64,000 bases of DNA from a bacterium (GTDB taxonomy: Bacteria; UBA8248; JACPRG01; G963555815). Location: positions 224,001-288,000 of the forward strand of contig CAUVWX020000001.1 in the NCBI GenBank assembly GCA_963555815.3, given 5' to 3'. Position numbers and translations under genes: made by a program. Under the pieces are notes generated by a model. It searched no databases. It was not told the origin of the DNA and worked only from the letters and a program-made list of their open reading frames with translations. Shown here piece after piece: positions 1 through 64,000 of the stretch (positions within the stretch are counted from its first letter, which is position 1; every line of letters begins with the position of its first letter).

Positions 1-13
1 TTAGAATATTCAG

Positions 14-42
14 TGTCTACATTTTTCGTCTCCTTTTGTCAA
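14..42 (-). promoter_or_regulatory. Candidate sigma70 promoter firing leftwards out of the window
   Basis: Minus strand reads TTGACA-17 nt-TAGACA with an A-rich upstream tract; the -10 is imperfect. Confidence 0.35.
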
Positions 43-216
43 CTCTTTTTGGTGAGATATTTTTTCAATTTTTCAAGAGGAACGGTTCAAATGGATGAGA
101 GCAGGAATACGGATAAAAAAGACAGGCCGATTATAACTGCTTGTAATAACTGGAACTAATCGAAACCTGGGTGATTGGATATTCCCTCCGTTTCCCGATC
201 GCCATCCTCTCAAGCC

Positions 217-1212
217 CTACTCCAGCGAGACCTTTTTGCCTATCTTCGCAGATTCATAGGCGGCCAGGACAAAGGCCAGGTCTTGTCTCGCCACCTCGCC
301 GGACATGAGGGGCGTCCTTCTCTCCCTCAGGCTCTGGGCAAACTCCCGATACATCGCCAGGAAACCCCGCCGGTCCCTCAAGGGGCAGGGATAAACCCTC
401 CCTTTCTCCCCAGAGAGAAAGAAGCCGTGGTTCTCGATATAGAGGCTCCCCTCGGTCCCGCTCACGACGCTGAACTGAAAACGTCCAGGCGAGGGGACCC
501 CCCAGGAGTGGACGAGCTCCCCCACCACCCCGTCGCCAAGGTCCGCGAGCATGATCATCGAGTCCTCCCGGGGCACGTTGGGCCGGGTGCGGGGCGCTTC
601 AAGGGCAAAGACGCTCCTCGCCTTTCCCCCCAGCGTCGTCAGGGTATTCACCCAATGAATGCCGCCATCTATCAGGGCCCCGCCGCCCATGCGGTTTTCG
701 TCCGACCTCCACCCCGCGTGGGTCGCCAGGTACAGTGTCTTGACACGGACGAATTTTAGGGCGCCGACGGCCCCCTGCTCGATGAGCTGCTTGGCCTTTA
801 AGACGCTCGGCTTGAAGCGGAAGTTCTCGGCCACCATGAGGAGAACCCCCGCTTCGCTCGCCCGGCGAATAATGGTGTCGGCCTCAGAAAGGCTTCGGGC
901 GATTGGTTTTTCGAGGAGGATATCCTTCCTGTGGACCGCGGCGAGCTCGACCCCCTCCTGGTGGAGGTCATGGGGGGTGCAGATGACGAGGGCGTTGACC
1001 CTCTCATCCCGCGCCGCCGCCTCGTAGGATCCGAACCCCCCCTCTGCGCCAAAACGGCGACGATAAGCCTCGGCCCTTTCTTTGGATCGGCTGGCGAAAT
1101 AGAGGTGGACCTTCGGCCTCAGGGACCGGGCGGCCCAGGCGTGAAGACGGGCGATGTGGCCACAGCCCACGATGCAGATCCCGATGGTCTGAGACGCCGA
1201 AAAAGGGGTCAT
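217..1212 (-). CDS. Gfo/Idh/MocA family NAD(P)-dependent oxidoreductase
   Basis: GCGHIA Rossmann motif, ICTPHDLH, LEKP, GGGALIDGGIH. Confidence 0.9.
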   Translation of the reverse strand: MTPFSASQTIGICIVGCGHIARLHAWAARSLRPKVHLYFASRSKERAEAYRRRFGAEGGFGSYEAAARDERVNALVICTPHDLHQEGVELAAVHRKDILLEKPIARSLSEADTIIRRASEAGVLLMVAENFRFKPSVLKAKQLIEQGAVGALKFVRVKTLYLATHAGWRSDENRMGGGALIDGGIHWVNTLTTLGGKARSVFALEAPRTRPNVPREDSMIMLADLGDGVVGELVHSWGVPSPGRFQFSVVSGTEGSLYIENHGFFLSGEKGRVYPCPLRDRRGFLAMYREFAQSLRERRTPLMSGEVARQDLAFVLAAYESAKIGKKVSLE

Positions 1213-1252
1213 GGAATCTCTTGCGAGGACGGGTTTAGGAATTTTTGGCGAT

Positions 1253-1591
1253 TTAAGACCCTTTTGTCAGGTAATCGCCCAGCATCCCCCGGGAGTGCTC
1301 ATCATCGTGGCAGTAGATGCAAAGGTTTTCCCAGTTGCTCCCGTCAGGGGGGTTATAGGAGTGGTTCCCGTCTTTGTGGTGGACCGTCAAGAGATGGAGA
1401 TGGGAACGGTCGAATTCCCGGCCGCACTTGGCGCAGATCCACCCGTGGATGGCGAGTGAACGCTCCCGGTAGCCCTCGGCGGCCTTCCCCTTGACCTGGC
1501 GGAGAAAATCCTGAATCTCCTCAGGACTGATCTCCTTCTTCACTGGGCCTGGCCGAGAGCGCCCCCCTCTTTTACGAAACCTGGCCCCCAC
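1253..1591 (-). CDS. yajD: YajD-family HNH nuclease
   Basis: YRERSL..WICAKCGREF..LTVHHKDGNH.NPPDGSNWENLCIYCHDDEH. Confidence 0.85.
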   Translation of the reverse strand: MGARFRKRGGRSRPGPVKKEISPEEIQDFLRQVKGKAAEGYRERSLAIHGWICAKCGREFDRSHLHLLTVHHKDGNHSYNPPDGSNWENLCIYCHDDEHSRGMLGDYLTKGS

Positions 1592-1747
1592 CCTGAAAAT
1601 GCCTCCAGACAGAATCTCTAAATCTTGATTTTAACAGAAATATGGTGGAAAGTTATCCCCTCAGGCAGCTCAAGACATTCCGTTTAGGGAATAAATCGGA
1701 GGTTTGTCGACTTGAATTCAGCAGGGCTTTTAGATGAGGAGGAAATC

Positions 1748-2083
1748 ATGCGGAAAATGGTAGCGGCGGCCTTTGGGGTAGTTCTTTCGCTGTGGCTGAT
1801 CGGCTCCCCTTTGGGCGCCTGGGGCGAAGAAACCCACCAGGTCATCATCCAGGATTTCAGCTTCAAGCCTCCTAAACTGACCATCAAGGCGGGGGATTCG
1901 ATTAGGTTCATCAACGAGGACTACGACGCTCATACCGCCACCGAGGACGCGAAGGGGGGCTTCGACGCGGGCCATCTCGACAGGAAGGCCGTGAGGACCG
2001 TCACCTTTGAAGAGCCGGGGGTCTATCCCTACGGGTGCAGTTATCACCCCGCCATGGAGGCTGTTATCGAGGTCACCCCATAA
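1748..2083 (+). CDS. Secreted cupredoxin (amicyanin/plastocyanin-like type-1 copper protein)
   Basis: Signal peptide; F.P..LTIKAGD.I.F.N, HTAT and C-x2-H-x2-M (CSYHPAM) ligands; GAGGAGG RBS before ATG 1748. Confidence 0.9.
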   Translation: MRKMVAAAFGVVLSLWLIGSPLGAWGEETHQVIIQDFSFKPPKLTIKAGDSIRFINEDYDAHTATEDAKGGFDAGHLDRKAVRTVTFEEPGVYPYGCSYHPAMEAVIEVTP

Positions 2084-2084
2084 A

Positions 2085-2119
2085 AAAAGAGGGGATGCCT
2101 TCCGGGCATCCCCTCTTTT
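2085..2119. terminator. Bidirectional intrinsic terminator
   Basis: AAAAGAGGGGATGCC-TTCCG-GGCATCCCCTCTTTT perfect inverted repeat between convergent genes. Confidence 0.9.
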
Positions 2120-2128
2120 CTACTCTTC

Positions 2129-2560
2129 CTAAATTTGCTCTTCTTTTTCGGACTTTTCCTCCATCCTCACTTCAAACCGGATGCCCGCCTTCTTCATCCA
2201 GGCTTCCTCATCAAAGCGGTCCTGAAGGTATTTTTCGAAGAGCTCTTCGTTCCGGGTCAGCTTTCGGCTCGACAAGCGTTTCTTGCGATCGAAGTTCACA
2301 CTGCGGGGTCCCCGGGGTTCCTCCTTTTCAGGCTCCCCCTGCCGATCTCCCCGCAGAAGCTCTACCCTAACTTCGGCTCCCCTGTGACCAGGAAATCGTA
2401 GAGCCAGGGCGAGGATGTCGGTCGGGTCAAGGGCCTCTCCCAGCTGAAGGGCCCGTATCTGCGACATAACCTCTTCTGAGGACAAGATGGCGCGAACGAT
2501 GGCCTCGGTCAGCCTTTCAAACCCCTCTTGCCCCTCTTGGGGATCATCTCTCTCCGCCAT
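2129..2560 (-). CDS. Hypothetical charged protein
   Basis: 143-aa ORF with GAGGGGG RBS, ending at the terminator; no family recognised. Confidence 0.7.
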   Translation of the reverse strand: MAERDDPQEGQEGFERLTEAIVRAILSSEEVMSQIRALQLGEALDPTDILALALRFPGHRGAEVRVELLRGDRQGEPEKEEPRGPRSVNFDRKKRLSSRKLTRNEELFEKYLQDRFDEEAWMKKAGIRFEVRMEEKSEKEEQI

Positions 2561-2884
2561 ACCGTTCCCCCTCTAGTCCAACCTCTTAGACCCGACTAGG
2601 AGCTCCACCTCACCCCCCTAATATATCCCAACAGGTCCACTTTTTCCAGCCCTAGTCTACCAGAAATTTTTAAGGCCGAAAAATCCACGTTTTGCAGGCG
2701 GGGCCGGGGCGTCAAACGCTAAGGATTGAAACCCATTGAGGAGAAAATCCCCCCGGTCAGCCATTGCGATCTCCGAGAGGAACCCCTACGTCACCCACCG
2801 GTGTCCCTCCCTGCGGAGAGCGATCCTCTCCACGGGGCATTATCTCACCTTTCCAGTGCCGCTGTAGTAAAAGGGGAGCACCCG

Positions 2885-4219
2885 TCACTCCTGAAGGTCG
2901 AAGACGGTCTTGGTGACCAGCTCCACTGTATCGCTGGAGAGGAGAAAAATCTCTTCGTCCGTGGCCCGTTTCGCGTACCAGTTTTCCTGGCCTGCCACCT
3001 GCTGGCCGATGAAAAACCGAAGGGGGTCCTCCTTCCCCTCGACCGTCAGGCTAATCCGCCGGGTCGGGTCGGCCAACACCTTGGGGTCTGGGCGCTCGGC
3101 AGGGTCATCAAAAAATCCGGCAATCTTGGCGAATTTGATATCCCGGAGAAGGTCGCTGATCCGCTGCTCGCTCCCCTTGAGCGTGTCAGGCCCTTCGATC
3201 CGCCATTCGTCCTCCTTCTTCTTGGCCACCACCTCCCCATCAGGCCCCTGGATCTCCACCTGGACCACAGCCTCCTTCTCAAAGTCGAAAATTTTCCGAT
3301 CTCGGACCTCCAAGGTCTCCTTGGGCAGATCCTCCACCCTCCACCTCTCTAAAGTGAATACGGGGCCCGAGGTTCCCCTTCTGGCATAGTAGCCGTCCTC
3401 CGCCGGCTTGCCGATGAGGAAGATGACAGGCTCTTTGCCCGCCTCTTTCGCAAAAGTAAGCCGAATATCAGGGGGGGCAAGGCCGTATTGTTCCAGGTCC
3501 CTAGGGTCCTCCTCTGGGAAGGACTGTGCCTTCCCTCTCAAGAAGGCGTCCAGGGTGCGGTCCACGACGTCGGCATCGGCCAGGGTCTTGACCGGGACGG
3601 TCAGCTCCCACCCCTCTTCCCCCTTCTTGAGGGCGATCCGCTCCCCTGAGCGCTCGATGACAAGATGGCGAACCTGCGGGCGGGAGATTTTCAGGAGCTC
3701 CTTATCTCGCAAGTCATAGCGGCTCCGTCCGAGCCGCTCCCTGGCACCGGCCTCAAGGAGGAAGACCTGGGAGGACTCATCGACGGAGGCGTAGACCCCG
3801 CTTCCGGTCGGGTTGTCATCCCCCAGATGGAGGACGCCTTTTTCCCCTCCCATCTCAACGTGAACACTGAGCTTCGAAGGTCTTAGGCCGAAATCCCCGA
3901 GCACTGCCTCATCTGAGACGACGCGCTCCTGTTTCAGCTCCTGGAGCCTTTCCAGGAGGTATTGAACGGCATCTTCATCCCCCGCCGTCGAGATGGGTTC
4001 GGTCATCTTCCAGGCGCCCGCCTCCTTGCGAAGCGCGATCCGCTCCTCTCCCCGACGAAGTTCGATAGAAGTCACCTGGGCGGGCTCCAGCCTCAGAAGG
4101 TGGGCCTCGGCCTCCTCGATCTGTTGGTGCTCTCGGGGGCCAGTCACTTTGAGGTAATAGGAGGCCACCGCCAGCAGGACAAGCGTGACGGCCAGAAAGA
4201 TGGTCCGCCTGAAACTCAA
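2885..4219 (-). CDS. DUF4340-like exported protein (tandem repeated domains)
   Basis: N-terminal TM/signal; recurring W.(M/L)..P...AD, (F/Y)GL..P, DLRDK/EVRDRK motifs; position after a GldG-like gene. Confidence 0.8.
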   Translation of the reverse strand: MSFRRTIFLAVTLVLLAVASYYLKVTGPREHQQIEEAEAHLLRLEPAQVTSIELRRGEERIALRKEAGAWKMTEPISTAGDEDAVQYLLERLQELKQERVVSDEAVLGDFGLRPSKLSVHVEMGGEKGVLHLGDDNPTGSGVYASVDESSQVFLLEAGARERLGRSRYDLRDKELLKISRPQVRHLVIERSGERIALKKGEEGWELTVPVKTLADADVVDRTLDAFLRGKAQSFPEEDPRDLEQYGLAPPDIRLTFAKEAGKEPVIFLIGKPAEDGYYARRGTSGPVFTLERWRVEDLPKETLEVRDRKIFDFEKEAVVQVEIQGPDGEVVAKKKEDEWRIEGPDTLKGSEQRISDLLRDIKFAKIAGFFDDPAERPDPKVLADPTRRISLTVEGKEDPLRFFIGQQVAGQENWYAKRATDEEIFLLSSDTVELVTKTVFDLQE

Positions 4220-5793
4220 CGGGCCCTCCTCCTTCGCCTATAGACGATTAACCCCACGAGAAGAACCGCCCCCGGGAGCCCGACGACCGGGAGGAAGAAG
4301 ACGAGTCGGCTTTGAGCCGCCGTAAGAAAAATAGGGCCTCCCCCCTGTCGCTCTCTGGGCCGGATAGAGATGAGATCTTCCTCCTCAGCGAGCCAGCTGA
4401 GGGAATTCATAAAGAGGTCCCGGTTCCCGGAGACCTCCAAAAAATCATTTCGGGCAAACCGGGAATTTCCAAAGACAACGAGGCGGGCCCTTTTGGACTT
4501 GGCGTCGGGGTCTACAACCTCATCAGATGGCTCTGCCTCCACATCCACGTGAGCCGCCACGGGGACAGGCCCTAGAAGGTCCTTCTCTTCGTCAAGTTCT
4601 GCCTCCCCCTCGGCGAGCGTTTCAAGGTCCGTCTCGGCCCAGCTCTCCGGGCTCGTGAGGGCGAGGACCCCCGCAGAGACTCCCTCCGGCTGCCCGTTCC
4701 CCTCCATCACTCGGATTGAGCGGGCGAGGGGAAAGAAGGAGGCCGTTCGGAAGTCCTCGGTGATCTGGTGGGGCTCGTACTGGGTGATGACCGGCGTCAA
4801 AGGGCCCTCCCCCAAGAGGCCGCTCAGGCGATCCACGATCACGTCTTCCTGAAGGAGGAGACCGTAGTCAGCCAGAAACGAGTTCAAGTTGGCTTCGGTT
4901 TGGGGGTCTACCATGAATAGAACTTTCCCCCCCCTTTTGACATAGGTGGAGAGACGTTTGAGCTCCTCTTCGTGGAGGGGTTTTTGGGGACCGCTCACGA
5001 TGACCACGGCGGCGTCGTCAGGGACCTTCTCCGCCCGAAGGAGCAGAAGGTCTTTCACCTCCATGTTCTCGAGCTCGATGGCCCGCTTGACCTGGGAATA
5101 ACCCTCGCTCTCTGTGTTTTCCGGATCGTTCTCGCCGTGCCCTTTCAGGAAGTAGACGACCTTTTTCCCGCTCCGGGTAACCCTCAGGATGGCGTTGGCA
5201 ATGGCCTGCTCCGAGGCCTCCTGGACCCTCTGCTGGTTCCCCCCCGACTCGACGACCAGGGTCCCATATGCCGTGACGTCAAATTGCCTGGCCAGGAGGG
5301 GGTTTCGGTCCAGATCTATGAGCTCATAGCGGAAGCGGCCCGTTTGATAGGCATAACGGTCCAAAAAGCTTCGGGCCCTTCCCCGCTGCGTCTCATCAAG
5401 GAAGGCGGTGACCTGGACTCGTTGATCCCGGGTCTCCAGACCTTTCAGGATCTGCACCGTCTGGTCCGACAGGGAATTCAATTTGTCTTCCGTCAGGTCC
5501 ACCTGGCGATAGTAATTAAAAGAGAGCCCTTCGATGAGGACGGCGATAGCAAGGACGATGGCGATCATAATGGCCACGTTGACCCCGTAGCGGGTAGAGC
5601 GGCGCACCATCCAGGTCCTGATGAGATCCGAGGAGAGATGGAGTCCCAGCGCGATGAGCGCCGCCCCCGCAAGGACTCCAGCCAGATAGGGGGTGGAGAG
5701 CCTGCCCGTGATCCCACCCCCGATCAGGCCCGCGGCGAGGAGCAGGCCCCCGACAGTCCACACCAGAAACGGTAGGCGCTCTTTCCAATCCAC
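4216..5793 (-). CDS. GldG-like ABC auxiliary component
   Basis: DLTEDK..SLSDQT, VYFLKGHGE, GG.VLF.VDP, GNRDLFMNSLSWL, C-terminal TM plus RRRRR. Confidence 0.85.
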   Translation of the reverse strand: MDWKERLPFLVWTVGGLLLAAGLIGGGITGRLSTPYLAGVLAGAALIALGLHLSSDLIRTWMVRRSTRYGVNVAIMIAIVLAIAVLIEGLSFNYYRQVDLTEDKLNSLSDQTVQILKGLETRDQRVQVTAFLDETQRGRARSFLDRYAYQTGRFRYELIDLDRNPLLARQFDVTAYGTLVVESGGNQQRVQEASEQAIANAILRVTRSGKKVVYFLKGHGENDPENTESEGYSQVKRAIELENMEVKDLLLLRAEKVPDDAAVVIVSGPQKPLHEEELKRLSTYVKRGGKVLFMVDPQTEANLNSFLADYGLLLQEDVIVDRLSGLLGEGPLTPVITQYEPHQITEDFRTASFFPLARSIRVMEGNGQPEGVSAGVLALTSPESWAETDLETLAEGEAELDEEKDLLGPVPVAAHVDVEAEPSDEVVDPDAKSKRARLVVFGNSRFARNDFLEVSGNRDLFMNSLSWLAEEEDLISIRPRERQGGGPIFLTAAQSRLVFFLPVVGLPGAVLLVGLIVYRRRRRAR

Positions 5794-5796
5794 GGC

Positions 5797-6564
5797 CTAT
5801 CCCCTCCAGCGATGCGACTCCAGGACACGGAGCGTCAAGAAGAGGCAGACGACACTGAAGTTCAGGTAGTAGACCACGTCTCGGGTGCTGATCAGCCCCT
5901 GCGAAAAGTTGTTGAGATGCTCGATGAGGGAGGCGTGGGAGAGAATCCTTCCAGCGGCGGGGCCGAGAAAGTTCGAGGCCACCCCAATGACCCAGAAGAG
6001 GAGGAGGACCCCGAAGGTGACGAGGGCGGCCACGATCTGATTCTGGGTCAGGGAGGACGCCAGGAGTCCCATGGAGATAAAAGCGGTCCCTAAGAGCAGT
6101 AGACCCAGATAACCCGACAGGATGGGCCCGGCCTCAGGCTGGCCGAAAGCTATCATCATGAGCGGATATAGAGCCGTCAGGGCCAGCATGATGGCATAGA
6201 CAGTCAAGCAGGCCAGGAACTTCCCCATCAACACCTCCCCGTCTCGAAGGGGGTATGTGAAGAGGAGCTCCATCGTCCCCTGCTTCTTCTCTTCGGCAAA
6301 GAGTCGCATCGTCAAAAGCGGGATCACAAAAAGGAGAATGAGCGCCACGATCCCCAGGAGAGGGCTGAAGACTGAGGTGCTGACGCTCAGGCGCGCGAGC
6401 TGGGGGTTTTGGAGGGCCTGTCGGCTGACGAGGGCGAACAGGGTAAATTGGGCGAAGAAGAACCAGCCCGTCAGGACCAGGAAGATGCTCAGGACCACAT
6501 AGGCGATGGGGGAGTAGAAGTAGGATTTCAGCTCCTTCTTGAGGACGGGGACGACGTTACGCAT
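5797..6564 (-). CDS. ABC-2 permease, GldF-like
   Basis: KKELKSYFYSPIAY, TMRLFAEEKKQGTMELLFT, SSLTQNQIVA. Confidence 0.9.
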   Translation of the reverse strand: MRNVVPVLKKELKSYFYSPIAYVVLSIFLVLTGWFFFAQFTLFALVSRQALQNPQLARLSVSTSVFSPLLGIVALILLFVIPLLTMRLFAEEKKQGTMELLFTYPLRDGEVLMGKFLACLTVYAIMLALTALYPLMMIAFGQPEAGPILSGYLGLLLLGTAFISMGLLASSLTQNQIVAALVTFGVLLLFWVIGVASNFLGPAAGRILSHASLIEHLNNFSQGLISTRDVVYYLNFSVVCLFLTLRVLESHRWRG

Positions 6565-7501
6565 CGCCTGTTTCCTCTTCCGTCACCAGCTGGACAAAGA
6601 CCTCCTCCAGGCTGAGGGACACGGGGCGAAGGCCAAGAAGCCCCCACCCGGTGGCGCAGACCGCCTGGGCCAGGTCTCGACGAACATCTTGATCCTGCTC
6701 GGAGTCCACGTAGTAGATCCCCTGACCGGCCTTCCCATCCTGGCGCACAGCCTTCACGCCGGGGACCTCTGAGAGCCTGTGGGTGACCGCCTCAGGGGGT
6801 CCGTCTACCTCCAGGGCGATGGTGGCCCCCTTCTGGATCTGACGCGTCAGGTTCTCGGGGGTGTCCTGGGCCACCACCCGCCCTTTGTTGATGATGACCA
6901 CCCGAGAGCAGGTCATGCTGACCTCGGGCAGGATGTGGGTGCAAAGGATGATGGTTCGCTCGCCCCCCAGGCTACGAATGAGTTCCCGCGTTTCGATGAT
7001 CTGTTTTGGATCGAGGCCCGTTGTGGGCTCGTCCAGGATGAGGACCTCGGGGTCGTTCAGAAGGGCCTGGGCGACCCCCACCCGTTGGCGGTAGCCTTTG
7101 GAGAGATGGCCGATGATGCGGTCGGCCACCTCCCGGACGCCGCAAAGGGACATAGTCTTTGCGATCTGGTCGCGGCGGACCCTTCGGTTGAGACCCTTCA
7201 CATGGCCGACAAAATCCAGGAAATCCCGGACCGTGAGATCTGTATAGAGAGGAAAATTTTCAGGGAGATAGCCCACCCGCCTTCGGACCTCTAGGGGGGA
7301 GCGGAAGACGTCATAACCCGCGACCCTTGCAGTCCCCCGGGTGGCCGGCATATAGCAGGTGAGGATCCGCATGGTAGTGGTCTTTCCGGCCCCGTTGGGT
7401 CCGAGAAAGCCCAGGATCTCCCCCTGCTTTACTTCGAAGCTCACATCCTGGATAGCGGCGACGGATCCGTAGAACTTCGACAGATGTTGGACTTCAATCA
7501 T
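6557..7501 (-). CDS. ABC ATPase, GldA-like
   Basis: GPNGAGKTT, LSKGYRQR, LILDEPT. Confidence 0.95.
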   Translation of the reverse strand: MIEVQHLSKFYGSVAAIQDVSFEVKQGEILGFLGPNGAGKTTTMRILTCYMPATRGTARVAGYDVFRSPLEVRRRVGYLPENFPLYTDLTVRDFLDFVGHVKGLNRRVRRDQIAKTMSLCGVREVADRIIGHLSKGYRQRVGVAQALLNDPEVLILDEPTTGLDPKQIIETRELIRSLGGERTIILCTHILPEVSMTCSRVVIINKGRVVAQDTPENLTRQIQKGATIALEVDGPPEAVTHRLSEVPGVKAVRQDGKAGQGIYYVDSEQDQDVRRDLAQAVCATGWGLLGLRPVSLSLEEVFVQLVTEEETGDA

Positions 7502-7542
7502 CCCGGAGATTTCCTCTCCCGGCGGGCCCGATAACCTCCTCG

Positions 7543-9162
7543 TTACATCCCATGCGCGTGACCGTGGGGCATCTCAGTCGCCTCCTCCTCGGGCTTCTCC
7601 GAGATGAGAACCTCGGTGGTCAGGAGTAGGGCTGCGAGGCTGGCGGCGTTCTGAAGGCCTGTCCGTGTCACCTTCGTGGGATCAATCACACCCGCCGCCA
7701 CGAGGTCCTCCATCTTCTCTGAAACCAGGTTATAGCCCACGTGCCCCTTTGCCGCCTTAATTTGCTGGACGAGGACAGAGCCCTCCAGGCCGGCATTATC
7801 GGCCAGCTGGCGTGCCGGCTCCTCCATGGCCCGCGCTATGATCCGCGCCCCGACCAGACGATCTCCCGTGAGATTCAACTTTTGCACTGCCTGGATGGCC
7901 CGAATGAGGGCCACACCGCCCCCCGGCACAATTCCCTCTTTCACAGCCGCCCGGGTGGCGTTTAGGGCGTCGTCGACTCTGGCCTTCTTCTCCCTCATCT
8001 CGGTCTCTGTGGTAGCCCCCACGCTGATCTTGGCCACCCCTCCTACCAGTTTGGCCAGACGCTCCTGGAGCTTTTCGCGGTCATAGTCCGAGGTCGTCTC
8101 CTCGATGTGGACCCTGATCTGCTTGATGCGGGCCTCGATGTCGGAGGCTTTTCCCGCTCCCTCCACGATGGTGGTATTGTCCTTATCGATATAGACTTTC
8201 TTGGCCTGACCCAGGTCCTGAAGCTGAATATTCTCCAGCTTGACGCCCAATTCCTCGGAAATGCACCGCCCCCCCGTGAGGACAGCGATGTCCTGAAGCA
8301 TGGCCTTCCTTCGGTCTCCGTATCCCGGGGCCTTGACAGCAGCCACCTTGAAGGTCCCCCGAAGCTTGTTGACCACGAGGGTTGCGAGGGCCTCCCCCTC
8401 CACGTCCTCGGCAACGACAAGGAGTGACTTTCCCGTCTGCGCCACCTTCTCCAAGAGAGGAAGAAGTTCCTTCATGCTGCCGATCTTCTTTTCGCTGAGG
8501 AGGAGGTAGGGGTCCTCGAGCTCCACCTCCATCCGCTCGGCGTCGGTGACAAAATAGGGAGAGAGATAGCCCCGATCAAACTGCATTCCCTCGACAACGT
8601 CGAGGCCCATTTCCATCCCCTGGGCCTCTTCGACCGTGATGACACCGTCCTCTCCCACTTTGTCCATGGCCTCTGTGATGAGGTCTCCGATGGCACTGTC
8701 CCCGTTTGCGGAGATGGTGGCCACCTGGGCGATCTCCTTCCCGCCCACGACAGGCTTGCTCTGAGAACGCAGACTCTCCACCGCCGCCGCAACGGCCTCC
8801 CCGATCCCCTGCTTCACATCAGTCGGGTTGGCCCCCGCACTGATATTCTTCAGCCCATTGCGGTAGATGGCCTCGGCCAAGACGGTGGCCGTCGTGGTGC
8901 CGTCCCCCGCATCGTCGCTGGTCTTTCCGGCGACCTCCCGGATCATCTGGGCCCCCATGTTCTCGAAATTTTCAGGCAGGCTAATCTCTTTGGCGACCGT
9001 CACCCCATCTTTGGTCACCCAGGGAGCGCGCCACTTTCTCTCCATAACAACGGTCCGACCGAGCGGACCCAGTGTCACCTTAACGGCCCGAGCGAGTTGA
9101 ATGACCCCCGCCAGGATCTCCCTGCGAGCCTCTTCGTGAAAAGAGAGTTGTTTGGCTGACAT
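7543..9162 (-). CDS. groEL: Chaperonin GroEL
   Basis: [50 protein letters not shown]. Confidence 0.97.
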
Positions 9163-9209
9163 CAGATCTCATCCTCCTTGGGAAGATTTGAAAAGGCAAT
9201 CCACGACTT

Positions 9210-10307
9210 TCAGGAATCCTGGACCGGCGCCGACTCTTCATAAGACTTTTCAAGGCTGGCCACGGTCTGCCCGTCTCTATAGATCCTGACCATCCCGGTG
9301 GACTCAGAGATCGTCACGGCCAGGGCCTTGCTGACCCCTGTGATGGCTGCGGCGGCGGCGTGACGAGCACCCAAACCCTGGGGAAGCGAATCTCCCCCAT
9401 AAACGGCGTTTAGGTAACGCCCTGCAGACAGGACGACCCCGTCGCCGCGGACCACAAAGGCCCCATCTAGAGAAGCGAATTCCTTGATGGTCTCCCGAAG
9501 GTTCGGGTCGAGGATGCTCCGGGTGGCCCCGGGATGCCCCCGGAAGGGATTCATAATCATCTGACGGGAATTGTGGAGGACCTGATCGTGATCTCCCAGG
9601 ACAAAGATGGCCCCAAGGGGTTTCCCCTCCCGCCCCTCGTGGGCCAGCTCCACGGCCAAGTTGAGGGTCGCCGAGAAGACCTTGGGGTCGATAGCCTTGC
9701 GACCCCTCAAGAGGTCACCGACGGTCAATACAAACTCCTGGCCCACCTCGACAAGGGCCAGGGTATCCACATGGGTCCGCTGGGCACCTCCTGAGAGACA
9801 CACGATGAGGTCTCCTGAGGAGACGATGCGCTCTGAAAGCGCCAGGAGGACCACGAGCTTGATCTGATCCACTCGGTTGAGCTGGACGCTGGGGATCCGG
9901 ATGACCCGTTTCCCCCACGCCGAGGCCGTGCGAAATCCATCTACGGTCTTCGCGACCAGGATAACCTCTGCCCCCTTGGCCAGTGGTTTGAGGATTTTGG
10001 GGTCTGTGACGGCGTGGACGTAGAGGAAAATGGCCTTGGCCTTGGCCTTCTCTGCCAAGTTCCGGGCCGCCTCAAGGAGAGAAGGCGTGAAGGTCTCCGA
10101 CGCACGTTGAACGGATCGCCTCTTGGCCGAAACCTTAGGGGCATCTATCCCCTGTTCGTCCAAAGGCTTGGGGGATCTTAAACCCTTTCCCTTAGAAGAT
10201 GGACGAGGGGTGGTTCTGGAAACCTTCTTTCGTCCCTTCTGGCGCCCGCCCAGAGGCCCCCGGGACCTCCCTCTAGACTTTTTCACATCAGAATTAGAAA
10301 CGGACAA
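9210..10307 (-). CDS. Diadenylate cyclase (DisA_N/DAC domain) with N-terminal extra domain, DacZ-like
   Basis: EGREGKPLGA, NPFRGH, ETIKEFASLDGAFVV, GLGARHAAA, ISESTG. Confidence 0.85.
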   Translation of the reverse strand: MSVSNSDVKKSRGRSRGPLGGRQKGRKKVSRTTPRPSSKGKGLRSPKPLDEQGIDAPKVSAKRRSVQRASETFTPSLLEAARNLAEKAKAKAIFLYVHAVTDPKILKPLAKGAEVILVAKTVDGFRTASAWGKRVIRIPSVQLNRVDQIKLVVLLALSERIVSSGDLIVCLSGGAQRTHVDTLALVEVGQEFVLTVGDLLRGRKAIDPKVFSATLNLAVELAHEGREGKPLGAIFVLGDHDQVLHNSRQMIMNPFRGHPGATRSILDPNLRETIKEFASLDGAFVVRGDGVVLSAGRYLNAVYGGDSLPQGLGARHAAAAAITGVSKALAVTISESTGMVRIYRDGQTVASLEKSYEESAPVQDS

Positions 10308-10421
10308 GACACATCCCCCCAGATTCCTCCGGCCGCCTCCCCCTTTGGGGCCGGAGTCTTTCTACCACCTCGGCGCATGGGTCCCGCCTTTTCTCCCTTT
10401 CATTCACCTGACACCTCAGGC

Positions 10422-11822
10422 CTAAGCGGACGGAAGGACCCGGTAGACCTTATTCCCGCCCCGTTGGATGAGGACCAGGTGGTCCTCCTTATCCTGGGAG
10501 AGGGCCCTCGTGAAGCCCTCCACGTCCTGAACCTGGCGGCGGTTCACCTCCAAGATGAGGTCCCCCCGGCGAATCCCAGCCCGGGCCGCCGAGCTTCCAG
10601 GCTCCACACTGGAAACCAAGACGCCGGAGCGGGGGGGAACATCAAGGCGCTCGGCCAGCTCGGGCGTCAGGTTCTGGACTGTCAGGCCAAGGGTCTCCTT
10701 CACGTCCTCCGAGGAAGCAACGCGTTCCTCTTCTTCAAGTCGGGAGAGTTTCACCTTCACCTCTTGCGTGGCGGAGTCCCGGAGGATCTTCAGACGGACC
10801 ATCTTTCCCGCCTCAGTTCCCGCCACCATCCGTGCCAGGTCGCGACGATCCTCGACTGACTTTCCGTCAAACTCCAGGATAACGTCCCCGCTCTGAAGGC
10901 CCGCCTCTTCGGCCGGACCCCCCTCGCCCACATCGGACACCAGGACTCCCTTCGGCTCCTCAAGGTCAAACTGCCTGGCCAGCTCTGGCGTTACATCCTG
11001 AATGACCACCCCCAGAAACCCACGCTCGACCATTCCGCTTTCCCGCAGTTGATCGATCACATTGCGAGCCATGTTCGCGGGAATGGAGAAGCCGATCCCC
11101 TGTCCCGTGGGGACGATGGCGGTATTAATCCCAACCACCTCGCCGTCGAGGTTGAAGAGAGGACCCCCTGAATTCCCCGGATTGATGGAGGCGTCGGTTT
11201 GAATGAAATCGTCATAGGGTCCGGCACCAATGACGCGCCCCTTGGCGCTGACGATCCCGGACGTCACCGTATGCCCAAAGCCAAAGGGGTTGCCGATGGC
11301 GAGGACCCAGTCGCCGACGCGAAGGACGTCAGAGTCCCCAAGCTCGGCGATCGGAAGGGAGTCGTCGGGCTCGATCTTGAGGAGGGCGAGGTCTGTCCGC
11401 TCATCGGTGCCGATGAGCTCAGCCTTGTATTCTTTCTTGTCGGCCAGGACCACCTTGATCTCTGTGGCCCGACCCACGACGTGGTTATTGGTCACGATGA
11501 ACCCGTCGGGGCTGATAATGAAGCCAGAGCCCTGGCCCTGCCGCCGGAACTCTCGAGGGGGCTCATCACCGAAGAACCGTCTAAAGAACTCTTCGAAGGG
11601 GTCTCTCTCCCTGCCCTCAAAGGGGCTCCGGAAGGGCAAGCGGCGGCGCTCCAGGGTGGTCACCTGGATGTTGACCACGGTAGGTTTCAGTTGCTCAGCG
11701 AGTTCCGCAAAGGAGTCCGGGCGGGTCTGGGCGACGGCGATGTCGGCCAAGGGTGAGGGCGTCCACGCCAAGCCGCTCGCGAAGAAAAGGAAGACCGCAT
11801 ATAGAAAACCTCGCGTTTTCAT
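10422..11822 (-). CDS. degP: DegP/DegQ (HtrA) periplasmic serine protease with two PDZ domains
   Basis: TNNHVV, TDLAL, IQTDASINPGNSGGPL; signal peptide; AAGGAGG RBS before ATG 11822. Confidence 0.93.
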   Translation of the reverse strand: MKTRGFLYAVFLFFASGLAWTPSPLADIAVAQTRPDSFAELAEQLKPTVVNIQVTTLERRRLPFRSPFEGRERDPFEEFFRRFFGDEPPREFRRQGQGSGFIISPDGFIVTNNHVVGRATEIKVVLADKKEYKAELIGTDERTDLALLKIEPDDSLPIAELGDSDVLRVGDWVLAIGNPFGFGHTVTSGIVSAKGRVIGAGPYDDFIQTDASINPGNSGGPLFNLDGEVVGINTAIVPTGQGIGFSIPANMARNVIDQLRESGMVERGFLGVVIQDVTPELARQFDLEEPKGVLVSDVGEGGPAEEAGLQSGDVILEFDGKSVEDRRDLARMVAGTEAGKMVRLKILRDSATQEVKVKLSRLEEEERVASSEDVKETLGLTVQNLTPELAERLDVPPRSGVLVSSVEPGSSAARAGIRRGDLILEVNRRQVQDVEGFTRALSQDKEDHLVLIQRGGNKVYRVLPSA

Positions 11823-12010
11823 ATCTTTTCCTCCTTCGCCACTTCTCCTCAGACCTTCTCCACCGGAAGGTCTGGTGAGAAGCCACTCAACCTTGACGGA
11901 CACTGTTGACGACTGAGTTGCCCCCGCCCCTAAAAGTTGCGGCGGGGACAATTTCCCGACCCACCTGGGGCCAAGCGAAACCTTGGACGCTTGAGAGCCT
12001 CAGTCAAACT
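11823..12010 (-). promoter_or_regulatory. Structured 5' leader of degP (four hairpins, alternative long-range helix)
   Basis: Stems at 11841-11883, 11885-11918, 11918-11951 and 11971-11986; G-U pairs favour the minus-strand RNA; candidate promoter TTGATT-18-TATATT at 12068-12039. Confidence 0.5.
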
Positions 12011-12089
12011 ACTTCATTAAAACCAATACGTTATCATCAATATAGGGAATCACCCCCCTAAAAATCAAGGGTGTTTTTATCTCCATCTT

Positions 12090-12980
12090 TTAGCCCGGCA
12101 GGAGGGAGTCTAGCACAAGCCCACCGGCGAGGAGCGCGCTGAAATAGGCGTTCAGGTGGAAGAAGGAAAAATTCGCCCGCGAGAGGTCGTGGGGCTTGAC
12201 GATGGCATGTTGATAGGCGAGGACGAGAATCCCCAGGCCCCACACAACCCAGTAAGCCAGGCCGAGCTGTCCGATCCAGCCCACCATCCCAAAGGACAAA
12301 ACCGTCAGGGCGTGCAGAGCCCCCGAGATCCGAAGCCCGCTGGTGATCCCAAACCGAGCGGGAATGGAGTGGAGACCCTCGGCCCGATCAAAGTCAAAGT
12401 CTAGGCAGGCGTAGATGACGTCAAAGCCCGCCACCCAGGCGACCACCCCCAGGGAGAGCCAAAGGGGAAGGACTGTCAGATCTCCCCGAATGGCGATCCA
12501 GGCCCCCGCCGGGGCACAGGCCAAGGCGAAGCCCAGGACCCCATGAGAAACCCACGTCCAGCGTTTGGAGTAGGAATAGAAAATGATGACGGCCACCACG
12601 GCAGGAGCCAGGGCCAAGGTGAGACGGTTCAGCAAGCTCGCGGCTAGCAGGAACAGGGCGAGAGAAAACCCAAGAAAGACCCAGATCCCCGGCCCCTCCA
12701 GGATCCCACGGTAGGCCAGGCGGTCTCGGGTCCTCGGGTTTCGTGCGTCGAACTCCTTGTCGGCGAGCCGATTCAGGGCAAAGGCGAAGTTCCGGGCGCC
12801 GACGGCCGCCGCCACGATCCACCCCAAGGCCCAGAGCCTTGGCCACCCCTCGGCCGCCAGAAAAGCGCCCGCAAGGGCAAAGGGCAGAGCAAAGAGGGTG
12901 TGCTCGAATTTTACGAGCCGCAGGAGGAGCCCTGTCTGTCGCCGCCACGACACCCTGCCCAGGGTCTCAGTCGAGGCCAT
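12090..12980 (-). CDS. ubiA: UbiA-family prenyltransferase (futalosine-pathway MqnP type)
   Basis: KFEHTLFALPFA, NRLADKEFDARNPRT, GFDVIYACLD..FDR..GLHSIP. Confidence 0.9.
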   Translation of the reverse strand: MASTETLGRVSWRRQTGLLLRLVKFEHTLFALPFALAGAFLAAEGWPRLWALGWIVAAAVGARNFAFALNRLADKEFDARNPRTRDRLAYRGILEGPGIWVFLGFSLALFLLAASLLNRLTLALAPAVVAVIIFYSYSKRWTWVSHGVLGFALACAPAGAWIAIRGDLTVLPLWLSLGVVAWVAGFDVIYACLDFDFDRAEGLHSIPARFGITSGLRISGALHALTVLSFGMVGWIGQLGLAYWVVWGLGILVLAYQHAIVKPHDLSRANFSFFHLNAYFSALLAGGLVLDSLLPG

Positions 12981-14409
12981 ATTCCTTCCAGCGGCGGGCC
13001 ACGAGGGCCTTCACTTCGGGCGTCATGGTGACGGGGGCGGGCCAGGACCGTTCAAATCCCTCCTCCCGCCACTTAGGGGTGGCGTCGACCCCCATCTTGG
13101 ACCCCACTGTCGGGAGCGGCGCGGCGTGGTCCAGGACCTCCACCGGGCCATCCACAAAGGCGATATCCCGCCGGGGGTCGATGCTGTTGGTGACGACCCA
13201 GGTCACCTCGCTCAGGTCGTGGACGTTCACATCGGAATCCACCACGATGATGGCCTTGGCGAACATCATCTGGCCCATGCCCCACAAGGCGTGCATCACC
13301 TTGCGCGCATGATGGGGATAGCTTTTTCGGATGGAGATGATGACGAGGTTGTGGAAGACCCCCTCGGCGGGCATGTTGATGTCCACCACCTCGGGGAGCT
13401 GCATCTGGATGAGGGGGAGAAAAATGCGCTCGGTGGCCTTTCCCATGTAGTAGTCCTCCATGGGGGGGCGCCCAACGACCGTCGTGCAGTAGATGGGATC
13501 TCGCCGATGCGTGACACAGGTGAGATGGAAGACCGGATAATCATCGGCCAGGGAGTAGTAGCCCGTATGGTCCCCAAAGGGGCCCTCCTGGCGCAGCTCC
13601 CCGGGTTCCAGATAGCCCTCCAGGACAATGTCGGCATCGGCCGGGACCTCCAGGTCCACCGTCTCGCACCGCACGAGCCGCACCCGTTTCCGTCTGAGGA
13701 AGCCTGCGAAGAGGAGCTCATCCATGCCGGGCGGGAGGGGCGCTGTGGCCGCATAGGTGAGGATGGGGTCTCCGCCCAGGGCGATGGCCGCCTCCATCCG
13801 TCTGCCCAGGGCGCAGTGCTCCCGGTAGTGCTGGGCCCCGTCGTGATGGGTGTGCCAGTGCATCCCCGCTGTGGTCCGATCGAAGATCTGCATCCGGTAC
13901 ATCCCCACATTTCGCGTGCTGGCGGGGTCCTTGGTGTAGACCTGAGGGATTGTGATGTAGCGGCCGCCGTCCTCGGGCCAGCACTTCAGGGCGGGGATCC
14001 AGTCGAGGGTCGCCCCCTCCTTGATCACCACCTCCTTGCAGGGGCCGTTCGGGACCACATGAGGGCCGATGGAGGCCAGACGCGCCAACTCTGGCAGCTT
14101 CTTGATTTTTTCCAGCAGACTGGATGGCATCTCCACGCGAAGGAGCTCACTCACGCGGTCTGCCACCTCCTGTGCGCGCTCCACCCCGAGGGCCATGGCC
14201 ATGCGTCGCTCCGACCCCAGGGCGTTGATGAGGAGAGGGATATGGTGGCCCCGCACCTTCTCAAAGAGAAGGGCCGGCCCCTCTCTCTTCACAATGCGGT
14301 CGGTGATCTCGGTGATCTCAAGCTCGGGGTCCACCTCGGCCTGAATCCGCTTCAGTTCCCCCGCCGCCTCCAGGGCGGTGACAAACTCCGCCGTGCTGTC
14401 AAAGGCCAT
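12967..14409 (-). CDS. ubiD: UbiD-family decarboxylase (menaquinone MqnL type)
   Basis: EVDPELEITEI, NVGMYRMQ, EGPFGDHTGYY, GSKMGVDAT. Confidence 0.93.
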   Translation of the reverse strand: MAFDSTAEFVTALEAAGELKRIQAEVDPELEITEITDRIVKREGPALLFEKVRGHHIPLLINALGSERRMAMALGVERAQEVADRVSELLRVEMPSSLLEKIKKLPELARLASIGPHVVPNGPCKEVVIKEGATLDWIPALKCWPEDGGRYITIPQVYTKDPASTRNVGMYRMQIFDRTTAGMHWHTHHDGAQHYREHCALGRRMEAAIALGGDPILTYAATAPLPPGMDELLFAGFLRRKRVRLVRCETVDLEVPADADIVLEGYLEPGELRQEGPFGDHTGYYSLADDYPVFHLTCVTHRRDPIYCTTVVGRPPMEDYYMGKATERIFLPLIQMQLPEVVDINMPAEGVFHNLVIISIRKSYPHHARKVMHALWGMGQMMFAKAIIVVDSDVNVHDLSEVTWVVTNSIDPRRDIAFVDGPVEVLDHAAPLPTVGSKMGVDATPKWREEGFERSWPAPVTMTPEVKALVARRWKEYGLD

Positions 14410-14492
14410 GATCGCTGGGCTCCCAGTGGTGTCGGACACTATAGCACATGGCATCCGCCCCCCCGGTCCGGGGGATCTCTCAACGGCGGGCT

Positions 14493-14786
14493 TTATTCGA
14501 TGATCTTCGGAACTTTGTAGTAACGCTGCTCGGCCTTTGGGGCGAGCGGAAGGAAATCGACCTGGGGAAGGGGGTGGTTAATCTCGTCCTCCCGGAAAAC
14601 GTTCTTTAGGGGAAGAACGTGGGAGGTCGGCTCCACCTGTTCTGTGTCCAGCTCGTTTAATTTCTCCATGTAGGCAAGGATGTTACCGAGTTGTTCGCGG
14701 TACTTCTCGATCTCATTCTCGCTCAGATGGAGCTGTACCAAATGGGCCACGTGCTCCACCTGTTCACGGGTCAGCTTCGTCGCCAT
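14493..14786 (-). CDS. gatC: Asp/Glu-tRNA amidotransferase subunit C
   Basis: VEHVAHL..L, LNELDTEQVEPTSH, NVFRED, YKVPKII. Confidence 0.93.
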   Translation of the reverse strand: MATKLTREQVEHVAHLVQLHLSENEIEKYREQLGNILAYMEKLNELDTEQVEPTSHVLPLKNVFREDEINHPLPQVDFLPLAPKAEQRYYKVPKIIE

Positions 14787-14788
14787 GT

Positions 14789-15688
14789 TCAGTCCTTACG
14801 AGGGACGACCTCCAAGTCTCGGGCCCCGGGCCGGACGATGTGGTCAGCCGGATAAAACCCCTTCCGGACCGTTGTGTTCGGATAGATCCAGGAGCGAGGG
14901 CCCACCAGGGTGCCAGGCGAGGTCACGGCATTGCAACCCACCTCCACGTCATCCCCGAGGATGGCCCCAAATTTTCGAAGGCCCGTATCGAGGCGGCCTT
15001 CCACCAAGGGGAGATTTTTGTTCACCTCTGCCCCCTCCCCTTTGTTTTTCGCACCCCGTGGGCTTGCGGCCCCTTCGTATTTTTCCGTCTCCTCCCAGGG
15101 AAGCTGAATACGAGATTCCGAAATCTTCCTTCCCGGAGAGCGAAGTTCCAGGTTGGCGAGCTTCGAACCAGCCCCCAGGTTCACGTGGCGGCCAAGCAGG
15201 CTGTCTCCCACATAGGCAAAGTGACCCGCCTCCGCCCCTTCCAGAAAAACGGAGTTCTTTACCTCTGTGACGTGGCCGACCACGGCCCCCGAGCCGACGG
15301 CCACTGCCCCGCGCAGGTAAGCCCCCTGACGGAGCTCAGCCCCAGACTCTATCAGGGCGCTCGATTTGATCAGCACTCCAGGCTCAAGACGGGTCCCCTT
15401 TCCGATCCAGATAAGGAGTTCGGGAAAGAGAAGATCCTGGCGAGCGATTACCAACCTCTCCACTGTCACCATGCCCTCATGGAACGTCATCCCAGGAGGA
15501 CAATCAGAGGGTTTGGTCTTCTTCGCCCGACTGGAGATCTCCCGCTCAATGAAGGGGCCGATATTTTTCACCGCTTCCCATGCGAAGCCGACACCCTCGA
15601 AGAGAGACCCAAAAGTGGAAGCCGAGTCGAGAAAGTAAAAACCCGGTTTTAAAGCCTGGGGCCGGACGGCCACTGCCTTTTGGCTCAT
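14789..15688 (-). CDS. Left-handed beta-helix acyltransferase (archaeal GlmU C-terminal-like)
   Basis: RQGAYLRG, GHVTEVKNS, HFAYVGDSLLG..VNLGAG, DTGLRKFGAILGD; ATGA overlap with the upstream gene. Confidence 0.8.
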   Translation of the reverse strand: MSQKAVAVRPQALKPGFYFLDSASTFGSLFEGVGFAWEAVKNIGPFIEREISSRAKKTKPSDCPPGMTFHEGMVTVERLVIARQDLLFPELLIWIGKGTRLEPGVLIKSSALIESGAELRQGAYLRGAVAVGSGAVVGHVTEVKNSVFLEGAEAGHFAYVGDSLLGRHVNLGAGSKLANLELRSPGRKISESRIQLPWEETEKYEGAASPRGAKNKGEGAEVNKNLPLVEGRLDTGLRKFGAILGDDVEVGCNAVTSPGTLVGPRSWIYPNTTVRKGFYPADHIVRPGARDLEVVPRKD

Positions 15689-17742
15689 CCTCTCCTCTCC
15701 ATTGGCTCCCCAGCGTACCAAAGTCCAAGCCCCGTGGCCTTCCACCCACCGCCGTCGCGGGCGATGAGACCCTGCCGGGCCATCTCCCTCAGGAGGCGGG
15801 ACTCGTCAACCCCCGGTGGAATCACAGACTTCGCACCGTCCACGCACCCCCCGACGAGGGCTTCTAGAACCTTCAGTTCGGCCCCCGCGTAAAGACTGGA
15901 GGGGGATTTTAGGCGAAGGGTGAGGACTCGCTGGACAGCCTCTCCAACGGCCTCAAGACTTTTGGCCTCCTTGGCCGGCCCCTGGAGAGAGACGCCGGTC
16001 TTCTCCTCTGTCCCTGAGTTTCGGACATAGAGGCCCCCCCGTTGAACGCCCTCCGCGTCGTCCAGGGCCAGATAGAGCATGTCGGGATCCTCCGGCAGAA
16101 TAATCTCCCTTCTATGGTAACGCCCCGAAAAGGCTTTTTGACACTCATGGACAAGGGCTGAATGGACCTCCTGCCAATCAGAGGAGCCCCTTTGAAACCG
16201 GGACCGGTCTGTGTAATAGGCATAGCGAAGCCGTTTATAGCTTCGGGGGAAGGGGTGGTGGATGGCCTCCAGGGCCTCTTCCATGGATAAAGAGCGACGA
16301 AGGATGGAAATCGCCACGAGGGCGTTCACAGCCGCCTTCAGCCCATTTCCTGCAAAGAGGGGGGCCGAAGAGGCGCTGGGCCGCTCCACCCACCCCAGCG
16401 TGATGTGGTGGCCTGAGCTCTCGGCCCCCAAGGCGAAGGGGACAGCGCCGGGCCGAAGGAGCTCCTCAGGGGATTCCCCTCCAAGCCCCCCCAGGAGGTC
16501 CGAAAGGGCCTCCACATCGGCCTCTCCCGCCTCCAGATCCGCAAGTGAATCTGCAAGGGAAGCCGGCATTTTCCCCCGCTTCGCGCTCAACGCCCGAAGC
16601 CAGGCAAGCCCAGCGTGCCACAGGAGCCAGCGGTCTCCGACGGGCGTCAGGCTCAACTGAAGACCCAATGTGCCTGCTGCCGCCCCGGCTCCAAGGTCAC
16701 TCTCCACCGTGAAGGCGCAGCTGGCCCCTTCAAATTGACGCGGGTGGCTTCGGACCAGATACCGAGCGAGGTGAACCCCGATCACATCGCCGTCCAGGAC
16801 CGCCACCCGGTCCTGAAGGGGGTCGTAAATGAGCAGGAGACTTCGGTCCCCGTCGGCGTCAAAGACCGCCCCTGCGGCAAAGTTTTTGCTCTGACAAAGG
16901 GCCTTTCGATGGGACCGGCCAAGCTCAAAGAGGGCCGAGACCGCCCGATGGTCCGAGGGTCCCGAAAACGTCTCTGGTTCGATCCACTCCATCCCCTCGA
17001 GCTCGACAACCCCTCCCCCGCGGTTCAGGGGGCTACCTTCCCCGTTCACCTCCAGGACCTCGAGCGCCCCGAGCGCCTGAAAAACCTCTCGCGCGAGACC
17101 GGAAAGGGCGCCTCCGGCCGGGTCCACCACGAGGAGAAGATCCTTAAATTCTTCCCTGTCAGAAGACCAGGTGTTGGTGGGGGAAAGAGAGAATTTCAGA
17201 AAGGCCTCTCGGCAGGGGGCCTTGAGGTCGATGGGATCGGGGGAGTCGCCTCCCTGCAACGGCAACTCCTCTGGCAGGGCATAGATTTGGCGCGTGAGTC
17301 GGGTCTCTTGCGGGGGCAAAGGTTTGAGGGCGAGGGGGCCCTTAAAAAGTTTTAGGCCGTTTTGGTCTTCCGGGTTGTGCGAGGCAGTCAGGGCGATCCC
17401 GGCCGGGGCCGAGCGTTGAACCATCAGAAGGGGGATGGCTGTGGTCGGGGCCATCCCAAGAAGGACCGCGCGACGACCCGCCCCCTGGATCCCACGGACG
17501 GCCGCCTCAATAAAATCTCCCCTTCGATCCCTGGGGTCCCACCCGAGGACCACCTCCTCTAAAGGGCCCGCCGCCTCCCTGGCGAAGGCGAAGCAATAGC
17601 GCGTCACAAATGCAGGGGTCAAGAGCCCCTGCTTCCACAAGGCCGAGACGGGGTCCAAACCCTCCAGCCGGGAGTCCGTGTCACGCACCATCACCCCTCG
17701 GACCCCATCTGTCCCCTGAAGTCGGCTTGGCCTCTCAGACAT
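15685..17742 (-). CDS. Enlarged phosphohexomutase (GlmM/PMM family)
   Basis: GTDGVRG, TASHNP..NGLK, FDADGDR, TPVGDR, GAESSGH, VRNSGTE. Confidence 0.8.
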   Translation of the reverse strand: MSERPSRLQGTDGVRGVMVRDTDSRLEGLDPVSALWKQGLLTPAFVTRYCFAFAREAAGPLEEVVLGWDPRDRRGDFIEAAVRGIQGAGRRAVLLGMAPTTAIPLLMVQRSAPAGIALTASHNPEDQNGLKLFKGPLALKPLPPQETRLTRQIYALPEELPLQGGDSPDPIDLKAPCREAFLKFSLSPTNTWSSDREEFKDLLLVVDPAGGALSGLAREVFQALGALEVLEVNGEGSPLNRGGGVVELEGMEWIEPETFSGPSDHRAVSALFELGRSHRKALCQSKNFAAGAVFDADGDRSLLLIYDPLQDRVAVLDGDVIGVHLARYLVRSHPRQFEGASCAFTVESDLGAGAAAGTLGLQLSLTPVGDRWLLWHAGLAWLRALSAKRGKMPASLADSLADLEAGEADVEALSDLLGGLGGESPEELLRPGAVPFALGAESSGHHITLGWVERPSASSAPLFAGNGLKAAVNALVAISILRRSLSMEEALEAIHHPFPRSYKRLRYAYYTDRSRFQRGSSDWQEVHSALVHECQKAFSGRYHRREIILPEDPDMLYLALDDAEGVQRGGLYVRNSGTEEKTGVSLQGPAKEAKSLEAVGEAVQRVLTLRLKSPSSLYAGAELKVLEALVGGCVDGAKSVIPPGVDESRLLREMARQGLIARDGGGWKATGLGLWYAGEPMERRG

Positions 17743-17796
17743 CTAATCTCTCTTTTCAGAAATCATCATGACGAACACAAAAATTCTAATAACAGT

Positions 17797-18588
17797 TCAA
17801 ACCGCAATGGAGGCCATCATCAAGAGTCCGAACGCAAGAACAAAATAGCCGAAATTGACCCGTTCGGCGAATTTTAACAGAACGTGGATAGTCGAAATTC
17901 CAAAAAGGAAAGAAAACAGCAGTCCAGCGCCTATCTCGGGGGACCAACTAAAATATTTGATGTTTAGTACGACGTTGCCCGCCAACACGATCGGGAGACT
18001 CATCAAGAAACTCAGTTGCAGTGCATGGATATCGCCAAATCTTCTCAAAAGTAACGTGGAGACCGTCAAACCAGAACGTGACAATCCGGGCAAAACCGCC
18101 AAACCTTGAGCGACACCCAGAAGGACGCCATCCAACAGTCGCACCTCTCCCCGATTCTTCTGGATCCCCTTTCGTCTCTTGAATTGAAGACCCGCAGTAA
18201 TCAGGAGTAAAAGCCCGATGGCGAAGGTGATTGTCTTGCTCGACAGCTGAAGGGTTCCTCCCATGCCGGTCAACACCTTCAGCAATAGAGCTCCCAGGGC
18301 TCCGCTGATCAGCGTCGAAACGATAAGAAAGCGGAGCACAGATTTGTATTCGCTCTCTGCCGATTGATATCTGAAAAGCGCTTTCAACAGCGAGATGACA
18401 TCTTTGCGTAAATACACCAATGCCGCAAAAAAAGTGCCGAGGTGAAGAAAGAGTGCAAACTGCACGAGCTTTTGAATGTCAGTCTCTTGATACAAATTTA
18501 CTTTTATCAGCGCAATCAGTCCTTCCGAACTGACAGGAAGCCATTCAGCGATGCCCTGTACCGTGCCTAGGATGATTCCTTCGAGCAT
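17797..18588 (-). CDS. uppP: Undecaprenyl-diphosphate phosphatase (BacA family)
   Basis: QGIAEWLPVSSEG, LHLGT, QGLAVLPGLSRSGLT, SFLMSLP; visibly AT-richer than flanks. Confidence 0.9.
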   Translation of the reverse strand: MLEGIILGTVQGIAEWLPVSSEGLIALIKVNLYQETDIQKLVQFALFLHLGTFFAALVYLRKDVISLLKALFRYQSAESEYKSVLRFLIVSTLISGALGALLLKVLTGMGGTLQLSSKTITFAIGLLLLITAGLQFKRRKGIQKNRGEVRLLDGVLLGVAQGLAVLPGLSRSGLTVSTLLLRRFGDIHALQLSFLMSLPIVLAGNVVLNIKYFSWSPEIGAGLLFSFLFGISTIHVLLKFAERVNFGYFVLAFGLLMMASIAV

Positions 18589-18695
18589 ATCTATTCCTCA
18601 CCACTCAAAATCAAGACAAACACTACCGGGTCATCTTTTCAAATTGACAGACAGGAAAACCTGTGGCCCACCCAGGACCCTCTTCTCATGTCCTC

Positions 18696-20516
18696 TCAAG
18701 CGACGGTGACGGATTTCGCCAGGGCCCTCGGGCGGTCGATGTTTCGCTTGAGGCCCGTAGCGGCGAAATAGGCGAAGAGCTGGGAGGCCACCAGGTGGAG
18801 GAAAGGGGTGATGAGCGGTGATCCTGGAGGAAGGGCGATCCCCTCATCGCAGACGGCCCGGGCCTCCTCGTCCCCGTCGAAGTAGATCCCGATGACAAGG
18901 CCCCCGCGGGCCCGAACCTCCTCGATATTGCTGAGGGTGAGGGCGTGGACTTCTCCCTCCTCGGGGCTGGGGATCAGGAAGAAGGAGGTCATCCCGTCGT
19001 CAATGAGGGAGATGGTGCCGTGCTTTAGAAAACCTGCCGACATGCCTTCGGCGTGAAGGTAGGTCACCTCCTTCATTTTCAGGGCGGCCTCCAGGGCGAC
19101 GGCGTAGTGAATCCCCCGGCCGAGATAGAGCCAGTTTGCGGCCTTGAGGTGGCGGTGGGCGACAGAGCGGATAAAGCCCGAGCGCTCGTTGAGAACTTCC
19201 TGAATGAGGGCGGGAAGGCCCTCAACCTCTTTTCGTATGCGCTTTCGGTCCGCCTGGCTGAGATGGCCTATGATACGCCCGAGCTCGACGGCCACGAGGA
19301 GAAGGATGATCATCTGAGAGAGGGCGGCCTTGGTGCTGAGAACACAGATCTCCGGCCCTGCCCCCTGCAAGATAGCCAGATCTACCAGGCGAGCCATCGA
19401 GGAGCCTTGAACGTTCAGGACAGCGGCCGTCTTCGCCCCGCTTTCCCGTGCGCAGCGCAGCGCGCTCAGGGTATCGTAGGTCTCCCCAGATTGGGAAACG
19501 GCAATGACGAGGGTCTCCTTGTCGACCTCGGCGAGAGGCTTGAACTCATCGCTGCTAATGGCGGGAAGGTAGCGCTTTGAGAGCTGGGTAAAGAGATACT
19601 GGGCCACCAGGCTGACGTAGTAAGTGGTCCCGGTCCCCACCAAATAGGTCCGGCGGCAAGACTCGATCTGTCTCGCCAGTTTCCCCAGCGTTTTCTCATC
19701 CAGCTTCAGGGCCTGGGCCACCGTGAGGGGTTGCTCGTAGATCTCTTTGAGCATGTAGTGGGGGTATCCCCCTCGCTTTGAGGTCTCGGCGTCCCAATGG
19801 ATCTCCGTGACTTCCTTTCTCTTGGGCCGGGCCGTGTGGAAATTCTTCACCTCAAAGCCGTCCTTGGTCACGATGGCCATTTCCCCATCATCCAGGACAA
19901 CAGCGTGTTTGGTGAATTCGATGAACCCGTTGAAATCTGAGGCGACGAAGTGACAACTATCGCCAATCCCCAAGATGAGTGGGCTCTCCCTCTTGGCACA
20001 CAGGATGCGGTCAGGCGCACTGAGGGAGACGAGGGCGATGGCGAAGCTGCCGTCCAGTTCCCCCAGCGTTTTCCGGAAGGCCTTCTCCAGACCGAGGCCG
20101 GCTTGCAGGTATTCCTCGATCAGATGAGGCACCACCTCGCTGTCTGTATCAGATCGAAAATGATGCCCCGCCGCCAGGAGGCGTTCCCGAAGCGGGCGCA
20201 GGTTTAAGATGATCCCATTATGAACAACAGCGGTCTCACTCCGGCAGCAATAGTGGGGGTGGGCGTTGGCCTTGCTGACCTTGCCGTGTGTCGCCCAGCG
20301 AGTGTGGGCAATCCCGACGTGGCCCTTGACCTGAGTGAGGGCCTCCTTATCATTGACCTCCTCCACGGTCCCGATATTCTTTCTCATCATCATGCCTTTG
20401 GAATTAAGCACCGCAACGCCGCAGGAGTCGTATCCTCGATACTCCAGGCTTCGGATGCTCTGAAAGAGATCGGAGGCGATATCTCGGTAGCTGGCGATGC
20501 CGCTGATGCCGCACAC
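18696..20516 (-). CDS. glmS: Glutamine-fructose-6-phosphate aminotransferase
   Basis: MCGI, LEYRGYDS, HTRWATHG, SQSGET, LKHG, PRALAKSVTV. Confidence 0.97.
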   Translation of the reverse strand: MCGISGIASYRDIASDLFQSIRSLEYRGYDSCGVAVLNSKGMMMRKNIGTVEEVNDKEALTQVKGHVGIAHTRWATHGKVSKANAHPHYCCRSETAVVHNGIILNLRPLRERLLAAGHHFRSDTDSEVVPHLIEEYLQAGLGLEKAFRKTLGELDGSFAIALVSLSAPDRILCAKRESPLILGIGDSCHFVASDFNGFIEFTKHAVVLDDGEMAIVTKDGFEVKNFHTARPKRKEVTEIHWDAETSKRGGYPHYMLKEIYEQPLTVAQALKLDEKTLGKLARQIESCRRTYLVGTGTTYYVSLVAQYLFTQLSKRYLPAISSDEFKPLAEVDKETLVIAVSQSGETYDTLSALRCARESGAKTAAVLNVQGSSMARLVDLAILQGAGPEICVLSTKAALSQMIILLLVAVELGRIIGHLSQADRKRIRKEVEGLPALIQEVLNERSGFIRSVAHRHLKAANWLYLGRGIHYAVALEAALKMKEVTYLHAEGMSAGFLKHGTISLIDDGMTSFFLIPSPEEGEVHALTLSNIEEVRARGGLVIGIYFDGDEEARAVCDEGIALPPGSPLITPFLHLVASQLFAYFAATGLKRNIDRPRALAKSVTVA

Positions 20517-20521
20517 AGCTC

Positions 20522-21727
20522 TTAAGTCCCCCGGGTGATGGTCCCGTGGTGGGGGATGATGGTAGCGGCAGGGATGACGGTCCCGGCCAGAAGGGTGTTC
20601 CCGGCGCCGATGATGGCCCCATCGCCGATGAAGGAACCCAGCTTCTCCATCCCCGTTTCCACGAGGGCCCCATCCTGATGGGCCTGGACCGTTGTGCCGT
20701 CTAAATTGGTGTTGACCGTCATCGTCCCTGATCCAATGTCGACCCCCTCCCCCACCACACTATCCCCGATAAAAGAGAGGCGGCCCACCTTAGCGGAGCC
20801 AAAAAGGACGCAGTTCTTCAACTCGACCCCATAGCCGATGACCGATTTGGGACCAATGCTGGTATAGCGACGAATGAGGACGTTGTTGCCAACGAAAGTG
20901 CCGGGGCCGATGTAACAGGGGCCCTGCAAAACTGTCCCTGATTCGATCACCACCTCGTCCCCGATCCGGACCGGCCCGTCCACCTTGACAGAGCCACGCA
21001 ACTGGACGGAATCGGAGATGACGGCCTCGTGCCAGCCGTCCATGACCATCCGGTTGGCCCGAAGAATGTCCCAAGGGTGCTGCGTATCGACCCAATCCTC
21101 CTCCCAGATAGAGGACCGCAAGCCCTCTGTCGAGATGAGGTTCCCAAGGGCCTCCTCCATGTTGGCCCCGAACTTCTCGAGACGGTTAAAGAAATCCTGG
21201 GGAAGGACGAAGACGCCGGCCAGGACGTAGTTCCCATGACGAGGCTGCATTGGCTTCTCGACCAGCCGCGTGATCCGCATTTCGTTGTCCAGGTAGACAT
21301 TGCCGAAGGCCTCGGCGGAAGGGGTCAGGCAGATGGCCGCGACCGCAGAGCGGAAGGAGTGGAAGGACTGGATGGTCTGCCAGTAGATGTTCCCGGCCGT
21401 CAGGACATCCCCGTAGACCAGGAGAAAGAAGTCCCCCGGATGGACCCGCCCCCGGGCGTGAAGGAGAGCGTCTCCGATCCCCCCCCCATCCTCCTGGGCG
21501 ACGTAGGAGATGTTCACGCCAAAATCGTGACCCCGGCCGAAATGGGATAAGATCTGTTCCTGGCAATGCCCGACGACCAAGATGAGATCGTGAATGCCCA
21601 CTTCTTTGAGGAATACGACGGTGTTCTCCAACAGAGAACGACCGCTCACGGAGATCATGGGTTTCGGGCGGGTGGTCGTGAAGGGTTTTAGGTCATCGCC
21701 CCCTCCAGCCAGGATGACTGCCTTCAT
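20522..21727 (-). CDS. Archaeal-type bifunctional sugar-1-phosphate nucleotidyltransferase/acetyltransferase
   Basis: MKAVILAGG..PFTTTRPKPM, PWDIL.AN, hexapeptide repeats, ELKNC, SFIGDSVVG, TGMEKLGSFIGD. Confidence 0.85.
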   Translation of the reverse strand: MKAVILAGGGDDLKPFTTTRPKPMISVSGRSLLENTVVFLKEVGIHDLILVVGHCQEQILSHFGRGHDFGVNISYVAQEDGGGIGDALLHARGRVHPGDFFLLVYGDVLTAGNIYWQTIQSFHSFRSAVAAICLTPSAEAFGNVYLDNEMRITRLVEKPMQPRHGNYVLAGVFVLPQDFFNRLEKFGANMEEALGNLISTEGLRSSIWEEDWVDTQHPWDILRANRMVMDGWHEAVISDSVQLRGSVKVDGPVRIGDEVVIESGTVLQGPCYIGPGTFVGNNVLIRRYTSIGPKSVIGYGVELKNCVLFGSAKVGRLSFIGDSVVGEGVDIGSGTMTVNTNLDGTTVQAHQDGALVETGMEKLGSFIGDGAIIGAGNTLLAGTVIPAATIIPHHGTITRGT

Positions 21728-21950
21728 CCACCGCTCCTTCCCCGCCTGGTCCCTCGAAGACGGGCCCTGTAAGACATCCTAGCCTCCGGCGGGATGGTCG
21801 AATTCTCAGTCAGACAACCCAATGTCAAGACCACCCCCTTCTCCACCAACACCTTAATTATAACGGTGCTCGCTCCGATGACGCAACCTGAGCCCAGGCG
21901 GCTTCGACCGGGGGCGTAGACGCCAGGGTAGAGATACGTGCCGGTCCCAC
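21724..21950 (-). pseudogene. Vestigial GlmU beta-helix fragment, out of frame with the upstream nucleotidyltransferase
   Basis: Manual translation GTGTYLYPGVYAPGRSRLGSGCVIGASTVII..ENSTIPPEARMSYRARLRGT resembles the first GlmU LbH coils; no start codon of its own. Confidence 0.6.
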
Positions 21951-22757
21951 TTAAACGGCCTCCCCCGCCCGTCTTCTGAGAATCTCCTCAGCCTGGTTCA
22001 GATCCTCGCGGCTGTTGATCCCCAGGGCTTCCTCAAAGGGCACCCTTTGGGCGGAGACCCGCAAGCCACTGTGGACTGCCCCCTCGACGATGTCGGTGAG
22101 CAGAAACTCCCCCTGCCGCTTCTTGGACGAAATGGCAGAGAGGGCCTCAAACACCCAAGGGAGGGCAAAACAATAAGCCCCTGCATTGAGCTCCCGGATG
22201 GCCTGATTCTCACGCGTGAGGTCAGCCTCCTCGACGATGCGGACCACTTGCCCCTCCCCGCCCCGCACGACCCTCCCGTACCCTGCGGGGTGTTGAGCCT
22301 CAAAGGTTAGAAGGGTCACCGCCGCCCCATCCACTCGGTGAGTCTCGAGGAAGGAGGCGACGGTCTTCGGCCTCAGGAGAGGGACATCCCCGCTCAGGAC
22401 CAGAAGATGTCCACTATCGTTGTGAAGGGAAGACGCTGTCTGGAGGAGGGCATGGGCCGTCCCAAGCTGCTCGGCCTGAAGGACCACCTCGACGGGTGGA
22501 TTCTCCTCTCCCTGCAGGAACTCTTCGACCTGCCCCCTTTGATGGCCTACCACTGTCACGATCCGATCCGGCTTGAGGGCGTGTGCAGTGGCGAGGACGT
22601 GGCCGATCAGGGGAGTCCCGGCCAGGCGATGGAGCACCTTCGGCCGTGAGGAGCGCATTCGCACTCCGCGGCCGGCGGCCAGGATAACGATGATGATTCT
22701 TCCCTGCCCGGAAGGAGAATCCGAAACAGAGGGCGATAGGCTCTCGGGAAGATCCAA
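21951..22757 (-). CDS. glmU: GlmU N-terminal uridyltransferase domain only (truncated)
   Basis: ILAAGRGVRMRS.RPKVLH, EQLGTAHA, GDVPLL, GYGRVVR, ELNAG.Y, GEFLLTD, GINSR; stops after the linker helix. Start uncertain. Confidence 0.85.
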   Translation of the reverse strand: MDLPESLSPSVSDSPSGQGRIIIVILAAGRGVRMRSSRPKVLHRLAGTPLIGHVLATAHALKPDRIVTVVGHQRGQVEEFLQGEENPPVEVVLQAEQLGTAHALLQTASSLHNDSGHLLVLSGDVPLLRPKTVASFLETHRVDGAAVTLLTFEAQHPAGYGRVVRGGEGQVVRIVEEADLTRENQAIRELNAGAYCFALPWVFEALSAISSKKRQGEFLLTDIVEGAVHSGLRVSAQRVPFEEALGINSREDLNQAEEILRRRAGEAV

Positions 22758-22786
22758 AAGACACTCAGGGGGGAAACTCCGGCCGG

Positions 22787-23404
22787 CTAGCGGGCCGTCC
22801 GGATGGTCAATTCCTTGATCTTCGAGCGAAGCGTGTTGCGATTGATCCCCAGGATGTTCGCCGCTTTTATCTTGTTTCCGCCCGTCTCCTCCAACACCAT
22901 CTCGAGCAGGGGTTTCTCAATGCAGTGCATCACAAAATCGTAGAGGTCCCCCTTTTTGCCGGGGTCAGCCCGCTTGACGACTTTGCGAAGGCGTTCCAGA
23001 AGGAGGCCCGAGACACTCTCTAGATTTCTCATTCGTTGAAGGTCTCGACGGACCTTCTGATCCTCCAGAGCCCGGTCGATAAGGAGTGACACCTCCTCGG
23101 GGAGGAAAGGCTTCATGAGAAAGCCGAAGGCCCCCTCTTTCATCATCTCTAAGGCATTCCGTTTGGCCGAGGGGTGGGCCATCAGAACGAGCTTTGGATT
23201 CAACTCCTTACGCCGTTCCATGAGGAGTGACGCGCCGCTTCGAATCCCGACGAAGGCCAAAAGGAAGCGTTGGCCTCGAAGGGTCTCAGAGGGTCCCAGG
23301 CCATCTATGGAGACGAGCTCCACGTCCAGGGTTTTTGAGCCCGCGTCCAGGGCCGCTCGCGTCTCCGGATCCTTGGTGAGGAAAAACACCTTCTCGGCAG
23401 ACAT
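22787..23404 (-). CDS. Degenerate receiver domain fused to a Fis-type HTH
   Basis: EGAFGFLMKPF receiver end; IEKPLL..VLEETGGNKIKAANILGINRNTLRSKI Fis HTH; no AAA+ domain. Confidence 0.85.
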   Translation of the reverse strand: MSAEKVFFLTKDPETRAALDAGSKTLDVELVSIDGLGPSETLRGQRFLLAFVGIRSGASLLMERRKELNPKLVLMAHPSAKRNALEMMKEGAFGFLMKPFLPEEVSLLIDRALEDQKVRRDLQRMRNLESVSGLLLERLRKVVKRADPGKKGDLYDFVMHCIEKPLLEMVLEETGGNKIKAANILGINRNTLRSKIKELTIRTAR

Positions 23405-23520
23405 CTTAAGACGCCCTCTGGTCCATCAGAATTTAGAAGGGAGAGTCCCTTGCCGGGTCCCTGGGGTTCTCGATTCGTTTGACCTATATTTTAGGAGTGC
23501 GCATTGGAGAAAACAGAAAA

Positions 23521-23549
23521 ATGGTATCGAGGGTCTCATGTGCCGTCAA
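23521..23549 (-). promoter_or_regulatory. Candidate sigma70 promoter of the Fis/glm cluster
   Basis: Minus strand TTGACG-17 nt-TACCAT. Confidence 0.55.
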
Positions 23550-23635
23550 GGGAAAAATGCCCTCTGCAAAAAAAAACTCCTGCCCTCTTCGTTCGAAAAT
23601 TGTCCGAAAAAATTTCTCCGCCTTTGAGATTCCGC

Positions 23636-24229
23636 CTAGCGCCTGCGGTGGTTATCAATCCCATGGTAGGCCTCGATGTAATCCACGATCAGTTTTTCAT
23701 CGAATGCCTCCAGCTCCTCTATCCGGCGCCAGGCAGTGAGGACAATGAGGGGTTCCATATCAGGATAGGGGGCCGCGATGACGAACTCCGGATACCGCTT
23801 CACAACGGCTTCAATCTTCTGAATGAGATCAGCACAATCCTGACAGCGATATTGGACGAGGACCCCTCCATCCTCGAGGTTATGAATCTGGAGGGCCTTT
23901 GGGAGGGGTGCCCGGTGAACACCCCAAGGGGCGATGAAAGGAAGATGAGGTCCCGACGTGGGTGGGTTGCTGTTATAGGGGAAGGGGATCCGTGCTTGAG
24001 CTTCAGAGATGTGTCGATGCCCCTGGCTGGCCAGGACTCTCCCAAGGGAGTCCCGTGAGGTCAACTGATAGATGCCAAAGGCGATGCCTGCCAAAACGAG
24101 AAGGGAAATCCCATACCCGATCCGCTTTCGCGATGCCTTGGTCCGGCGCTTGGTGCGCTCCTGTTTTTGTACCTCCTGCGACTTCCGGCGATCGGGGCGT
24201 TTTTCCCCTTTTTTCGGGCCCTTCTTCAC
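23636..24229 (-). CDS. DUF3105-family membrane-anchored protein
   Basis: Basic N-terminus, TM, then QG.RH, YNSNPPTSGPH, HNLEDGGV, LTAW; GTG start chosen from a GAGGGAGG RBS. Confidence 0.8.
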   Translation of the reverse strand: MKKGPKKGEKRPDRRKSQEVQKQERTKRRTKASRKRIGYGISLLVLAGIAFGIYQLTSRDSLGRVLASQGHRHISEAQARIPFPYNSNPPTSGPHLPFIAPWGVHRAPLPKALQIHNLEDGGVLVQYRCQDCADLIQKIEAVVKRYPEFVIAAPYPDMEPLIVLTAWRRIEELEAFDEKLIVDYIEAYHGIDNHRRR

Positions 24230-24457
24230 CCTATGTCCTCCCTCATCCACAAGTCTCGCTTGTGGTCGCAATCCCCCACCTGACACCTCTGCAATGGGGC
24301 TTTGTCAACAAGAGACTGTATGTTGTAGCCAAGATCCACTTTTTACACAAGCCCAGAAGCAATTCTATCTCTCATTCCCAGTCGGATGGAAGGGGCCTTC
24401 GCCAGAACCCGAGGAGCCAGGTCCCTCTCCCTGCCCTGCCGGTCAATGAATTCAGCG

Positions 24458-24486
24458 TTGACAGAGGCCCCCCGCCCATTTAGGCT
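24458..24486 (+). promoter_or_regulatory. Candidate sigma70 promoter
   Basis: TTGACA-17 nt-TAGGCT upstream of 24543. Confidence 0.55.
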
Positions 24487-24542
24487 TGACAGGATTTGCC
24501 AACATTGATTGACCCCTCGACAAAAGAAAGGGGTTCGCCTAT

Positions 24543-25586
24543 ATGCAAATTTTCAAGCCGCAAATACTTCGGGGGATCATTCTCTTCTTCATGGTGCTCC
24601 TGGGGAGCCCAGGCATCCCTTGGGCCCAGGACCGCACCGACATCCTCGGCCCGCTGCCCCTGCGAAACCACCAACCCCTTCATCTCCTCTTCTATGAGTT
24701 CGTCCCCGAGCGAGCCTACGCGCTCCGCCAGGGCTCCTATCTCGTCCGCCTCGATATGACAGAGACCAACACCATTCTGGACGACTTGAACAAGGAGCCT
24801 TCCTTTATCGCGGACCTGGAGATGAGCCGTTTCACGTGGCGGGGCCTCTACGGCCTCTCGCACAACGTGACCGTCGGGATCGAGGTCCCCCTCGTCCACA
24901 CCTTTGGGGGCATCCTGGACCCCTTCGTCGAAGGGACCGAGCGCCTCTTAGATGAGCTCCGTGAGGATCGGCGCTTGGAGAACGACGGGGACTTCCGCTT
25001 CTTCCTGGACTCCCTGGGGGACCGGATTTTAGAAGGGAACCGGGGGGCCTTTGGGATCGGGGACGTGGCCCTGGAGGGGATGTGGCAGTTTTTGGAGGAG
25101 AGAGGCCCCTTCATCCCCGCCATGACCCTAAGGGGTGCGATCAAGTTCCCAACCGGAGACCTGGATCGCGTCTTCGGGAGCGAAAAGTTCGACGGGGCCA
25201 TGGGTTTTGCGGCGCAGAAGATCTGGGGTCGCTGGAGCGCCTCCGCCAATTTCGGCCTGATCATCATCTCCGACCCCTTTGATCGGCCGGAGATTAAGAC
25301 AAAGCCGGTGATCGCCAGCGGGAGCTTTTCCCTGGAGCGCCTCATCACATCCACCATCTCTCTCATCCTCCAGGCCAACAACGCCAGCGCGCCCTTTGAA
25401 AGGACAGGGTCGCCCACGGTGCGGCCCCTCAGTGACTCGACCCATGAGGTGGCCTTCGGCATCAAGTGGGGCTTTGGAAAGGCTGGCCTCCTTCAGTTCG
25501 CCTTTGTGGAAGATTTCGCCGATCGGGCAGCAGTAGACGCCGATATCACCTTCCTCCTCTCCCTCGGCCATCGGTTCGGACAGTGA
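24543..25586 (+). CDS. DUF3187-like outer-membrane beta-barrel protein
   Basis: Signal peptide, GPLPLRN.QP, GG.LDPFVE, GIGDV.L, K.PTGD, terminal aromatic strand. Confidence 0.7.
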   Translation: MQIFKPQILRGIILFFMVLLGSPGIPWAQDRTDILGPLPLRNHQPLHLLFYEFVPERAYALRQGSYLVRLDMTETNTILDDLNKEPSFIADLEMSRFTWRGLYGLSHNVTVGIEVPLVHTFGGILDPFVEGTERLLDELREDRRLENDGDFRFFLDSLGDRILEGNRGAFGIGDVALEGMWQFLEERGPFIPAMTLRGAIKFPTGDLDRVFGSEKFDGAMGFAAQKIWGRWSASANFGLIIISDPFDRPEIKTKPVIASGSFSLERLITSTISLILQANNASAPFERTGSPTVRPLSDSTHEVAFGIKWGFGKAGLLQFAFVEDFADRAAVDADITFLLSLGHRFGQ

Positions 25587-25598
25587 GACCGGGAAGGC

Positions 25599-25627
25599 TT
25601 GACAGGGGCCAGTCCTGCGGATAATAT
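25599..25627 (+). promoter_or_regulatory. Candidate sigma70 promoter of hpnH
   Basis: TTGACA-17 nt-TAATAT. Confidence 0.5.
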
Positions 25628-25812
25628 TTTATCTCATATCGGACGTCAGGGCGTTTTCCCCTGTCTGCTAGACACAAGGGTGCAGAGGACCGCTAACCAT
25701 TTATGTTGTCAGGAGTTAGAGAGACGGAAGTCGAGCTTCTTCCAGAGGGCCCCAAGCAGCTTTGCGCGCTACTTCCTCTGGGACCGGGGAAATACCGGAT
25801 AGGAAATAGGCC

Positions 25813-26931
25813 GTGTCAGTTCCCCTGATTCAGCAGATTCGCGTTGGCGCATACGTGCTCAAGAAGCGCATCAGCGGGACCAAGAGATATCCGCTGGTGC
25901 TCATGCTCGAGCCCCTGTTCCGTTGCAACCTGGCCTGCGCCGGCTGCGGCAAGATCGACTATCCAGATCCCATTCTAAACCTGCGCCTGAGCGTCCAAGA
26001 ATGTCTGGAGGCGGTCGACGAGTGTGGAGCTCCCATCGTGTCCATACCCGGAGGCGAGCCCCTCCTGCACCGTGAAATCGGCGAGATCGTCGAGGGGATC
26101 GTCACCCGCAAGAAGTTCGTCTATCTGTGCACCAACGCCCTCTTGCTGGAAAAAAAGCTCCACCTGTTTAAGCCCAGCCCCTATCTCACCTTCTCCATCC
26201 ACCTCGACGGCGACCAGGAGCATCATGACGCCTCTGTCTGTCAGGAGGGCGTGTACGACCGGGCGGTCAAGGCGCTCCAGGCGGCCCGCGAAAAGGGCTT
26301 CCGCGTCAACATCAACTGCACGCTGTTCGACGGGGCTGAACCGGAGAACGTGGCGAAGTTCTTCGACGACGTCATGACCTTCGGCATCGAAGGGATCACC
26401 GTATCCCCGGGCTACGCCTACGAACGGGCGCCGGACCAGGAGCATTTCCTCAGCCGCCAGAAGACCAAGCAACTCTTCCGTGACATCTTCCGTTACGGCA
26501 AGGACCGCCACTGGTCCTTCAGCCAGTCGACCATGTTCCTCGACTTTCTGGCTGGCAACCAGCAGTATCACTGCACCCCGTGGGGCAACCCGACGCGCAA
26601 TATCTTCGGGTGGCAGCGGCCGTGCTACCTCCTTGGCGAAGGCTACACCTCGTCCTTCAAGGAGCTGTTGGAAGAGACCGAATGGGACATGTACGGCACC
26701 GGCAATTACGAGAAATGCTCCAACTGCATGGTCCACTGCGGCTATGAGGCCACCGCCGTCACCGACACCCTAGCCCACCCGCTGAAGGCCCTCATGGTCT
26801 CCCTGAAAGGCGTCCGCACCGACGGCCCCATGGCCCCGGAGATCCCCCTGGGCAAGGCGCGGCCTGCCGAATACGTCTTCTCAGAACATGTCGAGGAGGC
26901 GATGGCGGAGCTGAGCGGGGAGGCCAAATAG
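25813..26931 (+). CDS. hpnH: Adenosyl-hopene transferase (radical SAM)
   Basis: YPLVLMLEPLFRCNLACAGCGKI, CTPWGNPTRN.FGWQRPCY, C.NCMVHCGYE. Confidence 0.95.
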   Translation: MSVPLIQQIRVGAYVLKKRISGTKRYPLVLMLEPLFRCNLACAGCGKIDYPDPILNLRLSVQECLEAVDECGAPIVSIPGGEPLLHREIGEIVEGIVTRKKFVYLCTNALLLEKKLHLFKPSPYLTFSIHLDGDQEHHDASVCQEGVYDRAVKALQAAREKGFRVNINCTLFDGAEPENVAKFFDDVMTFGIEGITVSPGYAYERAPDQEHFLSRQKTKQLFRDIFRYGKDRHWSFSQSTMFLDFLAGNQQYHCTPWGNPTRNIFGWQRPCYLLGEGYTSSFKELLEETEWDMYGTGNYEKCSNCMVHCGYEATAVTDTLAHPLKALMVSLKGVRTDGPMAPEIPLGKARPAEYVFSEHVEEAMAELSGEAK

Positions 26932-27075
26932 CGGGGGCGTACGCACACCCGCTCGGTTTAAGAAAATCCCCCTCAGCTCATCTCGGACATCGGCAAGAAA
27001 GAGACCCAGGCTGGCGGGGACCCGATATAAAGAACTTGATAGGGCATCTCTGAGGCTTAGAAGGGGTGAAAGGAA

Positions 27076-27813
27076 TTGGCCATTCAGCATAAACAGAACC
27101 GGTATAGACAGAATCGGCGAACACCTCCGGGGCCGTTGGCGGGCCTTTGGTCGTGGCAGTATTACGACGTCCGCAAGATGTTCGGGATCCTCCTAAACCC
27201 CACGGTGAAGTCCTACTATAAGATGTTTCCAAAGATCTTACCCCTGGGCTCACAGTTCCCGGAAATAGAGCTGGAGATCGCAGCCGGGGGGAAGATCAAC
27301 ACAAAACAGCTTCGATGGAAAAAGCACTTTGTCCTCCTCACCGGGTCCATCACCTGACCGCCAAGCCGGAGGCAGTTGCCTCTTATGGAAGAGCTGGCAA
27401 GAAAGTATAGGGACAGGGATGTGGAGATATTTCTCATGTATGTCCAGGAACCCCATGCGGGGAACCGGGGCTATCGCCAGTTCCGAAAGGGGGGTTTTCG
27501 CAAGTACCGATTTCACGAGAGTGATGAGCATAAGATGGAGGTCGCGAAGCTCCTTGTGAAAAAGCACGGTTTAACCATCCCCTGCTTGGTGGATGGCGTT
27601 GACGAGAAGGTCCACCGGATCATTGGAGGACTCCCGAACCTTGTCTATGTGGTGAATAAGGAGGGGGAGATAGTGTACAAGTGCAGCTGGACAGACGCCG
27701 ACGTCATTGACGACATTTTGGCACAGCTCGTGACGGCGGATGACCCATCTCGCCCTGTCCAAAAGACGATGGACGACCGCCGTGTCCCGGGACGGATCCC
27801 CGTTGAGGTCTGA
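27076..27813 (+). CDS. Deiodinase-like thioredoxin-fold selenoprotein (UGA 27355-27357 read as Sec)
   Basis: ORFs 27076-27357 and 27376-27813 share a frame; joined they read VLLTGSIT-U-PPSRRQLP..MYVQEPHAG..LVDGVD..GGLPNLVYVVNKEGEIVYK, matching deiodinase motifs. Start may instead be ATG 27178. Confidence 0.82.
27368..27383 (+). promoter_or_regulatory. Bacterial SECIS-like hairpin
   Basis: GGAGGC-AGTT-GCCTCT stem-loop; the GAGGC stem starts after an 11-nt spacer from the UGA and the loop contains GU. Confidence 0.65.
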
Positions 27814-27952
27814 AAACCTGGAGCCAGTCAGGGTTGGCCTGAGGCGACCCTTTGCCAAGCGAAAGGCGGGCTAAAAGGTGACGGCACAAAGAAACCTCTT
27901 CTCATTGCGTTTCCCGGCCAACGTCATGCGCCCCCATAAGAGAGCGGATACA

Positions 27953-29389
27953 ATGCGGCTCTTTGTCCTTCTTTTTTCCCTTCTCCTCGCCCTCCCAGCC
28001 GAGGCGGCGATCCGCGTCGCCGTCTTCGACCTCTCGAACCAGTCGGGAAACGGCGCAAAAGAAGAATATAGCTGGGTCGGCCTCAATGTGTCCGAAACCC
28101 TAGCCGGTAAGCTCTCCGAGGTCCCTGGTGTCCAAACCATTCCGCGGCCCATGTGGAAAGATCTCGCCCAGAAACTCAAGTTCTCCTCTTCTGATCTTCT
28201 TGACCAAAAGAACGCCCTCCGGATCGGAGGGTTTCTTGGGGTGAACACAATTATTCTTGGCTCCTTCACCGTCCTTGAAGAAGAGATCAACTTCAACTTC
28301 CGTTTTGTCGACGTCGATACAGGGACACTTCTCAGGAACTTAAACCGTACCAGTCCAAAAGATGACCGCCTCCTTGAGACTCTCGCGGCGTTCTCTCTTG
28401 AGGCCGTCGAGGCTCTGAATCATAGGGTGATAGACGGCGAGGTGGTGGCTTTGCCTCCCGAAGAGAGACTGGAGGTCGCCGAGGAGACAAAGGAGAAGAT
28501 TCAAAGGCCGCCGACTAAGAATCTGGAGGTCTATGCCTTATTTGGAAAAGGAAACGAGGCAAATGACCAAAACCGCTGGGAGGAGGCCATCTCCCTCTAC
28601 CGGCAGGTCCTCGAACTTGACGAGGACTACGCCGAGGCCTGGCAGAGCCTGGGGGGTGTCCTGACAAACCGCGAGCGGTTGGAAGAGGCGTGGGAGGTGG
28701 GAAGGAATGCCCTCACTATCTTCAAAGAACGGGGAGATGAGAGGAGGAGGGGGGAGATTCTCAATTACCTTGGCGTCGTCATGGAAAGGCGCGGACGCTT
28801 CGAAGATGCCGATGAACTCTACAAGGAGAGCCTGGATATTGAACAGAAAATCAATAACGAGCCCGGCATCGCGCGGACGCTGAATAACCTGGGAATTATC
28901 GCTATGAATCGCGGACGCACCGTCGCGGCCGAGCGGCTCTACCGGGACAACCTGGAGATTGAAAAGAGAATCGGCAACAAGCCCAGCATCGCACAAACCC
29001 TGAATAACCTGGGAGTGCTCGTCTATAGCCGGGGGCAATTCAGGAACGCCGAGGAGTTCCTCCAAGAAGGCCTGGTGATTAAGAGGGAACTGGGCGACGC
29101 CCTGAGTGTCGCAAGGTCGCTGAATAACCTTGGAATCATCGCCGTGAGAGGCGGACGCTTGAAAGAGGCCGAAGGATTCTATGAGGAGAGTCTGGACATT
29201 CTAAGGGAAGCTGGCGATGTCCCAGGCGCCGCCCTAGCCCTCTTCAACCTCGCCCTTCTCGGAAGAGACCAGGGCTTAAAGGACCCACCCCTCCTTCAGG
29301 CAAAAGAGGCCCTTGAGACATTCCGCAGGATAGGAAGCCCATATGTGGACAGGACGGAATCTCTCATCCAGCAGCTCGAGAGCCGCTAG
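27953..29389 (+). CDS. Secreted TPR protein with CsgG/TolB_N-like N-terminal domain (paralog A, five 40-aa repeats)
   Basis: Signal peptide, RVAVFDL.N; repeats LNNLG at a 120-bp period. Confidence 0.85.
   Translation: MRLFVLLFSLLLALPAEAAIRVAVFDLSNQSGNGAKEEYSWVGLNVSETLAGKLSEVPGVQTIPRPMWKDLAQKLKFSSSDLLDQKNALRIGGFLGVNTIILGSFTVLEEEINFNFRFVDVDTGTLLRNLNRTSPKDDRLLETLAAFSLEAVEALNHRVIDGEVVALPPEERLEVAEETKEKIQRPPTKNLEVYALFGKGNEANDQNRWEEAISLYRQVLELDEDYAEAWQSLGGVLTNRERLEEAWEVGRNALTIFKERGDERRRGEILNYLGVVMERRGRFEDADELYKESLDIEQKINNEPGIARTLNNLGIIAMNRGRTVAAERLYRDNLEIEKRIGNKPSIAQTLNNLGVLVYSRGQFRNAEEFLQEGLVIKRELGDALSVARSLNNLGIIAVRGGRLKEAEGFYEESLDILREAGDVPGAALALFNLALLGRDQGLKDPPLLQAKEALETFRRIGSPYVDRTESLIQQLESR
28741..29260 (+). 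repeat. 120-bp imperfect tandem coding repeats
   Basis: ctgaataacctgg-like core recurs at about 28760, 28880, 29000, 29120 and 29240. Confidence 0.85.
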
Positions 29390-29534
29390 ATCCCCTGTTC
29401 GTCCACACTGAACCAAACTCTCCCAAGGTGCGCCGTTTCTCGTGCTCCAACCACTGAATCGTGGCGCGGGGCTTCAACCCCTTCTCAATTCCCTGGCGAT
29501 CTACACAAGGCTGAATCAGTCGGCAAAAAGTGTC

Positions 29535-30581
29535 TTACACCTTGAAGCGAAAGAAGATGACGTCTCCGTCCTGGACGAGATATTGTTTTCCTTCCAGGCG
29601 GATGAGCCCAGCCTCTTTTGCCGCAGCCCAGGAGCCCTCCCGGTCGAGGATCTCAAAGGGCACCACCTCAGCCCGAATGAAGCCTCGCTCCATATCCGAG
29701 TGAACCGCGCCAGCCGCCTTTAGGGCGGTCGCCCCGCGGGGGATCGTCCAGGCCCTCGTCTCTTTGCCAACCACCGTGAAGAAGGAGATGAGGCCAAGCA
29801 GGTCATGGGAAGCTTGAATGAGGCCTGCTCTCCCTAAGCTCTTTCCCATTTCTTTTGCGAACGCCTCCCGCTCGCCCTCTTCGAGTTGGGTCATCTCCAT
29901 CTCCAGCTTCCCGCAGAAAGAGACCCAAGCGGTCCCTGGAGCTTCAAGAACTCGGGACCAGGCCTCCTCTTTTCCAGGACTGAACTCTTCCTCCTCGCTG
30001 ATGTTGAACACAACGAGGAGGGGTTTCGCCGTGAGAAAGCCATAGCCCCGAAGGGCCTTCTCATCCTCAAGGGGGATGACCCGAAGGGGCTTCTCCTCTT
30101 CCAGGGCCGACCGGAACTTAAGGAAGAGGTCCCGCTCGGGGATATCCCCCTTCTGGCCTTTCCTGATCCCTGCCTCCAGGCGCTCAAGGCGCCGCTCGAC
30201 CACCTCGAGGTCGGCCAGGACAAAGTCCTGAATGGTGGTCCTAAGATCCTCAAGGGGGTTTGTCTCTCCCGCGGGATCGGGAAAGGCGCGGACCACGAGA
30301 AGAAGGGCATCGGCCTCTCTCAGGAAGGCCTCTCCTGGCAGGCGGCCCTCCCCCTTTCGGACGCCCCACACATCTGCGTACTGGATGGAGGCCGGCGCGA
30401 CCTTCTCGGGGCGGAAAATCTCGGCGACCCTGTTGAGTCTCAGGTCAGGGAGCGGGACCCTGGCGAGGTGGACTTCCTCTTTGAAGCGGCCGTGGGGGTA
30501 AGCCTCAGACTCAGAGCCTCTCAGGGCATCGAAGACTGTCGTCTTGCCGCTCCCGGAAAGGCCGATGAGGGCGAGCTTCAT
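29535..30581 (-). CDS. ychF: YchF/Obg-family ATPase
   Basis: GLSGSGKTT, PDLRL, LISFFT..ETRAWTI, HSDMERGFIRAEV, EGKQY.VQDGD. Confidence 0.88.
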   Translation of the reverse strand: MKLALIGLSGSGKTTVFDALRGSESEAYPHGRFKEEVHLARVPLPDLRLNRVAEIFRPEKVAPASIQYADVWGVRKGEGRLPGEAFLREADALLLVVRAFPDPAGETNPLEDLRTTIQDFVLADLEVVERRLERLEAGIRKGQKGDIPERDLFLKFRSALEEEKPLRVIPLEDEKALRGYGFLTAKPLLVVFNISEEEEFSPGKEEAWSRVLEAPGTAWVSFCGKLEMEMTQLEEGEREAFAKEMGKSLGRAGLIQASHDLLGLISFFTVVGKETRAWTIPRGATALKAAGAVHSDMERGFIRAEVVPFEILDREGSWAAAKEAGLIRLEGKQYLVQDGDVIFFRFKV

Positions 30582-30585
30582 AGGG

Positions 30586-31362
30586 TTAACGGGAAGAGGG
30601 CCTCTTTTGGGCGCTTATCTGGCGAGGGGAACTCGGCTTTCGGGACCGCCCGAATTTCGAGGCCGCCCGTAGGAAAGCTTCAAAAAGCTGCACAGCCGCC
30701 CGGTCGGTCCGATACAGGTTTTCTGGATGCCACTGGACACCCAGGACGAAGGGTTTTGAGCGCTCAATGGCCTCGATGATGCCGTCCGGGGCTCGAGCGG
30801 AGACCTGAAAACCGGGGGCCACTTTCTTGATGGCTTGGTGGTGGCTCGTGTTCACCTTGAGCTTCCGCCTGGTCATCATCTTCGCCAGCTGGCTTTGGGG
30901 CTCGATGGCTATCTCATGGCGGCCTGAGCGGCTCTTGTGGGCAAGGGCCCCCGAAACCTGGGAGGGGATGTCCTGATAGAGAGTCCCGCCGGCGGCCACG
31001 TTAAGAACCTGACAGCCCCCGCACACCCCAAGGGTTGGCATGTCCCGCCTGACCACCTCGCGGGCGAGAAGGAGCTCAAAATGTACCCTGACCGGATTGA
31101 GGGGCAGCTCACAGAGAGGACGCTCGCCGTAGTGGCCGGGTTCGACGTCGTAATCTCCCCCAGAGATGAGAACCCCGTCCAGGGGATCGACGAGGGCCGC
31201 GACCTCCTTCCCCCGGACATCCGGAAGGGCGGGAAGAAGGAGGGGGAGTCCCCCGAGATCGAAAATGGCTTCGATGTATTCTCGCCTTAGGTGGTGGAGT
31301 CCTTCAGGACCATTGCCCACATCGCAGGTGATGCCGATCCAAGGCTTCTTCTTGCGGCTCAC
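30586..31362 (-). CDS. Peptidase C26 glutamine amidotransferase (PuuD-like)
   Basis: KPWIGIT, DGVLISGG.DV.P..Y, LGVCGGCQ.LNVA.GGTL.QD, VNTSHHQ, GVQWHPE. Confidence 0.9.
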   Translation of the reverse strand: MSRKKKPWIGITCDVGNGPEGLHHLRREYIEAIFDLGGLPLLLPALPDVRGKEVAALVDPLDGVLISGGDYDVEPGHYGERPLCELPLNPVRVHFELLLAREVVRRDMPTLGVCGGCQVLNVAAGGTLYQDIPSQVSGALAHKSRSGRHEIAIEPQSQLAKMMTRRKLKVNTSHHQAIKKVAPGFQVSARAPDGIIEAIERSKPFVLGVQWHPENLYRTDRAAVQLFEAFLRAASKFGRSRKPSSPRQISAQKRPSSR

Positions 31363-31378
31363 CAAAGGCCCCCCTTGC

Positions 31379-33370
31379 CTAGCTCGCCGCCCGCCCTTGG
31401 GAAAGGGCAGAGAGCTCTGCTGGGATTTCCGCGTCGGTCGACGGCGCGCGCTCCCCATACAACCGCCAGCCATACTTCCCCGTGGGGGTGACGAGAATGT
31501 TCCTCAGTCCGACCCGCCGACCCCAGTCTTCCAACTCCTCCTTGTCAAAGTAGTGGCGGAGTGGGGCCGAGAAGCGATCGAACCAGTCCGCATAGCAGAC
31601 GAAGAATGGGAACCTCGCATAGAGCTTGACCCGGGGAAAGGCGAACCTCTCGACGAGGGGAAGGCGTCTCAGAAGGGAATAGGGAAAGATGAAGGCGAAA
31701 TAATCGACACCGGCGAAGAGAAAGGAGATCTTCATCAGGGTCGGAAGGGGGATGCGGCGCGTGAGGGAGCGGACCCTCTCCGTGAAGAAGTTCACAAGGC
31801 GCCGTCGCTTGCTGTACACCCAGATGGCCACCGCCCCCTCGGGTTTGACGAATTCAAACAGGGAACGAAAGCCCTCCTCTGGATCGGGTAGATGGTGGAG
31901 GGCACCCAGGCTGTAGATGAAGTCAAATGCCCCGCGCTTGAAGGGCATCCGGTAGATGTCCCCTTTGACCAGGGAGATGTTGGAACGGGAGCGGTTGGTC
32001 TGTCGGGCCGAGAAGATGGCGTTGCTGAAATCCATCCCCACCATATGTCTTGGGCCAAACCCAGCCGCATAGTAGAGGTGGCGGCCAAACCCACAGGCGG
32101 CATCGAGTCCCAACTTACCCTGGAAGAACTCCGGTTGAACCGGGTGAATATAATTCAGGAAGTGCTTCTCATTGGCAGGGGCCATGTCCGGGAAATGAGT
32201 CCACTGGTAGTCAAAGCTTCTCTGGGTCTTCTGCTGAAGGCGAGAGAAGCGCGCGGCGTCCTTCTTGAACTTATCCCGCCCCGCCAGCTCCAAGATCTCA
32301 AAGAACCGCGAGGCATTTCTCCTGACCGAGTAGTGGGCCTCGACGGTCTTCCGCCCCTCACGGCCCATGCGCCGACGCAGGGCGGAATCCGAGAGGAGGC
32401 GGGAGATCTTCTCCACCCACTCCTCGGGCGTTTGGGCCACAAAACCGTTTACCCCGTCGGTGACGATCTTGCGGTTGACCCCCACCGGAGAGCAGACGAC
32501 CGGGATCTCCATGCTCATGTAGAGGAGGGCCTTGAAGCCGCACTTGTAGCGTTCCCACTCGTCGTCCCGGAGGGGCATGATGCCGACGTCAAAGGCCCGA
32601 AGGGCCTCATACTCCCTCTCCAGGCACCAGGGGATGCCCTGGATCCGGCTTCGGTCCAGAGGGCCGTCATACTCACCGCCGACGACCTGGATCTCCAGAG
32701 TCGGAAATCGGGTCAGAAGCTCCCGAAACACGTCATCCAAGGCCCTAAGATACGGAGCAGTGGTGCGGCTGCCGATCCAGCCCAGGACGAGGCGGTCCTG
32801 GGTGGACGGATCGGGGGGGGTCCCATCCACCCGGTAGGTGTCTGTTTCCACTGGGGTCGGGAGGACATGGACGCGATCGTTGAACTGAAGGGCGTACTCC
32901 TTCAGAAACTCGTTTCCCGCGATGACGTGGGAACTCTGGGCGATGAGGCTCGCCACCTTGCCCGGCCGCTTGAGAAAGGAGAGGAGACGCCGGCCGAAAG
33001 TGCTCTGGTCTTTGAGGAAAACCGCGTCATCGAAGTCAAAAACAATGGGCCTTCGGATGCGCCTGATAAGATACTGGCTGAAGGGGGTCCAGATGGGAAA
33101 GGCCCGGCGGTGGATGACGACGAGGTCATATCGGTTGGTCCTCAGGAGGTTCCAAAGGCGCCGGATCGCCCCCCACACAGAACGAACTACCTTTTCAAAG
33201 AGATGTCCCCTCTGGTAGAGGATGGCGTAAAGACGCTTGGACATAAAGGGGCTGACCTTCCACCGAACCCCTCGGTCCTGAAGGTAGGAGAGATACTGCT
33301 CAATACGGAGCCGATTGCTGGCCCCTTCGGTCGGATAAGGAAGAAGAAAAAGGACTCGCACCGAAATCAT
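31379..33370 (-). CDS. GT4 glycosyltransferase fused to a class I SAM methyltransferase
   Basis: GASNRLR, FDFDDA, GWIGS, DVGIMPL..KCGFK..YM..PVV.SPVG; then SF.YQW..F, LDAACGFGRH, FD.IYS.GALHHLPDP. Confidence 0.88.
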   Translation of the reverse strand: MISVRVLFLLPYPTEGASNRLRIEQYLSYLQDRGVRWKVSPFMSKRLYAILYQRGHLFEKVVRSVWGAIRRLWNLLRTNRYDLVVIHRRAFPIWTPFSQYLIRRIRRPIVFDFDDAVFLKDQSTFGRRLLSFLKRPGKVASLIAQSSHVIAGNEFLKEYALQFNDRVHVLPTPVETDTYRVDGTPPDPSTQDRLVLGWIGSRTTAPYLRALDDVFRELLTRFPTLEIQVVGGEYDGPLDRSRIQGIPWCLEREYEALRAFDVGIMPLRDDEWERYKCGFKALLYMSMEIPVVCSPVGVNRKIVTDGVNGFVAQTPEEWVEKISRLLSDSALRRRMGREGRKTVEAHYSVRRNASRFFEILELAGRDKFKKDAARFSRLQQKTQRSFDYQWTHFPDMAPANEKHFLNYIHPVQPEFFQGKLGLDAACGFGRHLYYAAGFGPRHMVGMDFSNAIFSARQTNRSRSNISLVKGDIYRMPFKRGAFDFIYSLGALHHLPDPEEGFRSLFEFVKPEGAVAIWVYSKRRRLVNFFTERVRSLTRRIPLPTLMKISFLFAGVDYFAFIFPYSLLRRLPLVERFAFPRVKLYARFPFFVCYADWFDRFSAPLRHYFDKEELEDWGRRVGLRNILVTPTGKYGWRLYGERAPSTDAEIPAELSALSQGRAAS

Positions 33371-33558
33371 GCCCCTCGTATTAAAATGCCGAAAACATCT
33401 TATCATATAGGGGTAAAATAGGCCGTAAGGAAGGGCCGCGCCCGCCGGAGCCCGTGGAAAACGAGGTCCTTCCAGCCTCGACGTTCGGTTCAGATCCGAT
33501 GTCTGCTCGCTCCCCTCCTCGTCCCCCTGGGAGCAGAGGCCCAAGAGAAGGATCCGCC

Positions 33559-34336
33559 ATGAGGTTTTTGCCAAAAAAGATTTGGATCCCCCCTCTGGCT
33601 GTTCTCTTAGTCGGCGCCCTCTTCTTCTGGCCGGCGAGCACCCGGATGTCGGTGGACTACAAGTTCCAAGAGACGAGGATCCCTCTTGGCCTGAAGACCC
33701 TCGACTTCTTCAGGCGGCATCGGGCCCTCGCCCGCCTAACAGAAAGTCTCGTAGAAGAGCGGGATCCCCCCCCTGGAGCGTCTCCTCTCCCTGTTCCAAT
33801 GGACGGTCGACCGAATTGCGCCCCAACCGGAGGGTAAGCCTGTCCTGGACGACCATATCCTGTCCATTATCGAAAGGGGCTATGGCGTCGGAGAACAGAG
33901 CGCCGACGTCTTCACCACCCTTTCCGTCTACGCAGGGTTTCCGGCGGCGATAGTCCTGGTCGGGCCGCCGGGATTTCAAGAGATCAAACTCTCTCTGGTC
34001 CAGGTGGGGGAGGACTACTTCCTCTTCGACACGGCGCGGGGGAACTACTTCCCAGACCCGGACGGGAGGCCGGCGAGCCTTCGTGCCCTTCAAAAAGACC
34101 CCCGTCTTGCACAAAAAGCGCCTCACCAGCCTCTCATCAAGGGGGTCAAATACTCCGCCTATTTTGAAGACCTGGGCGAGTTTCCAGGTTTTGACCGGAC
34201 ACTGCGGGGGGACCTTCAGATCCCCTGGCGACGGTCGCTCCATGAAGTGAAGCGGGCCTTCGGCTTCGCCCGTGAGGCGTCCCTCTTCTACCGGCTCCCG
34301 GCTCGTCCCCTCAACAGCGGCGAGGGGTCAGGATGA
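33559..34336 (+). pseudogene. Membrane-anchored transglutaminase-like protein frameshifted in a C8 tract
   Basis: Removing one C from the run at 33766-33773 joins MRFLPKK.. to LERLLSLFQWT..ERGYGVGEQSADVFTTL..AGFPA..YFLFD and to ORF 34004-34336. Confidence 0.7.
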
Positions 34337-35323
34337 GGCGGTAGTCTGGGCGGGTTCGCTTGCGAATCTAAGGTCCCGCTCATGAAAGGGAACAGGAAGG
34401 AGATAGGCGAGACCCCCCAAGAGGCGGATAAGGATAAGGAACCCCAGGGCGGTCACCGAGAGCGCCAGCATGCTCTCCGGGGGGACTCCGAGGCTTCCGA
34501 AAAAAGTCACATAGGCCACATCCCGGAGGCCAAGGCCGCTGAGGGTGATGGGAAGAGCGGCCACCCCGTCCGCCAAGGGGACAAAGAACCAAAAATAGAG
34601 GAAGGAAACACCCAGATTCCGACCCACGATGAAGATGGAAAGGGCCCAGAAGGATTGACCGAGGGTCGCCAGGAAGAGGACCCCGAGAGAGCCGAGGGGG
34701 AGGCGGCGAAAGAGGGAAAAACCCTCTTGGATCTCGCTCAAGTGATGGCTCACCCGGGGCCGGCGAAGCAGGGGGAGCCTCCCGAGACCTCCCACGATCC
34801 TCCGGCTGCCAAGACAGGCCGTTGCCGCCAGGGCAACCCCGCTCCACACGGCCACGGCCGCCAGCAGATTGACCTCCAAGATGGCCCCACCAAGGAATAC
34901 AGAGGCAAGCAGGATGGTCATCATCTGGCCGACAAATCCACTCACCCGGTCCATCACAACGGCGACGATGGCAAAACCGGATCTCTGGCTCCTCCGCGAC
35001 AGGTAGTAGATCCTCCAGGCATCACTCCCCAGCGTCCCCGGAAGGGCAAAACCGAAGAATTGACTCACGGCCCCAAGCCAGAGGACATGGGGGCCCGAGA
35101 CTTGAACCCCCTGAAGACGCAGGATGAGCCAGAACTTGAGGGCCCGAAGGAAGAGGACCCCGATAAGGGCGCTTAAAAACCCAAGGGCAAGGGCCGCGGG
35201 TCGAGAGCCTGCCAGCGCAGACCCAAGGGCCCGGGGGTCAATCTGACTGAAGGCAAGACCGAAGATGGCAACGCTCAGGGCCGCCCGCCAGACAGCAGGA
35301 TGGAAACGGGAAAAAATTCTCAC
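34328..35323 (-). CDS. Lysylphosphatidylglycerol-synthase TM / flippase-like membrane protein
   Basis: LRALKF..IL, LPGTLGSD.WR, V.MDR..G, LPITLSGLGLRD. Confidence 0.85.
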   Translation of the reverse strand: MRIFSRFHPAVWRAALSVAIFGLAFSQIDPRALGSALAGSRPAALALGFLSALIGVLFLRALKFWLILRLQGVQVSGPHVLWLGAVSQFFGFALPGTLGSDAWRIYYLSRRSQRSGFAIVAVVMDRVSGFVGQMMTILLASVFLGGAILEVNLLAAVAVWSGVALAATACLGSRRIVGGLGRLPLLRRPRVSHHLSEIQEGFSLFRRLPLGSLGVLFLATLGQSFWALSIFIVGRNLGVSFLYFWFFVPLADGVAALPITLSGLGLRDVAYVTFFGSLGVPPESMLALSVTALGFLILIRLLGGLAYLLPVPFHERDLRFASEPAQTTASS

Positions 35324-36576
35324 CGGGCGACCTCCATCGCCCACGTCCAGTGCTCTTCTGGAATCTGAAGGATCAGAGATTTATCCCATTGTCCTCCAGC
35401 CCACGTGTAGCGGTTGATCTGACCCTGAACATCCGCCGACGCATAGAGCTCGTTCTTTCCATCGCCGTCCATATCAGCGATGAGAAGAGGATGATTGATG
35501 CCGGCGCTCTCGCGGTCAATCAACGTCTTGTCCCAGCGTCCCCCCTGGCGGTCAAAGGAAAGGAGCCAGAGACCCGCGCTTCGGGTCCCCACGACCACGT
35601 CCGGACGCCCGTCATGATCGGCATCGCCAACGGCGATAGCGCGGGAGCTCGTATCAGGGATCTCGGCCAAAACCTCGGAGGTCCACTGGTTGTCTTTCCA
35701 CCGATAGGCCTTGATCCGAACGGGTTCCAAAAGCTCCACACGGCCGTCGACCTCTCGCGTCACTCCTTCCACAGCGGCCACGAGCTCAACCCGCCCGTCG
35801 CCGTCCAGGTCTCCCGTTCCGATCTCCTTCGCGTGGGTCTTCGAGAAGGACTCGACAACCGAGACTGTATAGCTATCCCCCTGCCAGCGCCAGGCGGCAA
35901 TCCGCCCCGGCTGGGGTTTTCCAGAAAGCACGTTTGGATGGGAGAGCGTGGCGAAAAGGTGAGGGGGGCCTTCTTGCGCCATCGGCGCGATGACAATCTC
36001 GTGGACCCAGGTTCGGTCCTCGCGATTGAGCTCGAGGGCCTTCCAAGTCCCTCCCTCCTGCTTGAGGACGGCGACCACGCCCTCGGGATGGGTCCCGATG
36101 ACGATCTCGGGATTCTCGTCCCCGTCGATGTCCCCCACCCTGAAATCCCGGATGCGTGAGACACCCTGTTCAGTGGAGGACTCCCAAAGGATCTGAGGTT
36201 GCCAGTCTCCTCCCTCCTTCCGATATAGCTTCAGGAGGGGACGATTTCCGCCCGCCGTCAGAAGGGCCTGGCGGCCATCTCCGTCCAGGTCGAGGAGAAG
36301 GGCCCGATGAATCACCTGAGAGTCGGGGTCCACGATCTCGGTGAGATCCCAGAGGCCGTCCGGCTGAGACCCCGATCTGAGGAGCCAGACCTTTCCGGGA
36401 CCGGCCCGAATTTTCTGTTCCCCGCCGACCTGAAACCCATTCACCCCAACTGCGATCTGGTGAACCCCTGAAATGGGTCGCCCCTCCTGGGCGAAAGCTG
36501 CTGAAAACCCAAGGAGGATAAAAAACGCAAGAGATCGCGCGAACACGACCTTTTTGATCTTCAAATCCATTTCCAT
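35320..36576 (-). CDS. Secreted FG-GAP/VCBS repeat beta-propeller protein
   Basis: Repeated DLDGDG, GDIDGDE, GDADHDG, DMDGDG motifs; signal peptide ending AFA. Confidence 0.85.
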   Translation of the reverse strand: MEMDLKIKKVVFARSLAFFILLGFSAAFAQEGRPISGVHQIAVGVNGFQVGGEQKIRAGPGKVWLLRSGSQPDGLWDLTEIVDPDSQVIHRALLLDLDGDGRQALLTAGGNRPLLKLYRKEGGDWQPQILWESSTEQGVSRIRDFRVGDIDGDENPEIVIGTHPEGVVAVLKQEGGTWKALELNREDRTWVHEIVIAPMAQEGPPHLFATLSHPNVLSGKPQPGRIAAWRWQGDSYTVSVVESFSKTHAKEIGTGDLDGDGRVELVAAVEGVTREVDGRVELLEPVRIKAYRWKDNQWTSEVLAEIPDTSSRAIAVGDADHDGRPDVVVGTRSAGLWLLSFDRQGGRWDKTLIDRESAGINHPLLIADMDGDGKNELYASADVQGQINRYTWAGGQWDKSLILQIPEEHWTWAMEVAR

Positions 36577-36916
36577 AGGACCAAAACCTACCACGCAGGT
36601 CTTGTGCCCGCAAGCATGAAGGAGATTTGACGCGTGAAAAGAGCACTCTTGCCAGAAGGCCAGAGAAACTCCCTGATTTTTGAAGCCAGGACAACTTAGG
36701 AGATGGACAGGAGGGTCAACTTTCGGAAGAAAAAATTTCCACGCGAAGCAGCGCTCGGTTGGGGCACCCAGAATTTCTTTGGCTCAATCCTCCTCCCCCT
36801 CAACGATGACTTTGAACCTCGGGGGCCTGTGCGAAAGCCCCGAAGACCAGCCAAGGCATCAGAAGAACCCACATAAAGAAAATTCTGACAACCCTCATCT
36901 TTTCGCCTGCATTGTT

Positions 36917-38410
36917 TCAGACCTCTGTCTTCAGCCCCTGGGCCATCTCGATGTCTTCGCTGTGATTGACGGTCCAGGCGATCCGGTGGGTGACGGCGTC
37001 CACCAACGCGCTGGCTGAAGGAAGGCCGGTGCCGCTCTTCTTCATCCCCCCGAAGGGAAGATGGACCTCAGCCCCGATGGTGGGGAGGTTGAAATACCCC
37101 AGCCCGAATTCGCACTCCCGAAGGACGGTCCTCGCCTTTCGATAATCCTGGGTGATGACGGCCATGGAAAGGCCATATTCGGTGTCGTTATAGATGTGGA
37201 TGGCCTGCTCCAGCGTCTTGTAGGGGATGAGGGCCACGTGAGGGCCAAAGACCTCCTCTTTCAAGACGCGGGACGAAGGTTTGTGGGGAAGGACATAGAC
37301 GAAGGGAGACATGAACCAGCCTTCGCCCAGGCGCCCGTCCTCCATGCGCCCTCCCTTCAGGAGGACCTCGGCCCCCTCCTGCTCAGCGAGGTCGTTATAG
37401 TACTGCACCTTCTTCAGCCCCGCCTCGTTGATGAGGGGGCCCATGAAGGTGTCTTTATCGAGCGGGTCTCCGATCTGAATCCGTTGGACCAGGGGTAAAA
37501 AACGTTCAGCGAAGGGCTCGAGAAGCGATTCGTGAAGGATGACCCTTCCGGCCGACACGCACCTTTGGCCTGCCGTCTTGAAAGCGCTGAGAAGGCACGC
37601 CTTCAGGGCGATGTTGAGATCGGCGTCCTCGTCCACGATGAGGGCGTTTTTTCCCCCCATCTCGCAGGCTGCCATCTTGTAGGGACCGTCCGCACAGACC
37701 CGCTTGATCTCCGACCCCACCTCATAGGAGCCAGTGAAGAGGACCACATCGATCCCGGGGTGGCGGACAAGGGGTGCCCCCACTTCCTCCCCAAGGCCGT
37801 GGATCACGTTGACAACACCGGGGGGAAAGCCGGCCCGGTGAAACAGATCGGCTAGGCGATGGCCCACCAGGGGGGTCTCTTCAGAAGGTTTGAAGACGAC
37901 GGTATTTCCCTCCACCAGGGAAGGCCCCAGGAGCCATAGGGGAACGGCGAAGGGGAAGTTCCAGGGGGTGATGGCCGCCACCTCCCCCTTGGGTTTCCTC
38001 AGGATGAAGGCGTCTTTTTCGGCGATCTCGGAGGAGACGACATATCCGTGGGGCATCCGGGCTGTCCCGAAGACATACTGGGCCATGTGGATGCCCTCAG
38101 TGACGTCGGCCCGGGCCTCATTGATGGCCTTCCCGCACTCCTGGGCCATCGTCCTGGAAAGGTCCTCATGCTCGTCCCTGACGAGCTGGACAAAGTTGTC
38201 AAAAAACTCCCCCCGCCGAATCCGTGAAGTGCGCCTCCAGGCGGGATAGGCCTGCTCCGCCGCCGAAACGGCCGAGCGCACGTCAGCCTCGCCTGAGCGT
38301 GGAAAGACGCCGATGACCTCCTCCCACCGGGATGGGTTTCGGCTCTCAAAGGTGGCCCCCCCTTCGGCCTCCCGCCACTCGCCGTTGATGTAGTTGTCAC
38401 CTTTTTTCAT
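36917..38410 (-). CDS. Aldehyde dehydrogenase
   Basis: ITPWNFP, FTGS, EMGGKN, AGQRC, EEVFGP, PFGG.K.SG. Confidence 0.95.
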   Translation of the reverse strand: MKKGDNYINGEWREAEGGATFESRNPSRWEEVIGVFPRSGEADVRSAVSAAEQAYPAWRRTSRIRRGEFFDNFVQLVRDEHEDLSRTMAQECGKAINEARADVTEGIHMAQYVFGTARMPHGYVVSSEIAEKDAFILRKPKGEVAAITPWNFPFAVPLWLLGPSLVEGNTVVFKPSEETPLVGHRLADLFHRAGFPPGVVNVIHGLGEEVGAPLVRHPGIDVVLFTGSYEVGSEIKRVCADGPYKMAACEMGGKNALIVDEDADLNIALKACLLSAFKTAGQRCVSAGRVILHESLLEPFAERFLPLVQRIQIGDPLDKDTFMGPLINEAGLKKVQYYNDLAEQEGAEVLLKGGRMEDGRLGEGWFMSPFVYVLPHKPSSRVLKEEVFGPHVALIPYKTLEQAIHIYNDTEYGLSMAVITQDYRKARTVLRECEFGLGYFNLPTIGAEVHLPFGGMKKSGTGLPSASALVDAVTHRIAWTVNHSEDIEMAQGLKTEV

Positions 38411-38490
38411 CTTCCCTCACCCCCCTCTCTTTGACCACTCGCAGAGGGAAGTCTCAAATCGTGGGGGCCAACCGAAGATCTCATTGAGCC

Positions 38491-40065
38491 CTACTGCGCC
38501 CCTTCGGTCTCACGGAGAGGGATGTCTCCCGGGGATTCCTTTTCCAGCTCCTGCACAGCCGCCTCCAGGACCGACATGGCGATCTCGATCTCGCGGCGCC
38601 GGACATCGAGGGGTGGGAGGAACCGAAGACCTCTCTCCCCACATCCAAGGGTCAGGAGGCCCCGCCTAAAGGCCACCTGGACCAGGGCGTCTCTGAGCTC
38701 TTCCGTCGGAAGGTCTATCGCCGCCATAAGGCCAAGAGCTCTCGGATTGCAGACGACGGGGTGTCTCTCCGCCGTCTCCTGGAGCTGACTGAGAAGGAAG
38801 TTCCCCTGAGCCTTGACGTTCTCCAGAAGCCCTTCTTCTTCGATGACCTCAACCGTCCTGCACCCGACGGAGGTGGCCAAGGCCCCTCCTCCCCAGGTGG
38901 TGGAGAGAACGCCAGGCGTCACGGGAAAGTCCCGGCGCTTTCCTATGACCGCCCCCACCCGAAGGGCTTTGGCCGAAGTAATCAGGTCCGGCTTGACTCC
39001 GAAGTGTTCGCAGGCCCACCAACAGCCTGTCCTCCCCAGGCCTGCCTGGATCTCGTCCATGATCAGGAGGGCTCCATGCGCCTGGGTAAAAGCGGCCACT
39101 TTCGTCAGAAATCCCGGCTCGGGAAAGACAAATCCCCCCTCTCCCTGGATGGGCTCCAGTATCACAAAGGCCAGGAGCTCTCGGGGGATCTTCCTTTCTT
39201 CGAAGACGGTCCGGGCGAGCCTCTCTTCCCGAAGCAAGACGGTCAGAGGAGTCGGATCGATAAGAGACTCAAGATTGGGGTCATTGAAAGAAAAATGTCT
39301 GATCCACCGTAAGGTGGAGAGGCCTTCCTTATGGATTCGCCTGCTGTGGGTGGCGGAAAGGACGTCTAGGGTGCGCCCATGAAACCCCCCCCGGGCGGCC
39401 AGCCCAAAGAAGGGATAATCCTCGTAGAGACCAGGAAAGACGGGATTCTCCTGGATTCCCATCTGGTGGAAGAGCTGGCGAAAGCCTCCCTCTCCCAGCG
39501 CTGCCCGGACATGACGAAACCGCCGATGGAGGGCGATCTTGATGGCGTTCGAGGCGGCCTCGGCGCCGGAATTGGTGAAGAAGACACAATCGAACCCGAA
39601 GGGCCGGGCCGTCTCCAGAAGACGCTCCTGGAGATGGCCTGGGGTCCGAACTTTCAGAGCCCCTCGGGGCTCCGAAACGGCTTCACCAGGCGGAAGGGGA
39701 CCGTCCGGCGAAGAACCCGCCGCCAGATAGGCGTCGTGGTAGGCGGGCTTGAAGGGGTCAAAAGGAATCCCGCAGTCCTGAAGGATGGTCTGGTGGTTAT
39801 ATCCCAGGGGGGCTGCCGCCACGTGGCTGTGAAAATCGAGCAAGACGTTTCCATCCGGGTCGCTGCAGAAGGGACCCTCGGCGGGAGCCAGGACGTCCCA
39901 CACAAAGGGGTAGGGATGGGTGGAGGGGGCGGCGTAGCGCACATAGTGCTCGACCCACCGCCTGGCCCTAGGGCCGGGTAGCTCCGTCCTGAGATGAATC
40001 TCAGCCTTCTCTCGCCAGGCGGCGGGGAAGACATCTGACTTCTCCGGTACGACCCCTTTCAACAT
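38491..40065 (-). CDS. Class III PLP aminotransferase with insertions
   Basis: NSGAEA, FHGRT, EPIQGEGG, DEIQAGLGRTG, PDLITSAK, STTWGG. Confidence 0.9.
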   Translation of the reverse strand: MLKGVVPEKSDVFPAAWREKAEIHLRTELPGPRARRWVEHYVRYAAPSTHPYPFVWDVLAPAEGPFCSDPDGNVLLDFHSHVAAAPLGYNHQTILQDCGIPFDPFKPAYHDAYLAAGSSPDGPLPPGEAVSEPRGALKVRTPGHLQERLLETARPFGFDCVFFTNSGAEAASNAIKIALHRRFRHVRAALGEGGFRQLFHQMGIQENPVFPGLYEDYPFFGLAARGGFHGRTLDVLSATHSRRIHKEGLSTLRWIRHFSFNDPNLESLIDPTPLTVLLREERLARTVFEERKIPRELLAFVILEPIQGEGGFVFPEPGFLTKVAAFTQAHGALLIMDEIQAGLGRTGCWWACEHFGVKPDLITSAKALRVGAVIGKRRDFPVTPGVLSTTWGGGALATSVGCRTVEVIEEEGLLENVKAQGNFLLSQLQETAERHPVVCNPRALGLMAAIDLPTEELRDALVQVAFRRGLLTLGCGERGLRFLPPLDVRRREIEIAMSVLEAAVQELEKESPGDIPLRETEGAQ

Positions 40066-40239
40066 CCACTCTCAAAGGAGAAAAAAGCCTCTTTCCTGCA
40101 GCGCCGAGCAACCCTTGAACAGGGCTCGGCACCCAGTCCTAATTCCTGCACTATATATGTCCTTCCCTTCCCATGGATAGATTATTTTTCAACCCGGCAC
40201 CCCCTAAGCCAGCCCCCATATCTTGTCACCCTCTCCGCC

Positions 40240-40485
40240 TTAGCCGCGCCCTACCCCAGGCTTAAAAGCCTTGGCACACCGCTGGCTGCAAAAGAGGCGC
40301 CCCCGACGGGTGACGGCCATCGACCGAGGTACGTAGGTGCCGCACACCGGGTCCTGAACCAACTCCTCTTCCTGGGACTTCGAATGACCACCCCCTTGCG
40401 CCCTCGGCGACCTGAAAGACCGATACATCCACCGAATAGCCCAAAAGAGGAGATAGCCCAGAAAAAGATAGAGGAAAAATCGCAT
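40240..40485 (-). CDS. Small membrane-anchored YHS/TRASH domain protein
   Basis: N-terminal TM, LVQDPVCGTYVP..FCSQRC. Confidence 0.8.
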   Translation of the reverse strand: MRFFLYLFLGYLLFWAIRWMYRSFRSPRAQGGGHSKSQEEELVQDPVCGTYVPRSMAVTRRGRLFCSQRCAKAFKPGVGRG

Positions 40486-40639
40486 GGCCTGGACCCGGAG
40501 CCTATAGGATCATTTCCGCTCTTCGCCCTGGAGGGGCGGCCTCACCACCAAAATGCCAGAGAGGACCGGCCCGTGCAAGGTTGAATTGGAGGGCGATGGG
40601 CTCGGGGCGATATAAGCTCAACTGAAACGAACGAGAGAT

Positions 40640-42451
40640 CTAACGGCCCTCAAGCTCGTGGAGGAAGTTTTGAACCTGTTGAGCGTGAGGGGCTCCTATC
40701 TTTCGGAATATCTGGAGGGCCTCTCTCGTGTAGAGGATGGCTTGGCCCGTTGAACCCTGACTGTCTGCGATGACAGCAAGGTTGAAAAGGGTCTCGGCGA
40801 CACCCAATTCGTTGTCAAGCCCTCTGCTGATCTCCAGGCTCTCCTGGTAGAAGCTCCTGGCCTCTTCATAGCGCCCCTGCCTTCTCGCGACAATCCCCAG
40901 GTTGTTCAGCGTCTCCCCAACACCTCGTACGTCCCCAATTCTCCTTCTGACCTCCAGGGCCTCCTGGTAAAACCGCTCGGCCTCATCAAAGCGCCCCTGC
41001 GTCCAGGCGACATTGCCGAGGTTATGCAGCGTCCTTCCGACAAACACATGGTTGCCAAGTTCTCTATTGATTTTTAGGCTCTCCTGGTAGAGAACCTCGG
41101 CTTCATCGTAGCGCCCGCGTCTCCAGACGAGTATTCCCAGGTTACTCAGCGTCTCCCCGACACCTTGCTGATCGCCAACCCTTCTTCGAACGGTCAAGCT
41201 CTCCAGCAAAAGCCTCTCGGCCTCTTCGTAGCGCCCGCGTCTTGCGTCGGCTATCCCCAGGTTGTTCAGCGCTTCTCCGACGCCCCGCTCATCTCCAATT
41301 CTTCTTCTGATCTCCAAGCTTTCCTGGTAAAGCTCCCCGGCCTCGTCATATCGCCCACGACCTTCAGCGACATCGCCAAGGCTGTTCAGTGTCTTTGCAA
41401 CGCCCGTCTCATTGCCCGTCTTCTTTCTAATCTCCAGGCTTTCCTGATAGAGACTCTCGGCCTCTTCGTAGCGCCCCAGGGTCCGGGCGATTAAGCCAAG
41501 GTTATTCAGGGTCACCGAAACCCCGGGCTCATCGCCGATCCTCCTCCTAATCTCCAGGCCCTCTTCGAGGAGCTCCACACCCTCCTCGTAACGCCCGCGG
41601 CTCACGGCGACCAACCCCAGGCTATTGAGGATGCCTGCTCTCCCCTTCTCATCTCCCTTCTTCGTGAAAAGCGAAAGGGCACGGCGCTCGGCCTCCTCCG
41701 CCTCGTCCCATCTCTCGTCTTTTGTAAGGATAGTCCCAAACCCTTGCCAGGCTTCAGGGTAGTCCGGGTCGAGGGAAAGGGCCGCTCGGTAGAGGCCTAT
41801 GGCGTCGGCTGAGCGGTTTTGCTCATTCGCCTCGTTTCCTTTGGCAAACAAGGCATAGGCATCCAGACTCTTGGCGGGCGGGCTTTGAACCCTCTCCTTC
41901 GTTTCCTCGGAAACCTCTATCCTCTCGTCTGCAGGTGAAGAGGCCACCTTGCCGTTAATCACTCTGCGGTTCATGACCTCAACGGCCCCAAGGGAAAGCG
42001 CTGTGAGGGCCTCAAAGAGACGGTCATCCAGGGGGCTGACGTGGTTTAAGTCTCCAAGAAGTGCCCCTGTTTCAACGTCTACAAGACGAAGGCTGAACTC
42101 GGCGCTTCCAACCACGGCGGCAAAGGAGCCAAGAATGACGACCTTCGCTCCAAGAAATCCTCCAACCCGCGCGGCCTTATCCGGGTTGAAGAGGTCGGAA
42201 CGTTGAAGGCGGAGATCCTGAACGAGCTTTTTCCACTGGGCCCGCTCAATCACCTGGACACCGGGGACCTCGGAGATCTTCCCGGCGAGGGTTTCGGGCA
42301 CGTTGAGGCCGATCCAGGAGTACTTCTCCCTCGTCTCAGCGTTAGACCGGTTCTCAAAGTCAAGGACAGCGACCCGACGGGCCGCCTCGGCAGGAAGGAC
42401 AAAGAGAAGAAAGTTCAAAATAACGAGAATGAAAATTCGGCGAATGACCAA
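40640..42451 (-). CDS. Secreted TPR protein with CsgG/TolB_N-like N-terminal domain (paralog B, eight 40-aa repeats)
   Basis: RRVAVLDFEN, YSWIGLNVPETLAGKISEVPGVQ shared with 27953-29389; TTG start chosen from a GGGAG RBS. Confidence 0.85.
   Translation of the reverse strand: MVIRRIFILVILNFLLFVLPAEAARRVAVLDFENRSNAETREKYSWIGLNVPETLAGKISEVPGVQVIERAQWKKLVQDLRLQRSDLFNPDKAARVGGFLGAKVVILGSFAAVVGSAEFSLRLVDVETGALLGDLNHVSPLDDRLFEALTALSLGAVEVMNRRVINGKVASSPADERIEVSEETKERVQSPPAKSLDAYALFAKGNEANEQNRSADAIGLYRAALSLDPDYPEAWQGFGTILTKDERWDEAEEAERRALSLFTKKGDEKGRAGILNSLGLVAVSRGRYEEGVELLEEGLEIRRRIGDEPGVSVTLNNLGLIARTLGRYEEAESLYQESLEIRKKTGNETGVAKTLNSLGDVAEGRGRYDEAGELYQESLEIRRRIGDERGVGEALNNLGIADARRGRYEEAERLLLESLTVRRRVGDQQGVGETLSNLGILVWRRGRYDEAEVLYQESLKINRELGNHVFVGRTLHNLGNVAWTQGRFDEAERFYQEALEVRRRIGDVRGVGETLNNLGIVARRQGRYEEARSFYQESLEISRGLDNELGVAETLFNLAVIADSQGSTGQAILYTREALQIFRKIGAPHAQQVQNFLHELEGR
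40770..41650 (-). repeat. 120-bp imperfect tandem coding repeats
   Basis: tctccaggctctcctggtag-like core recurs at 40831, 40951, 41071, 41191, 41311, 41431 and 41551. Confidence 0.88.
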
Positions 42452-42758
42452 CAGGGATATCTCCCGAAAAGAGATCTTGATGCTACAGGGCGCGGCAAGA
42501 TCGGGACAAGGCGTTTCTGAGACAGACCGGCCCGGGGGAGATACGAAGCCCAGCCCCGCGTGAAAAACTGACAGAATGAGAAGCGGATGGGGGGCAGGAT
42601 GAGACCGGCTAGTGATATATTGATCAATAAAACAATAAGTTAGTGGAACTATAGGTTTTATATATCTTTTATACAAATATTATCAATATTTCCAATTTGT
42701 AATACGCCGGTGAGTCAGTATATTTGGGCGGACTTTCTCCAAAATCGGGGGGGATGCG

Positions 42759-43637
42759 GTGAAAAGTGTGAGGCCATTTTCAAAAACATCGTGCGCAACG
42801 CTCCTCTTTCTCTTGAGCCTCTTTTCGGCCTCTTTCCTCTTCGCCGAGAAACCCAAGATTCTTCGTGTCTCAGCCATCCCCGACGAAAACCCCACAGAGC
42901 TCCTTCGCAAAAACGCGCCCCTTGTCCAATATCTTGAAAAGGAGCTCGGCATGAAGGTGGAGTTCACCCCCCTGGTGAACTATGCCGCCACTGTAGAAGC
43001 CCTCGCCGCAGGGAAGCTGGACCTCGTCTGGTACGGTGGTTTCACCCATGTCCAGGCAAGGCAAAGGACGGGAGACGCCCTGGCGATCGTGATGCGCACG
43101 GAGGACGCCAGTTTTCACTCCAAGTTCATCGCCCGAAAGGACTCGGGTATTCGGTCCCTAAAGGACCTCAAGGGCAAGACCTTCGCCTTCGGGAGCGTGA
43201 GCTCCACCTCCGGCCACCTCATGCCCCGCCATTTCCTTCTCCAGGAGGGGATCGTCCCCGAGCGGGACTTCGCGAGGTTCAGTTACAGCGGCGCCCATGA
43301 CGCGACGGCCAAGTGGGTGGAGGCGGGCCAAGTGGACGCAGGGGCCCTCAACGAGGCGGTCTGGGAGAGGCTCGTTCAAGAGGGCAAGGTGGACGTGGAC
43401 AAGGTGGAGGTCTTTTGGACGACCCCTGACTATGTGGACTACAACTGGACGGCCCGGGGGGGCTTGGACCGGAAGCTGGTCAGCCGGATCGTCTGGGCCT
43501 TTTTGAACCTGGATTACTCAAACCCAGAGCACAAAGAAATCCTGGACCTTCAGCGGACCAAGGGCTACATCCTGGCCACGGAAGATGATTTCACCGGGAT
43601 TGAGGCCGCCGCAAAGGCGACAGGACTCCTGAAATAG
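42759..43637 (+). CDS. PhnD-family oxyanion-binding protein (putative selenate-transporter subfamily)
   Basis: SAIPDENPTEL, DLVWYGGFT.VQAR, FGS.SSTSGHLMPR, SGAHDAT, DYNWT. Confidence 0.85.
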   Translation: MKSVRPFSKTSCATLLFLLSLFSASFLFAEKPKILRVSAIPDENPTELLRKNAPLVQYLEKELGMKVEFTPLVNYAATVEALAAGKLDLVWYGGFTHVQARQRTGDALAIVMRTEDASFHSKFIARKDSGIRSLKDLKGKTFAFGSVSSTSGHLMPRHFLLQEGIVPERDFARFSYSGAHDATAKWVEAGQVDAGALNEAVWERLVQEGKVDVDKVEVFWTTPDYVDYNWTARGGLDRKLVSRIVWAFLNLDYSNPEHKEILDLQRTKGYILATEDDFTGIEAAAKATGLLK

Positions 43638-43692
43638 GGTTTTCCCATTTGGGCTTCCATCTCTCGTCTTCAGACTGAAGGACGCGAACATC

Positions 43693-44496
43693 TTGTTCTT
43701 GCTTCAAGGGGTGGATAAAAAATTTCGTCGGGGGGAAGTCGCCCTCCACGGGGTGGACCTTTCCATCGGCCCCGGCGAGCGGGTGGCCTTTATCGGACCC
43801 AGCGGGGCCGGAAAGACCACCCTCTTCCGGATCCTGAATTTCAGTCTCCGGCCCTCCCAGGGCAAGGTCTTCTTCGAAGGAAGCCTGGTGGATGGAATCG
43901 GCGGAAGACGTCTTCGGCGGTTGAGGCGAAAGATCGGAACTATCTACCAGCACCACAACCTGGTCCCAAGACTTCGGGTCGTCCACAACGTGCTGGCCGG
44001 CCGTCTTGGAGCCTGGTCCACCCCTCGGGCCCTCCTCTCGCTCGTCCGTCCCGCGGAGGTGGACCTCGCCTACTCGGCCCTCCTCCAGGTGGGCATCCCA
44101 CAAAAACTCTTTGCCCGGACCGATGAGCTTTCCGGGGGGCAGCAGCAGCGGGTCGCCATCGCCCGGGTGCTCCTTCAGGATCCCGCTTGCATCCTGGCTG
44201 ACGAGCCCGTCTCCTCGGTGGACCCCTCCCTGGCAAAGCGGATTGTCCGCCTCCTCATCGACCTCAGTTCTAAGCAGGCGAAAACCCTCGCCATGAATCT
44301 TCACAACGTGGACTTGGCCCTCGCCCATTTCCCCCGGGTCATCGGCCTCAAGGATGGGCAGATTCTCTTTGACAAAGAGCCCCAGTCCATCACGCCAGAG
44401 GATCTGAAGGCCCTCTTCCCCACCCCCACAGAGGGGGCCGGCATCCTCTCTACGGAGCAGGCCTATCTTGAGCGCCCGTTCGTGGCCCGCATCTAG
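43693..44496 (+). CDS. phnC: PhnC-like ABC ATPase
   Basis: GPSGAGKTT, NVLAGRLG, LSGGQQQRVAIAR, ADEPVSS.DP. Confidence 0.88.
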   Translation: MFLLQGVDKKFRRGEVALHGVDLSIGPGERVAFIGPSGAGKTTLFRILNFSLRPSQGKVFFEGSLVDGIGGRRLRRLRRKIGTIYQHHNLVPRLRVVHNVLAGRLGAWSTPRALLSLVRPAEVDLAYSALLQVGIPQKLFARTDELSGGQQQRVAIARVLLQDPACILADEPVSSVDPSLAKRIVRLLIDLSSKQAKTLAMNLHNVDLALAHFPRVIGLKDGQILFDKEPQSITPEDLKALFPTPTEGAGILSTEQAYLERPFVARI

Positions 44497-45316
44497 GCCT
44501 CGCCGCCTAGGCCTTTTCCTCCTTCTTCTCTTTCTCCTATCCCTCGTCGTGAGCTACCGCGCCGCTGAGGTGAGACCCTTTCAGCTTTTTTTTGGAGAGG
44601 GCCGGGACAATCTCCTGGTCTTTGTCCGGGGAATGTTCCCTCCGGACTTTTCGCCGGACTTCCTTCGTTTCATCCTGCGTCCGACGCTGGAGACGATTCA
44701 GATCTCCGTCATGGGGACTGCCCTCGCCATCCTCATCGGGTTTCCCCTCTCCCTCCTGGCGGCGAGCAACCTTACCTTTCGGGGGGTCCTCCATGAGGCC
44801 GAGACGGGAAGACATCCTTGGTCTCGGGCCCTTCGCGCCGTCCCTTACTTCCTCGCCAGGGCCATCCTCAATTTCTTTCGGGCCGTCCCAGAGTTCGTCT
44901 GGGCCCTTCTCTTCGTCCGTGCCGTAGGCCTTGGACCTCTCCCCGGGGTCCTGGCCATCGGGGTGGGCTATGGGGGGATCTTGGGGAAGATCTACGCGGA
45001 GATCTTCGAGGGGGTGGACCCCCGGCCCATCGAAGCCTTTCAGTCCACAGGGGCCTCCCGCCCCTCCATCTTCCTCTACGGCTTTCTGCCCCAGGCCTTC
45101 CCGAACCTACTCTCCTACTCCCTCTATCGCTGGGAATGCGCCATCCGGGCGGCGGCCATCTTGGGGTTTGTGGGAGCCGGGGGGATTGGCCAGCAGATCG
45201 AGCTTTCCCTTCGAATGTTCAATCACCAAGAGGTGGTCACCCTCATCCTTGTCCTCCTTCTTCTTATCTCCGGTGTGGAACAGCTGAGCGCTTTCCTGAG
45301 AAGGCAGATCGCCTGA
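44468..45316 (+). CDS. phnE: PhnE-like permease 1
   Basis: RAVPE.VWALLF..AVGLGP, GKIYAE, LYRWE..IR.A.ILG.VGAGGIG. Confidence 0.88.
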   Translation: MSARSWPASRPRRLGLFLLLLFLLSLVVSYRAAEVRPFQLFFGEGRDNLLVFVRGMFPPDFSPDFLRFILRPTLETIQISVMGTALAILIGFPLSLLAASNLTFRGVLHEAETGRHPWSRALRAVPYFLARAILNFFRAVPEFVWALLFVRAVGLGPLPGVLAIGVGYGGILGKIYAEIFEGVDPRPIEAFQSTGASRPSIFLYGFLPQAFPNLLSYSLYRWECAIRAAAILGFVGAGGIGQQIELSLRMFNHQEVVTLILVLLLLISGVEQLSAFLRRQIA

Positions 45317-46161
45317 TGGCATCTACCATCCCCCAGAGATCCCGGCCCGCTGTCCTCGCCTGGGCCATGCCCGGATTCCTCCTCGCCCTTTTTATCTGGA
45401 GCTACCTGGGGGTGGGGGGAAACCTCGGCGAACTTTTTGGGCCCGAAGGAAGGGCCGGGATGGCGGACTATGTCAAGCGCCTCTATCCTCCGAACCTCGA
45501 AGGGGAATTTTTGTTGGAGGTCGGGAAGGCGGCCCTCGAGACCCTGTCCATTTCTTTCATGGGCACCTTCATCGCGGCTCTCTTGGGCGGGGCACTGGTC
45601 TTCCTCGCCTCGTCAAACCTCATGTTCAGCGGAATCCTCTTTGAAAGGGAGGGAGGATGGGGTCTTGCCAGAGGTTTTAGGATGGCCCTCTTCGGGCTCT
45701 CTCGGGCGATCCTCAGCATCCTGAGATCCATCCCCGAGATCGTTCTCGCCATGATCTTCATCTTCGCGGTGGGCCTCGGCCCCTTCCCGGGGGTCCTGGC
45801 CCTGGGGCTCCACACCGGAGGCGTCCTCGGAAAACTTTTCTCGGAGGTGGTCGAGGACATCGACTCGCGCCCCCTGGAATCCCTTCAGGCAACAGGGGCC
45901 TCAAGATTGAAGATCCTTCTCTACGGCGTTCTCCCCCAGGTGCTGCCCCAGTTCCTCTCTTACACCCTCTATCGCTGGGAGGTGAACATCCGGACAGCGG
46001 CCATCCTGGGAATCGTGGGGGCGGGGGGAATTGGACTAAAGCTTCACATCGCCGTCTCTCTCTTCCTCGAGGATCAGCTCCTCACCCTCATCGCCGTCCT
46101 CTTCGCCATGGTCACGGCGGTGGACTACCTGAGCCACGCCGTTCGAAAGAGACTCATTTAA
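45316..46161 (+). CDS. phnE: PhnE-like permease 2
   Basis: Same motifs; true start ATG 45316 overlaps the upstream TGA (the ORF-track extension to 44818 is spurious). Confidence 0.88.
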   Translation: MASTIPQRSRPAVLAWAMPGFLLALFIWSYLGVGGNLGELFGPEGRAGMADYVKRLYPPNLEGEFLLEVGKAALETLSISFMGTFIAALLGGALVFLASSNLMFSGILFEREGGWGLARGFRMALFGLSRAILSILRSIPEIVLAMIFIFAVGLGPFPGVLALGLHTGGVLGKLFSEVVEDIDSRPLESLQATGASRLKILLYGVLPQVLPQFLSYTLYRWEVNIRTAAILGIVGAGGIGLKLHIAVSLFLEDQLLTLIAVLFAMVTAVDYLSHAVRKRLI

Positions 46162-46197
46162 GTTCCCCCCTCAACGTCTTCAGCGTCTTCAGTGTAT

Positions 46198-46935
46198 TTA
46201 ACGGGTGAGCCCGAGCTTCTTGAGAAGCGGGCCAAGGTCGAGATGTGCCTCAACGGCCTGAATGAGGGTGGAGACAGCGGGGGTATGGGCCTTCCTCGAA
46301 GGGACCTCGGTGAGGTGGGGAAGAACACCCAGGACAGGGATCTCCGTGAGACTTTTCAGGATTTCAAAGTTTGTCTCCTCAGCGGGGCTCGAGGAAGGGG
46401 ACGTGGCGCTCAAGACGATGCCGAGAATTTCTAAACCCCTTCGCGCCGCCGTCTCGACGGTGAGCAGGGTGTGGTTCAGCGTGCCAAGGCCAAGGCGTCC
46501 CACGACGAGAAGGGGAAGATTCAAACGAAGGGCCAGATCGGAGACTAAAAAATCCCGGCGGATGGGGACGAGAAGACCCCCTATTCCCTCGACCAGCGTC
46601 ACGTCATGAGCCAAGCGGAGTTCGTCATAGGCCGAGCAAATCCGCTCGAGGTCGATCTCGACTCCACTCCGCCCGGCGGCGATGAAAGGAGCAAGGGACT
46701 CCTCGAAGCGGTAGGGGCAGACGACGTCCAGCGGGGCGTCGCAACCCGCCATCTCCTTGACAAAGAGGGCGTCCGGCGGGACGAGGCGTCCTTCTTCCCG
46801 CGGACACCCACTCTCCGCAGGCTTCATGGCCCCGACGCGATAGCCTCTCTTCCTCAGGGCGCCGGCAATCCCCCCCGCCACAAGGGTTTTTCCCACATCG
46901 GTGTCCGTCCCGGCGATGAGAAGTCCTTTGCCCAT
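46198..46935 (-). CDS. bioD: Dethiobiotin synthase
   Basis: GTDTDVGKT, KPAESG, VEG.GGL.VP, LGTLNHTLLT; it is the 3' part of the 776-aa track ORF. Confidence 0.93.
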   Translation of the reverse strand: MGKGLLIAGTDTDVGKTLVAGGIAGALRKRGYRVGAMKPAESGCPREEGRLVPPDALFVKEMAGCDAPLDVVCPYRFEESLAPFIAAGRSGVEIDLERICSAYDELRLAHDVTLVEGIGGLLVPIRRDFLVSDLALRLNLPLLVVGRLGLGTLNHTLLTVETAARRGLEILGIVLSATSPSSSPAEETNFEILKSLTEIPVLGVLPHLTEVPSRKAHTPAVSTLIQAVEAHLDLGPLLKKLGLTR

Positions 46936-47142
46936 GATCGAAATCACCTCTCCGTTGACCCCCGAATCCCTCCACTCTATACTGATTTTTTTGCTTTTGA
47001 TGCCCCGATTTGCCGATGGGCCCGACAAAAGATTGCCGAGTCGTCCTGTGTAAAAAATTCCTTTGTCGTAGATTTCGAAGCCGCCCGGTTCCTGCCAGAA
47101 AAAGGGCGGCCAAGGCAATGGAAAACCTGACGGGGGAAGACG

Positions 47143-48555
47143 ATGAATAAGAAGTTCAGGGTCGAGAAGGATTCTCTGGGGGATGTCAAGGTACCGGCCG
47201 ACGCCCTTTATGGCGCCCAGACGCAGCGAGCGGTGCACAACTTTCCCGTGAGCGGGGTCCGGGAACATCCCGATTTCATCAAGGCCTACGCCCTTATCAA
47301 AAAGGCTGCTGTCGAAGCGGCACACTCTCTGAAAGCGATGGACAGATGGCGGGCTCAGGCCATCGTAAAGGCCGCGAACGAGGTTATCTCGGGAAAGCAC
47401 CAAAAAGAATTCGTCCTCGACGTCTTTCAAGCTGGGGCGGGAACCTCCTTCAACATGAACACCAATGAGGTCATCGCCAACCGGGCCCTGGAGATCCTCA
47501 AAAAACCTAAGGGGAACTACAAGACCCTTTCGCCCAACGACCATGTCAACTTCGGCCAGAGCACCAACGACAGTTTCCCGACGGCGATCCGCCTGGGAGG
47601 GCTCTTCCAGCGGCAAAAACTCCTTCCCGTCCTGGACAACCTGGCAAAAGCCTTTGAGGCGAAAGGACGAGAGTTTCAAGGGGTCCTCAAATCGGGCCGG
47701 ACCCATCTGCAGGACGCCGTCCCCATCACGCTCGGCCAGGAGTTTCGGGCCTACGGGGCAGCCCTTCGACGCGCCCGAAGACGCCTCAAAGACGCAAGCG
47801 ACGAGCTTCTGGAACTCCCCCTCGGGGGAAACGCGGTCGGGACCGGAGTCAACACCCCAAAGGGGTTCCGAGAAAGGGTGGTCCGAAACCTCGCCCGCTA
47901 CACGCGCCTCAAGCTCCGCCCTTCCGACGACCCCATGGAGATGATCCAATCCCAGCAGCCCGTCGCCGCCACCTCCGGAGCCCTTCGGGACCTCGCGTTG
48001 GAGCTGAGCCGCATCGCAAGCGATCTCAGGCTTCTGTCCTCGGGGCCGACGACGGGGATCGACGAGATCCGGCTTCCCCCGGTCCAGCCGGGCTCTTCCA
48101 TCATGCCCGGCAAGGTGAACCCGGTGATGGCCGAGTGCCTCAACATGATAGCTTTTCAGGTCATCGGCTACGACACGACCATCGCCCACGCTGTCCAGGG
48201 GGGCCAGCTGGACCTCAACGTCATGATGCCGATCATGGCCTATGACCTCATGATGGCCTTTGAGATCCTCATCAACTACCTTCCGGTCTTTCAGAAGAAG
48301 TGCGTCGATGGGATCAAGGCGCAACCTGAGCGCTGCCTCGGCTATCTGGAGAAGAACCCTGCCCTGGCAACTCTCCTGAACCCCTTCATCGGCTATCTCC
48401 AGGCGGGCGAGATCGCAAAACAAAGTGTTCGAGAGGATCGAAGTGTCCTCGATATTGTGCGGGAGAAAAAAATCCTCACCGAGGCCCAGATCAAAGCGGT
48501 CTTCTCGGTCAAAAATCTCACGGGCCACCTGGAACGGGACTCAAAAAGGCGCTAG
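47143..48555 (+). CDS. aspA: Aspartate ammonia-lyase (fumarase/aspartase family)
   Basis: QAGAGTS.NMN.NEV, QSTND, GRTHLQDA.P, GSSIMPGKVNPV; class II fumarase not excluded. Confidence 0.85.
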   Translation: MNKKFRVEKDSLGDVKVPADALYGAQTQRAVHNFPVSGVREHPDFIKAYALIKKAAVEAAHSLKAMDRWRAQAIVKAANEVISGKHQKEFVLDVFQAGAGTSFNMNTNEVIANRALEILKKPKGNYKTLSPNDHVNFGQSTNDSFPTAIRLGGLFQRQKLLPVLDNLAKAFEAKGREFQGVLKSGRTHLQDAVPITLGQEFRAYGAALRRARRRLKDASDELLELPLGGNAVGTGVNTPKGFRERVVRNLARYTRLKLRPSDDPMEMIQSQQPVAATSGALRDLALELSRIASDLRLLSSGPTTGIDEIRLPPVQPGSSIMPGKVNPVMAECLNMIAFQVIGYDTTIAHAVQGGQLDLNVMMPIMAYDLMMAFEILINYLPVFQKKCVDGIKAQPERCLGYLEKNPALATLLNPFIGYLQAGEIAKQSVREDRSVLDIVREKKILTEAQIKAVFSVKNLTGHLERDSKRR

Positions 48556-48662
48556 AAATGGGGCTTGGGAACGATTCGACCATCATTGCAGGAACGGCTA
48601 AACAACTTCACAAGGTGGCCGTGATAAAACCCCGATTGATGACCACTGGTTAGGCGGCACTG

Positions 48663-49052
48663 ATGTGCGCGGCGCTGTTGCTCGCCTCCCCAATTTCTAG
48701 CCCCGCTGCTGGCGAAAGCCAAAAAACACTTGTTGACGTTCAAGACGTCGCCGTAGAAAAGGTGAACGGGAACATTTTTAGCGTGACAGTGAGCGGGATC
48801 GTCCGGACCGCGGGGTGGATAGTAAATCTACACTCCACAATCTATGACGCACCGCCGGAGATCTGGGTCATCCAAGCGGTGGGAATTGAACCGACTGGTT
48901 TCGTGGCGCAGGTGATCACCCCCTGGACCAGGTCCATCGAACTGAATTTGCCGAAGGAGACCCAGCAGGTCTCAGTGGAAGGGGGTAACCAAACAATCGC
49001 TAAGCCGGTCCCTTGGCAGCAAAAACGCGGGGAGGATCACCCCACACGCTAG
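48663..49052 (+). CDS. Hypothetical exported protein; probable original start GTG 48621 cut by TAG 48651
   Basis: Hydrophobic leader; in-frame upstream VIKPRLMTTG*AAL would supply the basic signal n-region, with an AAGGTGG RBS. Confidence 0.6.
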   Translation: MCAALLLASPISSPAAGESQKTLVDVQDVAVEKVNGNIFSVTVSGIVRTAGWIVNLHSTIYDAPPEIWVIQAVGIEPTGFVAQVITPWTRSIELNLPKETQQVSVEGGNQTIAKPVPWQQKRGEDHPTR

Positions 49053-50407
49053 GAAGCGAGCTCGTTCAGAAGGTGGGCGGCGGTCAGGGTGCCCCGGTAA
49101 AAATTCTCCACCGCAAGACGCTCGTTCGGCGAGTGGATCCGATCATCAGGGCCCCCAAAGCCAATCAGAAGACTTTCAAGACCCAGGACCTCCTTCAGGG
49201 TCGCAACGACGGGGATTGACCCCCCCTCCCGAATGAGGACAGGGGCCTTCCCAAACCCCTTCTCCACGGCCCGGCCGGCCGCGGCCATGGCCGGACTCCT
49301 GGGATCAAGAAGAACAGGCTTTCCCCCCCCGTAATACTTGACCTCGATCTGAACCGTCTCAGGACATTTTTTTCTTATGTAGTCTTCAAATATTTGACTC
49401 ACCTTCTCTGGGTCCTGGTTCGGGACAAGCCGCATGCTCACCTTCGCCCCAGCTTGAGATGGGATGATGGTTTTTACCCCAGACCCTGCGTAGCCCCCGT
49501 AGAGGCCATTCACCTCAAGGGTGGGACGGGCCCACCGCCGCTCCAGCGTCGTGAAACCCTCCTCGCCCGAGAGTTTCAGGCTCCCAGTCGTCTGGAGATA
49601 GGCCCCCTCGTCAAAGGGCAGCTTCGCAAAAGCCTCCCGCTCCCAGTCTGAAGGGGGAATCACGTCATCATAGAACCCGGGGAGGGTCACGCGGCCAGAG
49701 GCCTTGAGTCCGTCGAGGAGTTCAATCAGGACCTGGGCCGGGTTTGCGATGGTGCCGCCGTAGCCCCCAGAATGGAGGTCATGGGAAGGGCCCGTCAAGA
49801 CCACCTCCAAAAAGGCGATTCCCCGGAGCCCGTAAAGGATGGCGGGAACCCCATCGGTGAAGAGAGAGGAATCCGAGACGGCGGCATAGTCCGCCCGCAG
49901 AAGATCTTTTTTTGCGCGCAGGAATTCCTCCATATGCGGGCTTCCCACCTCCTCTTCACCCTCGATAAAAAATTTGACGTTGAGGGGAAGCCTCCCTTTC
50001 GTCTTCAGAAAGGCCTCGGAGGCCTTCAGGTGAGCAAAGTGTTGGCCCTTGTTGTCATGGACCCCTCGGGCGAAGAGATACCCATCTCGAACCTCGGGCT
50101 CAAACGGAGGGCTCTGCCAGAGATCGAGCGGGTCCGGGGGCTGGACATCGTAGTGGCCGTAGATGAGGAGCGTTTTCGCCCCTTTCGCCCCCATCCACTC
50201 GCCATAGACGACGGGAAGACCGGGGGTGGAGAGTAGATTTGTCTTGAAACCAATGGACTGGAGGCGGTCCTTCACAAATTCGGCGCAGGCCAGGGTTTTC
50301 TTCCGATAGGCCGGGTCCGCGCTGACGCTGGGAAAACGAAGGAACTCTTTCAGCTCCTCCAGCGCTTTCTGCCGCCCTTTTTCAATGTGTTCCAGAACTT
50401 CTTTCAT
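49049..50407 (-). CDS. M20 family dipeptidase
   Basis: YGHYDVQP, ARG..DNKGQ, EGEEE.GS, DLHSG, GGSIP, HSPNE. Confidence 0.93.
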   Translation of the reverse strand: MKEVLEHIEKGRQKALEELKEFLRFPSVSADPAYRKKTLACAEFVKDRLQSIGFKTNLLSTPGLPVVYGEWMGAKGAKTLLIYGHYDVQPPDPLDLWQSPPFEPEVRDGYLFARGVHDNKGQHFAHLKASEAFLKTKGRLPLNVKFFIEGEEEVGSPHMEEFLRAKKDLLRADYAAVSDSSLFTDGVPAILYGLRGIAFLEVVLTGPSHDLHSGGYGGTIANPAQVLIELLDGLKASGRVTLPGFYDDVIPPSDWEREAFAKLPFDEGAYLQTTGSLKLSGEEGFTTLERRWARPTLEVNGLYGGYAGSGVKTIIPSQAGAKVSMRLVPNQDPEKVSQIFEDYIRKKCPETVQIEVKYYGGGKPVLLDPRSPAMAAAGRAVEKGFGKAPVLIREGGSIPVVATLKEVLGLESLLIGFGGPDDRIHSPNERLAVENFYRGTLTAAHLLNELAS

Positions 50408-50585
50408 ACCCGGCGAGCCCTCTTTCTTCCCTGAGATTCAAAGGCCAGTTCGATATTCTACGCTCAAAACCAAATTAAGCCCCTGCCCTTTTTTGATCCA
50501 GCTACCTAAGTTATCCTACATTCTTACCAGAGGCAAGAGCAGACGAAACATCTCATCCACTGAATGGGACATTTCCAGAAACGCC

Positions 50586-51782
50586 ATGCCAACGACCATC
50601 GCCCACGTGGACATGGACGCCTTCTTTGTGGCCGTCGAGCGCCTTCACGACCCCTCTCTCGTCGGGAAGCCGGTCGTCGTCGGGGGACACGCTGGAAAGG
50701 GCGTCGTGGCCGCCGCTTCTTACGAAGCGCGAAGATTCGGCGTCCATTCCGCCATGCCGATGGCCAGGGCTCTAAAACTCTGCCCCCAGGCCGTCGTCGT
50801 CTCCCGGGATCACGCCAAATACAGCGAGACCTCAGAAAAGGCCATGAGGGTCCTAGAGAAATATGCGCCCGCTGTGGAACCTGTCAGCATCGACGAAGCC
50901 TATCTGGATCTCACAGGCACAGAACGACTCCTCGGCCCCCCCCTCGCCGTCGCCCACGAGATCCGACAGGCCCTCGAGACCACACTCCAGCTCTCGGCCT
51001 CCATCGGGATCGGACAAAGCCGGGTCTCGGCCAAGATCGCCTCAGGCCTGGCAAAACCAGCGGGCATTCTCTGGGTCCTCCCGGGCCAGGATTCAAAATT
51101 TCTGGCCCCCCTCGCCGTTTCTCACATGCCGGGCATTGGGCCCAAGGCCGAGGCCCGCCTGAGATCCCTCGGCGTGCGGACCCTCGGTGACCTCGCCGCC
51201 TTCCCCCTAGAATCCCTTCGACGAAGATTTGGGGCCATCGCCCAAGAACTTCAGGAGCGGGCCCGCGGGGTGGACTCGACACCCGTCCGGGCGGCCACCG
51301 CCGGGGAGGAGGAGAGTCCGAAATCCATCGGCCGGGAGACCACCTTTGAGGAGGACACGGCGGACCGGGATTTTCTGCGGGCCATCGTGGGGCATCTGGG
51401 AGAGGACGTAGGCGAGCGGCTTCGGCGCGAGGCGCTTTTAGCAAGCACGGTGACGGTCAAGATCCGGTTCGCCGATTTCGAGACCCACACGCACGGGCGG
51501 ACCCTCCCCGAACCCACCGACCTGAATCAGGAGATCGTCTCCGCCGCCCTGGACCTTCTGGAGGAATTTCTGGAAGCCCATCCAAGGGGGATGGGACTTC
51601 GACTTTTGGGCGTGACGGTCTCAAACCTTTCGCCACCCACGTCCCAGCTGGCTCTCTTCGCTGGTCGAAGGGCACGCCTTCGACAGCTCGACAAGGGGGT
51701 GGACCGTCTTCGGGAGCGTTACGGGTTTGACAAGCTGCTCAGGGGCCGTACACTCTCCCTTCGAAAGAGGCCCGAAGCCTGA
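50586..51782 (+). CDS. dinB: DNA polymerase IV (Y family)
   Basis: HVDMDAFF..VE, ASYEAR.FGV.SAMP, SIDEAYLD, AKIAS...KP.G. Confidence 0.95.
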   Translation: MPTTIAHVDMDAFFVAVERLHDPSLVGKPVVVGGHAGKGVVAAASYEARRFGVHSAMPMARALKLCPQAVVVSRDHAKYSETSEKAMRVLEKYAPAVEPVSIDEAYLDLTGTERLLGPPLAVAHEIRQALETTLQLSASIGIGQSRVSAKIASGLAKPAGILWVLPGQDSKFLAPLAVSHMPGIGPKAEARLRSLGVRTLGDLAAFPLESLRRRFGAIAQELQERARGVDSTPVRAATAGEEESPKSIGRETTFEEDTADRDFLRAIVGHLGEDVGERLRREALLASTVTVKIRFADFETHTHGRTLPEPTDLNQEIVSAALDLLEEFLEAHPRGMGLRLLGVTVSNLSPPTSQLALFAGRRARLRQLDKGVDRLRERYGFDKLLRGRTLSLRKRPEA

Positions 51783-51813
51783 GGCCGGGCCCCGTCTCAG
51801 AGGAGTGTTCCGG

Positions 51814-52353
51814 ATGAAGAGAAAACGCGTTGCGATAGGAGAAGTGGCACCAAGCTTTGACCTTCCCGGCGTCGATGGAAAGAGCTGTTCCCTGGAATCC
51901 TTCAAAGGGAAAAAGGCGGTGGTCGTCATGTTCACCTGCAACCACTGCCCGACCGCTCAGGCCTACGAAGAGCGGCTCGTCGCCATCCAGCGGGACTACG
52001 CCGACAAGGGGGTCCAGCTGGTCGCCATCAACGCCAACGAGAGCGTCCATTACCCGGAGGACAATTTTGACAACATGGTCAAAAGAGCCAAGGCCAAGGG
52101 CTACAACTTTCCCTATCTTCGGGATGAGACGCAGCAGGTGGCGAAGGCTTTCGGGGCTGAATACACGCCCGAGATTTTCGTTCTGGATGAAAAGAGCAAG
52201 CTTCGCTACACAGGTCGGATCGACGACAACAGGGATTACCCCAAAAAGGTCAAATCCCACGACTTGAGAAACTCCCTCGACACCCTCCTGGAAGGAAAGG
52301 AGATCTCAAACCCGGAGACCGTCGCCTTCGGCTGCACCATTAAGTGGGCCTGA
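51814..52353 (+). CDS. AhpC/TSA thioredoxin-family protein
   Basis: F.CNHCP, FPYLRDETQ.VAKAFGA..TP, Y.GRIDD, GCTIKW. Confidence 0.92.
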   Translation: MKRKRVAIGEVAPSFDLPGVDGKSCSLESFKGKKAVVVMFTCNHCPTAQAYEERLVAIQRDYADKGVQLVAINANESVHYPEDNFDNMVKRAKAKGYNFPYLRDETQQVAKAFGAEYTPEIFVLDEKSKLRYTGRIDDNRDYPKKVKSHDLRNSLDTLLEGKEISNPETVAFGCTIKWA

Positions 52354-52406
52354 CAGACCCGTGGCAAGATTGCCCGAAGGATCCGTTTGCATAGGAGACA
52401 GTGGCA

Positions 52407-53006
52407 ATGAGCAAAACTGAGAAAGGGATCCGGATCGTGACCATCATCGGCACCACTCGGCCCGGAAACTTCACCTCAAAGGCGATGGCCCTGGTCGTTG
52501 ATGAGTTGCGCAAGCAGCCCAACATTGCCGTCACGGAGATCGACCCCGCCTCCCTCGATCTTCCCTTCCCGGGTTAGGACAAGGATTCGTCTGGGTCGGA
52601 CAAGATAAAAAAAGCCGTCGAAGGGGCCACTGGCATCATCCTGGCCACACCCGAATACCACGGCAGCTTTTCCAGCGTGATGAAACTGGTCATCGAGAAT
52701 CTCGGCTTCCCGTCGGTCCTGTCGGGCAAACCCGTCGCCCTGCTCGGGGTGGCCGCCGGACAAATCGGCGCCATCAAATCCCTGGAACAGCTGCGGGGCG
52801 TGTGTTCTCACATCGGGGCGATTGTTTTGCCCGGGCCGGTCTCTGTGGCGAACGTGCAAGCCGTGTTCGACTCAGAAGGCCGCTGCTTGGACGACAAGGT
52901 CGAGAAGAGAGTCCGCGGTGTGGCCACCAACCTACTCGGGTACATCAAGGAGAGCATTTGTCCCAAGTTTACCCTAGAGCGCTTGGTGCGAGACACAGCG
53001 GCTTGA
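52407..53006 (+). pseudogene. NADPH-dependent FMN reductase interrupted by in-frame TAG 52575-52577
   Basis: GTTRPGNFT..LDLPFPG*DKD..ATPEYHGSFS.VMK..GKPV in one frame. Confidence 0.85.
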
Positions 53007-53072
53007 GAACGCGAAGAAGCGGCGAAGAGATCACGCTTCTGGCGTGAACGGATACATGTCTTCTGAAAAAAG

Positions 53073-53779
53073 ATGACGATGATTACGGTACGGAAATTTG
53101 AGGCCCGAGGCCACGTGAACCACGGGTAGCTTAATATCTATCATACCTTTTCTTTCGGGGGCTACTATGACCCGGAACACATGGGCTTTCGCACGCTCCG
53201 CGTGATCAACGAGGATCGCGTGAAGCCGGGCGCCGGATTCCCTACGCATGCCCATCGGGATATGGAGATCATCACCTACGTGCTGGACGGTGCGATGGAG
53301 CACAAAGACAGTATGCGCAATCATTCTGTCATCCCACGAGGAGAAGTACACTGCATGAGCGCAGGCACTGGCGTGACGCACAGCGAATATAACCACTCCC
53401 AATCGGAGCCAGTCCACTTTCTTACAAATCTAAATTATGCCTGAGTGTATGGGCGTTGAGCCATCCTACGAGCAAAAGATGTACTCGGATGAGGAAAATA
53501 GTGCAAACCTTCGGCTGATCGCATCTAAGAACGGGCGAGATGGCTCTCTCACGATCAATCAGGATGCAGACGTGTACGCTGGCTTGATCGACTCTGGTCA
53601 GGAGATCGTTCACGAACTCAAGCAGGGCCACAACGCTTGGATTCAGGTCGCACGGGGAAGACTAAAGCTCAACAATCTTGCACTGGCTGAAGGCGACGGT
53701 GCACTCGATCTGCAACGAGGCGACGCTACGGATTGTGGGCAACGATAGGGCCGAGGTGCTCGTCTTCGACCTGCCGTGA
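53073..53779 (+). pseudogene. Pirin (YhhW-like) pseudogene
   Basis: [43 protein letters not shown] at 53127, a frameshift plus TAA near 53420-53433, and a second frameshift near 53703. Confidence 0.9.
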
Positions 53780-53892
53780 CGGATGCTGAGAACGACGAGC
53801 ACGTGAGCCCTTCGACGTCTCACGTGACTTGTGCTACAAAGGCTCATCTCTGAAAAATAGCTTCGAAGATTCTTCTAATAGAGAAAAATCAG

Positions 53893-53926
53893 AAAGGGCC
53901 GTTGAAGTCGCCTCCAACAGCCCTTT
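53893..53926 (-). terminator. Intrinsic terminator-like hairpin at the island edge
   Basis: Minus strand GGGCTGTTG..CAACGGCCC-TTT (one G-U pair). Confidence 0.55.
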
Positions 53927-53974
53927 TGCGAAACTGGCTCCCCATCTGATCCTTTCCTCGGAACCATTCTCTGT

Positions 53975-54388
53975 TTGTCAGTCGTAACTTGCTGTCTTGC
54001 TGTATTGAAAGGAGCTATCGTAATCACGCCAGCACCGCAGAGGCGGAAACCATGTCAGGACCGATTCCCGTTTTTCCAGTCGGATCAGCGGGCCGGAATC
54101 GCCGAGTTCGATGGCGGTCTGCCGCGACGGGAAGCCGAAGCACTGGCCTTCGCCTGCTACGTTTCCGAATGGCTGAACCGCAATCCGGTGCACTCACCTC
54201 CCGGCTGCTGTCTCGGCTGCGGTGGAAACGAACAGGCCCATGATCCGTTGCTGCCCCTTGGGACCGAAAACAGCGGTTATGCTTGGCTACACCGTCGCTG
54301 CTGGAACCAGTGGCGCGTGGGCCGGAGATCGCAGGCTGTCTCCGCGTTCGCCGAAATGGGGATCGAGGAAAGGAGCCCCCGACCATGA
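53975..54388 (+). pseudogene. Phage/satellite replication-associated protein fragment
   Basis: RAGIAEFDGGLPR.EAEALA motif plus CLGC and LHRRC; the N-terminus looks non-homologous/truncated. Confidence 0.55.
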
Positions 54389-55068
54389 CCAGGAAGAAGA
54401 CTGCCAAGGGAAAGGAGCCAACGACCGTCGGCGTCAATGACCCGGAGGACTGCAAGGGCACACTCAGGAGCATCGGTGGCTCGCAGTCCGATCACTGGAA
54501 CATTACGCTCGCCAATCAGACGGTTCAGGCACTGTGGCTCAACAACTCGGACGCTGCCGAGCGCGACCGGCAGCTGATCGCCGCCGTCGCTGCGCTGGTC
54601 GGCATCGCGCCGAAGGACGAACTCGAAAGCATGATGACGGCGCAACTGATCGCCGCCCATAACGCCGTGATGGAATGCTACCGCCGCGCCATGATCGGCG
54701 AGCAGACCTTCGAAGGGCGGCGCGAAAGCCTCAATCAGGCGAACAAGCTCTCCCGCACTTGGGCGACGCTTCTCGACGCACTCAACAAGCATCGCGGTAA
54801 GGGCCAGCAGAAGGTGACGGTCGAGCATGTCCACGTCCATGCCGGCGGGCAGGCCGTGGTCTGAAACGTCGATAGACCGGGGGGTGGGGGTGGCGGCAAA
54901 TCGGAGGAACAACCCCTTGCAAAGAGAAACGTCCAAGCCATTGCCCATGCACCTGAGCCCCCGATGTGGAGCCAAGACCCGGAACGGGACGCCGTGCCGG
55001 TCACCCGCGATGTTGAATGGCCGTTGCCGAATGCACGGGGGCAAGTCTCCCGGCGCCCCGATCGGTAA
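54385..55068 (+). pseudogene. Phage-associated hypothetical protein with a premature TGA at 54862-54864
   Basis: P.DELE.M..AQ, RGKGQQKVTVEHVHVHAGGQAVV*NV; the frame stays open to TAA 55068. Confidence 0.6.
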
Positions 55069-55186
55069 CGCCAATGCCCGAAAGCACGGCCGCTATACGG
55101 CGGACGCCATTGCGGAGCGGCGGGAACTAGCAGCACTCATTCGTTCCATGCGCGGGCTTGTGGAGGAAGTGGGCGGGCCGGACTGA
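54947..55186 (+). CDS. HGGxSTG-domain small protein (phage-associated)
   Basis: RCGAKTR.GTPC..PAM.NGRCRMHGGKSPGAP.GNANA.KHG.Y. Confidence 0.8.
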   Translation: MHLSPRCGAKTRNGTPCRSPAMLNGRCRMHGGKSPGAPIGNANARKHGRYTADAIAERRELAALIRSMRGLVEEVGGPD

Positions 55187-55264
55187 GGCCGGAGATGGTG
55201 CCAACGGTTCCTTCCGGCTCGATCTGTACGTGGGAAGCGCAAGACCTGTTGTCGCCTAAACTCA

Positions 55265-55559
55265 ACTGTATACATCGAACCCGGTAGTCCCTGGGAGAAT
55301 GGGTATTGTGAGAGTTTCAATGGGAAGCTGAGAGACGAATGCCTGAATGGTGAGATCTTCTATTCGTTAAAGGAAACCCAGATTGTGATTGAGCCATGGC
55401 GGGAGGAAGATAACACCCGGAGGCCGCACTCGACGTTGAATTATAGACCCCCGGCGGTAGAGGTCTACAATCCATTCCTTCCCCCAACACCGGTTTCACA
55501 GCCTCAGGCTGTCATGTAAACTCTCTCCCAAATAGTGGTACAAAAACTCGCTTTGGTCA
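55265..55559 (+). mobile_element. IS3-family transposase 3' fragment with putative right end
   Basis: Manual translation [37 protein letters not shown], stop 55519; a terminus-like segment ends ..GGTCA at 55559. Confidence 0.85.
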
Positions 55560-55748
55560 ATCTGCTGCCGGATCCTGTCCATTAAGCTGAGCGAGGTCTC
55601 GACGGTCTTTACCCTCGTCCAGGCCTCGCCGCTGTTCGTGGTGCTCATCTCGGCGGTGTTCCCCCTGGAACTCGAGCGGGGGACGCCGAGGGTGGTTCGG
55701 GGGGCGGTGCTGACAGTCGGGGGTGGCATAATGGCCGGCGCTTTTTGA
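55560..55748 (+). pseudogene. 3' fragment of an EamA/DMT transporter
   Basis: EVSTVFTLVQASPLFVVLISAVF..ER.TPRVV.GAVLTVGG pattern directly after the IS end. Confidence 0.6.
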
Positions 55749-55790
55749 CCGGACGCGGCCCATCGCGTGACGCAGCCGGCGCAATATCAG

Positions 55791-55830
55791 GCAGGACACC
55801 GTTGGGCGATGCAGGACACCGTTGGGCGAT
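55791..55830. repeat. Perfect 20-bp tandem duplication
   Basis: GCAGGACACCGTTGGGCGAT x2. Confidence 0.95.
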
Positions 55831-55910
55831 GACGGTTCGGTCGGAAGGCTTGAAGGGGCGTTGGGCTGTATACTGCAAAGATGAATAAATTGCTCAGGGA
55901 GCGTATCAGC

Positions 55911-58900
55911 TTGACGAATCCATTCTTCGAACAGCCTGTCCTCAACTCGCCTTACGAGTGCCCGAGTCGGCACTGGGAACTGGATGAGGCCGGGCAGCCG
56001 ACCCAGAAGATCATCGAATCCCGAAGGCAGGCCGAATTCATCATGGCGGTCCCGAAGGCGAAGAAACGAAAGGGATCCTCCGCGGATCAGGCCCCTCTCG
56101 TGTTCGACGAAGGGAAGGGCCTTTCGACCCAGAAGCAGCAGTACGAGCACACGGCGATCATCAACGGGGTTCGCCAGCAGGTCGACCGGTGGCGAAGCAT
56201 ACCAGACCCGAGCCAGTGGCAGGTGACCCCGGAGACGGCCCGCCTGCTCCAGCACTGGCGGCACCACCGGTTCAGCGGCATTCGGCCCTTCTTCTGCCAA
56301 GTCGAGGCGGTAGAGACCGCCATCTGGCTCATCGAGGTGGCGCCGCGCACGGGCCGGGTCGGCAAGGATTTCCTCGACCATCTGGCGAACGCCAACAACG
56401 ACGCCAACCCGGACCTCCCCCGGCTGGCGCTCAAGTTGGCGACCGGCGCCGGAAAGACCACCGTCATGGCGATGCTGATCGCCTGGCAGACCGTCAACGC
56501 GGTCCGCCGGCCTCAGGGCAGCAGATTCACGCGCGGCTTCCTGGTGGTCACGCCCGGCATCACCATCAAGGACCGCCTGCGCGTGCTGCAGCCGAACGAT
56601 CCGGACAGCTACTACCGAAGCCGCGAGCTGGTCCCGAGCGACATGCTCCCCGATCTGGAAAAGGCGAAGATCGTCATCACCAACTACCACGCCTTCAAGC
56701 TGCGCGAGCGCCTGGAGCTCTCCAAGGGCGGCCGTTCCTTGCTCCAGGGACGAGGCGAGGCGCTCACGACCCTGGAGACCGAGGGACAAATGCTACAACG
56801 GGTCATGCCCGAGCTCATGGGCGTGAAGAACGTCCTGGTCCTCAACGATGAGGCGCACCACTGCTACCGGGAGAAGCCGGGCGAGGAGGAGGAAAGCGAA
56901 CTCAAAGGCGACGACAGGAAGGAAGCCGAAAAGAACAGAGAAGCCGCCCGGCTGTGGATTTCGGGGATCGAAACCGTTGTCAGAAAGCTTGGGGTCAGCC
57001 GGGTGATGGATCTCTCCGCGACGCCTTTCTTTCTGCGCGGGTCTGACTACGCCGAAGGCACGTTGTTCCACTGGACGATGTGCGACTTCTCGCTCATGGA
57101 CGCCATCGAATGCGGCATCGTCAAGCTGCCCCGCGTGCCGGTGGCCGACAACATCCCCGGCGGCGATATGCCCAAGTTCCGAAATCTCTGGGAGCACATC
57201 CGCGCCGACATGCCGAAGAAGGGGCGGGGCAAGGCAGATCACCTCGATCCCCTCAGCCTGCCCGTGGAGCTCCAGACCGCCCTGGAGGCCCTCTACGGCC
57301 ACTACGCCAAGACCTTCAATCTCATGAAGGAGGCGGGCATTAACGTGCCGCCGTGCTTCATCGTGGTCTGCAACAACACGTCGACCTCCAAGCTGGTCTA
57401 CGACTTTATCTCCGGCTTCCACCGCGAGAACGACGATGGCTCGACGACGCTCGAAAACGGGCGCTTCGAACTGTTCCGCAACTTCGACGAGCATGGCAAC
57501 CCGTACCCGCGGCCCCGCACGCTGTTGATCGACAGCGAGCAACTGGAGTCCGGCAACGCGCTGGACAAGGACTTCCGCAACATGGCCGCGGACGAGATCA
57601 AACGCTTTCGGCGAGAGATCGTCGAACGCACCGGCGACCCCCGCCAGGCCGAGAACATCAGCGACCCGGCTCTGCTCCGCGAGGTCATGAACACCGTAGG
57701 CAAGCCGGGTCGGCTGGGGGATTCGATTCGCTGCGTGGTGTCGGTGTCGATGCTCACCGAAGGGTGGGATGCGAACACCGTCAGCCACGTGCTGGGCGTT
57801 CGCGCCTTCGGCACACAGTTGCTCTGCGAGCAGGTCATCGGCCGCGCGCTGCGCCGGCAATCCTACGATCTCAATAAAGACGGCTTGTTCGACGTTGAGT
57901 ACGCGGACGTATTGGGAATACCGTTCGACTTTACGGCGAAGCCCGTCGTGGTCACCCCGAAGCCGCCGCGAGAGACCGTTCAGGTGAGGGCCGTGCGGCC
58001 CGAAAGAGACGCGCTCGAGATCCGTTTCCCGCGGGTAGCCGGGTATCGAGTGGAATTGCCCGAAGAGCGGCTCAGGGCCGAGTTCAACGATGACTCGGTG
58101 CTGGAACTCACGCCGGATCTGGTCGGTCCGTCGATTACGACGAACCAGGGGATCATCGGCGAGGGCGTGGACCTCAATCTGGTTCATACCGGAGACCTCC
58201 GGCCCTCGACCCTTCTGTTTCATCTCACCCAGCGGCTGCTCTACACGAAGTGGCGCGACCCGGGCGAAGATCCCAGGCTCCATCTCTTCGGTCAACTCAA
58301 GCGCGTCACAAAGCAGTGGCTCGATCGCTGCCTTGTCTGCAAGGGCGGCACCTACCCCGCCCAGCTCATGTACCAGGAACTGGCCGACATGGCCTGCGAG
58401 CGCATCACGGCCGCCATCACGCGGGCGGAAATCGGCAGCCGCCCCGTCAAGGCCGTGCTCGATCCCTACAATCCCGTCGGCTCCACGGCCCACGTCAACT
58501 TCAACACCTCCAAGACGAGCCGCTACGAAACGGACGCCCGCCGTTGCCACATCAACTGGGTCATCCTCGACAGCGACTAGGAAGCGGAGTTTTGCCGCGT
58601 GGCCGAGTCCCATCCTCGCGTCAAGGCGTACGTCAAGAACCGCAATCTCGGCTTCGAGGTGCCCTACCGCTACGGGTCCGAAACGCGGACCTACATCCCG
58701 GACTTCATCGTTCTCGTCGACGACGGCCACGGCGACGACGACCTCCTGCACCTCGTCGTCGAGATCAAGGGCTATCGAAGAGAGGACGCCAAAGAGAAGA
58801 AGGCCGCCATGGACACCTACTGGGTGCCCGGCGTGAACAATCACGGCCTTTACGGCCGCTGGGCCTTTGCCGAGTTCACGGATGTCTACGAGATCCAGTC

Positions 58901-58973
58901 GGACTTCGAGGCCAAAGTGGAAAACGAGTTCAACGAGATGATCGGCTCCGTGACGGCCAAGTCGACCGTCTAG
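55911..58973 (+). pseudogene. Type III-like restriction helicase-nuclease (Res) with one in-frame TAG at 58578-58580
   Basis: LATGAGKT, NDEAHH, LSATP, MLTEGWD, EQVIGR.LRR; LDSD*EAEF continues in frame to YIPDFIV..VEIKG. Confidence 0.88.
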
Positions 58974-58985
58974 AAGGGAGCAGGC

Positions 58986-61775
58986 ATGGCCACCAAGGGA
59001 ACAAGGAAGCAAAGCGGGAAGACCGTCGAAACCCTCAAGCACACGGACGACAAGCGCGCCAACATCCCCACGGCCGAGTATCAGGCCGTGCTGGCGGAGG
59101 ACGACCGGGATCCCATCCAGGTCGCCTACGAGCGCCGCAACCGAGACCTCGACCCCCAGCTCGTCTGGCGCGGCAAGGACGATCAGGACCGGTCCGATCT
59201 GGCGGTGCAGGCGCCGCCCCTCTTCATCCAGGAGAAGGTCCACCCCAAGGTTCTGATCGACGACCTGCTGCGCCGGAGCAAGGAGACGGAGGCGGAGAAA
59301 GAAGGCGACAAATCGGGCTTGCAGGCCGACCTGTTCGCTGATTTCAACGGCCTGCCGAGCGAAGAGGCTCGGACCGAGTTCTACCAGCACGACGCCAACT
59401 GGTCGAACCGGATGATCCTCGGCGACAGCTTGCAGGTGATGGCGAGTCTCGCCGAACGGGAGGGGCTGCGCGGCAAGGTGCAGTGCATCTACATCGATCC
59501 GCCCTACGGCATCAAGTTCAACTCCAACTTCCAGTGGTCAACCACCAGCCGGGACGTGAAGGACGGCAACGCCGCCGACATCACCCGCGAGCCCGAACAG
59601 GTGAAGGCGTTCCGGGATACGTGGCGGGACGGGATACATTCTTATCTCACGTACCTGCGGGACCGGCTGACGGTGGCGCGGGATCTGCTGACTGAGAGCG
59701 GCTCGATCTTCGTCCAGATCGGGGATGAGAACGTCCATCGGGTGCGGGCGGTGATGGACGAGGTATTTGGGGAGGAGAATTTTGTCAGCCTTATTACCCT
59801 TCAGAAGACTGGCGGACTTGTTTCTCAAGGTTTAACGCAAACTTTAGATTTTATTTGTTGGTATGCGAAGAATCTTGCCGATACAAAAATTCGGCAAACG
59901 TATCTGCCTAGGGAAATCGGAGATACATCTTTAGAGCGTTATGATCAAGTGCATCTACAAAGTGGAAAATTTAGGAGAATTACTTCTGAGGAGCGAGCTT
60001 CTGGAGTATTGCCAGAAGGGGCTCGACGTTGTAGGCAAGTAGCGCTTGAATCGGCTAACCCAACTTTCGAATTCGAATTCGAAGGAAAACCTTATGTACA
60101 GCGGTGGAAGACTAATCCTGCAGGTCTCCAAAAAATGGGGCGAGCAGGGCGAATTATATCAACGGGAAAGCGACTGAACTCTCTAAGATATGTTGACGAT
60201 TTTCCCGTAATTCCACTGACGGATCGTTGGGAGTCTATGCAGATTGGAACTGGTTTGACTTATGTTGTGCAAACGGCTCCTGCAGCAATTCAACGTTGCA
60301 TCCTGATGACGGCCGACCCCGGCGATTTGGTGCTGGACCCCACCTGCGGCTCCGGCACGACGGCCTATGTGGCCGAGCAGTGGGGCCGCCGCTGGATCAC
60401 CATCGACACCTCGCGCGTGGCCCTGGCCCTCGCGCGTGCCCGCGTCATGGGCGCGCGCTACCCGTATTACTTTCTCGCCGACAGCCCGGAGGGGCGGCAA
60501 AAGGAAGCCGAGATCACGCGCAAGGTGCCCTCGGAAGCGCCCACCTACAACAACATCCGACAGGGTTTCGTGTACGAGCGCGTGCCCCACATCACCCTCA
60601 GGTCCATCGCCAACAACGCCGAGATCGACGTGATCTGGGAGAAGTTCCAGGAGAGGCTGGAGCCGTTGCGTGAACAACTGAACAGCGCGCTCGGCACCTC
60701 CTGGGAAGAGTGGGAAATCCCCCGCGACGCCGAAGAGGCTTGGCCCGAGGAGGTCAGGAAGCTACACGCCGATTGGTGGGAACAGCGCATCGCCCGGCAG
60801 AAGGAGATCGACGCCTCCATCGCCGCCAAGGCGGATTATGAATACCTCTACGACAAGCCCTACGAAGACAACAGGAAGGTCCGCGTCGCCGGACCCTTCA
60901 CGGTGGATAGCATTTCACCCCACCGCGTGCTGGGCGTTGACGAGAACGACGAGCTCATCGACGGCGTGGCGGAAGCCAAGCTCGGCTACGGCGAAAAGCA
61001 GGACTTCGCCGGCATGATCCTCGAGCACCTCAAGACCTCCGGCGTCCAGCAAGCCCACAAGGAAGACCGGGTCGCGTTCTCCTCGCTCACGCCTTGGCCG
61101 GGCGATCTCGTCTGCGCGGAAGGGCGCTACGCCGAGGGCGACGGTGATTCTGGCGCCGAGAAGCGCGCCGCCATCTTCATCGGCCCCGAGTTCGGCACGG
61201 TCGCGCGTCCAGATCTGGTCGCAGCCGCCCGAGAGGCCGCGGACGCGGACTTCGACATCCTGATCGCCTGCGCGTTCAACTACGAAGCCCACGCCTCGGA
61301 GTTTGACAAGCTGGGGCGGATCCCGGTCCTCAAGGCGCGCATGAACGCCGACCTCCACATGGCCGGCGACCTGAAGAACACCGGCAAGGGCAACCTCTTC
61401 GTCATCTTCGGCGAGCCGGACATCGGCATCCTCGACGCGGAGGATGGTCGAATCGCAGTCCAGGTCAAGGGCGTGGACGTATTCCATCCCAACACCGGCG
61501 AGATCCGAAGCGACAACGCCGACGGCATCGCCTGCTGGTTCATCGACACCGACTACAACGAGGAGAGCTTCTTCGTCCGCCACGCCTACTTCCTCGGCGC
61601 GAACGACCCGTACAAGGCCCTCAAGACCACCTTGAAGGCTGAAATCAACCCGGAAGCCTGGGAGACCCTCCACAGCGACACCTCCCGCCCCTTCGACAAG
61701 CCGCAATCAGGCCGAATCGCCGTGAAGGTGATCAACCACCTGGGGGATGAGGTCATGAAGGTGTTTCGGGTGTGA
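58986..61775 (+). CDS. Type III-like amino-DNA methyltransferase (Mod)
   Basis: YIDPPYG catalytic motif followed by VLDPTCGSGTT SAM-binding motif (beta order); appears intact. Confidence 0.92.
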   Translation: MATKGTRKQSGKTVETLKHTDDKRANIPTAEYQAVLAEDDRDPIQVAYERRNRDLDPQLVWRGKDDQDRSDLAVQAPPLFIQEKVHPKVLIDDLLRRSKETEAEKEGDKSGLQADLFADFNGLPSEEARTEFYQHDANWSNRMILGDSLQVMASLAEREGLRGKVQCIYIDPPYGIKFNSNFQWSTTSRDVKDGNAADITREPEQVKAFRDTWRDGIHSYLTYLRDRLTVARDLLTESGSIFVQIGDENVHRVRAVMDEVFGEENFVSLITLQKTGGLVSQGLTQTLDFICWYAKNLADTKIRQTYLPREIGDTSLERYDQVHLQSGKFRRITSEERASGVLPEGARRCRQVALESANPTFEFEFEGKPYVQRWKTNPAGLQKMGRAGRIISTGKRLNSLRYVDDFPVIPLTDRWESMQIGTGLTYVVQTAPAAIQRCILMTADPGDLVLDPTCGSGTTAYVAEQWGRRWITIDTSRVALALARARVMGARYPYYFLADSPEGRQKEAEITRKVPSEAPTYNNIRQGFVYERVPHITLRSIANNAEIDVIWEKFQERLEPLREQLNSALGTSWEEWEIPRDAEEAWPEEVRKLHADWWEQRIARQKEIDASIAAKADYEYLYDKPYEDNRKVRVAGPFTVDSISPHRVLGVDENDELIDGVAEAKLGYGEKQDFAGMILEHLKTSGVQQAHKEDRVAFSSLTPWPGDLVCAEGRYAEGDGDSGAEKRAAIFIGPEFGTVARPDLVAAAREAADADFDILIACAFNYEAHASEFDKLGRIPVLKARMNADLHMAGDLKNTGKGNLFVIFGEPDIGILDAEDGRIAVQVKGVDVFHPNTGEIRSDNADGIACWFIDTDYNEESFFVRHAYFLGANDPYKALKTTLKAEINPEAWETLHSDTSRPFDKPQSGRIAVKVINHLGDEVMKVFRV

Positions 61776-62632
61776 GGGAAGCCAGCGTGACTGACTCACA
61801 AAAATCAGCCACGGGAGAGACGAGAAACACCAGGGCAACCTTATTTTTCGAACGAATTGGATTGCTTGGCGGCACCATTGCCTCGTTAAGCATGATCGTT
61901 TCGGTTGTCTATGATTGGGGATTCTTTACGGCATTAGGTATTTCATTCGCAGACGCTCCAACCACGCTCTCTGATCACATCCAGAGTTGGTTGGTGTGGC
62001 TACCGATAGTAGCGCCTTCGGCTGCGGTTGTGTTGGGGATAGAGCTACTAACCCGCCGCATCGAACACGGCATGACCGAGGATGAAATTATTGCATCCTC
62101 GTATAGTCCTGTTCGGATGAGGAGATTTAGAAATAGTCCTTACTATTTCGTGGGAGCTATGGGACCCATTGTTCTTATCTTATGGGTCCTTTTCGGCGAG
62201 ATTTTTATCAACGGGCTTTATTTCGGTCTTCTGATATGTTGGTTTATTTTTACTGGATGGGTTTTCAACCATCCAACCGTAAGAGATCGTCATTCCTATT
62301 TGTTTCGATGGTCTGTCCATTGGTTGCCGCCAGTAATGATATTGGCTTTTTACTTTGGATCAATGTCAGCCGGGCGCGATTTTTCCCTTGGAGAATACAA
62401 GATAAACGTAAGAAGTATTTCGAGCACCAAAAACGTGGAAATCTTACGTAGCTTTGAGAGGTGGGTGCTGGTCCGTGAGAAACACAACGCGATTGCGTGG
62501 ATTCCATTAGAAGACATTGGCCGTATCGAGCTAGTTCAAACACCACGTCCGTTTCGAGGGTTAGCGTGCATCTTCTCGAAGCATTGGTGTCTGCAACAGC
62601 CTACTGGAGAACTATCCGATGGCAAGGGCTGA
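61772..62632 (+). CDS. AT-rich multi-pass membrane hypothetical protein
   Basis: About five hydrophobic segments and a soluble C-tail; start may be GTG 61787. Confidence 0.7.
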   Translation: MREASVTDSQKSATGETRNTRATLFFERIGLLGGTIASLSMIVSVVYDWGFFTALGISFADAPTTLSDHIQSWLVWLPIVAPSAAVVLGIELLTRRIEHGMTEDEIIASSYSPVRMRRFRNSPYYFVGAMGPIVLILWVLFGEIFINGLYFGLLICWFIFTGWVFNHPTVRDRHSYLFRWSVHWLPPVMILAFYFGSMSAGRDFSLGEYKINVRSISSTKNVEILRSFERWVLVREKHNAIAWIPLEDIGRIELVQTPRPFRGLACIFSKHWCLQQPTGELSDGKG

Positions 62633-62685
62633 GTAACTCGACTGCAAAGCAAGTTTGGCTAGGATTTTCCGTGAGACCTGATGTC

Positions 62686-64000
62686 ATGCACTTACGCATT
62701 GCCGACACCTTCATCGACAGCCTCGCCAAGCTCACCGGTGACGAACAGAAAGCCGTGAAGACCACGGCCTTCTACCCGCAAACCAACCCCTCCCAACCGG
62801 GGCTCAGCTTCCACAAGCTTGGTAAGGCAAGAGACCCGAATTTCTGGTCGGTCCGCGTCAGCCGCGACGTCCGGATGATCGTGCATCGGACCCAGAGCAG
62901 CCTGCTGCTGTGCTGCGTGGATCATCACGACAACGCCTATCAATGGGTGGAACGGCGCAAGCTGGAGACCCATCCGAAAACCGGCGCGGCCCAACTGGTT
63001 GAAGTGCGGGAGACGGTTCAAGAAATCACCGTACCCGTGTATGTGGAAGCGGAGCAGGAGGTGCCGCTGGGCTGCGGCGTGCCGGCCGAGTGGTTGAACG
63101 ATGCACGCAACGCCAATGAAGACAGCCTGCTGGAGCTGGCCGAGCATCTGCCGGGCGAGGCGGCGGAGGCGCTGCTCGAGTTGGCCGTCGGCGGAGCGCC
63201 GCAGGCCGCGCAACCGGTTGCCGTTTTCGAGCATCCTGTTATGTACAGGATGTCCAGGAAGAAAATCAGTAAGGCCGAAGTGCAGCCAGTTGTGGCCCGT
63301 GATCCCTTCGAGCATCCCGACGCACAGCGCCGTTTCCGCGTCATGCACGACGTAGCGGAGCTGGAGCGCGCTCTCGATTATCCTTGGGAGAAGTAGGCGG
63401 TATTCCTTCATCTGGCGCAGCGGCAGGTCGTAGAGAAGGACTTCGGCGGCCCGTCTCGCGTGTCCGGCGCGGCCGGCACGGGCAAGACCGTTGTGGCCAT
63501 CCACCGCCCCGTGTTTCTCGCACGCGCCAACCCGGACGCCAGGGTACTGCTCACCACGTTCTCCGACACCCTGGCCGATGCTCTACGGACGAAGCTCAGA
63601 CGGTTGATCCACAACGAGCCTCGTCTTGCGGAACGCATGGAAGTCGACGCCGTCGATACGGTCGGCGAGCGGCTTTATCAGGCGCGGTTCGGCTCCCCGA
63701 AGATCGCGACTCGGGAGGTGGTTCGGGAGTTTCTGGCGAAAGCCGCCGGCCAAGCGGAGACGAATAACTTCAGCCTCCGATTCCTCCTGAGCGAGTGGGA
63801 GAACGTCGTTAACGCATGGCAGTTGGATAGCTGGGACGCCTATCGCGATATAAGACGGCTTGGACGCAAGACGCGCCTGCCCGTGGAGCAGCGTTACTTC
63901 GGGACCGGGGTCTGGTGACCCGGGCCGGCATGTTCGGCTTGCTCGCCTGGAAGCTCAAGGATCGCCGGAATCCGCCGTTCGACTTCGCCATCGTGGACGA
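62686..64000 (+). pseudogene. UvrD-like helicase with RelE/ParE-like N-terminus; interrupted, runs off the window
   Basis: FWSVRVSRDVRMIVH, YPWEK*AVFLH (TAG 63394), GAAGTGKT, frameshift near 63897, then PFDFAIVDE in another frame. Confidence 0.85.

Follow-up and report, generated by a model that had tools for sequence, protein, structure and literature searches.

Two same-frame open reading frames parted by a single stop codon may be a broken gene, two genes, or one gene whose internal UGA is read as selenocysteine (Sec). This question arises at positions 27076 to 27813 (+) of the window, the 64,000-nucleotide stretch of DNA analyzed here, where a preliminary description had proposed a hidden deiodinase-like selenoprotein. 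If the gene is one, it also has to be asked what its product would act on.

The internal UGA

Translation of the window confirmed the proposed layout. The region is a single 245-codon frame whose sole internal stop is a TGA at 27355 to 27357 (+), between the residues LTGSIT and PPSRRQLP (GSIT-U-PPS); the full coding sequence runs from a TTG start to a TGA stop at 27811 to 27813 and specifies 245 amino acids, including the putative Sec94 (U94). The choice of the TTG start is supported by a Shine-Dalgarno-like GGGGTG 7 nt 5' of it (27063 to 27068, +) and by a Met at the same place in the ortholog from another genome of the same genus (G001); GGGGTG also precedes the ATG of the paralog. Under table 11, the region is read as a 93-amino-acid and a 145-amino-acid ORF, and gene callers do split it, as had been foreseen: the protein database record P0002 is the C-terminal half alone, with 142 amino acids at 100% identity. 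We are nearly certain that the two apparent fragments are one intact and conserved gene for a Sec-containing enzyme.

The genome that holds the window (G000; 2.08 Mb, 95.7% complete) contains the Sec machinery that the preliminary description had suggested looking for. selA, selB, and selD exceed their TIGRFAM cutoffs, a tRNA-Sec is present, and selD carries an in-frame TGA of its own. Among 51 genomes of the phylum, selA was found in 49 and the deiodinase-like protein was matched in 48; the misses are G042, where an N-terminal piece lies at the end of a contig, and two genomes with generic thioredoxin matches only, namely G043 and the 99% complete G041, which does have selA. The 67 loci gave 69 distinct frames, of which 63 full-length ones were kept for clade counts; the six rows left out are L069 (two pieces, split by an insertion), L070 (the match ran past the stop), L071 (a C-terminal half), and L072 (two pieces, frameshifted). 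All 63 full-length sequences, which are kin and do not give independent counts, have one TGA each, in the same column. The site is covered in 38 of 40 metagenome loci, with TGA in 36, TGT in one, and TGC in one, the last two being distant homologs. We further examined 149 of 150 listed cluster representatives of distant homologs: 119 span the column (Cys in 107, another residue in 12), 6 are N-terminal halves ending just before it, 21 are C-terminal halves, and 3 are other. Homologs therefore carry Cys or the Sec codon at this column, as the selenoprotein reading had anticipated.

Independent sequencing runs, in which TGC or TGT had been named as the contrary observation, carry TGA. We compared 4 of 23 listed runs; contigs of X3, X5, and X7, from three other studies, cover the TGA codon without a difference, and X17 misses the codon. 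An RNA-library contig spans 27070 to 27316, though contigs cannot show transcription. Against the G001 ortholog, dN/dS is 0.44 5' of the TGA and 0.10 3' of it, three other pairs give 0.09 to 0.27, and neither side of the TGA reaches 1 in any of the four pairs; judged by these ratios, both gene halves are shown to be under purifying selection.

The preliminary description had also reported a GAGGC/GCCTC hairpin with an AGTT loop, starting 11 nt 3' of the TGA, and it is present exactly so (GAGGC at 27369 to 27373, AGTT at 27374 to 27377, and GCCTC at 27378 to 27382). A G-U pair lengthens the stem to 6 bp, giving the SECIS-like hairpin GGAGGC-AGUU-GCCUCU at 27368 to 27383 (+). Published rules for bacterial SECIS elements call for a loop of 3 to 9 nt, a stem of 4 to 16 bp, a G in the first two loop positions, a distance of 16 to 37 nt from the UGA, and a minimum free energy of at most -7.5 (PMC13188914); the hairpin satisfies these with a 4-nt loop, 6 bp, G second in the loop, 16 nt between UGA and loop, and -8.7 kcal/mol. 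Folded as a single sequence, it does not stand out (z = -0.96; 31 of 200 shuffles do equally well), RNAalifold gave no consensus pairs for the hairpin region, and the hairpin has no match in Rfam, so its support lies in conservation. The Gln100 codon is CAG in 63/63 (across these genes, CAG accounts for 318 of 397 Gln codons), Arg99 is never encoded by CGC or CGT (336 of 846 Arg codons), and Leu101 is TTG in 12/12 (136 of 1,031 Leu codons). The Gln codon is broken in L070 (CAA; intact-looking, outside the 63) and in L072 and L103 (CCG). Over 58 distinct sequences, pairing in the five-pair stem amounts to 91.4%, versus 79.4% in shuffles, with double-sided changes at three of five pairs and a true register that beats all slid registers; the structure in this test was taken from the window copy, and the sequences are kin. 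Codon usage at the hairpin shows synonymous-codon constraint. SelB would bind this hairpin, and tRNA-Sec would decode the UGA.

On these comparisons, the internal UGA very likely encodes selenocysteine. That the locus is instead a pseudogene, a sequencing error, or two separate genes is highly improbable: the halves are stored as separate proteins in databases and the hairpin z-score is modest, but the identical TGA recurs in the three independent studies, in every full-length relative, and at 36 of the 38 metagenome loci that cover it. The break also coincides with the catalytic residue of a single fold, and dN/dS is <1 in both halves. Genome-wide reassignment of UGA to Trp or Gly (code 4 or 25), which the G or W at the UGA column of records P0006 and P0007 might suggest, has a negligible chance, because the gene ends in VEV-TGA where its paralog ends in VEV-TAG and L010 in VEV-TAA, among 185 open frames with at least 600 codons, 88 close with TGA (shadow frames included), the sole UCA-anticodon tRNA is called tRNA-Sec, and homologs have Cys at the UGA column; by these signs, UGA is a normal stop elsewhere in G000.

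Protein family, fold, and catalytic network

The joined protein scored above the cutoff in both profile searches suggested for it, with 37.4 bits against Pfam T4_deiodinase (PF00837; cutoff, 27) and 30.9 against AhpC-TSA (cutoff, 26); the Redoxin profile also passes. Its best NCBIfam match is NF038285 (deiodinase_rel; E value of 2e-20, residues 57 to 203), but at 73.5 bits versus 250 for a model of 347 positions, it is not a member. A 48-sequence profile searched against the PDB ranked mouse Dio3 (1.7e-15) and Dio2 (2.6e-14) ahead of ResA (9.4e-13). The AlphaFold2 model (mean pLDDT, 86.9; pTM, 0.88) has a predicted thioredoxin fold with three extra N-terminal helices. With this model, Foldseek placed ResA/TlpA proteins and peroxiredoxins on top (TM-score of about 0.84 by target length), with no Dio chain among the 28 matches listed, down to rank 42. 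These proteins share the fold, but the Dio loop and relay are extra in the window protein.

In Dio2, a proton relay of Ser127, Thr129, Tyr157, Glu160, His162, and His182 and a substrate anchor of Glu225, Arg226, and Lys241 have been described (PMC11592359). By profile alignment, that relay maps to S91, T93, Y122, E125, H127, and H147. YVQEPH at 27439 to 27456 (+) supplies the equivalents of Tyr157, Glu160, and His162, and H147 (27514 to 27516, +) corresponds to His182, the solvent end of the relay; the resemblance claimed earlier for MYVQEPH and GGLPNLVYVV..G.IVYK held up, as both are present and align with mouse Dio3 and Dio2. The TGA itself aligns with the catalytic Cys/Sec of 4tr3 and 9h48. 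T93, Y122, E125, H127, and H147 are invariant in 63/63, and position 91 is Ala in 61/63. This pattern matches DIO1, in which activity survives loss of the Ser but not of the Thr (S123A is reduced in activity, and T125A is dead) (PMC9141512). The broad Cys-type family keeps the equivalents of T93, Y122, E125, and H127 in 101, 114, 117, and 110 of 119 sequences, respectively, and the relay residues are thus no pointer to a halogen substrate in particular.

The substrate side differs. P187-N188-L189 (27634 to 27642, +) replaces the Phe-Glu-Arg of Dio2/3, so that the amino-acid (thyronine) anchor is absent; the sites of Glu225 and Arg226 are N188 and L189, and neither Glu nor Arg stands there in any of the 63 sequences. 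The invariant W205 (27688 to 27690, +) would, by residue count, occupy the place of the carboxylate clamp (Dio2 Lys241, Dio3 Arg275), at a position just past the aligned region. No transmembrane segment was found by Kyte-Doolittle hydropathy (maximum 19-residue mean, 0.92 here and 1.18 in the family). Thirty-four of the 63 proteins have no Cys whatsoever, no resolving Cys is conserved in the clade, and position +3 after U is Y, F, S, T, or A in all 63. Since the Glu-Arg anchor, the membrane anchor, and a conserved resolving Cys are all absent, thyroid hormone is unlikely as a substrate. As read from the alignments, the catalytic network is retained and the thyronine-specific parts are absent.

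In sum of motifs, the window protein shares with Dio1-3 (4tr3 and 9h48) the G-S/A-x-T-U-P-P and Y..E.H signatures, the second His, and the omega-loop insertion in a thioredoxin fold, and with Dio1 the Pro at the Pro213 site. Unlike Dio1-3, it has no N-terminal membrane anchor and no proximal Cys, and its SECIS element lies within the coding region; unlike Dio2/3, it has Pro-Asn-(variable) and apparently a Trp in place of the carboxylate clamp.

The class itself has precedents. Deiodinase-like proteins of both the Sec and the Cys type were described from bacteria in 2005, with a guess at a redox role (PMC1088965). They were counted in GOS in a table that gives no motif (PMC2398784) and are still listed as uncharacterized in reviews of 2022 and 2026 (PMC9312934, PMC13188914); our search of open-license papers found no assayed bacterial deiodinase-like protein. 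With a PF00837 score above the cutoff, UGA at the catalytic position, a bacterial SECIS element, and Cys homologs, the window protein is a genuine and well-supported new member of this family. It is set apart by the listed motif, which the reviews tabulate as UxxC (PMC9312934, PMC13188914), whereas the clade has U-P-P-(Y/F/S/T/A). We did not treat UxxC as defining, because it describes the reviews' representative and PMC2398784 gives none. Its own PPGPLxGxWS extension and its 1 to 4 copies per genome across one phylum also differ from the family as described. The locus adds to the family a clade that is phylum-wide, multicopy, Cys-free, and predicted to be soluble and that has an N-terminal module of its own.

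The clade, its paralogs, and their neighborhoods

The N-terminal extension (residues 1 to 55; 27076 to 27240, +) carries a net charge of +9, predicted helices at 20 to 29, 32 to 40, and 42 to 53, and the clade motif PPGPLxGxWS at residues 17 to 26. It had been described as an unusual basic/aromatic feature of this protein; it is basic, but the whole clade has it. We found the extension in members of the TGA clade and in their split N-terminal halves and in none of the full-length Cys homologs screened. In a quick IQ-TREE search of 104 rows that included no animal Dio, 42 of the 43 rows with TGA fall into one group with 12 non-Sec proteins (SH-aLRT, 96).

G000 has two copies. The paralog (G000:C2:591696-592370; L007) is 69% identical, keeps the TGA, and has an identical SECIS hairpin, and the duplication is common to G001 (support, 98). 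In the Dio omega loop, a basic insertion of 8 residues (139 to 146; 27490 to 27513, +; modeled at low confidence, with a pLDDT of 53 to 68) brings the length to 19 amino acids in the window copy and its G001 ortholog, versus 11 to 12 in the other 61 of 63 sequences. S91, Q124, and the insertion are exclusive to these two among the 63, which suggests that the window copy diverged after duplication.

Several further observations concern individual copies. The window has TGG (W81) at 27316 where X5 and X7 have GGG and 61/63 relatives have Gly, a strain-level change. L016 and L044 (G014 and G038) each hold two divergent paralogs in tandem. The ortholog at L069:3344-4715 (G003) is interrupted by a probable insertion sequence of 1.37 kb that carries 19-nt inverted ends. 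Broken copies are found in G005 and G006 as well, and some genomes of family f1 may therefore be able to do without the gene. In four f1 genomes, the ortholog or its remnant is convergent to selB/selA in L012 and L013 (G005 and G004) and, by coordinates, in G003:C6 and G006:C1.

As the preliminary description had pointed out, the gene lies downstream of hpnH (TIGR03470; 564 bits, cutoff of 225), across a gap of 144 nt. We rejected hpnH as a functional clue: the adjacency is seen just in G000 and G001 (L006, L009, and L033), of the same genus, and hpnH is absent beside the paralog and in the remaining loci. Upstream of hpnH, the window encodes a DUF3187 protein (24543 to 25586, +) and a DUF3105 protein (23636 to 24286, -). 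No plus-strand promoter- or terminator-like sites were found in 26850 to 28050. A TPR gene follows both G000 copies, an arrangement seen at about seven loci. Neighbors in relatives vary by paralog group and include selAB, DinB/mycothiol-transferase-like genes, MFS transporters, and an SsuD-like monooxygenase. The SsuD-like flavin monooxygenase and a flavin reductase lie just downstream and codirectional in one paralog group (6/63 loci: L062, L065 to L068, and L073), and two further groups have other luciferase-like monooxygenases as flanking genes. Luciferase-like genes are numerous in relatives, with 22 to 43 per genome, so that such adjacency is cheap and a lead only; G000 has a single one, distant from both copies. 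In genus g5 (L057, L061, and L063), the gene sits between an amidohydrolase gene and flavin reductase and sulfopyruvate-decarboxylase-like genes. An organosulfonate link of the SsuD-like/g5 paralog group is possible.

About 1.2 kb from the paralog and divergent from it lies a glutaredoxin(UxxC)-thioredoxin reductase fusion (G000:C2; L034:4280-5467, -) with an in-frame TGA at C2:590433 in SQPG-U-PWC. It matches GRX_bact and TRX_reduct/AhpF below the cutoff, and its first residues are lost under table-11 calling. G000 looks selenoprotein-rich on sequence grounds. A crude scan returned 345 TGA read-through candidates, and among those listed by hairpin energy, about a dozen near the top have redox motifs; further candidates that combine a hairpin with CxxU, UxxC, or a similar redox motif lie on C1 at 522249(-), 628154(-), 1028120(-), 613365(+), 582574(-), 994249(+), 572890(-), and 712847(-) and on C2 at 498129(-). 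BSepDB lists three UBA8248 genomes with 48 to 54 selenoprotein genes each (PMC13326102), and about 4 million characters of its supplement gave no match to "deiodinase" or "UBA8248" (PMC13326102).

Candidate activities and substrates

By analogy to Dio1-3, the product is in all probability a single-selenol, deiodinase-type ping-pong reductase, predicted to be a soluble thioredoxin-fold enzyme. The Sec94 selenolate would take a halogen, or another electrophilic atom, off the substrate, while a T93-E125-H147 relay, braced by Y122 and H127, would deliver a proton. Because the clade has no conserved Cys, the oxidized selenium would be re-reduced externally by a thioredoxin- or glutaredoxin-type partner, for which the fusion protein beside the paralog is one candidate. 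The most likely substrate is a small halogenated aromatic compound that is neither an amino acid nor thyroid hormone, although we would put an aryl halide at a little short of an even chance. Against a halogen reading, the gene is near-universal in the phylum and present in two copies in a 2-Mb genome, which fits a housekeeping redox role equally well. The neighborhoods contain no halogen pathway, with a haloalkane-dehalogenase-like gene (below the cutoff) about 500 nt upstream in 2/63 loci. A search for RdhA in the 51 genomes gave no match, but the controls likewise gave none, so this is no evidence that RdhA is missing.

A one-Sec peroxidase acting on H2O2 or organic hydroperoxides, for instance those leaked by flavin monooxygenases, and recycled by thioredoxin or glutaredoxin is conceivable but rather doubtful. 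Dio-fold proteins are described as peroxiredoxin-like (PMC11592359, PMC9141512). Bcp and 1-Cys peroxiredoxin chains are among the Foldseek matches, and the SsuD-like monooxygenase with its flavin reductase, as well as the other luciferase-like neighbors, speak for this reading, but luciferase-like genes abound in the relatives and the only one in G000 is remote from both copies. Peroxiredoxins are marked by the proline of PxxxT/SxxC and a catalytic Arg; the window protein has L87 at the former site and L189 at the latter.

Less likely still is a single-selenol enzyme that, like ResA/TlpA proteins or monothiol glutaredoxins, would act as a thiol-disulfide or sulfenyl reductase, with a protein or a small mixed disulfide as the substrate. 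ResA/TlpA proteins are the best structural matches, the invariant P187 aligns with the proline of ResA GPLPT, and a DinB/mycothiol-transferase-like gene (below the cutoff) follows the ortholog codirectionally in most g7 loci. However, Dio1 likewise has Pro at the P187 site (PMC11592359), the second Cys is absent (U-P-P-S/Y/F in the clade, with no CxxC in the window protein, which scores 39 bits versus 170 with NF002854), and the Dio-specific loop with its invariant Glu and two His would serve no purpose in enzymes of this kind. Searches of G000 (95.7% complete) gave no gshB or bshC.

Returning to the deiodinase-type reductase, a more specific proposal, which we hold to be possible though on balance doubtful, is that the Cys-free, soluble, Sec-only clade is a multicopy core reductive dehalogenase of an uncultured phylum, independent of B12 and flavin, for natural iodo- or bromo-aromatics, and that the window copy is a duplicate that regained the relay Ser, lengthened its basic loop, and was thereby retuned to a new substrate.

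At the level of annotation, this locus corrects a routine error, as half-proteins make up the majority of database records for the TGA clade. If the proposed activity is true, the Dio fold would gain its first known activity in bacteria; a dehalogenase would add a new route by which microbes cycle iodine and bromine and would be relevant to how animal deiodinases arose, whereas a peroxidase would join the selenium antioxidants of an organism rich in selenoproteins. The protein is a good test object, being small and predicted to be soluble, with the Dio catalytic network but no thyronine anchor. Its paralog pairs with differing substrate loops bear on the role of bacterial deiodinase-like proteins, a question since 2005.
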